From positions 357,925 through 421,924 of the forward strand of contig NW_005434645.1 in assembly GCF_000315625.1 (NCBI RefSeq): 64,000 bases of DNA. The letters run 5' to 3'. Below, in pieces: positions 1 to 64,000 of the stretch. Under the pieces are notes generated by a model. That model was not told the origin of the DNA, did not search any database, and was given only the letters and a program-made list of their open reading frames with translations. The position numbers and the translations under genes are program-made. How positions within the stretch are numbered: the stretch's first letter is position 1; each line of letters starts with the position of its first letter. The stretch comes from Guillardia theta CCMP2712 (lineage: Eukaryota; Protista; Cryptophyta).

Positions 1-106
1 GGAGGAAGAGAAGGAAGAGGAAGAGAAAGAGGAGGAAGAGTAAGAGGAGGAAGAGGAGTGAGAGGAGAAGGAGAAAACATTATGCACAAATTGTTCAAAG
101 CATGAC

Positions 107-3100
107 TCACCTCGAAAGAAGTCTCGCGGGGAAAGAGATACCTGCAAGAGTTTGAGACGTAGGAAAGAAGATCCCTTCCGAACACTCCCTTTCACCGCCC
201 CGCTCCTCCTCCTCCTCTCCCTTCCCCTTCCCCTGCCCCTGCCACTGCCACTGCTCATCACCTTCGGACTCCTCCTGGAACGCCATCCCTCTTCGGTCGG
301 AGCATCCTGAGGAGGAAGGGGGACAAGATCTCAAGGACACGCGCGCGCCACTCGGATGGAAACTTGACTTGGAGGGAGAGGAGGAGCACCTGCAGGGAGG
401 GAGAGCGGAAGGGAGCAGCGGAGGCGAGATGGGGAGGGAGAGAGATATAGATAGTGGTACAAGAGATTGAACAAGAAGATCGCGAGGCAGGAGGAGAAGG
501 AAAGCAAGGAGGGAGGGAAGAGGAGGGGAGGGAAGAAGAGGAGGGGAGGGAAGGGGAGGGGAGGGGAGAGGAGAGGAGAGGAGAGGAGGGGAGAGGAGAG
601 GAGAGGAGGGGCGAGGGAGGAGAGTGACATAGGAGACATTCACGTGAGACGTAGTTGAGCATCAAGCGAAACTTCACCTGTGCAAACTCCTCATCTCCGT
701 ACGAGTCTTCTGCGAACTGCTGGGCTAGTGCGATGAAAAGCTCTCGCGGGTGATGCCGAGACTTGTGCTGCTGCATCTGCTGCAAGCTCTCCACTGCACG
801 AAGTCAATCCAATGAAGCTAAGAGGGAGGAGGGAAGAGGGAGGAGGGAGGCAAAGCAGAGGAGGGAGGAAGAAACAGGCAAGGATAGCATGAGGAGCAGG
901 AAGGAGGAGGCAGACCAATGTCGCAGCTCGTCAGCGTTGATGTCCAGGAGGGCGACAAGCTATCCTCCAGCTGTCTTCTCATCAAGCTGCTTGTCAGCTG
1001 GTGCATGTAGATGGCATTTCCCAGCAGGTAGACCGAGATTACATCGCAGAAGATGATCCCGTGCATGGAGAGCCGACTCGTCTCCTCCTCCTCCGCACCT
1101 CTCCCCTCTGTCTCCTTTTGCTTCCTTGTTGCTCTCTTTACGCCAACGACGATCTCACGAGGAAGAAGAGCGAGCGTTCCGAGCGTGTACACACAGGCTC
1201 TCTGCATGGTCGGCGTGAGGAGGTGGAGGTCCTGGGCCTCGTTCTTCTGCTTCTGGGCAGCATGGAGGGGTTGGAGGAGGAAGTCCGGCTGCAAAGGGAG
1301 GAAGGAAGAGCACCAGGGGTGAGCGAGGCTAAGGACGCGGAGACTGTCGCGAGTCCACAGAGCTCGGGAGAGCATGACGATCCCTTCGCCCTCCGAGCTC
1401 AGAAGGTTCAGCAGCCAGTCAGCGTAGAAGTCGAAGAGGATGCGAGGGGAAGGCGCTATTTCTTTTGAGTCCATACAGGCGAGCTGCCTCCCTACCCCTG
1501 CCATGTCTGCGTCCTTGCCCTCAGCAGCAGCAGCCACCATCACCTCGAGAGCGGGAAGGAGCAAGATCTCGTCTCCTGCGCGGACGGCAGAAGTGAGGAC
1601 CCGCGCTCCTTCGCGTACACACTCAAGTCGACTCGTCCCGTCCACATGTACATCGTCGTCTTCCAACCAGGAGGAGGGAGAAGAGAACCACGTCATGAGC
1701 TCTGTCAGGAGGAAAAGCTTCGATCGATGTGACAGGCTGAAGTCTCTTGATATCAAACTGTCTGCATCCTCCAAACATCTCTTCAGGCTGTCTCCATGCT
1801 GGGAATGAAAGGCTCGGAGGAGCTGAACTAGTCGCCTGCTCCTCTCATCTCGCTGAACCTCCTCTTGAGATAGGGTAGAGGAGAAGCGAGGAAGAGGGAG
1901 GGGACCTTGCGAGCTCCCGAAGCGAGCTGCATGCTTGACCAGGAAGTCTTGCGCGAGTGATCGCGACTTGCTCGATGCGCAATCAGGGGAGCAGGAAATC
2001 TCAACGACGAGAGCGATCGAGTTCAAGAATCTGAGACAGGAATGCATGAAGTTGTGAACTACATGCGATGTCTCTTCGTCCAACTTGTTGTTCCCGTAGC
2101 TCTGCTCGAAGACAACCGACAACAATTCTGCATGTTCGCTCCCTCCCATCTCTTGATCTCCCAACAGAGTCACAAAGGACTTGTCTGCCACATCCACTGC
2201 ATCTGCAACACAAATCTTCTCATCGCGAACGAGGCACGAGAAGTAACTTGACAGAACATGGAAGACTTGCGTAAGGAGGACGAAAAGAGAGTTCATCTCC
2301 CCACTCAGGATGCGTTCAGTCTTCAGGTTGCTGGTGGTGGTATTGTCGTTTCTGCTGGAGGGGGAAGAGGAGGAGGGAGGTCGTCGAAGGAGGAGGAGAA
2401 GGCGGTTCATTACCACCCCTCCAACCTCTTGGCAGACTTCCAGCCATGGCATGATGTGTGCCCAACTGACGCCCAGCTGGCTGGCCGCGAGAATGATTGC
2501 TTCCTCCACCACGACCAGAGAGCGGCTTGCGAGCATCGTCCTGTGACAAGACCTTCGCTTCTTCCCCTTTCCCTCCTCCTGCTCTTGCACTTCCTCCCTC
2601 AGCCATTCCAAGCAGGAGCTGGAGTCCTTTGCCCCCGCAAAGCTCCCAACGAAGGTTTGGAGGAGGATGGAAAAGTCAGCAAACGAGTCTCCCCCGATGC
2701 CGTAGGACAGGCAGACGGTCCAACAGGAAAGCGCCTCCTCCGCTATCGCACATTTCCCAGCCGTCCAAGAGATTTTCTGGCCAGAGAATGTGTGGAGGAC
2801 AGTAGCATGCTGAGTCCCAGCGGTCTCCGAAGGCAACAAGTGCTGTTTCATCAGCTCGAAGATTCCGCTCTGGAGCAGGGAAAGGCAGATCGTCCTCGAG
2901 GACTGGCAGAGCAGCCTAACTATGCGCAAGGAGAGCAGGACAACTCGGATCTGCTGCTTCTCCTCCTCTGCTCTCTTGGTGGAGCTGGAGGCGGGGAGAG
3001 CGCCGACGTGAGCATACAGCAAATCAAGCAGCCCCGGCGTGTTATGGACTTGCTCACAGCAGCCGGTAGAGTGCTGACTGAAAAGGGCAAGGAGCTGTAG

Positions 3101-4924
3101 AAGGAGAACCTGAAGATTCAGATTCTGTGCTGTTTGCATAAGCGCGACGATCTTAGGCAACGTCTGCATGTTCACCAATCCTACGATGGGGTCTGCCTGC
3201 GCGATGGATTGTTCTGCTAGCAACTGCTCTTCCTCCGCATCTGCAGACAGTGATCCGAACGATGCCTTGCTCTTGCTCGTGCTCTTGTCTTTGCTAGCAA
3301 GATTGCTCTGCGCCACCAGAGAAGCTTGACGGGCGGTCTGGGTGAAGAAAATTTCTCTCTCGCGGTACTGGATGGAGACATATTGCACTTCAAGCACATC
3401 CTTGCTCTGCAAGAAAGTCCATCCCATCCAACTGCTCCCGCTCACGCCATACTCCTCGTCCTCCCTTGCGTTCGAGCTGCCGTTCTCTTCCTCCTGCTTG
3501 AGAGAGAGAACAGACGCGATGCAGAGGTGGACAGCAGCTCGGAGAGATTCGAGCAGGTACGTCACGTTCTTGTCATCCATCCCACATCGAATCACAACTG
3601 CCGCACCGTTCTGGAGAAGATGGTGCAGGAGCAGCGAAGTTTTCACTCCTGCCTTCGCTATCCTCCTGAAGATGCTCGACAGCGTCTTCATGGCGATCGA
3701 CCGCTGCCCGGCGAAGGAGCTCCGGCACAACCGGATCAACTCTGCAACGGTGTATCCCGCCTCAGATGGCTTGTCCCCGTGATGGTGCAGCCCCTCCTGC
3801 ACTGAGATCTTCTGAGACGGGGCCATCAGGTTCCCATCGAAGTCAAACCGAAGGTCGCCGACGTCTTTAGATGCGAGCTCTTGAGCAAACCTCTTCGACC
3901 TCTCCACCTCGTCATCCCCTTCCATCGAGTCTCCCACAACCTTGTGCTCCTCGTCCTCATCCAAGTCCCCCATCCACTGCATCTTTGCAATGTCTTCTTC
4001 ACTCGGCTCAGGCAGGTTACAGAACAAACCTTCAGCCATCCCCTCCTTGACAAACTTCGGCAGCGCTGGAGCAACGGCTGCCACCTCCTTCCCTGCTTCG
4101 CTCTTGGACTGCTTCTTGCTCTCGGCTCTTCTTCGGATCATCGCCAACAGCTCAGGATCAACGCTTGCCTCGATTTCCCTGCGCATCAATGTCTTCTCCT
4201 CCTCACTCATGCCTTGCAGTATCTTCCTGCTCTCGCTCTCGATCTCCGCTGCAGACGGCAAGCCCTTGCTAGGTTCCGCAGCACCCTCTTGACTCCACCT
4301 CACACTTTTACCGGACTTGCGAGAGTCCATGCTGGGCCCCGGGTCAGCTTGCGCTGCCCTCTCCTGCACTTCAGACGTGCAGCTCTCGGCGACGGGGTGC
4401 TCAGGTTGGACGGATCGATGGCTCGCTACGATTGTTGGACGTCAGATCGGGAGTTGTGCGTACATGGAAGTCACCTATAGGATACGGTGTCGTCCGCAAT
4501 GACGGGGCAGCAGGCACGAAGTTGCTTGTGTTCTTCTCAATGATCTTCATGTCCATGACACCTCCCATGGGAGATGCCGAGGGAGCCGAGGGCTTCCTTT
4601 CATGCTCAGCAGTTCCTTCCCTTTCTTTCTGGCTCCTCCGTTGCTGCGCAAACTTCGAAAGCTTTTTGGCTGGTTCGATCTGCTCCTCCTGCTTCTTCCG
4701 TACAACAGTCGCTGCAGGTGTTCCCTGAAACCCAAGGATCGTGAGTAAGCATGGGAGGAAAGATGGAGAGAAGGGAAGGCGGGAAACGTTAGGTAAGTAA
4801 GTCATTGAGACCGCAAGTAGGCAGGCAGGCAGAGGTTCTGCGAAATCACCTTGGTCTCAAAGAACTTCTGTTGTTGTCTCAGCAGGGATTCTTCAGATGT
4901 GTCGTTGAGCATCAACTTCTTCAT
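107..4924 (-). CDS. RPAP1: RNA polymerase II-associated protein 1 (RPAP1/Rba50/MINIYO family), multi-exon; 3' end may run off the window
   Basis: The long exon (ORF 818-4369) holds an RPAP1_N-like motif (EIESESRKILQGMSEEEKTLMRREIEASVDPELLAMIRRR) and an RPAP1_C-like motif (LRFDFDG...GLHHHGDKPSEAGYTVAELIRLCRSSFAGQRSIAMKTL). Upstream exons MKKLMLNDTSEESLLRQQQKFFETK and GTPAATVVRK join through GT-AG introns. Confidence 0.9.
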
Positions 4925-5422
4925 GACGCTGGAGGGAGCTATTGTCTTCCCCACCTGTCGAGCCATCATCAAACACCATGCACTTTCCTGTGCTTCTCCC
5001 CGTACCGGCTTCATCATCAGCGCTTTCCTCCTTATTGCCGCCTGATGAATCCATGACACTCAGTCTGGTGATCGGACGATCAGAGGGTACCCAAGCTCAC
5101 CTGTCTCCATCCACCCATCTCCTCCTGCTCCTCCTCTTCCTCCTCCTCCTCTCCATCATCCACCTCTTGCTGCATGTTTCGCTCAGTGGACATGCGCCCG
5201 AACTTTCTGAACTGCCCTCATCCCCGCTCCTTTCCAAAATTGCTAGTCCGTTACCTGACGTTATGGCGACTGCCAATAGTACCCCCCTGAGGCCGTACTT
5301 TAGCTCACCAGGAACCCCCTTTACCTCCACCCTTGAAATACACGATATAACCACGGGTGAAGGTACTATTTTTGTCCACCCCACCTATCTCGACTTGTCA
5401 ACTTGTAATGACAGTTTGGAAA

Positions 5423-6468
5423 ATGCAGCCCGGAGCGATTAGCAAGAAGGGGGAGGGCGCCACTTCGCGCGGCTCTGACGAGGAGAGAAGGAAAGGAGAG
5501 GAAGACCGAAGTAGCCATGGAGCCAGAAGTATGCTCTCAACCGCTTCTCAGGCTCGGAGCTGTCAAAGTGACAGCACTGCGTCTGCGTTTGCCAGCTTAT
5601 CTGGTCTGAGCAATGGAGAGCTCTTCAGGAGGTTGACGATGTCGAGAGGTTCCTCAAGCTTGTCCAGAAACTCCAGACGCTCTTATCCTGCCTCTCTCCC
5701 CATCTCCTGTAAATCTTCTCGCCCCGACACCGCAAGTTCCACCTTCAGCGCGAGCGATGACTTCGACGACGCTGAGCTTGAGCTTTGGTTACGCATGAAG
5801 CAACTCAAGAGGTTTGCGATTGGACTCAAGAGTGTTGGAGTGGAACATCTAGATGATGTCGCAAAGGTTTGTCCTCCACTTCCACCTCTGACCCTTTCTC
5901 CTTCTGACTTTTGACTGGCAAGCTGACGACGGTTGATCTTGGGGACCTTGGAACCAGGTTCGAGTGGACGTTGGATGAGGTTCTACACTTGGCAGAGTAG
6001 GAGGTCAGTGACGGAAGCATCTCAAACTGACCAGCATGATGCAGGAACGTCAGAGATCTCAGCATCAATCGCCTCGTGCGCAGGCGGGAGGTCTACCATC
6101 CTGAGAGTCGGGCGGGGGATGTAGCAGCGAGAGAGCAGAGTACCCCTCAGATCTTGGAGCTGGAGGCAGACGAGATGTCGAGGCCGGGGACTCGCTTCAT
6201 CCCGCAAAGACATGGTCTCTGTCCCCGACTGCGCCTCCCACGCGCAAGAATCGCAGAGCCAAAGCAGAGGACTGAGCGAACGGCTCCACCGTTGCTGCGC
6301 AAAGATCAGCTCACGTATCGAAGTCAGGAGGAGCCGCGGTCTCAGCCTCAGGGGCCCAGTGCCTCCAGCAGATCCCGCAGGCTGCAGAAGTTGAAGGACA
6401 TGAAGGACGCCAAGGTGAACAAGGAGATTCGAGATTGGGCCAAGAGATGCGAAAGAGCTCTACAGTGA
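5423..6468 (+). CDS. Hypothetical Ser/Arg-rich protein with a probable SAM domain (spliced)
   Basis: ELWLRMKQLKRFAIGLKSVGVEHLDDVAK, continuing after an intron as LTTVDLGDLG, resembles a SAM domain. The last exon (ORF 6076-6468) ends in a helical basic tail. Start codon uncertain. Confidence 0.5.
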
Positions 6469-6732
6469 GGTCTATCTTGTGAAAGCGTATCGAAGTCAGG
6501 AGGAGACGCCGTCTGAGCCTCAGGGGTCCAGCGTTCTCCAGCATGTATGGTATGAGAGTGAAAATGTTGTCCTATGAAAGGTGATTCACAAGGCCTCGGG
6601 ATCCAAAACTATAACCCGCGATGCTCGAAGAATGTGTACCAAGTCGTGAGCATAATAAGCATACACTTATCGGCATTCACTTCGTGAAAGATAGTTCTCT
6701 TTATCGGTCTGTGTATCTCACGACTAGAAGAT

Positions 6733-8679
6733 CTATGTCGGGGGCTTCGGATTGTAGGGAAATGGGGGAGGGCGGGGGCGCAGCGTCCCTTGATTCGTAT
6801 CATCGTTGAGCTGTACAGGAGGTGCCATGGCAGGAGGAAGCTTCGGCGCATCTTTGGGAGGCGGGCAGGGAGCAACATTCTGCTGCCCTCGTGGTACGAA
6901 CGCTTCCACACGTTCAACACGATCTGGAGCAGGAAGTTGTTGGGTTGCATCCTTGGGAACCGCTCCTCCTGAGCTCTGAGTGGGAGCGGCCTTGGCTTGC
7001 TTTCCTTCTGTCGCAGAGCTAGAAAACCATGAGAACAATCCTCTTCCTCCCTTCTTTGCATCTCCGGCTTTGGAGGGCACCGGAGGCTCTGCCGCTGGCT
7101 GGGGCTTAGCTGGCTTCTCCCACTGCGTCAGTCCGAGGTCCTTGTTGTAGAAGTAAGTTCGTCCTGAGCGGTAGTCCAACGCTGATTTCCACCCTAGAGG
7201 AAGGTCGTCTATATCCGCTGCTGCCGTAGGCTTGCCGGCCATGGCAGTTATGGACTGGCCGGCTGGGGCCGCGGCCTGACCTGCTGGGGCCGCGGCCTGA
7301 CCTGCTGGGGCCGCGGCTGTCTGACCTGGAGGAGCCGCGGGCTGACCTGCTGGGGCCGCAGCTGTCTGACCTGGAGGAGCCGCGGGCTGACCTGCTGGGG
7401 CCGCGGGCTGACCTGGAGGAGCCGCGGGCTGACCTGCTGGGGCCGCGGCCTGACCTGGAGGAGCCGCGGCCTGACCTGCTGGGGCCGCGGCTGTCTGACC
7501 TGGAGGAGCCGCGGCCTGACCTGCTGGGGCCGCGGCTGTCTGACCTGGAGGAGCCGCGGGCTGACCTGCTGGGGCCGCGGCCTGACCTGGAGGAGCCGCG
7601 GCCTGACCTGCTGGGGCCGCGGCCTGACCTGGAGGAGCCGCGGCCTGACCTGCTGGGGCCGCGGCTGTCTGACCTGGAGGAGCCGCGGGCTGACCTGCTG
7701 GGGCCCCGGCCTGACCTGGAGGAGCCACGGCCTGACCTGCTGGGGCCGCAACTTGACCTGGAGGAGCCGCGGCCTGACCTGCTGGGGCCGCGGCTGTCTG
7801 ACCTGGAGGAGCCGCGGGCTGACCTGCTGGGGCCGCGGCATGACCTGGAGGAGCCACGGCCTGACCTGCTGGGGCCGCGGCCTGACCTGTCGGATTTACC
7901 TGGCTAGCTGCCACTGTATCACTTTGCAAGGCACTGAAAACGTGCTGCGGGATGGAGGCCGGCTTCGGAGGAAGTCCAGCAGGTCGAGGAGTCGTAGGGG
8001 GCTGAGGAACAAGGGGGGTCGACGATTTCTTGGCTTCTTCAGGGCTCTTGACAAGGTCGTCGAATCCTTCAGGTGCCTGTGCACGGGCAGCTGTAGCCTG
8101 CGCAAAAGTTGCTGGCTTCATCGGTGGGGGAGGAGGCTTTCTCCGGGGAGGGGAAGGCTTCGTGATGTTGCTCAATGCTTCTGAGATCTTGGATGTGTCA
8201 AAGTCAGGCAGCTTGTCTGGCATCATATCTGAGACGTCGAAGCCAGCAGTTTGGTTTTGTCCATTGCCAGCATCTCTCGGTTCAAGCACACTTCCTGGGT
8301 GAACTCCAGGCTGCGGATCTGCGATCGCTTGCTGAAGCTTTCGTTCCTGCCGGGCAGCTCAGACAACATCAGCATCCCGGTCAAGCAGCTTTTACCTGAT
8401 CCAGCTCCACGTACGCTTGTAGCGTGCTGTTCCTGTCGGATAGGCCTATTTTGCGAAGCGAGTCAACCAAAGATTGTACAGACTCCTCTCGCTCCCGGGT
8501 AATATTTGAAAGATAGTCAGCGAGAAACCTGCGTGTGCGAGTGAGACTGTGGACTTGAACAGAAATCCTCGCCTGTAGCCGTTGAGCCTCGCAAGCTTGC
8601 TAGGAGTCTTCCCCATGTCGTTCTCTCGCTCAGGGTCGCTACCAGCCTCTAGCAACACTTCCACCTGCAGGCAGCTCAG

Positions 8680-8726
<47 letters not shown>

Positions 8727-9872
8727 ACTCTCAAGGCCTCACCGTCTCCTTGTGCCCCCTCTGAGCAGCATAGTGCAGCGCCGTCCATCTATGGATAGCA
8801 ATGAGCACGCGTCATGGCTCTTGCGATTTCACTTCACCTTAGGGGAACTGACGTTGAGTTGATCGATGAGCCAAGGCCCAAGAGCTTGAGTTACATGAAT
8901 CAGCCCTCAACCCTCAACTTTCTCCGCCTCAAACACGTTTCTTACCGCCCTGACCGACTCTGTCTTGCCGTGATAGGCTGCCATGTGAAGAGCGTTTCTT
9001 CCAAACAGCTCAGGGTTTCCTGCCGAAACATTCGCTCCCAGCTCAACACACTGCAATGAAGTTACAAACAAACAAGCACATGCGTTCTGCTGATGTGAGC
9101 AAACAACACAGACGTCTGCAAGAGAACCACATGACATGACCACGGCGAGATTCTACCTTCTCTATTCCAGCGATGTCCCCAGTGCAGGCACAGTCCCAGA
9201 GCATTTGATTCGCCTTCAATTGCTTCCTGTTCAGGATTTCCTCCAAGACTTTGAGCTTTTCTTCTGCTTCGCTTCTATGCTGGATCAGACCACGCACGAT
9301 CTGTCTTGCCTGTTCGGATGCGAAAGGAGCGTCAACAACGCGAGACACGTGGCAACTGACTTCACCTCCTCTACGTCCTTCAAATACTCCTTCAAATCAA
9401 GGATTTCTGAATATTTCTGCATCGACGACGCGTTTGTCTCGGTCGAGTTTGTCGCGTTGATGTCGCTCGTCGCATTCTGCCCGTCCAACACCGAGATGTC
9501 GCCCTCCTCGATGATTCGCTTTAGTGTCTTGATGTCGTAGGCAGTGACATCTTCCTCTGGCATCTCCTCGGTCAAGGTCTCATTTTCTCTTTGGTTGTCA
9601 TCGTGGATCTCATGGATGAGGTCTGTTTCATTCCCTCCCGCCTGCAGCTCTGTCTCCATCTTCTCGATCTCTTGGAATCGCTCCGCTTGCTGCACAAGCT
9701 GCTGCAGTTCTTCGTATGAAGTGAGTTCTCTGGGGGCAGGCCCGTGCTCTTGTCCTCCCCTCAGCCTGAGTCCCGATGTTCCCCAGACCCGCAGGCACTC
9801 TCGACATGATATCTCCGTGGACGAACACCACAGCAAAGTAGCCACAAGGATCAGCGACCTCATCCTTGACAT
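6733..9872 (-). CDS. Ankyrin-repeat, Pro/Ala/Gln-repeat and WW-domain protein with a signal peptide and LRLRGG leader
   Basis: Leader MSRMRSLILVATLLWCSS...GLRLRGG; ankyrin motifs GRNALHMAAYHGKTESVR, WTALHYAAQRGHKET and GKTPSKLARLNGYRFLADYL (after splicing); WW domain LPLGWKSALDYRSGRTYFYNKDLGLTQWEKP. Confidence 0.8.
7258..7888. repeat. Coding minisatellite of 21/24-bp units (GQAAAPA / GQPAAPP / GQTAAAPA)
   Basis: Tandem ctgacctg(ctggggc|gaggagc)cgcgg units with no spacers, in frame in ORF 6733-8289. Confidence 0.95.
8680..8727. repeat. Intronic (GCAG)n microsatellite
   Basis: Run of gcag units within an intron of the ankyrin/WW gene. Confidence 0.9.
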
Positions 9873-10126
9873 TCTCGTCTCGTTCTTGGCCGACAGCCGC
9901 AGGTTACGAACAATACAACATGCCATGTCTAGCATGCTCTCTCCCTCTCCCTCTCCTCTCCCCTTCCTCTCCTCGCCTCTCCTCTGCCACCTTCTCCTCT
10001 CCTCCCCCCTTCCCCTTCGCCATCCCGCTGGCCTCCTACTAGTTCCTGCGACCGCGACACCGGGAGACCTGAATGGCACTAAAGTAGCCTTGAGGATACG
10101 TGTAAACTGTTTCGTGTTATAAAGGA

Positions 10127-10753
10127 ATGGCGTCCTCCCTGATACTGCTGTGTATCGCCGCCAGCGCTCCATGCTCGTCCTGCTTCCTTCCCATCCTCCA
10201 TTCTTCGCACCTTCCATCTCAGCTGCCACACACGGCTCCGCGGCTCTCCTCGCAACCCCGCCACCTGCCCTCGCTCCCGAGACCTCAGCACGGGAAAACC
10301 TCGCTGCGGATGCAGGAAAATGGAGTAGTCTCAGATTACCAGAGACTCAGCAAGGAGCCCGTCATGCTGCTGGGCGATGTCGCTGTTTTCCTTGTGTTTG
10401 CTGCGATAGGAAGAGGCTCTCACGGCTCCTCTGACGGCAACGTGCTCCTCACCGCCGCGCCATTCATCTTGCCTTGGTTTGCGCTCTCCCCGGCATTGGG
10501 TGCATACAGGCGGGTCAGTAGCAGGATCGACGCTGTCAAGGGCGTCATACCGGCGGCAGCTCTTGCTGCGCCAGCAGGCTGTGCCCTTAGAGGAGCACTA
10601 CAGGATCACATGCCTGCATTGCCGTTCTGGATCATCTCGTTGGCTTCGATCTCAGTGATAATGAGCGCATGGAGGGTCATTCATTTTCAAGTGCAAGAAA
10701 CAGCGTCGACTTTGGATGGCTTCGTAGAGGCGATCACGGAGGACGTCGACTAG
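10127..10753 (+). CDS. DUF3054-like membrane protein, probably plastid-targeted; intronless
   Basis: LLGDVAVFLVFAAIGRGSHG...TAAPFILPWFALSPALGAY matches the DUF3054 pattern. The N-terminus MASSLILLCIAASAPCSSC-FLP looks like a signal peptide followed by a Phe-initiated transit peptide. Confidence 0.75.
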   Translation: MASSLILLCIAASAPCSSCFLPILHSSHLPSQLPHTAPRLSSQPRHLPSLPRPQHGKTSLRMQENGVVSDYQRLSKEPVMLLGDVAVFLVFAAIGRGSHGSSDGNVLLTAAPFILPWFALSPALGAYRRVSSRIDAVKGVIPAAALAAPAGCALRGALQDHMPALPFWIISLASISVIMSAWRVIHFQVQETASTLDGFVEAITEDVD

Positions 10754-10999
10754 AAAGGCAGGATGTTTGAATGTGATTGAAACCAGGGACGTGCCTTTAG
10801 AACCTGATGTTGATAAGGTGGTTTCATTCACACAAGATCTTCAAGTCAAACGAAGTGAACTCGAATGTTTCTTGCGAGTCATCTGCCAGCACGAATTTCA
10901 TGCAGAGCTGATGGTAAAGAAGACAAATATCAGCAATGTCAAAAGTAGAGTTATCGCACTCACATCGACGCAGAGCTTTCCCAAACCCGCAGGTGCCTG

Positions 11000-13552
11000 C
11001 TAGAACGAGTCAGCCCATCGAAACTTTAGGGCCCAAGAAGCCTCCAGCACCTCGTCATTAGCTCCAGCTAGGCTTCTCCCGTAGATATCTGCCCAATTAC
11101 GTAGATGCATGTTGCCTGAAAGAACGGAAACAGGCGTATGGTTTCCTTTGACTGACAGGAGGAAGTAGTTAAAATGGTGAGCCCGGATGTACAAGAAGCG
11201 TACCCTTGTCCTTTGCTCCCAACGGAATCTCCGGCCTGGACTCCGATACTGGTTCGTTGACGTGTTCAACAACATGAATGCGGAAGTAATCTCGGGAAGT
11301 TTTCGATTTCTTCGATTCCAACTCACAAAGGCCGCTGAACTGCCACAAACCGTCTTCAACCTGGGCCATAATCTGTCATGCGGAACTCTGTCATGCTTTC
11401 TACATCTTACGTTCATATCCCTGTCGATTTTCTCAACGAAGCATTCTAACCACATGTGCTTTCTCTTGTTGTCTTTCACTCCATCACATATTTGCACATG
11501 TTCGACGTCTGAGCTTATTGTCGGTGAAAATATGATAAAGTTTGAATCTTTTGGATCAGAAAATCCTGGAACTTCTTGCCAAGTCTTGCACATTATTGTT
11601 TCCCTTGTGTCAGAGCCTATTGTTTGTTGACAGACCACCGAGAACACAATACAACAGCTTACCTTGTAGCTCGGTAAGTCTCAGCACAACGTTCACTTTC
11701 GGCGAGCTGTTCTTTTCATTCGGCTATGAATTTGTATCAGTTTCATTCGAGAACGATTGACACAGACCTTGATCATTAAAAGCGGGTTCCATGCAGCGCA
11801 GGATAAGATGTTACTCGAGATGTTGTTGAGAGGTATTGACATTATCATTCTCTTGACTTGTCTGACTCTATCCTGTCGGAGCATCACTCTTCGTTCAACG
11901 GGTCCATGTAAACTCACTCTGGAGACTTCCAGGTAAAATGAAGGTATCTTCTCGTTTCCCTGAAAACAAATGTCAAGAAACAAGCAGAATCCCAGAGTCC
12001 CGAAGCTTACGGTGTGGTATAAAACTTCAGTGTCGAGTTTGTGAGAAATCGTACGCAAGTCTTTTGATTGTATTTGTATCATTGTTCTATGTGTTGTTTT
12101 AGACCTTAAGCAATAATAGGCCCAAACAACCGCTGACCTTTCCTCCTCCCCGGGGATAGCAATACGGATCTGCAATGGAAAGCACAAGGGAAAATTGCAA
12201 CACCGGAGGGACTGAATCTTGCTGTCAGTGTGTAGCAGATTATGGACAAACAACATACTAGGAAGTATCGTGAAAGTTTGCTCTTTTTCTTGCTGAGTGG
12301 TGACAATCGCCTATAGTATTTTCCTGCCCATGATCAGCAGCTCGATACCGGATGCGATCAATCGTTACCTTTACCATCACAAACAGATAAAGAGATCCAG
12401 TTTGCGATCACTTGCATACCATTGATTACGGCGTTGAGTTTCTTTTTTCTGTTTCCAGGTGCTGCAATGGCAGCTCTTGCAGTGTAAATGTGGCACATCG
12501 CCAACATGCCACTCAGAGTTTTGTAGGTGTTTTTCCAGTCTATTCCACTCGATCCGACTCCCCCCGGTCTTGTTCAGAGTTAGAGGATATCGGTTTTTAA
12601 GAAAATGCACGTTACCTTGAGCCCAGCGTTTCTTCGAATGCCAACCCATCAAAAGGTGACAAGTTCTGTGCGTTTAGCCATCATCATCCTTCCAAGAAGA
12701 AAGCAAAGAAGAAAATTCAGAATGTTACATTTGCTCCAAGTAACTGTCCGCAGGAAGCGAGTTCCAGAAGTGTCTTTCGAGCAGGGATGGGATAACTTTC
12801 AAGCTTGTTCAAAGTGAGTTGATCTGATTGATCGGATCAACAAGGAAGATCACAGAAAACTTCTAACGCACCAACGGCTATCCCGCTGCTCTCTGCTCTC
12901 TGCACAACCTTGTTTCCAAGTGCCCGAGCCGTAGGACCATGGCTCATAACTTCATTTGTTTCTGGCCCAAACCAACCTTCACTTCCCCATTCCTTGTGGC
13001 ATTTGCTCTGCCACCTATTTCCCCATCAACAAGTCAGGACAGAAGCGGATTCTTTTGTGCGAGTTAGGGTCAATGCTATTAGAAGCCAGCAAGCCATTTG
13101 GACGCACCAGTATTGATTGCATGACGACTTGAAAAGGTCACGAGAGCACAAGCTCAACCTGGGATACGATCGTGTCAGTGCATATGTCATCCGGAAGTTG
13201 GTATAGAGGCATATGGGGAGCCGTAGCAGCTGTTTTACCTTGCTAGAGCAAATCCATCCAGGCGATCTACAATCTTCTCCAATGAGTCACCAACAAGAGC
13301 ATCGATGAGGGAGATCCTCTCCGGCGGCTCAGATTCGTCTGCACCTTCCTCGGGACGCCCCTTGGCCCTTTCAGTTTGATTCCCACGACTAGCTACCGCC
13401 TGCTCGACGTCCAAGTGCCCTCCTGCCTCACAAGCAGGTCCGTCAGCTCTCAGTCTTGCTCCGGATCTCCCAGCATCATGCTCGCCTGCCAGCTTCTTCT
13501 TCACCTCCTCCCTCATCGCAGTGAGGTCGCGACGAGGCCGCAGGCGCTCCAT
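11000..13552 (-). CDS. F-box protein with an unrecognised C-terminal region, multi-exon, relatively AT-rich
   Basis: Spliced reading SLIDALVGDSLEKIVDRLDGFALAR-LSLCSRDLFKSSCNQYW-WQSKCHKEWG is F-box-like and is joined by GT-AG introns. Downstream same-strand ORFs 12377-12652, 11693-12256 and 11000-11647 are the likely remaining exons. Confidence 0.55.
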
Positions 13553-13668
13553 GGCAACTCCACAAACTTGCCGGACTTGGAAACTTTGAACTTCGGTTCT
13601 GCAACTTCAGGGAGATAGAAAGTTTCGGGGTTCGAACTTTCAAACTTCCACACTTCCGAATCCGTTGA
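13553..13668. promoter_or_regulatory. Short bidirectional promoter rich in AACTT/AAGTT
   Basis: Lies between the divergent F-box and EF-hand genes and contains about seven AACTT/AAGTT pentamers. Confidence 0.5.
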
Positions 13669-16600
13669 ATGGCGTGGAATGCGACTATGGACGGAGCGGG
13701 GAGGCGAGCGGGGGGAGGGGCAGGAACAGGGTCAGGAGGGAGAGAAGGAGAGTACCGTGGGAAAGCTTCGAGCCTGAGGAACCGGGGCAGCACAGAAGAC
13801 GACGATGGGCATGCAGAAGGCAGGAACCGGCTCTCGTTGGAAATGCGAAAGATGGTGCAGAACTCGGTGCGCGGGCGGCTCTTTGGCGTTAGCGATCACC
13901 TCAGAAGGATGGCGAGGGGGTCGTCAAGGGATGGAGGCGTCGGGCTAGTGATTGAGTGTTGGAAGATGCTCTTCAATGTCGTCTACGAACACCTGAGCAA
14001 CGGGAAAGCGGTAGGACCCTTTAGATGATGGATGTGCGTTGACGATGAACACTGAGTTGTTCAACGATGGCAGATGAGCATCAGCGGGCTAGGAACGTTC
14101 TTCCCGTGTCTAGAAACATCCAAAGACGTCGCTCTGGACCTAGACAGTGGCTTCCTCGCCAAGTGTCAGGTCTCTTACCGCAAGGATGTTAAGAAGGTTC
14201 CTGCCGCCATGGTCGCGCATCCTGTTTCGTTCACCGAGATTGCGATGAAGTGCGACATGAAAAGAGATGTTGCTGCAGACATTCTAGTCGGTCTGCTTGA
14301 GAGCGTGAAGGAGGATGTAAGTCCTGAGAGCTCGTCTGTTAGTGCTGGTGACCCTTACGCAGGTAGCGAGGGGGGAGCTAACGGGGCTGGATATGTTTCC
14401 TGTAGGGGCACTTCTATTCGAGAATCGACAAGCACGTTTCCTATCAGCGAAGCTGAAGGTCCAAGAGCAGCCTGCTCAAGAGCCGGCGAAGGCAGTGAAG
14501 AGAGAGACTATCACTACTTCAGACAGGAGGCAGGAGGAGATGAAGTACTGGTCCATGTCAACTTCGGACAGGTCCAAGATGGGGCAAACCAGCTTTCTGA
14601 TCCAGAGAATGAAAGATGCAATCAGCAGACAGTTCTCGAGCAGTGATGATGTCTTTGCCTTCTTCACGAACGACAACTCGACGATCACGGTAGAGCAGCT
14701 GGTAATGAGAGGAAGGAAACCAAGAAAGATAAATGCACCTGACACGGTCTCTTCCAGATCAGTGGGATACGCAAGATAGCCGACGTCGCTGACGATGAGC
14801 TTGCAAGCTTCCGCAAGCAAGTGCAGAAGCAGCACGGGAGTGTCCTGCACAAATCTGACTTTGAGAAGCTCTTGAACCTGGACAAGCTCTCGCAGAAGGA
14901 GCTGCTCTGCTTCAAATGCATCTATGACGCCGTCTACATAGCGAAATCTACTCTCAAGGAGATTTTTCAGCTGGCAGACAGAGATGTTGATGGCAAGGTG
15001 GGAAGGAGAAAGAGAGGGGCCAGGGAGATAGGATGCGATAGGGAAGCTAGAGGGTCGCACACGAGGTTCGATCAAGGGCGGAAGAACGGAGGAGGGAGGA
15101 AGGGATGGGGGTAGAAGGGAGGCAGAGAAGGCTAGAGGATGAGATGAATAGCGTGTGAGAAAATGTTCAGGTCTCATTGGAAGAACTTGCGGCAGTCATG
15201 AGTGAGGTAGCGAGCATCGACCGGACTGAGGTCAAACGATCCCTCGACATCCTGAGCAAGTCCTATCTCGAGCGGCAGGTCGTCCTGCATGCCTTGCTCC
15301 ACTCGCTCCTCACATGTCTCCGTAGGGGCTCTCGTGGGACTTGAAGAGGAAGTGGAGCTATGCCGAGCTTGCGAGCATGTTGGAAGGTCATACCCGCCCC
15401 TTCGACTGGGAGCAGGAGGTGCTGCTGCGCTGTCAGAGGTGGATGGTGCAGCACGGATACTCGCTGGAGCAGGCGTTCAGCTTGATCGCAGGAGGGAGCA
15501 GGAGTGGGATAAGCAGGAAGAGGTTTGGGGAGTGGATCCTCCAGATCGATCCACTGCTGTACCTCGAGCATGTTGACAGGATCTTCAACAAGTTCAAGCT
15601 GGTTGATGGCGAGGTCCGTGCTGTTCTGTGCATAGAATTTCATCCTCGATGTATCTCAACTCTCAGTATCAAGCGTGTTGTTCGTGCATGCACGTTTCTC
15701 CGTAGAATTCTGCTCATGTTCGTTTGTGCCAGATCCGCAAGGCAGACTTCACTTCGAGGCTCAACGGCATCGTCCTTCAGATGCAGGAGAAGGCCTTCCG
15801 CTGGCTCGAAGACAAGCTGTTCGAGAAGAAGAAGACCCTGCAGGCACTGCTCATCGAGTCTGACTTCAACCGAGACGGCAAGGTAGTCAGCCTCGGCTCC
15901 CCATCGTCGCCATGACGCCAACTTCGTGTCAGGTGTCGTCAGAGGAGTTCCTGCGCATGGTGAAGATGCTCGATCGGTCGCTTTCGGAAGCAGAAGCGCG
16001 GGAGTTCGTCAAGGCCCTGACCCTCACAGAGCTGCAGGTGACCGACAGGCCGGGAGGAGCTGGGAAACTTGCTGACGTCACTTCTGGGCAGGACAACGTA
16101 GACGTGCTGAAACTCCAGAAGAGGTTCGACCATCACAACGTCCAGTCGTCTGAGGCGGACGCGAACTTGCTGGAGAGCATCCAGAAGGCTCTGATCAGTA
16201 GAAAGATCTCCCCAAAGTCCTTCTTCGACAAGGTGGGCCTCCCTCCTCCTCCTCCTCCTCCTCCTCCTCCTCCTCCTCCTCCTCCTCCTCCTCCTCCTCC
16301 TCCTCCTCCTCCTCCTCCTCCTCCTCCTCCTCCTCCTCCTCCTCTTCCTCCTCCTCCTCCTCCTCCTCCTCCTCCTCCTCCTCCTCCTCCTCCTCCTCTT
16401 TTTCCTCCTCCTCCTCCTCCTCCTCCTCCTCCTCCTCCTCCTCTTTTTCCTCCTCCTCCTCTTTTTCCTCCTCCTTTCTCCCATCGCCTGCTCGGCTGAC
16501 TTTCATGCATGTCAGTTTGACCGCGACAGAGACAGCAGGCTCTCAGAGGTGGAGCTGACTGAAGGCCTTCAGTCCTTAGGAGTGAGCTGCTCGAAGCATC

Positions 16601-17782
16601 AGGTGTGCGTCCGCTGTGCCGAGCTCCTCCTCCCTGCTCTGGCCTTGTCGATGTCGCCAGCTAACCTTGTGGATGTCGCCAGGTCCGCAAGCTGATGTAC
16701 CTAACAGACAAGGACAGCAACGGGTTCCTGGACATCGACGAGTTCGTCGGTCGATTCGGGTTGGAGTCCGTCAAGAAGTCGGACAAGTTTGCTCATCTGG
16801 CCACCAAGGTTGGAAACTTGTCAACTGTCTACTTGTGCGCTTCTCGTGCTGACGTGGCGTTTGTTGTCCCATCACGTTGCCTCAGCTCTCCCTCTACCTC
16901 TCCAAGCTGGGCTACACGGGCGCGGAGCAAGTGTTCAAGAAGTTCGCCAAGCAAGACTTCATTGGCTTCCAGGAGTTCAGGAGTCTGATCCAGCACGCGC
17001 GAGTGAAGATGAGCGTGGAGGAGGAGGACGTCATGTGGAGGACCCTGGACGTGAACAACAGAGGAAGGCTCAACCTCCGCCAGTTCATCTCCTCCATGTC
17101 GGTAGGAGCCTTTAAGATGTCCTCCTCTTCCCACCTCCGCGGCGACCAGGGCGGCAGCGCAGTGGACGCAGCGAGGATGATCAAGGACATCGCCCATGCT
17201 CGTAGGCAAACCATCTCCGATCTCTTCGTCAAGATCGACAAGGACAATGACGGGTACGTTGGGATCGAGGACCTGGACAAGTTTGCCCCAGAAGTCGCTT
17301 CCTTCTCCCTCTCCTCCCAGCGTTCCAAGTCTAAGGCTGTCAAGGCTGATGTAGCACAGCGAGACCTTGCGGGGCTGCTGCGGGGCACCAACAAGCTCTT
17401 CCTCGACCAGCACGAGTTCGTTCGGCTGATCGAGAAGTTCGTTCCCAACGTCCCCGTGGAGCAGGCGATCTTGTATGTGCAAGAGCAGCTGTTGAAGACG
17501 GCCAAGGGAGCCAAGCTGAAGTCTGCGCCAGTCAAAGTCCACAAGAACGAGATCCAAGACATGCTGAGAGGAGGAGGGTTCGATGCAGAGGCGTTCGATC
17601 AGCTGCTGGACATGCTGGGGAAAGATCATGATGGAAACGTGGTTGTACCAACCATCGTTCCCCTTGACTGGAGGGAAGTGAAGAGGTGAGATGGAAGATA
17701 GGGGGGAGATGAGGAGGGAGGGAGTAGGACAGAGAGGGTAAGAAGACAGGTCGGAAGGAGATCAAGGACAGGAGGGTCCGCC

Positions 17783-17867
<85 letters not shown>

Positions 17868-19649
17868 GTTGACGATACAACTTCTGTTGCTCGCTCGCTG
17901 TCTTTTGACCGTGTCTCTCAGGCTGATGCACCACATCGGAACTTCGCTCAGCCGCAGGTTCGGCTCAGCTGATGCACTCCTTCAGAAGCTCCCGCCACCA
18001 GCAGGCGCTACTGCGACCGCAGCACAGAACAAGTCCTACAACTTCGCGTCCATGGTCGACCTGGTGGAAGACGGAGGCATCATGAACAAGAAGCAGCTTG
18101 CAGCAACTCACTGGGATCAGATCTGCGAGAGGCTCGGGGGCAAGTCGGGGACGATGAGCGAGGAGACGATACGGAACCTCATGACGACTTATGACTTCCG
18201 GATAGAGCTGATGAACGAACTCCAGGACGCGGTTTATGACGGAGGGCACAGGCCAGAAGACCTGTTGAGGAAGAAGGAGTTCGGAAGGGACGACTTCTGC
18301 AACCTCTACTGCTCGCTGCTCAAGAGCAGGACCATCTCCGAAGCTACCTTGCTCTTCGACTGGCTGACCAGCTCGCAGCGATCGAAACACTCGTTGACCC
18401 GAGCGCAGCTAGTCAACCTGCTGTTCGGCTACGACAAGCCGCTCGACTGGGAGCGAGAGAAGCTGGCGGAGCTGTCGGTCGACATCAGAGCCTCCTTCCG
18501 CACTGTTGACGAATTCCTCAAGATCCTCGATTTGGACAAGGTCAGCGGGCCAGCAGGCTCTGCATCCTCCCTCCCCCTCCTTCTCTCGACTTCTCCAGCC
18601 TCTCCCTCCTCTCCTTCCTGCTCTTTCGCCTGCTCACCTCACATCCAAACGTCCTCCCCTGGATCTCCTTCCCTGATCGCCACAACGTTAGCTCACTCCC
18701 GCCTTGTGTACAGGACGGAACTGTCTCCGTGAAAGAGCTGCAGGTATGGGAGAAGGGGGGGAGGGAGAGGAGGAAGGGGGGGGGGGGAGCGGGGGTCAGA
18801 CATGCTGACGTGTACGACAGAGCGGGTTCTCGAATGTGAACATGAGGCTGACGAAGCGAGACGTGCGGCTGCTCTTCCTTGCCATCGACGAGGTCCAGAG
18901 CAAGTGGCTGCGCCCTCCCGAGACTGACCCCCCGATGACTCCAGGACGGCAGCGGCGACCTCGACGTCGAGGAGCTGAGAAAAGTCTTCTACGACGCCGA
19001 GTCGAAGGAGAGCAGGGGGGAGAGCATCCAGGTGGGGAGGGACGACAGGAAGCGAGCCATGGAAGATCGATGGGCCAGGCTTCGAAGGGTCCGCCTCGCA
19101 AGGCTGCTCGCCAACTTCTTCCCCGACGTCTCCAGCGCCTTCCGAGCCCTGCAGAACGCTGGCCCGGCGCTACGGAATCAGCAAGGTGTCTCGGCCGCTC
19201 AGTTCACCAGCGGCTTCACGAGGATATTCGAGGAGGCCAAGATAGCAGCTCCTAGCGCAGAGAAGCTGCTCCAGATCTTCAAGGCGGCGGTGAAGGATGC
19301 GCTGGTGATGAGCTTCAGTCAGTTCGCCTCCTTGTTCTGGCAGGGCAGTAAGGAGGAGAGCAAGCAGCTGCTGCCCTCCCAGGGGCTCAAGAACGCAATC
19401 GAGTCGATGAAGCGCAAGGAACAGGCGATCATGAAGAGGCTGGAGGGGCAGGGGAGGATCAGGCGGACGCAGCTCGTCGAGGTCCTCCAGGCCTGCGACC
19501 TCAAGTTTGACCAGGAGACTCTTCAACAGGTGCGCTCGCGTCTTCTTCCACCTCCTCATGCTGACTCGTAGCAGATCCTTGACTTCGCAGGTCAGGGGCA
19601 CGGGACGATCGACGTCCCGGCGCTGCTGCGAGCTTGTCAACGCAAGTGA
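13669..19649 (+). CDS. Large multi-EF-hand protein with an N-terminal CCDC81-like (HU-fold) region, multi-exon
   Basis: EF-hand loops DRDVDGKV, DFNRDGKV, DRDRDSRL, DKDSNGFLDIDEF, DVNNRGRL, DKDNDGYVGIEDL and DLDKDGTV. N-terminal CWKMLFNVVYEHLSNGKA-MSISGLGTF...VSFTEIAMKC...LDMFPVGALLF resembles tandem CCDC81 HU-like domains. Start may be 13669 or 13843. Confidence 0.75.
16242..16475. repeat. Intronic (CCT)n microsatellite
   Basis: Long cct run with occasional ctt/ttt variants. Confidence 0.95.
17782..17866. repeat. Intronic (GAT)n microsatellite
   Basis: Perfect gat run. Confidence 0.95.
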
Positions 19650-19704
19650 GGGAGGAGGAGGAGGAGGAGGAGGAGGAGGAGGAGGAGGAGGAGGAGGAGG
19701 AGGA
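19650..19704. repeat. (GGA)n microsatellite just after the stop codon
   Basis: gga run following TGA at 19647-19649. Confidence 0.9.
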
Positions 19705-19817
19705 GAGGTTTTGTACTCTAAGCTGTAGAACTAAATTGAATTCATTTTTAACAAGAACATTTTTTCTAGGTTAAGTGGACCTTGAGGTCTCATGTACATG
19801 ACTGCTCTGATCTCATC

Positions 19818-22700
19818 TCACACTCTCCAGCTCTCACGCCTCAAGCTCAAGATAAAATCCCTCCAACACCTGAACATCGTCGTCCTCCTTACCAGCGCCG
19901 TCACAAGCTTCTTGATCGACATCATTCGTTTCTCTGCCACCTCCAGTGCAGCAAACTCTCTGTCTATGGCAAGTTTATCGAACACGTCGGCATCATTGCG
20001 AAGCTTTTGTATCTCCTGAGGAAACAAGAATCATCAGTGATGTAGATAGAAGCAACTGATGGTTGTCTTCACCTGGCTCAGATTAGAGACTTCTCGCTCC
20101 CTGTGTTCAAACTCAACGACTATCAGCTTCAGGATCCCGCGGAGGTCGAGGAATGTCAACTCCGCACTTTCAACAGCTCCCGACGTTTGCATGCTAGACC
20201 ATTCTCCCGTCTGATGATTCAAATGCTCCACCATGCTGCTCATCGCTTGCCTTCCTTGTTCATCTAGCCCCGAGAGCGATATGACGTACACACAATCTTG
20301 GCTCAGCACCCGAACGAGCAAGACTGATTCCCGCGGAATACCATTACTGAGCATTCGTTCCTTGATCAGCGCAAGAAGCGACTCCAACAAGTCATCTTCA
20401 GTTTGAGCAGAGCTCACAACAAGGTGAAGCTTCAGGGCCATGAGAGAACTCTCCCCATCCCTCACGCAGGAACCCTTCCAGCCCTGCAGAGCTGATCTCA
20501 TCCTCCCCGTCAAATGTCTTTCTTGCAGCTTCGCCAACCTGATCGTCTTGTGTTTCGATATGAGCCCCAACTGCTTCCACGACCGGAACGTGCTCGTCGA
20601 CGTGTGATGAGACTTGGAGTTGAGATATGTCTGCACCTGAGCTTTCCTAGTGGTGCGATTAAGAAGAGAAAGCATCTTCCACTTGTGAAAAATCCCCTTG
20701 AGCATCTTGATGGAAAAGAAGTTTGAGTACTGGGCTTCCAACAACATCATCTCAGTCTTGGCGTGCACAACGTGCTGCCATACATGAAGCCACTTCTGAG
20801 CCACCAGCACATCGTGCATCATGCTTCTTGCAAGGATCTTGTGCTGCCGGTGGACATGCTCCCGCCATGCTCGGAGAGTGTCTTGCAGGAGCATCTCTGC
20901 AACCCTTGAGCAAAGGAGGAAATGAGTTCGACGGATGTACCGCCTTGATTTCACCAGGTAGAACCAAGATGCGATGATGCGATGTTTGACGTGCGTTAAC
21001 AAGATCCTTTGATGGCGTGTGAAGAACTTCCTTTCAAACCCGGACGAGACTATCCAGGCAACGAGGCTTTCCTTCAAGTACTTCCTGTTTCGTGATTCAT
21101 GCATGCGGTAGACCTTTGCGTTGCATAAGCGCAAGCTATTCACATGGTCAAACCATTGCGCAAGAATCAAATGGAACCGCCTTTGCAGTCTTCGCATAAT
21201 TAGCACATACCCGTAACGAAAAAATGTTTTCTCAGTCTCTGCTTTGTTCTTCCACCCATAAAACACTTTCAGTAACAATCTTCGAGTTCTGCCAACCAGC
21301 TTGAGAGATGTACACAGCTCAGTAGGCAAAGAGCATTCTAGCAGCAAGGAGCTATCTGACTGAGACTGGTCCCTGCCAACTCGAATTTGTTTCCATATCA
21401 GCAGGAATTTAGTTTTCAAACCAAGTAGCACTCTCGCATACATTCTGCTTGCAGCTGAGATGAATCGTTTTGTATAAATTATTCGTTCCCTCCACGTTTT
21501 GATTGTTGGCTGTAAAGTAAATCTATTTCCTAGCCGAAAAATGTAAGATTTACTCAAAGTTTCCTTTCTTTTTCTCTGGATGTGCATGGATATGCAGTCT
21601 TTCTGCAAAACTAAATTCAAAAGATTTGAGCATAGATATGAATATTTCCAAGCAACCATTCGTTGTAGATGGGTACAGTTTCTGCAGGCATTCTTCCAGG
21701 ACATGAAATGTCTTCGAGCTCGCATGGAATCTTTCAAAATGTTGCATTTCTCCCTCCTTGCGTGTTTGACATTCATGGCCCAGAACCAGAAGCTTTGCTT
21801 CATTTCCTGAAGGTCCATCCGATGTCTGCTCAGATCCAAAACAACATTCAATCTCTCTACGTCAAACAGTCTTGTATCCGGCAGAAAGCTCTGCAGAGAC
21901 GCATCCGACCCCTGCCATCCCCGCTCGGTTCCAGAAGAGGACAGGGGAGCGAGGGAGCTATCTTGACCGAAGGAAGTCTTTTTGATCAGCCCCTTCTGTA
22001 TCAGCTCTTGGAAGGACGCGTTGTTCTCAAGCACAGACAAGTCCTCCAGATCGATCACAAGGTTGAAAGTGTAGAAACGATGAGCATTCCCCGACACCTC
22101 TCGCAGTTTCTCTGTGACCACGTCATAGATCACCTACGGGCACCCCATCGTCAGTAGAGCACGCGTGCGGTAGCAGGAGATACATCTTTGAGCTGCTTGT
22201 CCGAGGGATTGTAGTCAGGATGCAAACCGTCTTCAACCAACTGATGAACAAGTCAGCGCTGATCGACACGTGCACATCACTTCCAACCTTCCTTTGGATG
22301 TTGCTGAGCAGGTGATTCACATTCTCCCTCCGACTTGATGGTCGTACAAGGCATCAGAATTCACAGTTGAGAGAGAAACAACCTCACAGCTTAGGATCTG
22401 GTGAGCTTTGATGAAGCCTTGAAGGCGACAGGCGAGAAGAGTTCATTCTGATTTCAATGGGATTCAAAACTACATGAACCCATCAAAGGGATGAACTGTT
22501 TCTGTAACACTGACGGCATTTCTTCCAGCTTCAATTCGGGATCTCTTTGTTTGCACACAAAGCCCCTGGGTAAATGTTACAACGTCAAGACCAATTTCAC
22601 TTCAACGCATGCTCACTAGTGCACACTTATGCTGACTTACCTCAACGAGTTCTACTGCCACCTGTACCTGCCGTCGTCCTCCAGCCTCACCTAAGCTCCT
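19818..22700 (-). CDS. Sfi1-repeat-like (putative centrin-binding) helical protein, multi-exon
   Basis: ORF 20034-22133 has regularly spaced basic/hydrophobic Trp motifs: FYGWKNK, LAQWFDHV, LVAWIVS, IASWFYLV, LRAWREHV, LHVWQHVV, FHKWKML, FRSWKQL and LQGWKGS. The last exon has FRCWRDF. 5' end uncertain. Confidence 0.6.
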
Positions 22701-23465
22701 CTTGCGCCTTCCATGCTGTCTTGGTCCCAAGCTTGTTGGAGCATTGCGACTCGCCTTGGATGGGGGATGAGGGCTAATGTAGGGCCCCGGAAGTGCCGTT
22801 AAGTCAACCGTACGGACCAGCGTACGGACAGCCCGCTGGGACTCGGGAATGGATCGCATACCAGCTGAGCCGTGCCAGTCAGATAGCACCGAGTTAACTT
22901 TCACAAAACTCAGTCCGACTCCTATACTACCGTAAACTTGAAACCAAGACTGAGCCTCGGAGACGACCGTCCTTGATTGAAAGGTTGCGCCGACTCAGGC
23001 GGCGGCAATCATGGCATCATGATGGCAGGCCGTGTGTAGGCTACGTTTCAAACGTTTGACGCAGGTCACCTCTCAGTATGTCAGCCTGTTTCCGAAGTTC
23101 CAATCCGTCTAGATGCTCAGTGCCGGGGTTTCAAGGACCGCCTGCCGCCTCAGTGACTAGGCTAGGGCCGCGCCTGCCATCTATCTTTGGCGGGCTCGCC
23201 GTCTTGTGCGGCGGCACTGACTAAAGTTTCAACGAGCGGGCAACCAGCCACGGCGCCGAGTCCGCCGGGCCCCGGGCCCGGCCCGGGTGCCGGACGGTAC
23301 AGGCTGAGTTTCAACTTCAAGTTGACTCAGTGACGGCGCCGCGACTCGGAGCATATTCTTGAAAACTTTACTCAATATCAGTACCCCCCACATACCCCTA
23401 CTCTTGAATGATAAAATGGGGTGATAAAAGGGGGGTAGTGGAACAGCTAGCCCATGGCAGGCAGG

Positions 23466-25099
23466 ATGGAAACCGATGAGGAAGGGGCGCGGGAAGGGAA
23501 GGGAGGAGGAGCCGAGCTCTCCATCTCCCTCCATCCTCTTGTGGTCATCAATATCGCTGATCACTCCATGAGGAAGCGAGCTCAACAGGGAAATGTCCCA
23601 CAGAGGGTCCTGGGGATCCTTCTTGGAGTGCAGGTAAACCCTCTGACTTGGTAATGTGGCAAGGACGCAGGGAGCAGGAGGAGGAGCAGGAGCAGCAGGA
23701 AGAGGAAAATAAGAGGAGCAGGAGGAGCAAGAGGAGGGGGTTGATGAGAATGTGCAGGCAGCATGGGATCCTGATATTGTATTGCCAAGGATTTGACTTG
23801 GTGCTTCATGGCAGGAGGGCAGGAACGTTGAGTTATGTAATTCTTTCGAGCTCGATTACAACACCAACGGGGAAAAACTACAAATAGACATGGAGTTTCT
23901 CAACATCAAGCAAGAACAATGTTAGAATCATACTTGCTTGCTGAGGAGTCCTGATTTCAGACGATTCCTTACAGACAAGAAGGTCTTCCCCAAGTATGAG
24001 ATGCTGGGCTGGTATAGCAACTCCACACAGGCAAGCATCCAGCCAGATGTTTTTCGGTCGTCTGATCCCTGTTGTAGCGAGTGAAACCTGGTGAGGCTCT
24101 GCCGGGAGACATTGAGATTCATAGAGAGGTAGGCTCTGACGTCGCCGCTTCCATCCTGAAGGTCTTCTGCCCCGCAGATCGGCTCCATCATAGAAAATCC
24201 CCTTTACCTCATCCTCGACACTTCTGAAGGAGCGGGCATTAGGGACCTCCCTGTTCATATCCTCGAGTCTGAGGTGACTTGATAGCACTTGTTGATTCCG
24301 GCGACGAAGTGCCTCCTCCAGGTTCACATCATCGACGACGTTCCAGCCCTCACGTTCGCCCGGAGCACGTATCACCTCGAGACAGAGGAGGCGGAGAGGG
24401 TGTCTGTCGATCAGGCAAGGACTGCACGTGCCGGAACCCGCAGCTCACTCCTGCCCAGGTCTCCCACTTGCTGCCGGCCGGGGCTTCCTCAGCATCCTCC
24501 GTCATGTCGAGCCACATGTCGTCAGGTTCCTTGGAGCTGGAATCCTTGCAGTCCTGATCATGGCTCGACCTCTCTAGTGCACTCTGCGGTGACGATGCTC
24601 CAGAAGCGTGTACAATGCATCCTCTCTCTGTTGCAGGTGAGGAGGAGGGTAAGCTCAATTGCTATTGCCGCCTGATGGAGCGTAGGCGATGGAGAAGGGT
24701 GAAGTCAAGAAAGACCACAGACTGCTCCGACAGGTTGAGCTAGTCGCTGTCCTAACCAGATCTCTTCCTCTGAGTTGCTACCAAGGTTGCGAGCTTGTGC
24801 CAGCGGTTGCCTGCTACGGATACCCCAGACTTCAAAGAAGACTTGCTGCAGCTTCACAACGACACCATGCTTGTAAGATAGATGGACTGCAACCCCAGTT
24901 GTTTGATCAACTTTCTGTCCAGGTGACATACCTAGCGACTATGACGAAGGGCACGAATTCTATCAATGAGCTGATTGACAAGGTAATCCTTTGAGTATGT
25001 ACTGACGGTGGAGGTGATGCCTTGCTGCCAGTACAACATAGCATTCGACAAACAGAGCAGAAGAAGGGGAGGACTGTTCTAATGAGGCAGGCATGGTAG
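23466..25099 (+). CDS. CSN6: COP9 signalosome subunit 6 (MPN domain), multi-exon
   Basis: SLHPLVVINIADH...RVLGILLGVQ-AGRNVELCNSFEL...IDMEFL..KQEQ-YKKVFPKYEMLGWYS, ETEEAERVSVDQ, HSAVTMLQKRV and YLATMTKGTNSINELIDK are CSN6 signatures. Confidence 0.93.
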
Positions 25100-25314
25100 C
25101 ATCTATCTACAGCTGATGCGCGCAAGCGACTGGAGGAAGCAACTTGACATTTAAAGAAAGTTTCATTCAAACAATAAGGTAGTCAGCTTGTCCAGCAGTT
25201 AAAAAAGAAAATAGTATGTTGTGTTTGTTGTTTTCAGCTATCTTTCACAAAGTACGCGACGCCCGAGTGTCTGCAAAAATCATGAGTCCCTCAGATCACC
25301 AATAGCTCATCAGC

Positions 25315-26828
25315 TCACATGAGGCGTCCGACCGGCCCCTCTTCGTACATGAGGTACGCGACGACATACGCCGAGAGCAAGTGGAAGATCCAGTAGAAAA
25401 CGGCGTATGCGAGCGTGAAGGACTGCAGATTCATGTCAGGATGACGGATCTTGCAAGTGCACTTTCCCCTTACCTGTGGTGTGCAGCGGCTCTCCAACCC
25501 CCAGTGAACGTCCACCAGGAAGGCCTCGACCAGCACGTTCACCGCAGCCTGCCACAAGAAGATGGGCAGCCCCCACTTGCCCACCATGACGAAGAAGTCG
25601 AGGCAGAAGAAGCTCCACAGGTAGGCTCCGACAACGCCGACGTGCTTCTTGACATTATCAAACTCAGCAGTCCCGTTGTCGTGAGCGCAGACGTCCAACG
25701 TTGTGACGCTGTAGATGACGATAGCTGACAAGGGCAGGAACTTGGTGTCGAAGGCCTCAATCCATCCGAAGCAATGAAAGTATCTCGAGTCCAAGCACGT
25801 GCAGTCCTCAGGCCACAAGTAGATGCTGTACGCGTAATAGAACAAGGCAAAAAATACGCAGATGAGGGGAGCGAAGCCCACGAAAGAGCGAGGATGAAAC
25901 TCTGAGTCTGAGCTGCCGTACAGTCTCAGTTCGTCCTGTCAACATCGTGAGCATCCAGCCAAGTGGGGAACAGCAACATCACCTTGTCCCTGCGCACTCT
26001 TAGAGCAAGGGCAATCCCACAGACAAACTCAGGAATGCGGAGAATTGGGAAGCATCGAAGCGCCCATCTCAAAGTATCCACGTTAGATTCATCGATGAAA
26101 GCCCAGGGGACCAAGCTGATCACCCACAGCGCCAGCATTTTCAACAGGAAGGTGCTCCAAGAGACATTCTCGAAAACCTTCTTGCTTGCGCCGAACAGAT
26201 ATGGAAAGAAAATCCACAGCCAGAACAGCGTTACAATGAACCAAACAGGGCCATTGATGTATCCAGACCCAGGGATAAAGCGATACCATGCAGTGAAGAG
26301 GAGGAGGCTTGTTCCTTGAGATACCCAACTTGGCCATCCGTAGTCATGGCAGCCAAAGAAGAAAGGTTGTTTCAACAAGAAAGTGACTATTGTGGATATA
26401 GCGAAATCCGGGTAGAACCGAACGAACCTTCTTGTCCAGTACCTCCACCGAACCTCAGACGAATCGAGATCTCGGTTGCCATAGCCCCACGCCAATGTGA
26501 AGCCACTGAGTACGTAGTAGAAGGAGACCACGTCCTTGGCTCCAAGGTGCAGGCCACTACAGCACGATGCGTCAGAATACTTACGGAGCGGTACCTGGAC
26601 ATCGGGACATCACCTGCAGAGAGTGACGCTGAGAAACTTTGCCTCGCTCCCACTGTCGATCCACAACGTCTCGATCGACCTTCCACATACGAGGAAGAGA
26701 GTAGCGAAGAACCTCATTCCCGATACCGCTGTAAGCTCGATTCGACCGGGCGACGTCTCCCGAGGCTCGTTGTGGCCTCTACCCTCCTCTTGGGGAGATT
26801 TCTCCTTGATGGAAACATATCCTGACAT
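25315..26828 (-). CDS. Acyltransferase family 3 (OafA-like) multi-pass membrane O-acyltransferase
   Basis: ELTAVSGMRFFATLFLV, VSFYYVLSGFTLAWGY, YWTRRFVRFYP, NGPVWFIVTLFWLWIFFP, PILRIPEFVCGIALA and SFTLAYAVFYW; many transmembrane segments. The true stop may lie slightly further downstream. Confidence 0.85.
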
Positions 26829-28717
26829 AGTTGTTGCTCCTCACGCCAGGATGATCAGCACATCTAATCCACAACCTGCCTAAAATGATTCACTTCGCAG
26901 TGCAAATGCCTCAGGTGGCTTTTCCAGCCATGTTGCCCCTTCGGTCGTTCTCATCGAACCATTTCAACGAATACCAATTACTCAGAATTCTGCTACGGCA
27001 TGCTCTGAGAGCTTGCTCCCATACATAAGCTGTTTGTATTTCGTTTCTCAACTCCTTCACTGACAAAAATGCACTGAATCACATCTTTAGCCAACCTTCC
27101 ATTACTTGACCAAGTTATGCCCCTGTATGTATCTCCGCTGCTTCCAACATTTGATCATCTCATCTACACATCTTACCCTGTAAGTTTGCTACATCAAACT
27201 CCCTTACATATGTTGGGCTCCTCCTCCCTCTCCCCCAAAGTCCTAGGCACTCACGAATCCAATCCTTTTCCTTCTCCTCTGCTCAGCCCCTTACTCTCTG
27301 GGCCCGATGATGCTACATGATCTCGTCTTTTCTCATCTCGTACTTGCAAAATCCCTCTCCTCCTCCTCTGCTCTTTCCTTCCTCTCGCTATCTCTCTTGT
27401 GTCCTATGGTTCGGAACGTTGTAGCCATTTTCCCTCGCACCTCTTCGCTTTCATCATAAATACCCCACCCTGATAGTCCGACAACTTTTTGGCCCACACC
27501 CCATTTGCTGGACATTCTCGGCGAGGACCCCTACATTTCACCTCAATATCCACCCTCTGATCCCCAAAAATTCGTCGGAGTAGCGCGACCACCGGGTATT
27601 TCACTACCCACCCTGGATTCATGAGAGATCACATGAACCCTACCTTTCCCATCCATCGACTACCCACCCCCTCATGCATCCATCAAAGCTAGTCACCTTC
27701 TCATTCAATGACCACCCTCACTCTACCCCACCCCTGTGTTTTATACCCTACCCACTTCTGACACTTTCTGTACCACAGACACCTACCCCTCAGAAGCAGT
27801 CTTTGATTTACCACCGGGTACAACGCCCATCTTAGTACCGGTAATAAAACCCATCAAATGCACTCTACCCGTTATTTCCACAGAGGATAACCCCTTCACC
27901 CCCACTCTTAGTAGCACCCCACTCCCCAGTCGCAAAAAAAAAAAAAACAATCGTTTTTCTTTACTTTCCTCGGACCCTACCTCCTCCATTGACTAGGTGA
28001 ACTACACACCCGTACATTATAAACTACCACCCGTCACCATCATTCATAATCATCCCATAACCCCTTATGATTAGGTTCATAACCCCATATTTTCCCTGGG
28101 GGTCATGACCCCATTTTGAGCATTACCCCTCCATTTCTGTCAACACCCTCAAATTTCCGAGCGAGACCCATCACCAAAACGATGGAATAAAATTGTTTTT
28201 ATAGCCCCCAACCATGACCCCACCCCTTCTGTTGTCTTTACTGCACCCGCACCTCAACCCCACCCCATAGACGTGACCTTACATTCCACCCCCTAGACCT
28301 CTCACAGTCCCACCCACCCACCCTTCCCATACCGCCCTACTACCCCTATCGCCCTAATACTCATCGCACCACCCACCTCGCGTACCTGTCCGTGTTCTAA
28401 ATCCGCCGTGATGGCTTTGAGTCCTTTTTTTCTTTTTTTTTCTATCAGGTGATATTTTGGTACCCAGACCATGCAGAAATTCAAATTTAGCTCAATAAGT
28501 TGAACATCACTCGAGGACTCGAACCGACTGTGCGGATATGGCAGTGCGATGCGAGGAAACCGGAATGGAGGGGAGGGCGATGAGCGCGACGCAGGCGATA
28601 TGATGGGAGTGATAGTGGTGGTGGTGATGGTGGTAGTGATGATGATCGAGTTGATGATCAAGAGCTAGTTCAAGGTGTTGACGGCAGTGATTGTGTTTAT
28701 GCAACTTCTTCCGCATT

Positions 28718-28858
28718 TGCTGCTGCTGCTGCTGCTGTTGGTGTTGCCGCCGCTGCTGCTACCGCTGCTGCTACCGCTGCTGCTACCGCTGCTGCTACCG
28801 CTGCTGCTACCGCTGCTGCTACCGCTGCTGCTACCGCTGCTGCTGCTGCTGCTGCCGC
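28718..28858. repeat. 12-bp tandem repeat (gctgctgctacc)n flanked by (gct)n
   Basis: About eight consecutive copies are visible. Confidence 0.9.
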
Positions 28859-29660
28859 CAGTAGGAGTTGGGTGGAAAGGACGGTGGAAGAACTGTGCAT
28901 TACGATATACGATGTAGGAGATTCGCTTGAAATAGAATCGCTGTACGTTATTGAGACATGTCGACCGTGATAATGGCGAAGACTAGGATGAGATTGATAC
29001 ATGATCATAATGCTGGGAATGAAGCCGAGGGGAAACAGAGAATGAGAGCCAGCTCAAGTGAGTTTGACACGCAGATGCGAGCCAAGGTTGAGCCTTCATG
29101 AATGAATGTAGAATGTGAATGAAAGTTGAGATAAATGAAGGATGTGGGCCAGCACAAATTTTCAGTACGACTCTGACGATGCTGTCTCAGGCGATGTGTT
29201 TCTTGCAAACTCTGTGATGTTCGAGACATTATCAACATTCAGAAAGGCGTACACATCCATCTCATTCGGTGATTCTATAGTGTTCTTCAGTGCTGATTTT
29301 TCCTGACATTGCGCAGGCGCGACAAACTTTCAAAACGAGAAATCGAGCAACAAGGATGTTGACAAGACTGACACGACAGGCTGGAAGATAGCAGATCAGG
29401 TTTTTCTTGTCTCCTCGTATCTTCTGCCATTGACCTTCTGACTTTGTCTTGGCTCGAGAAGAATTCACCTAATGACAACGGCAATTCGCAATACAACTAT
29501 TGGCTACTTTGCAAAGGCTCGTTCTGCGCAGGACATGAAGCGGAAGTTCCCAAGTCAACGATAGTTTAGTAGAGAGCAAGCATGATGCAGGACAAGAAGG
29601 AGAGGCGAGGGGCGAGGGAAGAAAACAGTGACGTTTCGCATGATATGACACGTCGGATCA

Positions 29661-32600
29661 TTAGAGGTCATCGTGGTCGAAGCGATGAATCCTCTGCCTT
29701 AGAAGAATCATCTTCTTGCTCTGCCTTCGTTTCCTGTACCTGCCAACGAGGGTGAGGGGTGACAGAGCAGAGCCAGAGGAGTACATGAGCACAATGAGGA
29801 CCAGGACGAACGATATCATGATGATGGCCAGGACGGAGAAGACAGATGCTGCCGACACCGTCAGGGGCAGGGGCCTCGCTCCCGTCAACTCACTGGAAGT
29901 CTCATCGCAGCCAATGAGCTGACAAACGAAGGAGCGCTTCTTCATCGTCCTTAGAGCGTCGAAGTCAGCGAGCGCTGGAGGATACAATCTCGACATTACC
30001 CTGGAGTCTTCTTGATGACGGTTCTTGGTTGGATGCTGTGCAGGTTAGAATCGTCTCTCCCCCCTCGTTGCTCCTTCCCCTCCCGCGTGCTTCCTTCCCG
30101 AGCTCCTGCTGACTGCTGAGGGCCCGGTCTCTCCTCCCTGTCCCGGCGGGGTTCCGTTGTCTCGCCTCGAGACGTCGCCCTCCCTTGCTGCTCTCTTGGA
30201 TTGGCATACACATTCTTGCTCTGTCCACCAAGTCAGAGCGAGTAAAGACAGCGCATTAAAGGCGCTTACCACTCGCACGAGGCCGCTATGGCTCCTCTCC
30301 TCCTCCTCCCTACCTCTACCACCTCCTTCCACACAGCCGCCCTCCCTCGCGCAGACCGAGCAGTTCCATCCCGCAAAGCCTCCATGGCATTCGCACATCC
30401 CGTCCTCCTCCCCTTGTCAGGTTAGGCAGGGCAAGGGAGGAGCCTTACCTTCGACCTGAAGCCACGAGCAGAGCAGTCCTCCGCTGTGAACTCGAACCAG
30501 AACTTGGGAGGAGGCAGTATGCTGCTGCTCTCTTGGGGGGCGAGAAGGTAGTAGCGCTTGCCAACAGCCATGCCGATGGTGGGGAAGGCGAGGAGGAAGG
30601 ACCAGCCGTGGAAGCCATGGAGGCCCTGCTCCTCTCCCAGCGGCTGAATCCACGATGCCTTCATGCTCCCTCCCTCCTCTCCAGCCGCGTCAAGCCGAGC
30701 GAGCTTGAAGAGATCTGTGGAGTGATATGAGTGGAGCAGTCAAGATTATGAGGAGAGGGAGGCGGAGCAGTGGGAGAAGGTAGATGTAGAGAAGGATGTG
30801 GTTGGGTGAAGAGGAGGAAGAGAGGCGAGTAGAGGACGTGGAGGAGGGGTGAGGAGGACGTGGATGAGCGAGAGGAGGAGGAGAAGTCAGGTCACCTGCT
30901 TGCAGCGGCCCTTTGACCACTTTGTTCAGCGTTATGCGGACAAGAAATTCGCCGAGGAGTTTGGGGATTCCAATCATACCAGGAGGGTCGAGGAACAGGA
31001 CGAGAGGTCTCTTAGCAGCAAGGAGAGCAAACGGCACCAGCCGCATTCTCCAGGATAGAGGGGAGCACAGCGCTTGTTCTCGCGCAGACTTCCTGTAGAG
31101 CCGCTTCATCCTCAATAAGTAGCGACCGGGGGGAAGAGGCTGGGACAGCTCCAGCTTGCTGAGGGGGAGGGAGGACCCCTCCTCCTCCCTCATGCGGTCC
31201 GTCAGTTTCGTCCCCTCCCTCTCGAAGCTGCTCCTTCCCAGGCGAGGGCGAGCGACGTTGAGGACTGAGGAGGAGGAGCCGGTCACGGCGATGAGGGAGG
31301 CGGACAAGGAGACGAGCATGGGGTCGAACTGCAGGTGAAACTGCAACAGCAGAGGTCTGTGAGCAGCAGAAACATCTCCCTTCCTCCTCCTCCTCCTCCT
31401 CCTGCCTCCTTGCTCCTCCTCCTGCCTCCTTGTTATCAAATTCCACCCACTCTTCCCCCTCGTGAACTCTCCTCCCTTGCTCCTGCCTCCTGCCTCCTGC
31501 CTCCTGCCTCCTGCCTCCTGCCTCCTGACTCCTGCCTCCTGCCTCCTCCTCAACAGGGCCTTACCTGCAGAAGAGCATCCTCCTCCACTTCAATGTCTAC
31601 GTCATGAATCGCTTCACACTCTCCCCGCGAGGAGGGGGTGCATGAAGGATCGACTGTCGGCCACTTGCTGACGTCAACCATGGTGTCCACCTGCTCCGTC
31701 GTTTCCCTTCCTCCTTGCATCTTGACCTGCTCGGTCTTATCAGAATTCTCTCTCTCTCCTCCTCCTCCCTCCTCCTTTCTCTTCCATTCATATCTCATTC
31801 CTTCCCATCTCCCCTCGTTCTTTTACGAACTTCTCTGCCTCCTCCTCTTTCCCCATATGCCTCTCTCTCTCCCTCTCTCCCTCCTCCCCCCCATCCCTCC
31901 TCCTCCTGGTTTCGCACGACTCGTACCTCACGAGGAGGAAGGGCGCTGATGAGATTGGCGGGGCACCTTCCCATCTTGTCGACCTGTTCCTCCGGACGTA
32001 GAATGATCTGCATCCCCCAAGTGGAGCAGGGGAGGCGATGGTACCCGACCTTGGCAGAGAGGAGGAGGACGATGTCAGCTGCAGCCTGTGCTTGAAGAGT
32101 CTCGCTGCTGTAGAACAACAGCTCGTGATCGTCTTGGAGAGGGGTGGAAGACAAGAGCTTTGTCCATGCTCGATCCTCTTTGCTCTGGGTCCCGTGGAGT
32201 CAGACGAGGAGGAGGAGGCAGAGGATGGGGTAGTAGAGGAGGAGGCGGAGGAGTAGGTGGTGGTGGGACAGGAAGAGGCGGAGGCGGAGTTACGTGCAAG
32301 AGGAAAGGGACAAGAAGACGGAGGAGGAGGCGGAGGAGGAGGAGGATGCAGTGATAATCTGGAGGAATAGAAGGAATGGCTCACCTCCTCTTTTCCGAAT
32401 CGCACAACGGGCTTGGCAGAAACTTTGCCATAGGGAAAGTTGTCGCGGATACGAAGATGCAGGAAGAAACGAGGAGAGGAGGAGGAAGGGAGAGTCAAGA
32501 GGTGAAGGGATATAGGAGTCAGCGGCTTGCGAGGCTCAGACTTGGGGAAGATGATGTCCGCAGCAGACCAGACCAAGACGCTTCGTCCTCCATGACCAGA

Positions 32601-35600
32601 AGCGCGAGTGGAAGCGATGGCAGTTGGGGGGAGAGAGGGAGAGGGGAGGGACAAGGAAGCAGGAAGACCCTCGGCATGTGCACAGAGGAGAGCAGAAGAT
32701 TGCTTGAGGAGAGCAGCGGAGATCTTGATCGCGTACCTGAGCGTCTGGGAGGAAGGAAGGGGAAGGGAAGCAAGGAGCTTCAAGGTGTATCTTCCCTTCT
32801 TCACCTCCAGCCTCAGCTCGCATGCGTTGAACGATTCCTTGCAGATCCAAATTTGCCTCTTCCTGCTGCTGCTGCTGCCACCGCCACCGCTGCTGCTGCT
32901 GCTGCCGCCGCCGCCGCCGCTGCCGCTGCTTGTACCTTGTCGTGCAGTTTCATGCAAATCCTGTCGCTCAAGGACTGCGAACATTTTGATCCTCACAAAC
33001 TCGTAGGAGACAACCACATGCAGCTCCACGTCCTGCTCAAACTCCAGCGGAACCACGTCCACCTCCCCCTCACGCTCAGCCGCCTGCCTGCTGCTTATCG
33101 CGACATGGCGAGACTGAGAGATGTAAGGCAGCGTTCGCACTGCCAGCTTCTGCGACAGCTTCTCATCTCCCCCTCCCTCCTGCGCCCTCCCCTCCGCCCC
33201 CTCCTCCTCGCTCCTCTCCTCGCACGACAGGCCGAACTGCATGCTGAATGAACTCCCTCGCCCTCTTGCTCCGGGCGCGAAACTTTCGGTCCTGATCCTC
33301 AGCCGATACTCCCCAGCCGCCAAGCTCGCAAGCACATGCACAGCTCGTTGCCGCGCGTCTGCTCCTCCTCCCCGTGCCATGTGCACCTCCTTGCTCCTCG
33401 CCACCTCCTCCTCTCCTCCCTCAGCCCCCAACAAGGAGCATGACAGCACGTTCTGCACGCCATCCGGCACCATGAAGATGCGCAGGGACGCCTTCCTCCC
33501 GCCCTCGCACTGCCGCACGTGGAACTTCATGTCGTGCGAACTCTCTCCTTCCTCCATGGCGAACTTGCCGAAGAAATGAGTGCCCGAAGAGAGGAGGAGG
33601 AACGAAGTGCGATCAAGGTTGGAAGGAAGAGGGAGTATAGGGCGTCCCCCCTTCTGCACCACAGAGGAGGAGGAGGGGGTGGATGAGGAGGAGGACTTGT
33701 CGATCCTGAAGCGGAAGGAGAAGGACTGACAGGCTTCGCTGCGACTGGAGGACACGTTGGTCTGCTGGAAGACCATCATCGTGTAGTTCCCTCCCTTCAG
33801 CCACCTGGCAACCAGCACGCTGAAGCCTCTGCCCGTCGTCGACATCCATCGCTCCCTTCCCCCCGCACAGTCTCCATCCTCCTCGCACCCGTCTCTGCGG
33901 AGCATGGCGGAGACGGGGAGCGAGAAGAAGGAGAACCCGAGCTCCACACGCACGTTGGCCATGGGAGGAAGGCGGAGGGGGAACGTATGGACATGGCGAG
34001 TCTTCCCAGAGAGGAAGTGGAGGGTCTGAACGCCCTCCCAGCATCGCATGTCCCTGTCCTCCTGCGCAGCCTCGCATGCTGCGAGGTTCGATAGGTCAGC
34101 ATCTATGCGAGGAAGCACGCTCCTTCCCCCTCCCAGCTCGTAGGCCGAACATGTCTCTGCTCCTCTTGCCTTCCTGTTCTGCCCCAGGTCTGCTCCAGCT
34201 GATGAAGACGATGAGGATGATGATGATGAGGAGGAGGAGGACAGTGAGGAAATGCTCAGGTAGAGATGGAAGACAGCGCACTCCCCTGCTTGCTCGGGAG
34301 GGAGGAGGTGGCGCAACTTGAGGAGGAACCTCCTCCTGCCCTCCCACGCGGCTCCTCCTCTTCCCACTTTCTTCTCGTTCTTCCTCCCCTCCTGCTCCTC
34401 TCCCCGCCGGCCCGAGGTGTCGAAAGCCTTGAAGGACAACACCTGCCGCGTTCCTGCGAAGCTGACGACATTCTGCTCCACGAACCTTCCGAACTCCACG
34501 ACCTGCGCAGAGCTCTGCGCGGTAGAAGAGGAGGAGGAGGAGGAGGAGGAGGAGGACTCTGAAGGGAAGAGCTCGTAGAGGCGAGCTTCTGTCACAAACG
34601 GCCCGCGAGCACTGGCGAGAGGAAGAGGTTCGATCTGCATGAGGATGTGGGACGGAGAGCTGACATCGAACCTGACCGCGTCCTCCAACTCTGCTCCTCC
34701 TCCTCCTCCTCCTCCTCCTTGTCCACCAGCGATGAACCTCCCCTCCAGCAGCGCGCTGCTACCGTCAGCGAGCATGCCGGGGACGTTGAGGGAGGGGAGC
34801 AGTGGAGCCGCCCTCTGCGAGAGCAGGCAGACGCTCCTCTTCGAGAGGGCATCCACCTGCAGCCAGAGCTGGAACTTCGCGCATCTCCGCCCGGCCATGG
34901 AGCTGGGAACGCCCCACTGCGTCGCCCTCGTCCTGCTGTTGAAGAAGTACCTCTTGCCCTGCTCGTCGTGCTTGGCTGACCATTCCCAGCTGCTCCCCGA
35001 CCCCAGCTGGTGTCCGGCTGAGAGGGTCTGCCGGATCTTGAGGAAGTACCTTTGGAACGAGTTAGAGGAGACTCGAGCTCCTGCCCTTCCCCTCCCCCTG
35101 CAACTTCTCCTGCCCCTTTACCCCATCTTCCCCCTTCTGTCCCGTCCCCCGCACCTCCACTATCATCATAATCTATCCTTCTCCTCCTTCTCCTCCTTCT
35201 CTTCCTCCTCCTGTCTTCTCACCCCCCCCCATCCTCATCACCCCCCTCCTCACCCGCCTCACCTTCCAGGCTGCAGCACAGTCTGCATCCTGCTCTCGCT
35301 GTACCGGTGCAGCCCCGCGCGGAGGAACCTCCCGTGCTGGTCGTACAGCTCGAGCGTCAGGTCGTCGTGCAGGAACGAGGAGAGGAGGCCCGACGACAGC
35401 ACAGACGCGCTTCCCAGCTCCATCGGGTAGCTCGCGATGGTGTAGCCGTGCGATCCGTTCCCGGTGAAGGCGATGGAGGACGAGTCTCGCTGCTCCAGCA
35501 GCTGCTGCAGCTCGCTTCCCCTCCTCTCTACGTTGAACCTAGTGCCTTCCCTGATCGCCTCCCGTCCTCCCGCGATCTGAAGCAGGGAGGGGACGGAGCT

Positions 35601-36781
35601 TTCTCCCCGGTGCTCGCACGCCTGATCGAACCCTTCTTCCTCCGTCAGCCCAGCCAGCGGCGACAGCGCCACCTCCATGTCCATCGTTGGGCAGTCTTGC
35701 CGCCCGCAGGAGGAGGAGAGTTCATCGCAGGGTCGACCGGCAACCCCCCCGTGGTTGAGGAAGGAGACCTGAAGCTTGTAGGAGCCAGGAGCCAGCGCCG
35801 TCAGCAGAGAGTCTCCCCTGATCCCATCCGGCATGTGCGGCCTGTCCGTGGGGACGAGTGAGAATTTCTTTTCCCCTTCCCCCTTCCCCTTCATCTGCAG
35901 CAGGTGCAGGCGAATGTCCACGGCCTCGGAGGACTCCACATGCACACGGAGCAGAGACGCAGCAGCAGCAGCTCCTCCTCCTCCTCCTCGCACAGTCAAG
36001 TCGATGTAGTGGTGGCGGGAGGACAGCGCTCGAGCGACGTTGAAAGAGTCCTGCACGTGAAAACTCTCTCCCCTCCTCCCGAGGTATCCGACCTCGTGGA
36101 AGCTCCTTGGGAGTGTGCGACCTGGGCAGGTGACAGAAGATGGAGGAGGAGCATCAAACACGATTCTGATGCTGAGGTCAAACGGCATGCAGCGCATGTT
36201 CTCAAGAAACGAAGGCACCTCCCCCCCTCCTCCTCCTCCTCCTCCTCCTCCGTCCTCATCTTGTCCAGCTTTCAGATCGTTGGAGCTCAGCCTCATCGTG
36301 TCCCTGGTGATCCACAGCATGTAAGTGCCACTTGCCAGTGTCTGCTCCAGGATATTTCCGTTGTACGCGTCTGCTCCCTGCGTGCAGGAGCGAGAGCGGG
36401 AGACTACTCTGCTCTCCGTCCCCGTCCCTAGATCCTCTCGAGCTTCCTCCTCGTCCTCCGACCGCAACAGCCTCCTCCTCCAGCTCCTCAGATGGGAGGC
36501 ATTGTACGAGCGCTTGTAGATGGCAGAGAGGTCCTTGTACAGGAGGTCCGAGAAATCTCTCCTGCTGCCCCTGCGGGTGATGGGTAGAAGGAAGGAAAAA
36601 ACGTATGTCAGACTCTAGGGAGAAGAGCGAAGGTAGGTAGCCATCAAAGAGTTCAACAGACCTGGAAGAGCGTTTCTCATCGTTGGTGCTGCTTTCTCGA
36701 GCTTTGAAGTTTGAAGCCCTTTGTGACGAGGACGAAGAAGAGGATGAGGATGAGGATGAGGATGAGGATGAGGATGAGGAT

Positions 36782-36834
<53 letters not shown>

Positions 36835-39484
36835 TGATGATGATGAGGAGGTCGAGATTGACTTCAGCTCATCACTAGACACAATCTGACAACTTGGCAG
36901 TCCGCCATTTTGGGGATGCGGCTCAAGGAGCACAGCGAACTTGGAGACATCAAAGTTATACCCAACTGAGGCGACAAGACGAGCCTTCCTTCCCGCTACC
37001 TCGGGGACCGTCAACGTCATGTACTTGATCGCTCTCCCCCTGACCATCCTCCTGCTCCCCTCCTCCCTCTCCGCGAAGAACGTCCCGTTGATCGACCAGC
37101 CCTGGGGGGGGACGTCGACATGCTGGGGAAGAAACCGCGGGAAGGGAGGGGACGGACAGAGGTCGTTGGCTCGACTCACGATCCTTTGGAGTTTCTTCAA
37201 GGGGACGAGAGAGATCTGGAGATTGATAGCGTTGCAGAGCGAGTTGTCCCAATGCTGGACGTTGAGAAATTCGAAGGCAATGACAATCCTGTGCTTCTGA
37301 GCATGAGGGTAGAAGGCGGACCTGACCACGGCCTTCATCGATCCCTTGCCGCCCACTGCTGTCCAGTTGCTCCATGCTGCCGCCTCCCCGATCGTCTCCC
37401 CCACCTGACCTGCTCCTGTCACCGGCGCCGTCCATGGCGTCAACCCGAGCGCGACCCCCACGTTGCCGTTGTGCCTGCTGAGATCGGTCTGGATGTGGAG
37501 GAAGCTTTCCTCACGCACGGAGAAGTCGATGACGTGGCGAGTCTGCTCGACGTTGAGGAAAAAAGAGCCCTGCAGCTGCACTGCTCCCTCCTCCGACGTC
37601 AGCCCCTCCTTGTCCAGCGTGTTGGGCAGCGTCGGGAGGTCACAGGACGGGGCCTCTTCCGCTTCAAACTTCCAGTCCTCCTCCCTCCTGCAGTTCGGAT
37701 ACCCCGAGTACCCAGGGGCGCAGGAACCGCACATGCTCTCGTCCTTAGTCTCGTACCCGACTTCGCACAGACAGTCGATCTTCTTGGAGAAGGAAGGAAG
37801 GCTGCAGGCCCCGTGCCCGCTGCAAGAGTTCTGGTCGCACCTCAGCCCGGCAGGCAGGGCGACGCAGCTCCCGTCGTCGGTCAGCGAGAAACCGGCTGAG
37901 CATTTTTCACAGCTCTCCCCGGTGAAGGGATGGACGCAAGCGCACCTGCTCTCGACGTCGCACTGGCCCCTCCCGTGGCAGGAGCATCGGACAAAGCGGT
38001 ACATGTGAACCCCAGAGTGGGTGCTGACGTCGATGCCCCGTCCATGGTCGACGAACCGATCCTTGCGCAGGCGAAGGAGATACTTCTTCTTCTCTATCGC
38101 CATGCTCGCTTGCCAGGTGACCACCAAGGTTTTCTCGTCACGGAGCTGGAGGGAGGCTGGGGCAAGGACACTACCATCGGTCTTGCCTTCACCTCCTCCT
38201 CCCTCTGCTTCCAACAAGACTGTCCCCGAGCAGAGCGCCGATGCTCCGTTCTTCTCCTCGTGACAAAAGATCGAGTCTCGCTTTTCATCCTGCCCGTTCA
38301 TGCTCTCGAACCACGATCTGATCGAGCCTGAGAACTCCATCACCAGGCGGAACGGCTGCCTGGGATCGAGCGAAAGCGCTCCTGAGGGCTCCACAACATC
38401 CAAGGCGACACCTCTGACGACCCCAGGGGCAACGCTAGAGGCATCACTAGCGGCAGTAGAGGCATCGCCAGCGGCATTAGAGGCAATATTAGGTTTTCCA
38501 CTGCTACCACCCACGGGGTTCAAGTCGAGGCTGAAGGAGAAGGGGATGCACATCCTAGGAGGACGCGCTTTATCTCCTGCTCTCCCCTCCTCCCCTCCCC
38601 TCGCTATCTCGCGGGAGATCCTGCTGTAAACCTTCTTCATGGCCTCGTCCTTCACGATCATGTAGTACTCCCCGGGCTCCACAACATAGGAAAGCTTCGA
38701 GCACCTCGTGTACTGTGCATCCTTGTCCTCGACCTCCGACGCGTTGCTGCGCGCCAGGATGTTCCCTCTGCTCGATGTGAGGATCAGTTGCAAGTCGCTG
38801 TAGATCCAGTCGAACGCGATGACGGCCGACAGCGACGAGCTTGTTCTCGCCTGCACCCGGATGATGTGCTGGAAGTCTTCTTCCTGGAAGCTCAAGGGGT
38901 CCACGTGGAGCTTCCCCGATGTGAAGTGGAGTACGTTGTCTGCAAGGACGGGGCTGAGCTTGGAAGGAGGCAACTTGGAGCCCTGGCTACCGTCGCACGA
39001 GACCTCCTCCCCGATGGACAGGATGGGACGGAGCTGAAAGAGGAACTCGAAGCTGCTGCACTTGGCGATGTCACGGGACTTGTAGATGAAGTTGATCCTC
39101 AGCTCGTGATCCTGCCCATCCTCCAGCTGGGAGAGGACGGGGAAGTAGACAACACCCTCCTGCCTCCCCTGGATCCCCTTGACCTCTTTCGCGCCGCCCT
39201 CTGTGACGATCACGATCGAGATTTCCATCTCGACGCTCTTGTCAGCAGGGAGACACTCGACCTTGGCAAGACTCTTGCTCTTGACGACAAACCTCGCTCG
39301 AAGCCCAGCACGCTCTCCATGCGAGGCTGCCGGCAGTCGGAACGCCAATCCGTGCAGGTCGATACTACCGTCCGAGTCAACAGCACCAAACCTGTCGATG
39401 CCCTTGAAAGAGGAGCTGAATTCTGATGGGAATGTATCGAAGCTGGGACAGGAGGATGTGGCTTGATTATTATTGGGCTTCACT

Positions 39485-39533
<49 letters not shown>

Positions 39534-39726
39534 CACCTTCAGATTCCCCATCTTCCCCCTTGCTCTCTTGGTTCCGATGGTATTCCTTGAGGTGTCTCAC
39601 AGCGGGAGTGGTTGCACCTCTCGGTTCACGGGTGTGGACTGATGATTCCGAAGATACCAGACAGATGCAGCTCAGAACAAGAACAAGGCCGGCTAGTCTA
39701 CAGCAAACTAAGGATCGGCTCGGCAT
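29661..39726 (-). CDS. Very large (about 3000 aa) type I membrane/surface protein with EGF/laminin-EGF-like domains and repeated beta-rich modules
   Basis: Signal peptide MPSRSLVCCRLAGLVLVLSCICLVSS; EGF-like CSCHGRGQC...CACVHPFTGESCEKCSAGF, CSGHGAC...CLCEVGY...CGSCAPGYSGYPNC and CECHGGFAGWNCSVC; C-terminal transmembrane segment VFSVLAIIMISFVLVLIVLMY with basic tail RYRKRRQSKK. The long exons are all collinear on the minus strand. Confidence 0.75.
36725..36850. repeat. Coding (GAGGAT)/(GAGGAC) repeat giving poly-Ser
   Basis: Hexamer runs within ORF 36256-39765. Confidence 0.85.
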
Positions 39727-40407
39727 GGCAGTTGTACTTGAAGAAAGATCAATGGTGTTGTGCACTGAAGCTCATGAGACAAGAAGAGTTTGCTGTATCG
39801 ATGTCGTAGATTCTAGAACTTGTGCTGCTGCACTTTGATCAGCAGGAAACACACTTCCTCCTCCTCCTGTCGCCTCCTCGCTGCCCTCCCATTGCCCCGA
39901 CAGAAGTGGTGACGCGAGTCCGATTTCCCGAGAATATTGGGGTCGGGGTGGTAATAAAAATTGAAAAGTACCGGTCATTAAATCTGAAATTAAATACGAA
40001 AATATAGGGTGGATCAAAATGGTTGGGGGTGAGGGTACCCTATGCAGGGGGTCTCAACTACGAGTACAAAATTAGTCAACATGGTTATATAAGAGAGGGA
40101 GGAGGTAGGGGAGAGAGAGAGAAGGTGGAGGAAGGGAGGACGAGGATGAAGAGTAAGAGCATGATATGCTACGAAACGATGACTGGGATGCCTGAGTAGG
40201 ACGAATCGGCGAATACATGACCTGATCTCAACGTTTTCCCTGCTTTTATCCAGTCATTACACACCACAAATCCTACTCCCCTTGCACTCCTCTCCCGGCT
40301 ATTGTACAATATCACTTCAGAATTCTACCAAGTTCAGTTGCTGAGACAAGGACGTTAGCCTCTTGATCTGGAGCTGGAGCAAGCGGAGTTTCTCTGCACA
40401 TCAAGTG

Positions 40408-42334
40408 TTACAGGGGGGTAGCGGGACTTGGCAAACGCTCACTGATCTGTCTGTCCTTCGGGTTCTCTATCAAGCTCATGATGGTGTCGTACGCATAACT
40501 TCTGTGCCTCTCAGCTTCCGCTACGTTGCTGGAGAACTTCATGTCCAGGACCTCGTGCCCGAGATCGATAAGGAGGTTGTCGCCATCCTCGTCCTGTGCC
40601 AGCAAGCGTAAGGGAGCGGGAGCATTGAGGGTAAGAGCTCACAAACTGATCTCTCAGCTCCATCGGTGTCATCTGTGTGAAAACTCTGATCGCCGTGCCA
40701 TCAGAGGCATGATAGGACGCCCTGCTCGGGTTGATATCGTTTGGCACACTCCAATCCTGTCAGCTCACCATCATGGAAGCGGAATCCTTGGGATAATCCA
40801 GTTGCTCACCTTAGACGATCTGTTCGAGACGAAATCAATGACCACCGTTGAGCTGTGATCACCTTGCTCCAGCTCCACGGCCAGAGACTGGGCCCCGGCT
40901 TCCATGCAAGAGAGGAGGACGACGTGAATGGTGGACAGAACTTCAGGGATCTTGCTCTCCGCTGGCACTTCGAAGTGGATCTTTGCTGTCTCGTGCTCCT
41001 CGTCGATGTCCGTCAAGAAGGAGAAGTCTACCTGGTCCTTGTCCTTGAGCAGCCTCCCAGCCTCGCGATTCAGTTCCATTACAAACTCCCTCTCCTCCTC
41101 TTGGGTGGGGATGGCCCCAATGGCCTTGAGCATAAGCTGCAACACCTTGCTCCCCTCGCTCGATCTCACGTACGAGAATGACCATCGCGCGTCCAAGTCC
41201 TCCAGTGAGATCGACTGGCCTGGGATGTTCTCGTTGGAAGCAACTCTGACTGCACACCTGGGATCTACGACAGAAAGCTTCATAGAGGCCTGTACTGGCG
41301 ACACTGCTAGTACCGCAGATTTGTCCCTGTCAAGCAGCTCGATGGACAGCAAGGTTGCTCCAGCTTCCATGCAGGATTCGAGTACAAGTCGGATCGTTGC
41401 CAACACACGGGGAACCTCGTCGTTCTCCTTCAGCTCAAATCGCATCTTGGCCGTGCTCGTCTCCTTGTCGATATCCACGAGGTATGAGAACTGCAGGGCC
41501 TGAGACGCCACGTCCTCGCTGAGCGAGGCCTTGACAACCTCGTTCACTTCGTCCTCGAGGTCTGGGGAGACAGCTGCTGCATCTAGAGCCTGAATGAGCA
41601 GCCGGAGTCTATGGGAGACTCGCTCGGGGTCACCCACAAACGACAGAACCTCTTCCTCAATGAACTTGAGATCATCTTCGGGATACAAGTTCAGATGAGC
41701 GACAAGCACGCTCTTCTTCTGTTCTGCCGCCAGGCTTCTGACACCTGCACGGCTGCTCCCTTGAAGAACTTCGATCTGTGCTGCTTGCTTCGGTCTGGCA
41801 GGGTCGATCAACCAGATGTTGAGGGGAGTGTCGGAATCCGCTGCCGCTGTCATGATGGACTTGATAACTCCCACAGTCCACCAGACCTCATGCTCCTCAC
41901 TGTCGAGGACGCGAACTGTGAACTGGTCTGTAGCTGTCTCATGGCTTGAATTTTGAATGCAGAACTTTGCTGCATCCATGATTTCCTGTTTATGATCTTC
42001 ACTGCTCGGCTGCCAGGAAAGATTGTTAGTCTTTCAACCTTGGGGTAAGATCCTGTCTTGCCTGCTTTGCTATTCTGTCCACCTGCGCCAGCACACTGTT
42101 CATCTCTCTGGCTAGTTCAGGACTTGCTGGCAAAGAACCCACGCACTGGAGGGCCAACCTTATCCTGTGGTTGCCCGCACCTGGTTGCTCCTTCATCAGT
42201 TCCATGGCAGACATGAGGTCCTGTCTTGATGAGGCCCAATATTCGAGCCTTGATCTGCTTAAGTATCTTCTCTGCAAACAAGAAGCCATCGTCAGGTTGT
42301 AGATGTGTAGGGTAAGAGTGCAGTACCTCATCTC
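40408..42334 (-). CDS. Hypothetical protein with three internal ~165-aa repeats
   Basis: Exon RRYLSRSRLEYW...IAKQ splices through a GC-AG intron at 42010-42061 in frame into ORF 40771-41979, then into short exons at 40511-40747 and 40408-40605. Internal repeats are clear. Confidence 0.7.
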
Positions 42335-42862
42335 AGTCACTAGCCATGGTTTCGCAACTCCGTCTCCTTCCTCCGTCTCCTCATGGAGGATTGTCTTCCT
42401 TGAAGAGGAGCTAGTTGAGTCCTCCTCCTACTACTCCTGCTCCTCCTGCTCCCTTCAAACCGTTGGATCGCATCGGCCCCGGTCCCTACTACCCACCACC
42501 CCTTCCATGACGACCACCCCTATTTCCCCCCTTCCACCTACAGACTCCGAGGCAATACAAGGATTTAGCGCACTCGAGAACAAAGATCTCCTCTCATTCA
42601 TTATTAGGAAGTTCTTTGCTGTTTCTGGCGTGCGACCGAGCGAGAAAGGTTGATCGTCGATAGATCAATGTTGGGATGGAATACGACTATCTTAGACGAT
42701 GTGGGATGAACACTGATTTCAAATGCTTCATGTACACATCAACAGAGGGTCTGAATAAGTTCGGAAATCGGTACATCGTGGATGATATCACAAGGATAAC
42801 CAACGATACCATCCATCCCGCCATACGGAGTCCCGAAGCTTTCAGACACCATTGGGAGATCC

Positions 42863-43434
42863 CTACAGCACGTCCTCGTCGAATCCAAGATCCATGTATC
42901 GATTTAGCCAATCTTGATCGATGTGTAGCACCACATCTCCCATGTTCTCCCCGTAGTTCCGAGGTGTCGGAGGTGAGGCGAAGAAATCTTCGATCGAGCT
43001 GACGGCATGACCAATGCTAGACGGCTCTTGCATCAATGCTTGACAGCTGGTCTCGTGTAAAGAAGTAGAACTGACTGATGTGTTGGGTTGCACGAGTTGC
43101 GTAGTTGCCTCTTTGCTACGAACCTTCTTCCTCTTGTAAGGCCATCGCCCAAGCCCTAGTGCCTTGCAGGCGTTCTTGAAAGCTGACAGCGAGATGCCCT
43201 GCGAGGAAGGCGCGTCAAACACCTCAGCAGTCAATGCAGGAGACGACTTACCAGTTGACGAGCTGCTTCTGGTTGAGGCAAGTGAGTCAAGGACTGTAAG
43301 ACGTCGGCGGTGATTCTACAGAAGGAGATACGATGACCGGTGCATGACGCGAGGGGAGGCTTTCGAGGATAAACGATTCTGATCGCCTGATCGCTGCTGC
43401 TTGCCGTGGGAGTAGGGCGAGAGCGAGAAGTCAT
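42863..43434 (-). CDS. RWP-RK domain transcription factor (2 exons; intron 43199-43251)
   Basis: IVYPRKP...ITADVLQSLTHLPQPEAARQL-GISLSAFKNACKALGLGRWPYKRK. Confidence 0.9.
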
Positions 43435-44021
43435 CTACCCAGCTGTCAGCTTAGCGAAGATGATTCAGGATGAACTTTCTGCGCGGAGGGAGTCGTTTCC
43501 AGTCGCTAGGGATGCCCAGAAATACGAACCTTTCGCTTCCGCCCTCTTGTTGCGCCTGCGAACTTGTTAGGTTGTAAAGTTCTATTTTCGTCTGTCGCCT
43601 GATTTGGTTACTTGTGCCGTAAGGTTGATTCTCAGTGCCAGTGTGACTCGGAACGCCGGCCGGTGATCCGATCCGGGCCTGCACCGGTCTGATCGGAATA
43701 GTTTCGGCGAAACGCGGCTGCGCTGTACATTTCCCGAAGACTGGGTGTGTTCAATAAAGTTGGCGTAAACTTCGAAATCCTGTAACAACGGTGGCCACTC
43801 TTCGAAAAAGATCATTTTCACAGCGAGGGCTCAGGATGATGGATCTAGGTTACACAGTCCGTTGTGATACTCCAAGAGTACCCCTTATCCACCAGTTGCG
43901 TCCCCCACTCGAGTTGTCAGACTCCTAAACCGACGGTTCCCATTAGCGTTTACAGGTGTGGGTAAGACTTCTTGAAGGCAGTGGGGGGGAGGAAGCGGGA
44001 GGGGAGGATTTTCATGTGACG

Positions 44022-44108
44022 TGGGGTGGGGTGGATCATTTTCTGTTGCTATAAAGTAACATGATGGGGTGGGGTGGATCATTTTCTGTTGCTATAAAGT
44101 AACATGAT
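44022..44108. repeat. 43-bp perfect direct repeat (2 copies) containing GGGGTGGGGTGGATCA and TATAAA
   Basis: tggggtggggtggatcattttctgttgctataaagtaacatga at 44022 and 44065. Confidence 0.95.
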
Positions 44109-44531
44109 AAAAGATAGTTCAAATTTACCCAAATCTGCCTGTTTTCACCTTCATGCATGACAATCGGATATCGAATCGAGACATTTCAGTGAAATCTCCC
44201 AGTATCTCTGGCAATACGAGTCGCAGGCACATGTGACCGGATTCGAAACGACTCTAAAACAAAACGCTTCGCATCGTCGGAATGAGTCGCCGCGGCCTCC
44301 GCGCCCCCCGCCCCCTTTGATTCCCCCCTGACCTTCTCCCCCCCATTTTCACCACAGATGGTCTACTTCCCTGACAAGCACGCAACCTCTGCCTACGTAT
44401 CCATGCACATTCCTGACCTCGAGTTTCCCCCCTCTCCACTCTCTTGCTCCTCCTCCTTCTCCTCCTCCTGCTCCTCCTGCTCCTGCTCCTCCCTGTCTGC
44501 TCCCTCCTCGTTGGGTTCTCCTCCATCCCAC

Positions 44532-44929
44532 ATGTCGCATCATCAGACCATAAGGATCGTCTATCCTCGCAAACCCTCCTCCAATGGCTGCAATCAAACC
44601 CTACCCTTCCGCCGCATCACAGCAGAGCTCATTCAATCCCTCACACACCTCAGTCAAGGGGAAGCAGCTCGCCACCTGGTAGGGCACTACCTCTGCTGTA
44701 CCTTCTGCGCCTACTAACTTTCTCTTCTCTACAGGGGATTTCGATCTCAGCCCTCAAGAACGCCTGCAAGGCACTTGGAGTCGGCCGATGGCCGTACACC
44801 AGGAGGAAGACGCGGAGCAGGCAAGCGGCGAGTCCAGTCATGGATGAGGTCATGGACTGTGCTTGCGATATAGATCCGGAATGGCTCCGACGATACATGG
44901 ACCTGGGGATGGACGAGGACGTGATCTAG
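44532..44929 (+). CDS. RWP-RK domain transcription factor (2 exons; intron 44679-44734)
   Basis: IVYPRKP...ITAELIQSLTHLSQGEAARHL-GISISALKNACKALGVGRWPYTRRK. Confidence 0.9.
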
Positions 44930-45143
44930 AGAAGCACAGAAGTAGCTGTTTCTGAACGCGCATTCATCTGTAGAGTAGCATATCCGTGTTTTCTTGCACA
45001 CATTATGAGTAGAATGGTACCAGGCAGGCTGATGCAATATTGGTCATCAGCAGATTTCCGCTGGTCAAGTCCACCAAGTCTCTTGATTTTAAGAGATTCT
45101 GTTGTATCATGTTCTACAGGTTTTAATGAAGCAAGCTTGCAAG

Positions 45144-48100
45144 CTAGTCCTCCTTTTCGTCTTTCTCAATATTCTCTCCCTCGGCATTCTCATCCTCGTC
45201 GTCCCGCTTGTTCTCGTCGATGCCTTTCTGCTCCTCCAGCTCCATGTGCGAGTCATCCTGAACATCTTCCGCCTCCTCGTTGTCGCACTGTTCCCCTTGA
45301 GCCTGCTTGGCAGCAGCGCAAGGGTCATTGTGCGCCCCTCTGTCATCCAAAGTGTCTCTCGAGTCAACCGGAAGCTCAGGTCGGTCAGCTGTGTCTGCCT
45401 CCTCTTGCCCCTCCTCCGCCATGCTCACGTCGTTGGACTCCTCGACGTGGTTTGTCTCCTGGTTCGACAGCGTATCGTTGATCGACGACAAGGTGGACTT
45501 AGCATCATCCAGGCTCGAAGTCTGCGAGTCTCCAAGCAGGAACTTGGAGCTGACGCTGTTGGTCTCCATGTGATGCTGCGCCCTGGCGTGATGCGGCTTT
45601 GCCCTCTCGATGATGATCGGCACCACGTCAGCGGGAAGGTCAGTGTAGGCATCGAGGCCCTCGAACCCCCGATGGATGACAGCCTCCGCCTTGTCATTCT
45701 TCAGTTTTCGCTCGAAGACTTCGTGATTGTCTCTCGTCCCCTCGTAGGTGCTTGTTTGATTGTTGTTGACAGGCCCCTTAGGGATCTTCTCCAGCTTGCT
45801 CTTGAGGTTGTACGTGCGCTTGTACTTCACCTCTAGCTTCTTGTACGCATCCTTGAACGACTTGGACGTTTTCTGCAGGTAGTAGTACTTGATACAGTCC
45901 CGCGTCGTCTTGTTCGGCAGGTAGTGCGAAAGCTTGTAAAAGTTCTTCTTTAGCCCCTCCCTGTCTGGCCGACCGGCGAAGTCGGCGAGCTTCTCCAAGA
46001 AGATTTGCTTCTCTTCGTCTGTCCATGTATTGATGAAAGCTCGATTGTACTCCTCCGAGAAAGAGTCAACAGACATGAGATTCGTGCTGTGAGATGTGAG
46101 GGGGAGGAGGAGGAGAAGGAGGAGGAGGAGGAGGAGGAGGAAGCTTCAGCGAACATTGAAATCTTCAAAGGGCAAGAAACCTTTTGAAGACGTAGGCCTG
46201 CCGTTCTTCGGGGGTAACGAGCATGGGGGGGATGATAGCAAGGCCCTTCTGCCTCTTCTGCTCCTGCTCCATTGCTCCCAAGAGCTCCTGGAACTCCGCC
46301 TCACTCCTCACCTGCTCTCACGAGTGACTTAGACATATCTCGACTTCTCCCGATCCTTCTACCGTGTCTCGCGATCTTGTCTTGCGCTGGGGCATCTCCT
46401 CTTCCTCCTGCTCCGCGGGGTACATGATCGCGTGCAGCTCTTTGCTCTGCTTCTTCACCTGCCGCGCCAATCACAGATCATCGCTAGCAGGCGCAAGTTA
46501 CCTTGGGTAGATGATTCCGCTTCAGCCAATCCTTCTGGTAGATCCTGTATCTCACTGCAAGCTCCAGCTCGATCCGTTTCTTCGTTCGGAGCTGCATAGC
46601 GACGTCACCCTGACTTGGAGGGTCCGAGCTGACATGATCGACTCGCCTGACTTCGGATGAATCGTTCGATGTACGGCTTCACGACTTTGTGCCTGTTGAC
46701 GATGATGTGAGCGGAGAGGGAGCAGTAGGAGGTTCAGAGTGCAGAGGAGATAGTGTCAACGCAGTCATCACCTTTCAAGTGTGTGGGCGAAGCCCGGTGC
46801 GTCTTGAACTCTTCTGTATATCGGCTGCACTCGGAGTATGAGGGTCGGCAAAATCAAAGATGCAAGACAACATTTGTCGAGATTTCAGGATCGTAGTTGA
46901 CGTACAAAGACGTCGCAACTTCTTCTTTCATCTTGTCTGCCTCCACTCGATTCACCTGATAAAAAGTTTGATCAACTTCCTTTCGTACCCCAACCCGGAC
47001 AGGCAGTGACCTGATAGATCCTTGCCACATGAGCGTCTAGTTTTTGTTCTTTCGCGTAGATTTGAGTTTCACCCGTGATTGACTCAGCCTGCGGAGAACA
47101 ACATAAGATCAAAACAAGAGCCGTCGGCCAGGGAACAACGACGATTCAACACCTGTAGCGATTCTATCTCCGTCTCAGCCTTTGCAATCTCGTCGTCGAT
47201 GACTTGTATCTGAGAAGGGAGCGAGATATCAGCCCTCACCCTGGTGTTTCTGAGACCTTACCTTCCCGAGAATCTCGTCTTTGCTCAGAGTCAAGAATGG
47301 GCCCTGTGCTTGCTCTTCCAAGTCGTTGGGCTCTGACACCTCCGTGCTCTCGTTCTCGGGCAAGACTTGATGTGAATCGGACTCGTCTTCGGCTGGAGCC
47401 TTCGACGGCTCCTCCTGAGAGACAGAGATCAGCACCATCGCAGCGACTTCAGACTTCAAAGTCTCACAGCCAGAGGCACGACTGGGCAGCTTTCATCCTC
47501 TTGGCCCTCCATATCATCCGAGTCGGAGAGCGCCTCGAGCTTCAGGCCAGGGATAAGACTCTCAGTCTTGACAGGCTGTTTCAGAGGAGAAGCCTGCTCA
47601 ACAGGCTTCTCCTCCGATCCCTCTGGGGCCTTGACCGAGTTCCTCTCGCAATCTTGCCCGTCGTCATGGCAGCAGTTGGAAGCCAATTGCTGGACATCCC
47701 CCGCGTCCTTATGCTCCTCTACATGCTCTTGTTCTTCTTTGGCGTGATCTTCAGCCTTGACGTTCACATCGCCGCCATCATCTCTTTGAGCGTCCAGGTC
47801 ATTGTTCCTCGTCTCATCCTTCCCAACCTTGCGATCGTTGACCTCTGCCAATTCTCCAGTCATAAAAACATGGCAGGCATGCCGTCGTCAAGAAACCTTG
47901 TTCTGCCTTGGGAGGTTGTCTCCTCCGCTCATTGCCATGAGAGGGAGGGTCTGAAGGAGCAACAGCAACATCAATGCATGTCATCATTCCTTTCTCAGCA
48001 CTTACCATTGAACTCCGTCTTCTTCTCCGTCGCTCTCTGCCACAACAAGTCAGGGAGACGATCAAAAAAATTTTGATGCCCACCAGTCCGAATCCGAATT

Positions 48101-48266
48101 TCAGTCGAGGCTTTTTAATGGCAGGCGAGGCTTCGGGGTGCTCGCTGTGCCAAAACAAGCAGGCAAGGCAAGGTAATATGTCAGCCGTAATGCTATCATG
48201 AGAGCTTCAAACTCACTCCGCATGGCTGCCAGGCCCTTCAGCTCCGGCGCCTGCAGCCTCGTCCAT
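45144..48266 (-). CDS. NCoR/Snt1/POWERDRESS-like SANT-domain corepressor, multi-exon
   Basis: SANT domain NTWTDEEKQIFLEKLADF...KNFYKLSHYLPNKTTRDCIKYYYLQK; upstream KKPRLKFGFGL, coiled coil IQVIDDEIAKAETEIE and ELAVRYRIYQKDW fit NCoR/Snt1 family architecture. Confidence 0.75.
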
Positions 48267-49031
48267 GAAGGTCTTGGCAGCAGCTAGAAACGATGGAAGA
48301 ATTAGACCTCGATCTCTCAGCACGGTCGTTCTAGGTCGTTCCTTCCTGATCTCATCCCACATGGATCCTACCATCTTCGTTTTCCTTCAGCACTTTCCTC
48401 ATCGACCGCTCTTCCTCACCGTGTCTCTCACCATCACAAAGTACCAAGTACAAAGATGAACTACTTGTTCCTGCGTTCGGGCTTCTGGAGCTTCTAATTT
48501 CCTCCCTCGCACGAATTCTATCGCATCGCTACATGTCTTTCCCTCCCCTCTTCCTCGATCTCCCGCGTCTCCACCATCACCTTCCCTCACATCCACTACC
48601 GCCATGTTTCTATTTCCGCATCTCTCATCCTGCATGGATCTCCTTCCTTCCTCTCCCTCCTCCTCCCTGTCCTCCCCTCTTCCTCCCTCCGCGCGAGTGC
48701 AATGCAGTTCCAGTGGAAACGATAACGTAACGGCCATAACGTTTCAACGGTCAGCCCCGGGGTGACTCATGATGGACGCACTGCTCAGTGTGCGGCGCCG
48801 CCCGGCGGCCGGCCCGGCCCGGGGCCGCGGGCCCGCCGCGGGCCGTCACAAGCCTTCGTTGCCGCACTGCCGGCCGTGCCAGTACGAACTGACTCAGGCT
48901 CGGTCCCGGCGGTGCCCGCCAAAACAATTGAACCGTTGAAGTCTGATTACAAACTGACTCACGGTTTACGGTAGTACGACCGCCGGGCGGGGCGGCCGTT
49001 AAATCGTCTCGGAGCCTCGGAGGGCCGACAG

Positions 49032-50929
49032 TCACGTTGAGTACCATTGTCGGAGCACCTCGTATAAGACTACAGGGCAAGCGCAAGCCACGTTCATCGA
49101 GTTCTGCCGAGTGAAGGGTCAGTGCGAGGGCACAACTTGCCAGGCCACTGGCGTTGCGCTTCCCAACCTTGAACCCGTACATGGGGATTTCTATGAGTTG
49201 GTTACACTCCTGCAAGACCTGCAGATAGACCAACCAGGGCAGTGAGTTGGTAAACCTGTGAAATCAGTGAGAGACAGACCTCGGGAGAGATCCCCAGCAA
49301 CTCGTTGCCAACGATCAGGGCGCAGGGCTTCGAGAAGTTGACCAGCGTGTAGGCTCGGCTCTGTGAAGTAGTCTCCAGGGCGTACACGGAGTAGTTGCGG
49401 GATAGGAGCTTCCTGACTGCATTGAGAGTGCTGTCCTCGTGCTCTACCTCCACGTAATCTGCCGATCTCAGGGCAGTCTTGAGGACCTTACCATTCGGAG
49501 GGTGCGGGGTGATCCCGCAGGCAACGACCTGAGCCCACAGTCAGCCCGAAGGACAAGTTGGTCACGGGCTGCAACCTTTTCCACCCCTGCCGTCTCTGCC
49601 GTTCTTATGATGCTTCCAACGTTGTGTGCCGATCGGAGGTTGTCTAGGACGAGCACGACGGGGTGAATGACTGTGCATGAGTTCACCTTCTCTGCCTTCG
49701 CCTCATCCCCCGTGCGCAGGAACTCGGCCAGACGAGCTGGACGCGTCAGGATCAGGATCTCTAGACGAGGTCCACAAGAGATACTCATCGTTGCATGCCA
49801 CCAGCGGGAAAGTGGGAGGGGAGAGGAGGAGAAAGGAAAGTGGAGGCAGGGAGGGGAGGGAGGGGAGGGAGGGGAGGGAGGACCCTTATAGGGTAGATCG
49901 AGGAGTGGAGAGGTGAAGGAGGAGGGCAATCGTTTGTACAAGCTGACGGACTGACCTCGGTGCCCTCGATCCAAGAACAGAATCTGTGAAGCATATCGTT
50001 TGACAGCCTCGAGAAAAGATGTCATTCAACAGCATCCATCAAGATGCACTTGGTTACATTCTCGAAGGGTTCAAGGGGCGAGTGAGTTTGGATCCCTTCC
50101 CGTGGGTTGACGAATGACCAGTAGGCCTGGAAAGCTTTCAGAGTGATCCTTGCTCATGAGCCATGGCTGCCTTGCGAGCGGGAGAACCGTCAAAGGTCTT
50201 GGAGAAGAGTAGCTCGGAAATATTCACCCCCAAGTCCTGATCCCTTCAGTGTTAACTGGGATTGAGCAAGAGTTGATCAGGAAAGTCCAGAAAGACCTTC
50301 AGTTTCTCGTCTAGAGCGACCTGGCGCCGGGAGCTCTCGTTGCTCGGGACTCGCGGGTTTCCTATCTTCAATCAAGGATGTCACATGGCTGCGGCAGCAG
50401 CATCAATCCCACAGTGTGCATGGCCCGTCGTGAAGGCAGGGTGCAGTTCAACTCGAACCCGATGTCTACCCAAGAAGAGTCTGCAACAGAGAAGCAGGGC
50501 AGCCATCTCAGGACCACTTTGCTCACCGCCGCTGACAAGGATCTCAGCAGGAGCCGTGCACGTTCCCAGCTCCCATGGCTCTGAGCTGCCCCCCGGCCCT
50601 CGTAGACTTGTTGGCCCAGGTGGAGCGAGACTACAAGTTTCACGTCTCCTTGTTTGGGCTCGGCAGGAGGACACAGGTGACCTCTGAACGTGACATCCAA
50701 CGTGCTCCCTTGCTCTAGGGAGCCGTTATCAAGTAGCAGTGAGAGGGGTTGGGCGAGGTCTTTGGGTATTGTAGTTCGCATCCTCAGAGGTTGCCTGTAC
50801 CTTGTCACTGTATCAATCAGCATGCAGCATGCGGCACCTCGACTCAACATTCAGCGTGCAGCAATCTGGTGACATGGCCATGCAGAACAGGATAATGACG
50901 TACTTCGACCAATTGCTGGGCTGAGCCAT
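49032..50929 (-). CDS. SpoU/TrmH-family (SPOUT) RNA 2'-O-methyltransferase with an N-terminal signal peptide and extension
   Basis: VVLVLDNLRSAHNVGSIIRTAE, ALIVGNELLGISPE, IEIPMYGFK and NVACALALVVLYEVLRQW. The leader is MAQPSNWSKYVIILFCMAMSPDCCT. Joining of the 5' exons is less certain. Confidence 0.85.
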
Positions 50930-51145
50930 CTCCCGATGGAACTTCAAGGAATGATCAAACTATCGTCATCCATGTCGCACATTGACGAATAAGGTGACGA
51001 AGAGGTAAGATGGTTGACATCCATGCAGATGGGCGTGTGTATGTATCTACCCGCATGTCTCATCAGTCAAGTCATGAGCAATGATGCTCGCAGCGTTCAA
51101 GTCACGGCGGGCAGCTCGAACTAAGGTCTCTCCGACCTCCCCTCC

Positions 51146-51350
51146 CTTCCTCCCTCCCTCCCTTTCACTTGCACTCTCCTGTCCTCCTGCTCCCCCTCTC
51201 CTGCCATCGTCTTCCTCCCTCCCTCCCTTTCACTTGCACTCTCCTGTCCTCCTGCTCCCCCTCTCCTGCCATCGTCTTCCTCCCTCCCTCCCTTTCACTT
51301 GCACTCTCCTGTCCTCCTGCTCCCCCTCTCCTGCCATCGTCTTCCTCCCT
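51146..51350. repeat. 65-bp pyrimidine-rich tandem repeat (3 copies)
   Basis: tttcacttgcactctcctgtcc starts at 51163, 51228 and 51293. Confidence 0.95.
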
Positions 51351-51773
51351 CTCCTCCCTGCCCGTTGCCTTACAAGCATCCGCATGGACTGCTCGCACTC
51401 CTGACTAGTCGCATCCATATTTCCAGCATGCAAAACGGGTAGCACCAGGACATACAGATAGCATACATCCAGGTAGGGTATCAACATCTTTGCTACCGGT
51501 AGTTTTTCTGGGAGAAATGTGGGTATAAGGACACAAACAGGTACCCTGGGTAGGTACATCTACCTAGTTACCTATTTTTCGGTCATTTGAGGGGGTGGTA
51601 TTAACTACCCTACCCTCGAGAATCTTCATCTACTCCGAATTGTTTGGAGTACCCCCTCTTCCGAGCATGCTAGTAGGGGTATTCAAAACACATCATCTAC
51701 CAGGACCGGTTCAGATAGACCTCTGCCATGCGCGCGCCCCCTGCCCCTAAGTACTAGGCAAACCTTCCTCCTC

Positions 51774-51944
51774 TCCCTCCGCTCCCTCCGCTCCCTCCGC
51801 TCCCTCCGCTCCCTCCGCTCCCTCCGCTCCCTCCGCTCCCTCCGCTCCCTCCGCTCCCTCTCCTCCTGCTCTCCTCACCTCTCCCTTCTCATTCCCTCCT
51901 CCCTCTCCTCCTGCTCTCCTCACCTCTCCCTTCTCATTCCCTCC
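51774..51944. repeat. (GCTCCCTCC)n followed by a 45-bp duplication
   Basis: 9-bp tandem run, then ccctctcctcctgctctcctcacctctcccttctcattccctcct twice. Confidence 0.9.
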
Positions 51945-52114
51945 TGTACCTAGCTCTCGCACTCACTTCCTCCATCATCAACCTGTGTCACTTCCTTCAG
52001 TTGTTCAAAACATTTTGACAACTCTTGGCCAACTCTCCCTAACTCCTCGTTCTCGCTGTTGTCCTGCCTTCCGGCCTATCAACAGGCATCACCAGTTTCC
52101 ATATTGATTGTGGA

Positions 52115-53644
52115 ATGTCTGAACTGCAACATGAACCACACAATGATAGGGAAGAATTGTGGACACATACAGATCCGCCAGAGCTAGAGCAGGAGGAGCC
52201 GGTGGCAAAGAAGTTGAGGTTGAGTGAGGATTCAAGAGATGATGCAGAGGGCTCGAAGGAGGCGAAGGAGGAGGAAGAAGACATTTTTAGCGCGAGTGGG
52301 TCAGAAGACTCCATTGACCTAGAGAACTGTCAAAGTTTGGGTGAACTGAAGGCGCTTTGCATGCAAAAGTTTCAAACTTCGCAGCAGTTACTGGATTACA
52401 TCCACAGGAAAGGAGGCAAGCACCTGTTACAGATGCTCCCGTTCCTCATGAGCAGACCTCGCCTGAAGCTTCCAGGCATCAATACGCTAGATGATGTCTG
52501 CCGCCTGTTCAAGAGCAGCAACAACATTCTTGTCTTGACTGGTGCAGGAGTCAGCGTCAGCGCAGGCATTCCTGACTTCCGCAGCTCGACCGGCATTTAT
52601 GCTCGCCTCCACAGAGAGTTCGGTATGCCGCGGCCTTCGTGCATGTTCGATCGGAACTACTTTGATGCCAACCCGAAGCCGTTCTTCAACTTCGCGCATG
52701 AGCTCTGGCCCGGCAACTTCCAGCCGACGCCGTGCCATCATTTCATTGCGATGCTGGAGCAGAAGCACAAGTTGCTTCGAAACTACTCGCAGAATATCGA
52801 CACGTTGGAGCAGAAAGCGAACATCAGGAGAGTGATCAACTGCCATGGCTCCTTTGCAACTGCCACGTGCGTGTCTTGCGGCCACCGGGTGGAGGGCAAG
52901 GACATTGAGCTCGATATTCTCAGAAAGCGCGTGGCAAAGTGCCCGGTGTGTTATGGGGACGACCAGAAGTCTGACTTGGGGGCGAGCGAAGCTGGAACCG
53001 AGCTTGATGCCAAGCTGAGCGAAGAATCGTGCGCTAGCGCCGCTTCCATGTCGCCTTCCTTCGGTGTGTTGAAGCCGGACATCGTCTTCTTCGGGGAGGC
53101 GCTTCCTAACCACTTCTTCTCGAGCCTGAGGGAGGACCTGAGGCTGGTGGACCTCGTCGTGGTGATCGGCACCTCGCTGCGCGTCGCTCCTGTCTCGGAG
53201 ATCTTAGGAGAGGTGGAGGCGTCGGTCCCTGCTATCTTGATCAATCGTGAGGTTGTTGGAGCCCCGAACCAGTTCGACGTCGAGCTGCTGGGGGACTGCG
53301 ATGCCGTAGTTGGAGAGCTTTGCTGCATGTTGGGATGGGACGATGGCAAGGTTCCTGTGTCAAGCTCGACGTTGAAGTCTGCAGAGGATGTGACAGAGGG
53401 AAAGACTGGAGAGTATGGAGAAAGACTGATCAGCAGGGCGGTCGAGGAGGGGCATGTAGTGTTCCAGCAGCCGTCGACGTATTTCTTTAAGGGGTTCTCG
53501 ACGGATGCTGGAGGTCAAGTGGAGGAGGACGATGGGAGTGAGTTCGACCCAGGAAGCGACAGCGACGACAGTGTGTCTTACCCCGAGAGGGCCTCCAGCC
53601 ACTCGACTGTCGCCAAGTCCTCGACAGATGCAGGGAGAATGTAG
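52115..53644 (+). CDS. SIR2: Class I sirtuin (SIR2/SIRT1-like NAD-dependent deacetylase); intronless
   Basis: GAGVSVSAGIPDFRS, LRNYSQNIDTLE, CHGSFATATCVSC...CPVC zinc site, KPDIVFFGEALP, GTSLRVAPVS, ILINRE and LLGDCD. Confidence 0.95.
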   Translation: MSELQHEPHNDREELWTHTDPPELEQEEPVAKKLRLSEDSRDDAEGSKEAKEEEEDIFSASGSEDSIDLENCQSLGELKALCMQKFQTSQQLLDYIHRKGGKHLLQMLPFLMSRPRLKLPGINTLDDVCRLFKSSNNILVLTGAGVSVSAGIPDFRSSTGIYARLHREFGMPRPSCMFDRNYFDANPKPFFNFAHELWPGNFQPTPCHHFIAMLEQKHKLLRNYSQNIDTLEQKANIRRVINCHGSFATATCVSCGHRVEGKDIELDILRKRVAKCPVCYGDDQKSDLGASEAGTELDAKLSEESCASAASMSPSFGVLKPDIVFFGEALPNHFFSSLREDLRLVDLVVVIGTSLRVAPVSEILGEVEASVPAILINREVVGAPNQFDVELLGDCDAVVGELCCMLGWDDGKVPVSSSTLKSAEDVTEGKTGEYGERLISRAVEEGHVVFQQPSTYFFKGFSTDAGGQVEEDDGSEFDPGSDSDDSVSYPERASSHSTVAKSSTDAGRM

Positions 53645-53877
53645 ATTATCGCCATGGCCATTGTGAGATTGTTCAACTGAATTAGATGATTCTGATGAAA
53701 TGAAGGAAATGGAAGCAAACTTGGTTTGATTTCAACCTTACAACAGACATTATGAACATCTACACTTCCACCCCCTCCCCGGACCCTGACCTACCCCTCC
53801 TCTTCCTCCTCCTCCTCCTCCACCTCCTCCTCCTCACACTTGTCTCCTCTCTAGGGGAAACATCCTCCAAGGAATCG

Positions 53878-56800
53878 TCAGTTCAGGATTTTCATCCGCA
53901 GAAGTTCGCGGGTCTCGGCAGCCAGGCAGATTTTTTCTCCCGAGCAGGCAATGGCGGCGATCGAGTTGGGCGCCTTGAAGAAGGCGCAAGGGACCATGGC
54001 AGCGCTGGCATCGGTTGGGACGTGATACACCAGCAGCGAGCCCAGCTGGCTGGCGAGCACGAACTTGTCCGTCGAGATGACGTGCTGTGCTTTGGAGTCC
54101 CAGCGGAGGAGGCAGGAGGAAGAAGCTACATCCCACATCATCAGCATCCCGTCTTGACTGCAGCTAAGCAGCGTCCCCGGTCGGGGGAACCGCAAGTGGT
54201 CCACCGAGCTCTCGTGCCCCACCAGGTCAGATCCTGCTGGCGATCCCTCCAGGAAGTGCCAGAGCTTTATCCGCCCGTCCTGCCCTCCGCTCGCCAGCAC
54301 GTTCGGGCTCGACGGGCTGCAGGCCAGGGAGGCGACTCCGCTGTCATGCCCCCTGAGCGTCCTCCTCAGCTCCCCCCTGCTGATGTCCCACACCCTCACC
54401 GTGCTGTCGGCGCTGCCGCTTGCCAGCACCCCAGGGTCGCTGGGGTGGAAGAGGACGCAGCAGACGGCTCCCTGGTGCCCCTGCAAGGGAGGGAGCAGCA
54501 TGGCTCGCTTGTCGAGGTCCCAGAGTCGAACCGTCATGTCTGAGCTACAGCTGGCCAGCATGCTGGGCTTGTGAGGGCTGAAGCTCACGTCCAGGACATA
54601 GTCAGCGTGTCCTCCCAGCCCGGCGCTGCTGGGCTCGCCGGTTTCAAAGTTCCAGACTTGGATGGTAGTGTCGGAGCTGCACGTCGCCAACCTCCTGGGC
54701 TCCTCGTGACTGAAGGCAATCTTGAAAATTTTTCCTGTGTGCGCCTCCTCATCCTCCTCCTGCGGCTGATCCCGTTCCACCACCCAGATCTTGACGGCAT
54801 GATCGCTCGACCCGGACACAAGTATCCTGCCGTCCCCGTTGAAGCAGAGCGAGTTGATCCTCTTCTCGTGCCCCCGGAACACAGCATGCACAGCCCCGTC
54901 TCGCCTTCTCCACAGCCGAATCGTCTTGTCCTCGCTGCCACTCGCAAGAAACTCTCCGTCCCTGGTCCACGCAACCGCGTGGATCTCCCGTGCATGCCCT
55001 TTCAGCACGAGCCGATCCTCGCCAGTCTGAATCTCCCACACCCGCACTGTCCTGTCCTCACCAGCGCTTGCCAGCTCGTCCGAGGACGAGGGGTTGAAGC
55101 TTACAGCGCGCACCCAGTCAGCATGCTTGGTGTAGGCGAGGAGCTCGCGGTTGGTGGTCAGGCTCCAGATCCTCACGGTCTCGTCGTAGCTGGAGGATGC
55201 GACCAGCTGCTCGTCGTTGGGATGAAACTGCAGGCAGGTGATGCCCCCCTCGTGCCCCCGCAGCGACGCTTTCAGCTCCCCCGTCCTAGCATAGCACACA
55301 AAGATGGACTCCTCGCTCCCTCCCAGCTCTCCTCCAGCTACAGCGATGTAGGAGGCTTGCGGGGAGAAGGTGACTGTGTTGAGGATGGTGGCGAAGGAGC
55401 GAGGAGCTGCGAACTCTTCCCAGGTCTTCACGTTCCACATGCACATCCTCTGATCCCACCCAACACTAGCAAGCATGTCGCTGCTGGGGCTGTAGCAGAC
55501 GGACGAGACCTGCTCAAAGTGGCCTCGGAGGACGGAGCGGACCTCGCCTGTCTTCGTGCTGCAGACAACGACGGTGCCGTCGGCACTGGAGCAGGCGATC
55601 TGCTTGCCCGAGGGGGAGATGGCGACGGACACGACGGAGCTCTGGTGCTCTTGTATGGTGAGGACGCAGGGATGGGAGACCAGAGGCTTGTTCAGCCAGT
55701 CGATGAGCATCGAGTCGAAGTTGCTGCGGAACAGCTCGCTGTTGCGGAAAGCGCGGAGGACGGAAGACCGGTCCGGCTCCTGGAAAGCAAGCTGAAAGGA
55801 GGGGTTCGGGCACAGGGGAGCCCTCCAGAGCTCGAGGTTCCTGCCTATGAAGCCCTTCACCTCGTGCAGCGCGACCACCGAGTCCGGGAAGACCTTGAGA
55901 GCAAGCGAGCACTCTCGCAGGAGCTCCACAATCCCCTCCTCGAGCTTCGCCGTCAGGTACTCCAGTGAGCAAAGCTCGGCGACCCCGCGCTGCTCGTCTC
56001 GACACGCGATGAGGTGAGGGACGAGGACGTGGAGCCTGCGGCGGTTCAGCACTCTCTCCGATGCAGGAGCAGCGATGCTCCCGTGCAAGACGATGGGCTG
56101 AGCAGGGACCAGCCGGTCACCTGCCTGCTCGTTCCTCTGCTGGAGCAGCTCACGCAGCTTACCCGTGTAAGGTTTCATCCTCCTGCTCCATGTGCCATCG
56201 AAGAAATCTGCTAGCTCGCTGTGCCGTTGGATCCTCTCCTTGTAGCCCATCGCGCTGCCGAAGAGCCAGCTCTCAATCGCCTCCTCTACCTTGCTATGCC
56301 TCCAGCACAAGCTCGCGTCCCTCCTCCCATCCGAGTAGCGGTAGAGGAGAGGACGAGCGTCATGCAGGAGTGACTTGACAAGGAAAGGGGGGAGGATGCG
56401 CATGGAAGGGACGGACCAGAAGTACGCCTCAGCCAGCACGTCGTCCTGGAGGCAGAGCAGATGGAACAGTTCTTGCTCGTGGAGGAAGTGAGCGCTGGAG
56501 AGGGTGAAGTAGCAGAAGGTTGCCCTGACTAGCTCGACCCCATGCTTCGCCTGGAGAGCATCGACTTGGTCGATGATGAGACCGTTGAGCGAGGGGTTGA
56601 TAGAGGAGAGGACACCCACGGAGGAAGGCCACTCCTGGACCAGCGAGGCCACGAGCGAGAGCCAGAGGGTCGAGCACGCTTCCTCCCTGCGAGCCACCGC
56701 CTGAGAGATCTCTGACCACTGGTCGTTGGTGATCCTCCTCCTGCTCTTCAACAGTAGCTGATTCACAAAAGCCTTCACATCCTTCACGCACATCAGCGTC

Positions 56801-58938
56801 AGGTCCTTCGGCCTTCCCGCATGATTCATCTGCTCCTGCCCCTGGCCATCGCCGTCGGCGAGCGTGAGGACGATGCGGACATGGGGAGGGAGTGCAGCGG
56901 TCGGGAGCCAGTCGAGGTAGGACTTGGAGTAGCTCTCCTCCAGTTCGTCCACCCCGTCGATGAACAAGATGAGCGGGAGATGCGAGCTGGGCCACTCGCT
57001 CACTGCTCGACGGAAGTAGGAGACAATGTCGCGCAGGGGCAGCACAGAGATGTCCCCGTCCTCCTCCTCCTTCCCGTACGCCCTCCGTAGCTGTTCACAG
57101 ATGCTCCGCAACAGCCCGACCCTCGTCTTCGAACGCTTTGACGCCCCAACGATGCGGACGAGAACACAACCCTTCTCCTGCTCCCACATCACATCCTTCA
57201 CCAGCTTGCACATTAAGCTTGTCTTGCCGGACCCCGCGCGGCCAAGGACGTGCATGCTGCTGCGAGACTCGTCACGGAGGTAGAGGCGGACGTTTTCCAT
57301 CACCGCCTCTGCCTCTTGGGAAGAGCAGAACTTTTCCGCCTCCTTCATGGCAAACTCCACGTGGCTTTTCACCTCCACCTCCACATCGTCGCAGTTCGCA
57401 GCTCTCATCTTAGCGCTCTCTTGCACAGCAATGCTCACATGCCGACACAGGTCGTCACACATCCTCGCTAGGTAACTCGCGTGCTCCTCATTGTGCTGAG
57501 GGTTCAGGCCGCAAGTCTTGTCGAAGGTTTGCACAAGGTAGTCAAACTTGATTGCAGTGGGGGGCAGAGAGTTCAAAAAGTTTCTGAGAAGCTCCTGAGC
57601 TTCTTCGTCCACCACCCCTCCCTCCTTCACGTCGACAAACTTCTCGTATGCAGGATCAGAGACCTTTGCTGCCTCCAGCCCCAGCAGGTTGCGATGGAAG
57701 ACCAGCTGTGAAAATTTTCCGCTGAAAGAGGATTGCAGAGCACGCGACTGGGCGAACTCACGTTCCACCATCCCAATCATCATCGACTTGAGCTCGTCGT
57801 CTTGAAGATCTTCTCCGTTCTTGGCAACTTCCATCTTCCATAACTTGTTCGCTGCCTGCATGAGAGCCGTTCTGATCTTGTCGTACTTCTTCCTCCAATC
57901 TTCATCCAGCTTTGTCATCTGCAGGACATACTCTTGCCCCTCCGTTGCTTTCTCATCCGCTCCTACCCCCTGCGAGCTCAGCTGATTTGCGTCCAGCGAG
58001 AAGAATTCTTTGACAAGCTTCCTATCACCCGAGTCGTCCACAAGCTTGACCAGCTCCTCAAACCTTTGCTTTCCTATCCTTGCAGGGAACGACACTAGAC
58101 CGTACTTGCGTCCCACGAAGAAGAGGTGAAACAGATGAGAAACGTTGGCGTGAGAAGACTTTACCTCACCCATCACCATCTCCTCATACGTGTGTATGTT
58201 TCTGAAGTCGATGTCCATCCCTAGGCGCAGGTCCAACACAACCAGCCCAACATCGTTAATGACACAGAGCTCTTGCCAGAACGGCACGACGTCCTTCATC
58301 ACTATCTCCCTCTCCCACTCGCAGTCCTCGGTCGCTGAGATCAGAACTTTGACAATGAGTCTCCGGTTGTAAGCAGCTACATCCCCCTGGAAGTCCTTCA
58401 GGCAGCCTCGGAGGAGTAAGTTCAAGTTCCTGTCCTCCTGCTCCTTCACATCGTCTGGGGTCACAACAAGCAACATCGACCCCCACTCGGTTCTGCTGCT
58501 CCGAGGAACTTCAAACCCCCTGATGCCGTCAAGACGTGTACCAGATGTTTCCTTCGTCGCCTTGTCTACCATCTCAAGGATTTTCTCTCGCTCAGCTGCG
58601 ATCTGGCTTCCGAAACCAAGATCGCGTTCATCAAACATGGACAACGAGCGATATCTAGAGTACTGTTTCCTTTTCTCCTCCCCCGTCTTCTTCTTTCCCT
58701 TGCCGAACAGAAGGCTTGACCCAGACCCTCCCCCGACAAGCTTACAGGATGCAAACAGAGTCGAGCTCTCTCGGAGACCGGCTTCCTGCAAGCTTAAATT
58801 GTCCTCGAGCTCGTGCCCAGCGTAAGTGAGTCTTAGTCTGACGCTTGGGCATATCCTCTTCCTCAGATCGCTGACTGACTCATGAGCATCTGCGTGAGCT
58901 ACACATGTTCCTCCTGCTCCAACCACAAACAGTTGCAT
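53878..58938 (-). CDS. Ubiquitin-like, DUF4062-like, NACHT NTPase and WD40-repeat protein (NWD1/TEP1-like STAND); intronless
   Basis: First ATG at 58938 opens MQLFVV...KLVGG (ubiquitin-like). VKVLISATEDCEWERE...VVLDLRLGM is NWD1/DUF4062-like. Walker A GRAGSGKT and Walker B LILFIDGVDEL are present, followed by about 12-13 GH...WD repeats. Confidence 0.92.
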   Translation of the reverse strand: MQLFVVGAGGTCVAHADAHESVSDLRKRICPSVRLRLTYAGHELEDNLSLQEAGLRESSTLFASCKLVGGGSGSSLLFGKGKKKTGEEKRKQYSRYRSLSMFDERDLGFGSQIAAEREKILEMVDKATKETSGTRLDGIRGFEVPRSSRTEWGSMLLVVTPDDVKEQEDRNLNLLLRGCLKDFQGDVAAYNRRLIVKVLISATEDCEWEREIVMKDVVPFWQELCVINDVGLVVLDLRLGMDIDFRNIHTYEEMVMGEVKSSHANVSHLFHLFFVGRKYGLVSFPARIGKQRFEELVKLVDDSGDRKLVKEFFSLDANQLSSQGVGADEKATEGQEYVLQMTKLDEDWRKKYDKIRTALMQAANKLWKMEVAKNGEDLQDDELKSMMIGMVEREFAQSRALQSSFSGKFSQLVFHRNLLGLEAAKVSDPAYEKFVDVKEGGVVDEEAQELLRNFLNSLPPTAIKFDYLVQTFDKTCGLNPQHNEEHASYLARMCDDLCRHVSIAVQESAKMRAANCDDVEVEVKSHVEFAMKEAEKFCSSQEAEAVMENVRLYLRDESRSSMHVLGRAGSGKTSLMCKLVKDVMWEQEKGCVLVRIVGASKRSKTRVGLLRSICEQLRRAYGKEEEDGDISVLPLRDIVSYFRRAVSEWPSSHLPLILFIDGVDELEESYSKSYLDWLPTAALPPHVRIVLTLADGDGQGQEQMNHAGRPKDLTLMCVKDVKAFVNQLLLKSRRRITNDQWSEISQAVARREEACSTLWLSLVASLVQEWPSSVGVLSSINPSLNGLIIDQVDALQAKHGVELVRATFCYFTLSSAHFLHEQELFHLLCLQDDVLAEAYFWSVPSMRILPPFLVKSLLHDARPLLYRYSDGRRDASLCWRHSKVEEAIESWLFGSAMGYKERIQRHSELADFFDGTWSRRMKPYTGKLRELLQQRNEQAGDRLVPAQPIVLHGSIAAPASERVLNRRRLHVLVPHLIACRDEQRGVAELCSLEYLTAKLEEGIVELLRECSLALKVFPDSVVALHEVKGFIGRNLELWRAPLCPNPSFQLAFQEPDRSSVLRAFRNSELFRSNFDSMLIDWLNKPLVSHPCVLTIQEHQSSVVSVAISPSGKQIACSSADGTVVVCSTKTGEVRSVLRGHFEQVSSVCYSPSSDMLASVGWDQRMCMWNVKTWEEFAAPRSFATILNTVTFSPQASYIAVAGGELGGSEESIFVCYARTGELKASLRGHEGGITCLQFHPNDEQLVASSSYDETVRIWSLTTNRELLAYTKHADWVRAVSFNPSSSDELASAGEDRTVRVWEIQTGEDRLVLKGHAREIHAVAWTRDGEFLASGSEDKTIRLWRRRDGAVHAVFRGHEKRINSLCFNGDGRILVSGSSDHAVKIWVVERDQPQEEDEEAHTGKIFKIAFSHEEPRRLATCSSDTTIQVWNFETGEPSSAGLGGHADYVLDVSFSPHKPSMLASCSSDMTVRLWDLDKRAMLLPPLQGHQGAVCCVLFHPSDPGVLASGSADSTVRVWDISRGELRRTLRGHDSGVASLACSPSSPNVLASGGQDGRIKLWHFLEGSPAGSDLVGHESSVDHLRFPRPGTLLSCSQDGMLMMWDVASSSCLLRWDSKAQHVISTDKFVLASQLGSLLVYHVPTDASAAMVPCAFFKAPNSIAAIACSGEKICLAAETRELLRMKILN

Positions 58939-60011
58939 CCTGTGGAGGAAAGCACTTCCTTGTAGATACGTTCTCCGCGCGTCTTTCTTTGACAATTTTA
59001 CCCAGGAGCTTGTCAGGCCCGATGCCACCTTTCGATCATTTGGCAGGAGCTAACCCCGACATTCAGGTCACGTTCAGGGTATGAGCTGGAAGATCACCTT
59101 TGAAAATGTGTCAGCCGAAAGCAGTTCTTCCGCCTCCTCTACCTCCCCGTCTACTACACTCAGCTGTCCAACGGAGCTTATCCTATCAACCCCTCAATGT
59201 TCTGGCTACATTTCAGCGTCTCGGACGCTTCCATCGGTCGTTTAGCTCGTTAGAGTGTCAGAATTGAGCTGGGTTTCTCCCACCTCCTCCCCTTGGTCCC
59301 TTCAAACCTACTTGCCGCCTAAAGATCCCAGGATCGTCAAAAGGATACACACACCCTTTGCTGCTCATCGAACGTCTTCACAAGCTCCATAGCGGCATGG
59401 TGCCACTACCAATGTCTCCTCCCTCCTTTCCCCTACGATCCTCTCCCATGCTACTTCCTTCCTCCCTTCCCTTCCTCGCCTCGCTCCTTCGTGCGCCTGT
59501 CTGGCATTCTGTACTCCTCCAACTGCCCGCCAATAACTAAAACTTTGCTACTGGTGATCGGATAGAGGGAGGTCACGTCCCCACATAAACCGGTGTTGCT
59601 CCTACTAATTCAGTGGGGAAAGAGGGGTGGGGTGGTTAGGATTTGCAGGAGGTCGTGGTTCGCAAGGTGATGGATGAAACGCAACGATCGTGATCAGAAA
59701 ACACAAGAACATCCAAACGACATGTTGATGTTGACTTGATCTTCGATGTATTCATATCGATTCAACATTCCATTGAAGCAAGGGTTTCCCAATCATGATG
59801 TTTGATGAGGAAAATCCACTTTTTTAGAATGCACGTACGCTGTGCCAAGGATCGGTGTTCACTTGCCATGCAACAGGTCCGAGCGTGAAATGTACAACTT
59901 CCTGTTGAGCAGCCAGTATAATCCTCGAGTACCATATGCGTCCTCTCACACACAACCTATCAGCCATCTTTGATCGAATGCTTTCTCGAGGGCAGATGGA
60001 GGAGAGCTTCT

Positions 60012-63000
60012 TTATTCTTGCAAGTAAAAAGTTTCCGATACAGTCTCACTTATGCCGCCATGTGAAAGGCAAAACGCCTTGAGCCTGCACGAAGACCTGA
60101 GGGTGATGCGGATGGGCGAGGCTCCTGCTTGTTCGTAATTGCTGAGGCTCAGCTCCCGATCGTCGGTGCAGTAGTAGATGACGGTGTTGGGAGTGGCCGA
60201 AGCAAGGACCACGTGCATGTGATCCGTCTGGAAGGAGCCCCCGGGAGGAGCTATCACTGGGGATGACGGCGATTCGTCTGGGAGGGAAACGTCATGAAGG
60301 TGTGAGTGCAGGAGGATGCAAACCTTGCGAGATCTTCTTCTGGAGTTCACGCAGCTGCCGCCTCATATCGTTCATCTCATCATGATCCGAAGGGATGGGG
60401 CATCGCTCCAGGTTTTCTTCGCTCTGTTCAAGCCACCTCTCAAGCTTCTGAGGATCTGGGAAGCTGAACCTCAGCTTTGAAAGAATCCTCTGCAGGGTCC
60501 CTAGCGACAGGCCGGTCCCATCGTTGAGCTCTTGTATGATGACCTTGACCTCGTCGATCGATCTGGATGGCGGGCCATCGAGCACTGATAGCAGCGAGTA
60601 AATATGTAAAGGTGATCTTTCTCTGTCAATCCGTTCCAGCAGCATGCAGAGGTCAGTTGCATTCAGTCGCTCTTTCCTCAGGATGCAGTCCATGATTTGA
60701 CAGAACTCGATCACTCTACAAGAAGCATCATCAATTATTGATCATTCCAAAAATGCACTCACTGAATGTCAGTGCTCTCTTTCAACGTTGTCATCAACGT
60801 CACGTATTCCTCCTCGCTCAGCACTTGCTTGACCGGCTGTTTCTGTTGCTGAGGTCAAACCATCGATGACGAATTCAGCTTTCTCAATCACCTTGTCCTG
60901 GGATGCCAATTCCATCTGTTTGTATTTCAAGCCTTCAATCTCGTTGTCTTTCATCTTGATCCGCTGTTTCAAATCTCTGCCATCACGATTGGTCATTTCC
61001 AGATTAAAGTCCTCATAGACCGATCTCGTTACCTGATCTCATTATCTTGGTCGCCGATGGTCATTTCATTCTGACGCAATGTTTCTTTCGCTGCATTCTT
61101 CTCTTCCTAATGTGGAATTTTGTAAAGAACATTCCAGATATCTTGATCGTTACCAAAAGTTGGTAGTAATCGGTTTTTGGGATCATGGTTTTGATCATGT
61201 CCTTTGTGATTTTTAGCTTCTCTGCCAGACTTGTGTTCCTACTTTGCTGAACTTGTAAATCATTACAGAAATCTTCAACCTGTCGAGTTAGATTTGTTAT
61301 ATCCTCGGCCTGGTCAAAGGACATCTCATTATGCCAGACATTGACGTAATGCTTGTTATCACCATTTCAACAACTGCATCCTTGGTACAGTCTTGAAATC
61401 CCAAACATGTTTGTCACTCAAGATACAAACGGAGCGAGAGGTCACCTTCCAAATTTTCAACCTGACAAACAACAGTCACAGAGCTTCAGCAATATCAAGA
61501 CTTACCCTTCTTCTCATAAGAATGATTTCATCCATGCATCTAGACAACTGCGAGTCAAGATCTTGGATGACATGCTGCAAACTTTCTAGACGTCCTTGAT
61601 TATACAAGTTTTTCATCCTGACAATTGTTGGGCTCGATGTATCGCTGAAAGCAAACGAGGCTGCGATGATGTCCTCGACGTCAAGATGATTCTGGAGAAT
61701 TGCAATGTCCAATATTTTGTTGATGTCGTCTGCGATTGAAAGACTTCAGAAAGGAAATCTCATAAACCTCGAATTAGGGAATACCTCCTGTGACTTTGGT
61801 TGTTTGTAGTTTCTCGAGCAATCCTTGCGGCTTCACTGTCGCAACTTTCTCCAAGTAAGTCGCCAGTTTGAATGCGTCTGTACTCTGGTGATTCTTTGTT
61901 ATCTGTACGTCAAAACTTCAAAATTCTGCGATCATGATACAAAACCTTACCATTTCTGCATTAGCAACCATCGACTTCTTGATTTCTTGAATCTCCAAGT
62001 TTTTTTGATCCAGCATGCCATCCTTTGCTTCCATTTTTCCCTACCCATCTGTTGGAATGGAGATAGTATGAATCGTATTTTACCTTCCAAGAGGAGATTT
62101 CTTGCTTCAGAAGCAAGTTTTCCTCCCTAACATTGGACAGCTCCCTACGCAGATCCTCGAAATGTGACTTGATTGATTCGGAACCTCTCTTTCCCATTTC
62201 CATTTTTGTTTCAAGGCTATTCAATTTGTCCTTCGCAAAGAAAAACATTAATTGGCCAAGAAAAATATTATTCATGTGCCATGGAAAAACTACTTGGATG
62301 GTGATACATACCTTGGACGAGTCATGCTCCTGTCTAATCGCTTCAAGCCAGTTCCTCATCTGATGCTTCTCGTCTTGTATTACTCGAATCATCTCGATCA
62401 AACTCGCAACTGTCGCATCGACATTGACTTGGAGAGAAGAAAACTCTTGAAGAGTTTGTGCTGTCACACGAGGATCAGGCCGAACTAAGTTGGAATGGCA
62501 CTAGTTTTCTGCAAACCTCGATCTTCCAGCGAAGAAAGCTCCAGATTTTGGACATTATGTAAGATTATCTCCAGACAGGGCAATAGGTGCTGGTAATCAT
62601 CTTGGCGTAAGACATCTTTGATTTCTTTGACCATATTGAAGATCTCTTCAATCTTGTCCACGCGATTCTGAGATGTCCTCACCAGCGTTGCTTTTCTACA
62701 TGATACAATCATTCGAGCGAGAATGTGAATAACAAAAAACTACTTGACAATGCCGTTTCGCTTCAGAGAGATGATGCTTTTGGATCCGATGGCACCATTC
62801 CCCATCATGTTTTGAAGAATGTTATTCTCGTCTACCTGCAAATATTTTCAAACTAGAGGTAGAAAGAGTTCCAATCTATACTGGACGATTATCAACTGCT
62901 GTGATTTCATCTCCAAATAGGATCTCTCCTTTCTCAAAGGCCCATGATCCTGGCAGCACACACTTGACCTGTGTTGGCTTACAGTCTTGGGTCTCTAGTC

Positions 63001-63241
63001 CAATGCGAACTCCAAAGGTCGAAGCATCATCCTTCTGGGGAGATTTGTATAACGTGCTGATCCCCTCGAAGACCACCTGATTCAGTCTTTCTAGCTCTTC
63101 AATCATCACTGTTTCTTTCTGAACCATACAGAAAGTGTCCATCTTTGCTTGAATCGAGCCCGCGTCGAAGGACTGAAGCATCGGAGATTTCGGCGAGCTC
63201 CATGACATCGATTCATAAGGTGACCGAGGGGTACCGCTCAT
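60012..63241 (-). CDS. PDZ, long coiled-coil and C-terminal Fn3-associated/CHB_HEX_C-like domain protein, multi-exon
   Basis: PDZ-like FGVRIGL...VKCVLPGSWAFEKGEILFGDEITAVDNRPV-DENN...GSKSIISLKR; coiled-coil exons at 60300-62700; PVIAPPGGSF...VVLASATPNTVIYYCTDD...PIRITLRSSCRLKAF. Confidence 0.7.
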
Positions 63242-64000
63242 GCTGAGTACTGTTACACCCGAATCTAGCAAGCAAACGAGTCAGTGTCCTGTAATCATTG
63301 GGGAATTGACATCTACGCGGGAATATCCTGAATCATCACTCAACCAGACAATTAAATCGTCCATTGTACTTTTTCTCTCTTCCGATGGCATGACGGTGCA
63401 TTCCCATTCTTACATGCCTCTTGATCACACCAGCAGTTTACACTGCATTCTTAAATCTCAACCGTCCATGGTCACACCGATCACCCTCATTATGTCGCAC
63501 CACATCCAGGTTCCCTTGCATCTCTTCCCTCTGCCTCTCCTCTTTGGTCTCATGCGAATACCCAGCTGCTCGTTCCTCTTGTCTATCAACTGTATTCTGA
63601 TCCCTCTTCTGCCACGTTTATTCCTCTCCTCCTGAGAGTCCTCAGCGGCTGCTGATCTAATCATAGAGCTCGCTGGCATGTTCCATTTCGTCGGCACTAC
63701 TATCGGAGGTACCGTGGATTATCCCTGTACCCTCCTCAATATTATGAAATGTAGGGGTACTCTCCGGTCCATTGGGGGTCTTTTCCGACTACTAGCTACA
63801 GAGAAGCTACAAAGGGGTCGAGGTAGGTCCATGGTCCCCCCGGGGCCGGCCGCCGCCGGGGCCCCCGGCGGCCGGGCCCGGCTGGCGGAGTCAGTCCGAC
63901 CACGTGACTACTAACAGACAGATCGGGGGGCACTGCAGCGGCCGCGCCCGGGACTGCCAGGGGACTCAGGCCGCTCGAGTCGGCCGCCTACTAGCGGTTT

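Follow-up and report, generated by a model that had tools for sequence, protein, structure and literature searches.

The window analysed here is a 64,000-nucleotide stretch of the Guillardia theta CCMP2712 genome. On its minus strand, where all features described below also lie, is an intron-free coding sequence (53878..58938) that, from the open reading frame list and its translation, specifies 1686 amino acids and a stop codon. Contigs of sequencing runs X1, X2 and X3 are collinear with it, with no joints. Judged by sequence, the product is probably a STAND protein related to the NWD1/NWD2/NPHP3/TEP1 type, built of DUF4062 (TIR-like), NACHT and WD40 parts in that order; the label "innate-immune-type receptor" is borrowed from this domain architecture by analogy. 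Translated from 58938 to 53878, the protein opens with MQLFVV, a first segment closing in CKLVGG ends at residue 70, and the residues that follow are, by direct translation, G71-S-G-S-S-L-L-F-G-K-G-K-K-K. The first-pass annotation had described a NACHT-WD40 reading frame with an N-terminal ubiquitin-fold domain of about 70 residues, and a di-Gly ending at 58729 with G-S-G-S-S and KGKKK directly after it (its span, 58686-58938, takes in the domain and the motif). Translation and Pfam bear out the former description, and translation the latter.

Downstream of the ubiquitin-like domain (UBL) and a linker, the protein resembles its UBL-less relatives, and residues 141-900 form a single continuous alignment with many NWD-like proteins. 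A P-R-x-x-R-x-x-W motif (aa 145-152, 58483..58506), in which P145, R146, R149 and W152 are invariant, also occurs upstream of DUF4062 in the N-termini of UBL-less homologues. The DUF4062, or TIR-like, domain (approximately aa 196-330, 57949..58353) was recognized by comparison with the TIR-like domain of TEP1 (11gz_A): a profile of 12 family sequences, this one included, matched with an E-value of 4.4e-18, and this sequence alone matched weakly (E 0.056), with Pfam DUF4062 below detection. In the paralogues, Pfam DUF4062 is above cut-off for L007 and weak for L006. The alignments to 11gz_A stop at chain residue 88, ahead of the position of the NADase catalytic Glu (TEP1 E1008). The probable NACHT/NPHP3_N-type STAND NTPase (56779..57273) carries the P-loop GRAGSGKT at residues 566-573; in this copy both Pfam scores lie under their cut-offs (NACHT 22.9 bits, NPHP3_N 20.3 bits), and in L006 NPHP3_N (30.8) and HTH_NWD1 (28.7) both lie above. 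WD40 beta-propellers occupy approximately aa 1088-1686 (53881..55677; Pfam WD40 E 3.8e-95, 11 repeats), a region that many further propeller models also match.

Reading on from an in-frame stop 37 codons upstream, the first ATG in this frame is that of MQLF. Within the 5' leader present in transcript-like contigs (58939..59100), the frame has a stop but lacks an ATG ahead of the UBL Met; the leader's two short upstream ATGs are both out of frame with the UBL. Transcripts starting downstream of the UBL had been named in the first-pass annotation as evidence that would count against its proposal. In contigs of three studies, "transcript-like" because the classing of runs X1-X3 as RNA is a tool's guess, the UBL is included unspliced and continuous into the STAND region, with 5' ends reaching 59100 (X2), 59008 (X3) and 59517 (X1). 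Coverage in X2 and X3 ends at the gene borders. The sole certain RNA-seq run (X14) placed only 8 reads on the gene.

A divergent ubiquitin fold ending in Gly-Gly

Residues 1-70 (58729..58938) were assigned to a ubiquitin-like domain ending L-V-G-G on the evidence of Pfam, alignment to PDB ubiquitin chains, AlphaFold2 and Foldseek. The match to Pfam ubiquitin (PF00240) has an E-value of 2.1e-7 and 31.1 bits against a cut-off of 25.4; paralogue L001 scores 40.1 bits, and L006 just 18.7. The terminal GG (codons 58734-58729) pairs, ungapped, with G75-G76 of ubiquitin in the PDB chain alignment. AlphaFold2, run on a four-sequence alignment, predicts the beta-beta-alpha-beta-beta order with pLDDT 81-92 over residues 1-68; confidence begins to drop at residue 69 and is below 50 for residues 69-110. 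The top Foldseek matches to the model are ubiquitin, with target-normalised TM scores of 0.81-0.84 and an rmsd of about 2 Å. The domain had been called "ubiquitin/FUBI-like"; the ubiquitin half of that name stands, and for a specific tie to FUBI no support was found, every top match by sequence or by structure being ubiquitin.

All UBL-bearing copies begin with MQ[IL]F at residue 1, as ubiquitin precursors do. Further features argue that the domain is coding. The UBL Met is preceded by an in-frame stop in three genes, and in a transcript of Hanusia it is the first in-frame ATG past a stop. Between L006 and its Hanusia orthologue the dN/dS of the UBL is approximately 0.17, indicating purifying selection.

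Deubiquitinases cut Ub-X fusions except where X is Pro. The residue following the GG here (P1') is Gly, and a disordered linker comes next. The ubiquitin patch of L8, I44, H68 and V70 is not conserved, reading A, T, F and S in alignments of the UBL; the C-terminal tail is K-L-V-G-G, with the Leu73 position occupied by Ser in L001. With these substitutions, a general deubiquitinase may fail to recognise this domain.

The acylation-type motif and its occurrence in homologues

Directly after the GG lies a putative "cryptic" N-acylation motif, G71-S-G-S-S-L (58711..58728), read from the sequence and conserved in the UBL-bearing copies. GSGSSL fits the consensus G-{EDRKHPFYW}-x(2)-[STAGCN]-{P} with Ser in the fifth place, and GCGPSR of L001 and GCGAST of L006 and P0004 fit it as well. 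Ser is favoured at the fifth place of N-myristoyltransferase (NMT) substrates, for which the Gly must be a free N-terminus; as encoded here, the motif Gly is residue 71. The genome does encode an NMT, PF01233 having been matched exon by exon at C76:38616-39463. A basic cluster follows from K80 to R97 (GKGKKKTGEEKRKQYSRYR, 58648..58701), and the first 30 residues past the GG contain 9 K+R versus 2 D+E in this copy, and no Cys. The paralogue L001 has a Cys together with 9 K+R, and L006 and P0004 have a Cys with 3-4 K+R, such that each UBL-bearing copy carries a candidate second membrane signal, consisting of a Cys at +2 and/or a basic cluster. These elements fall within a linker predicted to be disordered (aa 71 to about 140, 58519..58728) from its AlphaFold2 pLDDT and low identity; a low-confidence helix is modelled within it at residues 110-130.

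The same UBL-GG-motif arrangement is found in two paralogues of the same 87-Mb genome and in a transcript of Hanusia phi (P0004/L028). Their junctions read GG then GCGPS (L001) and GG then GCGAS (L006 and P0004/L028). It had been asked of homologues whether they keep the GG followed by GxxxS, and all four UBL-bearing sequences, this one included, do so: G69, G70, G71, G73 and S75 are invariant. The GG plus G-x-G-x-S is more than chance, since this island is invariant while the linker is identical at 6/68 positions (about 9%) between the two deep paralogue lineages. The four sequences form one group in the tree (SH-aLRT 87), within which long branches lie between the two lineages; the fusion is therefore ancient, and the motif has been retained. 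These examples come from two closely related species and represent at most three independent lineages. No further UBL-bearing relatives turned up in word-indexed protein searches, whose results were dominated by polyubiquitin or WD40 proteins, so that this blank carries little weight. Four candidates (L002, L003, L004 and L005), with internal UBLs in long open frames that lack the GG, were set aside as unrelated to this family, and P0008, which seemed to align from residue 53, has no UBL. Five more DUF4062 genes of the genome, their gene models uncertain, have other N-termini that lack a UBL and show no clear MG start.

The motif also occurs in UBL-less members of the family, there at the true N-terminus. 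An exhaustive HMMER search was evaluated for the best 150 of 359 matches; weaker UBL-bearing fragments could lie beyond these. Among the best 150, a myristoylation-type MG start is present in 15 of the 105 Met-starting homologues without a UBL, and 7 of these 15 start with MG[C/S]GxS, including MGSGSS, MGCGPS and MGCGAS. The MG-start proteins among the matches listed are NWD1/NWD2-like and belong to molluscs, hemichordates, an echinoderm, amphioxus, choanoflagellates and chytrids; such starts appear at no fewer than five places in the tree. On this sequence evidence the family is one that habitually bears N-terminal MG acylation-type motifs, recurring across the NWD1/NWD2-like branch. The MG-start homologues do not branch as sisters to the UBL-bearing clade. 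Its closest relatives that lack a UBL (P0003, P0008 and P0043) begin with N-terminal domains of other kinds and not with MG, which leaves descent from an MG-start ancestor no more than a possibility. The N-terminal modules of the family vary, with EF-hand-like, CCCH-like, possible CHAT-like, fn3 and possibly C2-like regions; Pfam was run for fn3, the others being readings of the sequence. In the literature searched, no paper was found that treats NWD1 together with myristoylation, which is apparently not discussed for this protein.

Proposed processing and its alternatives

The reading preferred here, to which we give a probability of roughly 0.6, is that the gene encodes a pro-protein whose UBL would be cut after the GG, whose G71 would then be N-myristoylated, and which would thereby be anchored to a membrane. 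A divergent ubiquitin-fold domain (aa 1-70) would take the position, in front of the N-acylation motif, that normally belongs to the start Met; a ubiquitin- or UBL-specific protease would cut after G70; and the exposed G71 of G-S-G-S-S would be myristoylated post-translationally by the cell's NMT. In this copy the adjacent Lys/Arg cluster would supply the second membrane signal, and in the paralogues this role would fall to the Cys at +2, where palmitoylation is likely. Myristate and second signal would jointly hold the STAND protein on the membrane. Since the UBL ends where the start Met of the relatives' anchor signal sits, this "cap" probably needs to be removed before lipid anchoring.

Constitutive or gated processing had both been entertained. 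By analogy with other ubiquitin-fusion genes, processing would most likely be constitutive. Something of a long shot is the alternative in which the cap is a regulated lock or bait, a ubiquitin decoy of a protease-sensing immune receptor. The uncleaved receptor would then be soluble and inactive, and its cap would be removed by a stress-induced host UBL protease or by the deubiquitinase or UBL protease of an invading virus or bacterium. The exposed Gly would be myristoylated and the STAND protein delivered to the membrane, possibly of the flagellum by way of an UNC119-type carrier, where oligomerisation would be followed by switching on of the TIR-like NADase domain.

The UBL might instead be permanent and uncleaved, an interaction, proteasome-docking or oligomerisation module for which the G-rich stretch serves as a flexible hinge. 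The unconserved Ile44 patch and the variable Leu73 position are consistent with such a role, and among the highly variable N-terminal modules of the STAND family the UBL could be one more. This is nonetheless unlikely, given an invariant GG that closes the fold precisely, a P1' Gly rather than Pro, and copies that all begin at residue 1 in the manner of ubiquitin precursors; moreover, a hinge needs neither a conserved G-[CS]-G-x-S nor a match to the MG[CS]GxS starts of homologues. Integral UBLs of the parkin and Rad23 kind, to our knowledge, typically have no cleavable GG. Conservation of P1'-P5' as an NMT-type motif, found in the STAND fusions only, bears on a further reading, in which the UBL is cleaved as an aid to expression or folding of a large protein, in the manner of ubiquitin-ribosomal protein fusions, or as a free GG-ended modifier, and the Gly stays unlipidated, either simply free or as a degradation signal. 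The second membrane signal of each copy and the same motif at the true N-terminus of relatives (with NPHP3 myristoylated) likewise make this reading improbable, but not for want of precedent. Several Ub/UBL-GG fusions to unrelated partners are present in this genome, with M, R, A or K and never G at P1', and a published survey reports many algal ubiquitin fusion genes (PMC6332867). Fusion by itself is therefore no sign of lipidation.

The remaining explanation is a gene-model artefact, whereby translation would start downstream, for instance at Met101, leaving the UBL frame as untranslated leader. The only public fragment of the protein, P0002 (225 aa, 100% identical to residues 101-325), does begin at Met101, and the two short upstream ATGs of the leader also fit this account. 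Met101 is replaced by Ile in L001, however, and the UBL is an open frame that four genes conserve and that is under purifying selection; the Hanusia transcript, with its UBL Met first in frame after a stop, and the transcript-like contigs spanning the region reduce the artefact to a very small chance.

Known systems and meaning

Ub-eL40, Ub-eS31 and FUBI-eS30 precursors share with the present protein a Met1-starting ubiquitin fold that ends in GG and has an in-frame partner, and fusions of this type are normally cut after the GG. What sets the present protein apart is a UBL of great divergence, a STAND partner of 1600 aa, and a lipidation motif after the GG. The "ubiquitin-fusion technique", in which a Ub-X fusion lets cellular deubiquitinases bare a chosen N-terminal residue, is an engineered tool; here nature has apparently used the same trick. 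In the algal survey the list for Guillardia theta includes no fusion with a NACHT/WD40 partner (PMC6332867).

Myristoylation after proteolysis is also established, with caspase-cleaved BID, PAK2 and actin and the picornavirus leader/VP4 junction as examples. A study of huntingtin describes post-translational NMT action on a Gly bared by proteolysis, such as caspase cleavage (PMC9880554). The proposal made here resembles these cases in that an internal Gly in G-x-x-x-S/T would be made N-terminal by a cut and then myristoylated. There, a caspase or viral protease acts at an internal site, whereas the pro-piece in the present case has a ubiquitin fold, and a UBL protease would therefore make the cut, probably constitutively.

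Within the superfamily, NPHP3 also carries DUF4062 beside NACHT (preprint 10.64898/2026.05.01.722283), and the human protein has been shown experimentally to be myristoylated (N-terminus Myr-GTASS) for UNC119-dependent ciliary targeting (PMC8246649). Its N-terminal Gly motif is likewise followed by small residues, but that Gly is bared by ordinary Met removal, and NPHP3 lacks a UBL and carries TPR repeats where the present protein has WD40. The NWD1/NWD2-like MG[CS]GxS proteins are homologous to the Guillardia protein across P-R-x-x-R-x-x-W, DUF4062, NACHT and WD40 and have the identical motif at the same end; they differ in placing it right after the start Met, and in their position in the tree.

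The arrangement described here is a variant of known mechanisms. The first-pass annotation knew of no description of this architecture, and the literature searched likewise yielded none of a ubiquitin-fold pro-domain that generates a myristoylation site. If the protein is cut and lipidated as proposed, it would be a natural example of such a pro-domain, and a third route to N-myristoylation besides removal of Met and cleavage by caspases or viral proteases. DUF4062 has just been reported as a TIR-like NADase (preprint 10.64898/2026.05.01.722283), and membrane anchoring would therefore provide a testable clue to where the poorly understood DUF4062-NACHT STAND receptors act.

The open frame and its ubiquitin-like domain

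The STAND gene (STAND, an NLR-like NTPase class) runs from window 58938 to 53878 on the minus strand as one uninterrupted open frame of 1686 codons, opening at its first in-frame ATG, 37 codons past a stop in the same frame. The Pfam ubiquitin model matches residues 1-70 (E 2.1e-7; 31.1 bits, curated cut-off 25.4), and the tail of this ubiquitin-like domain (UBL), L-V-G-G, aligns ungapped on L73-R74-G75-G76 of PDB ubiquitin chains. With a four-sequence alignment, AlphaFold2 models residues 1-68 confidently (pLDDT 81-92) as beta-beta-alpha-beta-beta, with pLDDT below 50 for residues 69-110; the top Foldseek matches of the UBL model are ubiquitin itself (target-normalised TM 0.81-0.84). Directly after the GG comes G-S-G-S-S-L-L-F-G-K-G-K-K-K, and the first 30 residues past it hold 9 Lys/Arg versus 2 Asp/Glu. 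Translation and all of these comparisons agree, at window 58686-58938, with the first-pass annotation, which had read here a UBL ending in GG, then G-S-G-S-S and a Lys-rich stretch. Of its label "ubiquitin/FUBI-like", the ubiquitin part stands (Pfam, PDB, Foldseek); no specific tie to FUBI was found.

A linker of about 70 residues, predicted to be disordered, separates the UBL from a conserved P-R-x-x-R-x-x-W motif that precedes a TIR-like domain. Pfam alone does not recognize the latter in this gene; paralogues match Pfam DUF4062, and a profile of twelve family members, this gene included, finds TEP1's TIR-like domain (PDB 11gz_A, E 4.4e-18). A NACHT/NPHP3_N-type P-loop NTPase (below cut-off here, above it in one paralogue) and C-terminal WD40 propellers follow, in line with the proposed NACHT-WD40 STAND architecture. 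DUF4062 is reported to be a TIR-like NADase family that adjoins NACHT in human NWD1, NWD2, TEP1 and NPHP3, with in vitro activity in TEP1 only (2026 preprint, 10.64898/2026.05.01.722283). The product is thus best classed, from its sequence, as an NWD-like STAND protein. The convergent neighbor, at window 52115-53644 (+), codes for a protein of 509 aa in the SIR2 family (Pfam SIR2, E 1.3e-59), and about 200 nt separate the stop of this gene from the STAND transcript's 3' end; an NAD-consuming enzyme gene thus adjoins a TIR-like (NADase-family) STAND gene, an adjacency that may be coincidence.

Contigs from three small transcriptome-like runs (three studies; RNA nature presumed) align to the gene with no joint, one spanning window 55874-59517 and another 56078-59100. 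Coverage in two of these presumed RNA runs stops at the gene borders (3' at 53843; 5' at 59008 or 59100), and the sole certain RNA run has 8 reads on the gene. A transcript of Hanusia phi carries UBL and STAND within one 1758-aa frame, with TGA 18 nt upstream of the UBL ATG. The presence of the UBL in both the presumed RNA contigs and the Hanusia transcript speaks against the earlier concern that transcripts might start downstream of it. Should transcription begin at 59100 or farther upstream, the 5' leader would include, at window 59030-59070 (minus strand), two upstream ATGs in frames other than that of the UBL, each with a uORF of about 8 codons.

Conservation of the junction

A search of the eukaryotic genome (G000; 87.1 Mb, 669 contigs) gave two further UBL-bearing copies. 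The first, L001 (G000:C29:263500-271500, ORF 1429-6564, plus strand), shares the window's contig, at a distance of about 93 kb from the window start. This intron-free gene encodes 1711 aa of the same architecture; its identity over aa 71-560 is 41%, and the junction reads K-S-L-G-G then G-C-G-P-S. The second, L006 (G000:C9:748000-757500, ORFs 2902-5829 and 5881-8232, plus strand), is 28% identical, reads K-L-L-G-G then G-C-G-A-S, and has a single short break, an intron or a frame change, between its NACHT and WD40 parts. Its closest outside relative among the matches listed is the transcript of Hanusia phi, a cryptophyte (P0004; 76% amino-acid identity), an orthologue that is continuous and reads L-L-G-G then G-C-G-A-S; this match points to a cryptophyte of the Guillardia/Hanusia group. 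GG followed by GxxxS, the pattern the first-pass annotation proposed checking in homologues, is therefore kept in all three. Between L006 and Hanusia the UBL is under purifying selection (dN/dS about 0.17, synonymous sites near saturation).

Over residues 63-136, all four UBL-bearing sequences agree at G69, G70, G71, G73 and S75 and nowhere else; along the linker the two deep lineages share 6 of 68 residues, about random level. A tree built from the DUF4062-NACHT region places the four in a single group (SH-aLRT 87) whose members are set apart by long branches, indicating one ancient fusion event after which the motif was retained. Because other Ub/UBL-GG fusions of the genome have M, R, A or K after GG, never G, the Gly motif is specific to the STAND fusions. 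Such fusions on other contigs (L010, L021, L024, L027, L018) comprise a UBL joined to M-P-K-K-K-G-G-K-K (a Lys-rich partner), two UBLs in which L-L-G-G leads into R-G-D and R-G-G into K-K-stop, a ubiquitin running into A-G-D-D-D-E-K-R-P-K, and, ahead of a canonical ubiquitin, a UBL whose R-G-G is followed by M-Q-V. A published survey of Guillardia theta reported ten ubiquitin-fusion genes, none with a NACHT/WD40 partner (PMC6332867).

The motif at the N-terminus of relatives

Searched exhaustively with HMMER, residues 1-560 gave 359 hits, and the best 150 of the 359, which were examined, include 105 non-redundant Met-start homologues. Fifteen of these 105 open with an NMT-consensus MG motif (NMT, N-myristoyltransferase), and 7 of the 105 with MG[CS]GxS (MGSGSS once, MGCGPS and MGCGAS three times each); chance would give the latter pattern some 0.004 times in 105 proteins, a rough order-of-magnitude figure from typical residue frequencies that ignores relatedness. 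The MG-start proteins are NWD1/NWD2-like, come (among the matches listed) from molluscs, hemichordates, a crinoid, amphioxus, choanoflagellates and chytrid fungi, and fall at at least five places in the DUF4062-NACHT tree. An N-terminal MG motif of acylation type is common in NWD1/NWD2-like proteins of invertebrates, choanoflagellates and chytrids (P0032, P0056, P0071, P0091, P0099, P0104, P0105, P0118, P0135, P0148 and others). It lies 30-200 residues upstream of the P-R-x-x-R-x-x-W/DUF4062 unit, so the cryptophyte UBL stands where these relatives have their start Met. Human NPHP3, a family member, is established as myristoylated, with the N-terminus Myr-GTASS (PMC8246649). No paper treating NWD1 together with myristoylation was found in the literature searched.

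The nearest UBL-less relatives among the matches listed (P0161, P0166, P0005, P0158, P0003) are marine metagenome eukaryotes with other modules at the N-terminus (a possible CHAT/caspase-like H...C region, an EF-hand-like one and a CCCH-like one), and N-terminal modules have been exchanged within this clade. A fourth, UBL-less paralogue, L007 (G000:C49:298000-307500, around 7990, minus strand; fn3, DUF4062 and STAND), has upstream an open frame containing M-G-N-C-I-A-A-D, which, should that frame prove to be exon 1, could be an ordinary myristoylation/palmitoylation start.

Proposed cleavage and lipidation, and the alternatives

Ubiquitin fusions are cut behind their GG except where the next residue is Pro, and a Gly freed by proteolysis can be myristoylated; both mechanisms are established, and PMC9880554 provides an example of the second. 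The most likely mechanism, to which we assign a probability of roughly 0.6, is that a UBL protease would cut after G70, NMT would myristoylate G71 post-translationally, and the basic cluster (or, in the paralogues, a palmitoylated Cys) would complete membrane binding of the STAND protein. Sequence features of a second membrane signal occur in 4/4 UBL-bearing copies: a basic cluster without Cys in the gene under study, Cys at +2 plus a basic cluster in L001, and Cys at +2 with few basic residues in L006 and Hanusia. The genome also codes for NMT. At G000:C171:28550-29001 (minus strand) lies a gene of the GMP_PDE_delta family (E 1.3e-37), coding for a lipid-binding carrier of the UNC119/PDE6-delta type. 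The residues that follow the motif Gly are small (S-G-S, C-G-P, C-G-A), in keeping with what UNC119 has been published to prefer in its ciliary myristoylated cargo, so flagellar targeting is conceivable.

The main weakness of cleavage followed by lipidation is loss of the ubiquitin Ile44 patch, whose equivalents are A, T, F and S. L001 also has Ser in place of Leu73, so cleavage may require a dedicated protease. It is unlikely, though worth keeping in view, that the UBL is integral and stays uncleaved; that it is cleaved and no lipidation follows is less probable still, and the role as switch or decoy that the first-pass annotation raised is doubtful. A mis-modelled start codon is very improbable. 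The sole identical public protein among the matches listed, P0002, is a 225-aa fragment beginning at Met101, so public models of the locus may lack the UBL and the greater part of the protein. Met101 is Ile in L001, where a stop lies five codons upstream of MQLF.

No description of a natural UBL fusion unmasking a myristoylation site was found in the literature searched. Each ingredient is known separately: genes for ubiquitin fusions, myristoylation that depends on proteolysis, and a DUF4062-NACHT protein that is myristoylated. Their combination on one NLR-like protein, in which a ubiquitin-fold cap takes the place of the start Met in front of an acylation motif, is apparently undescribed.
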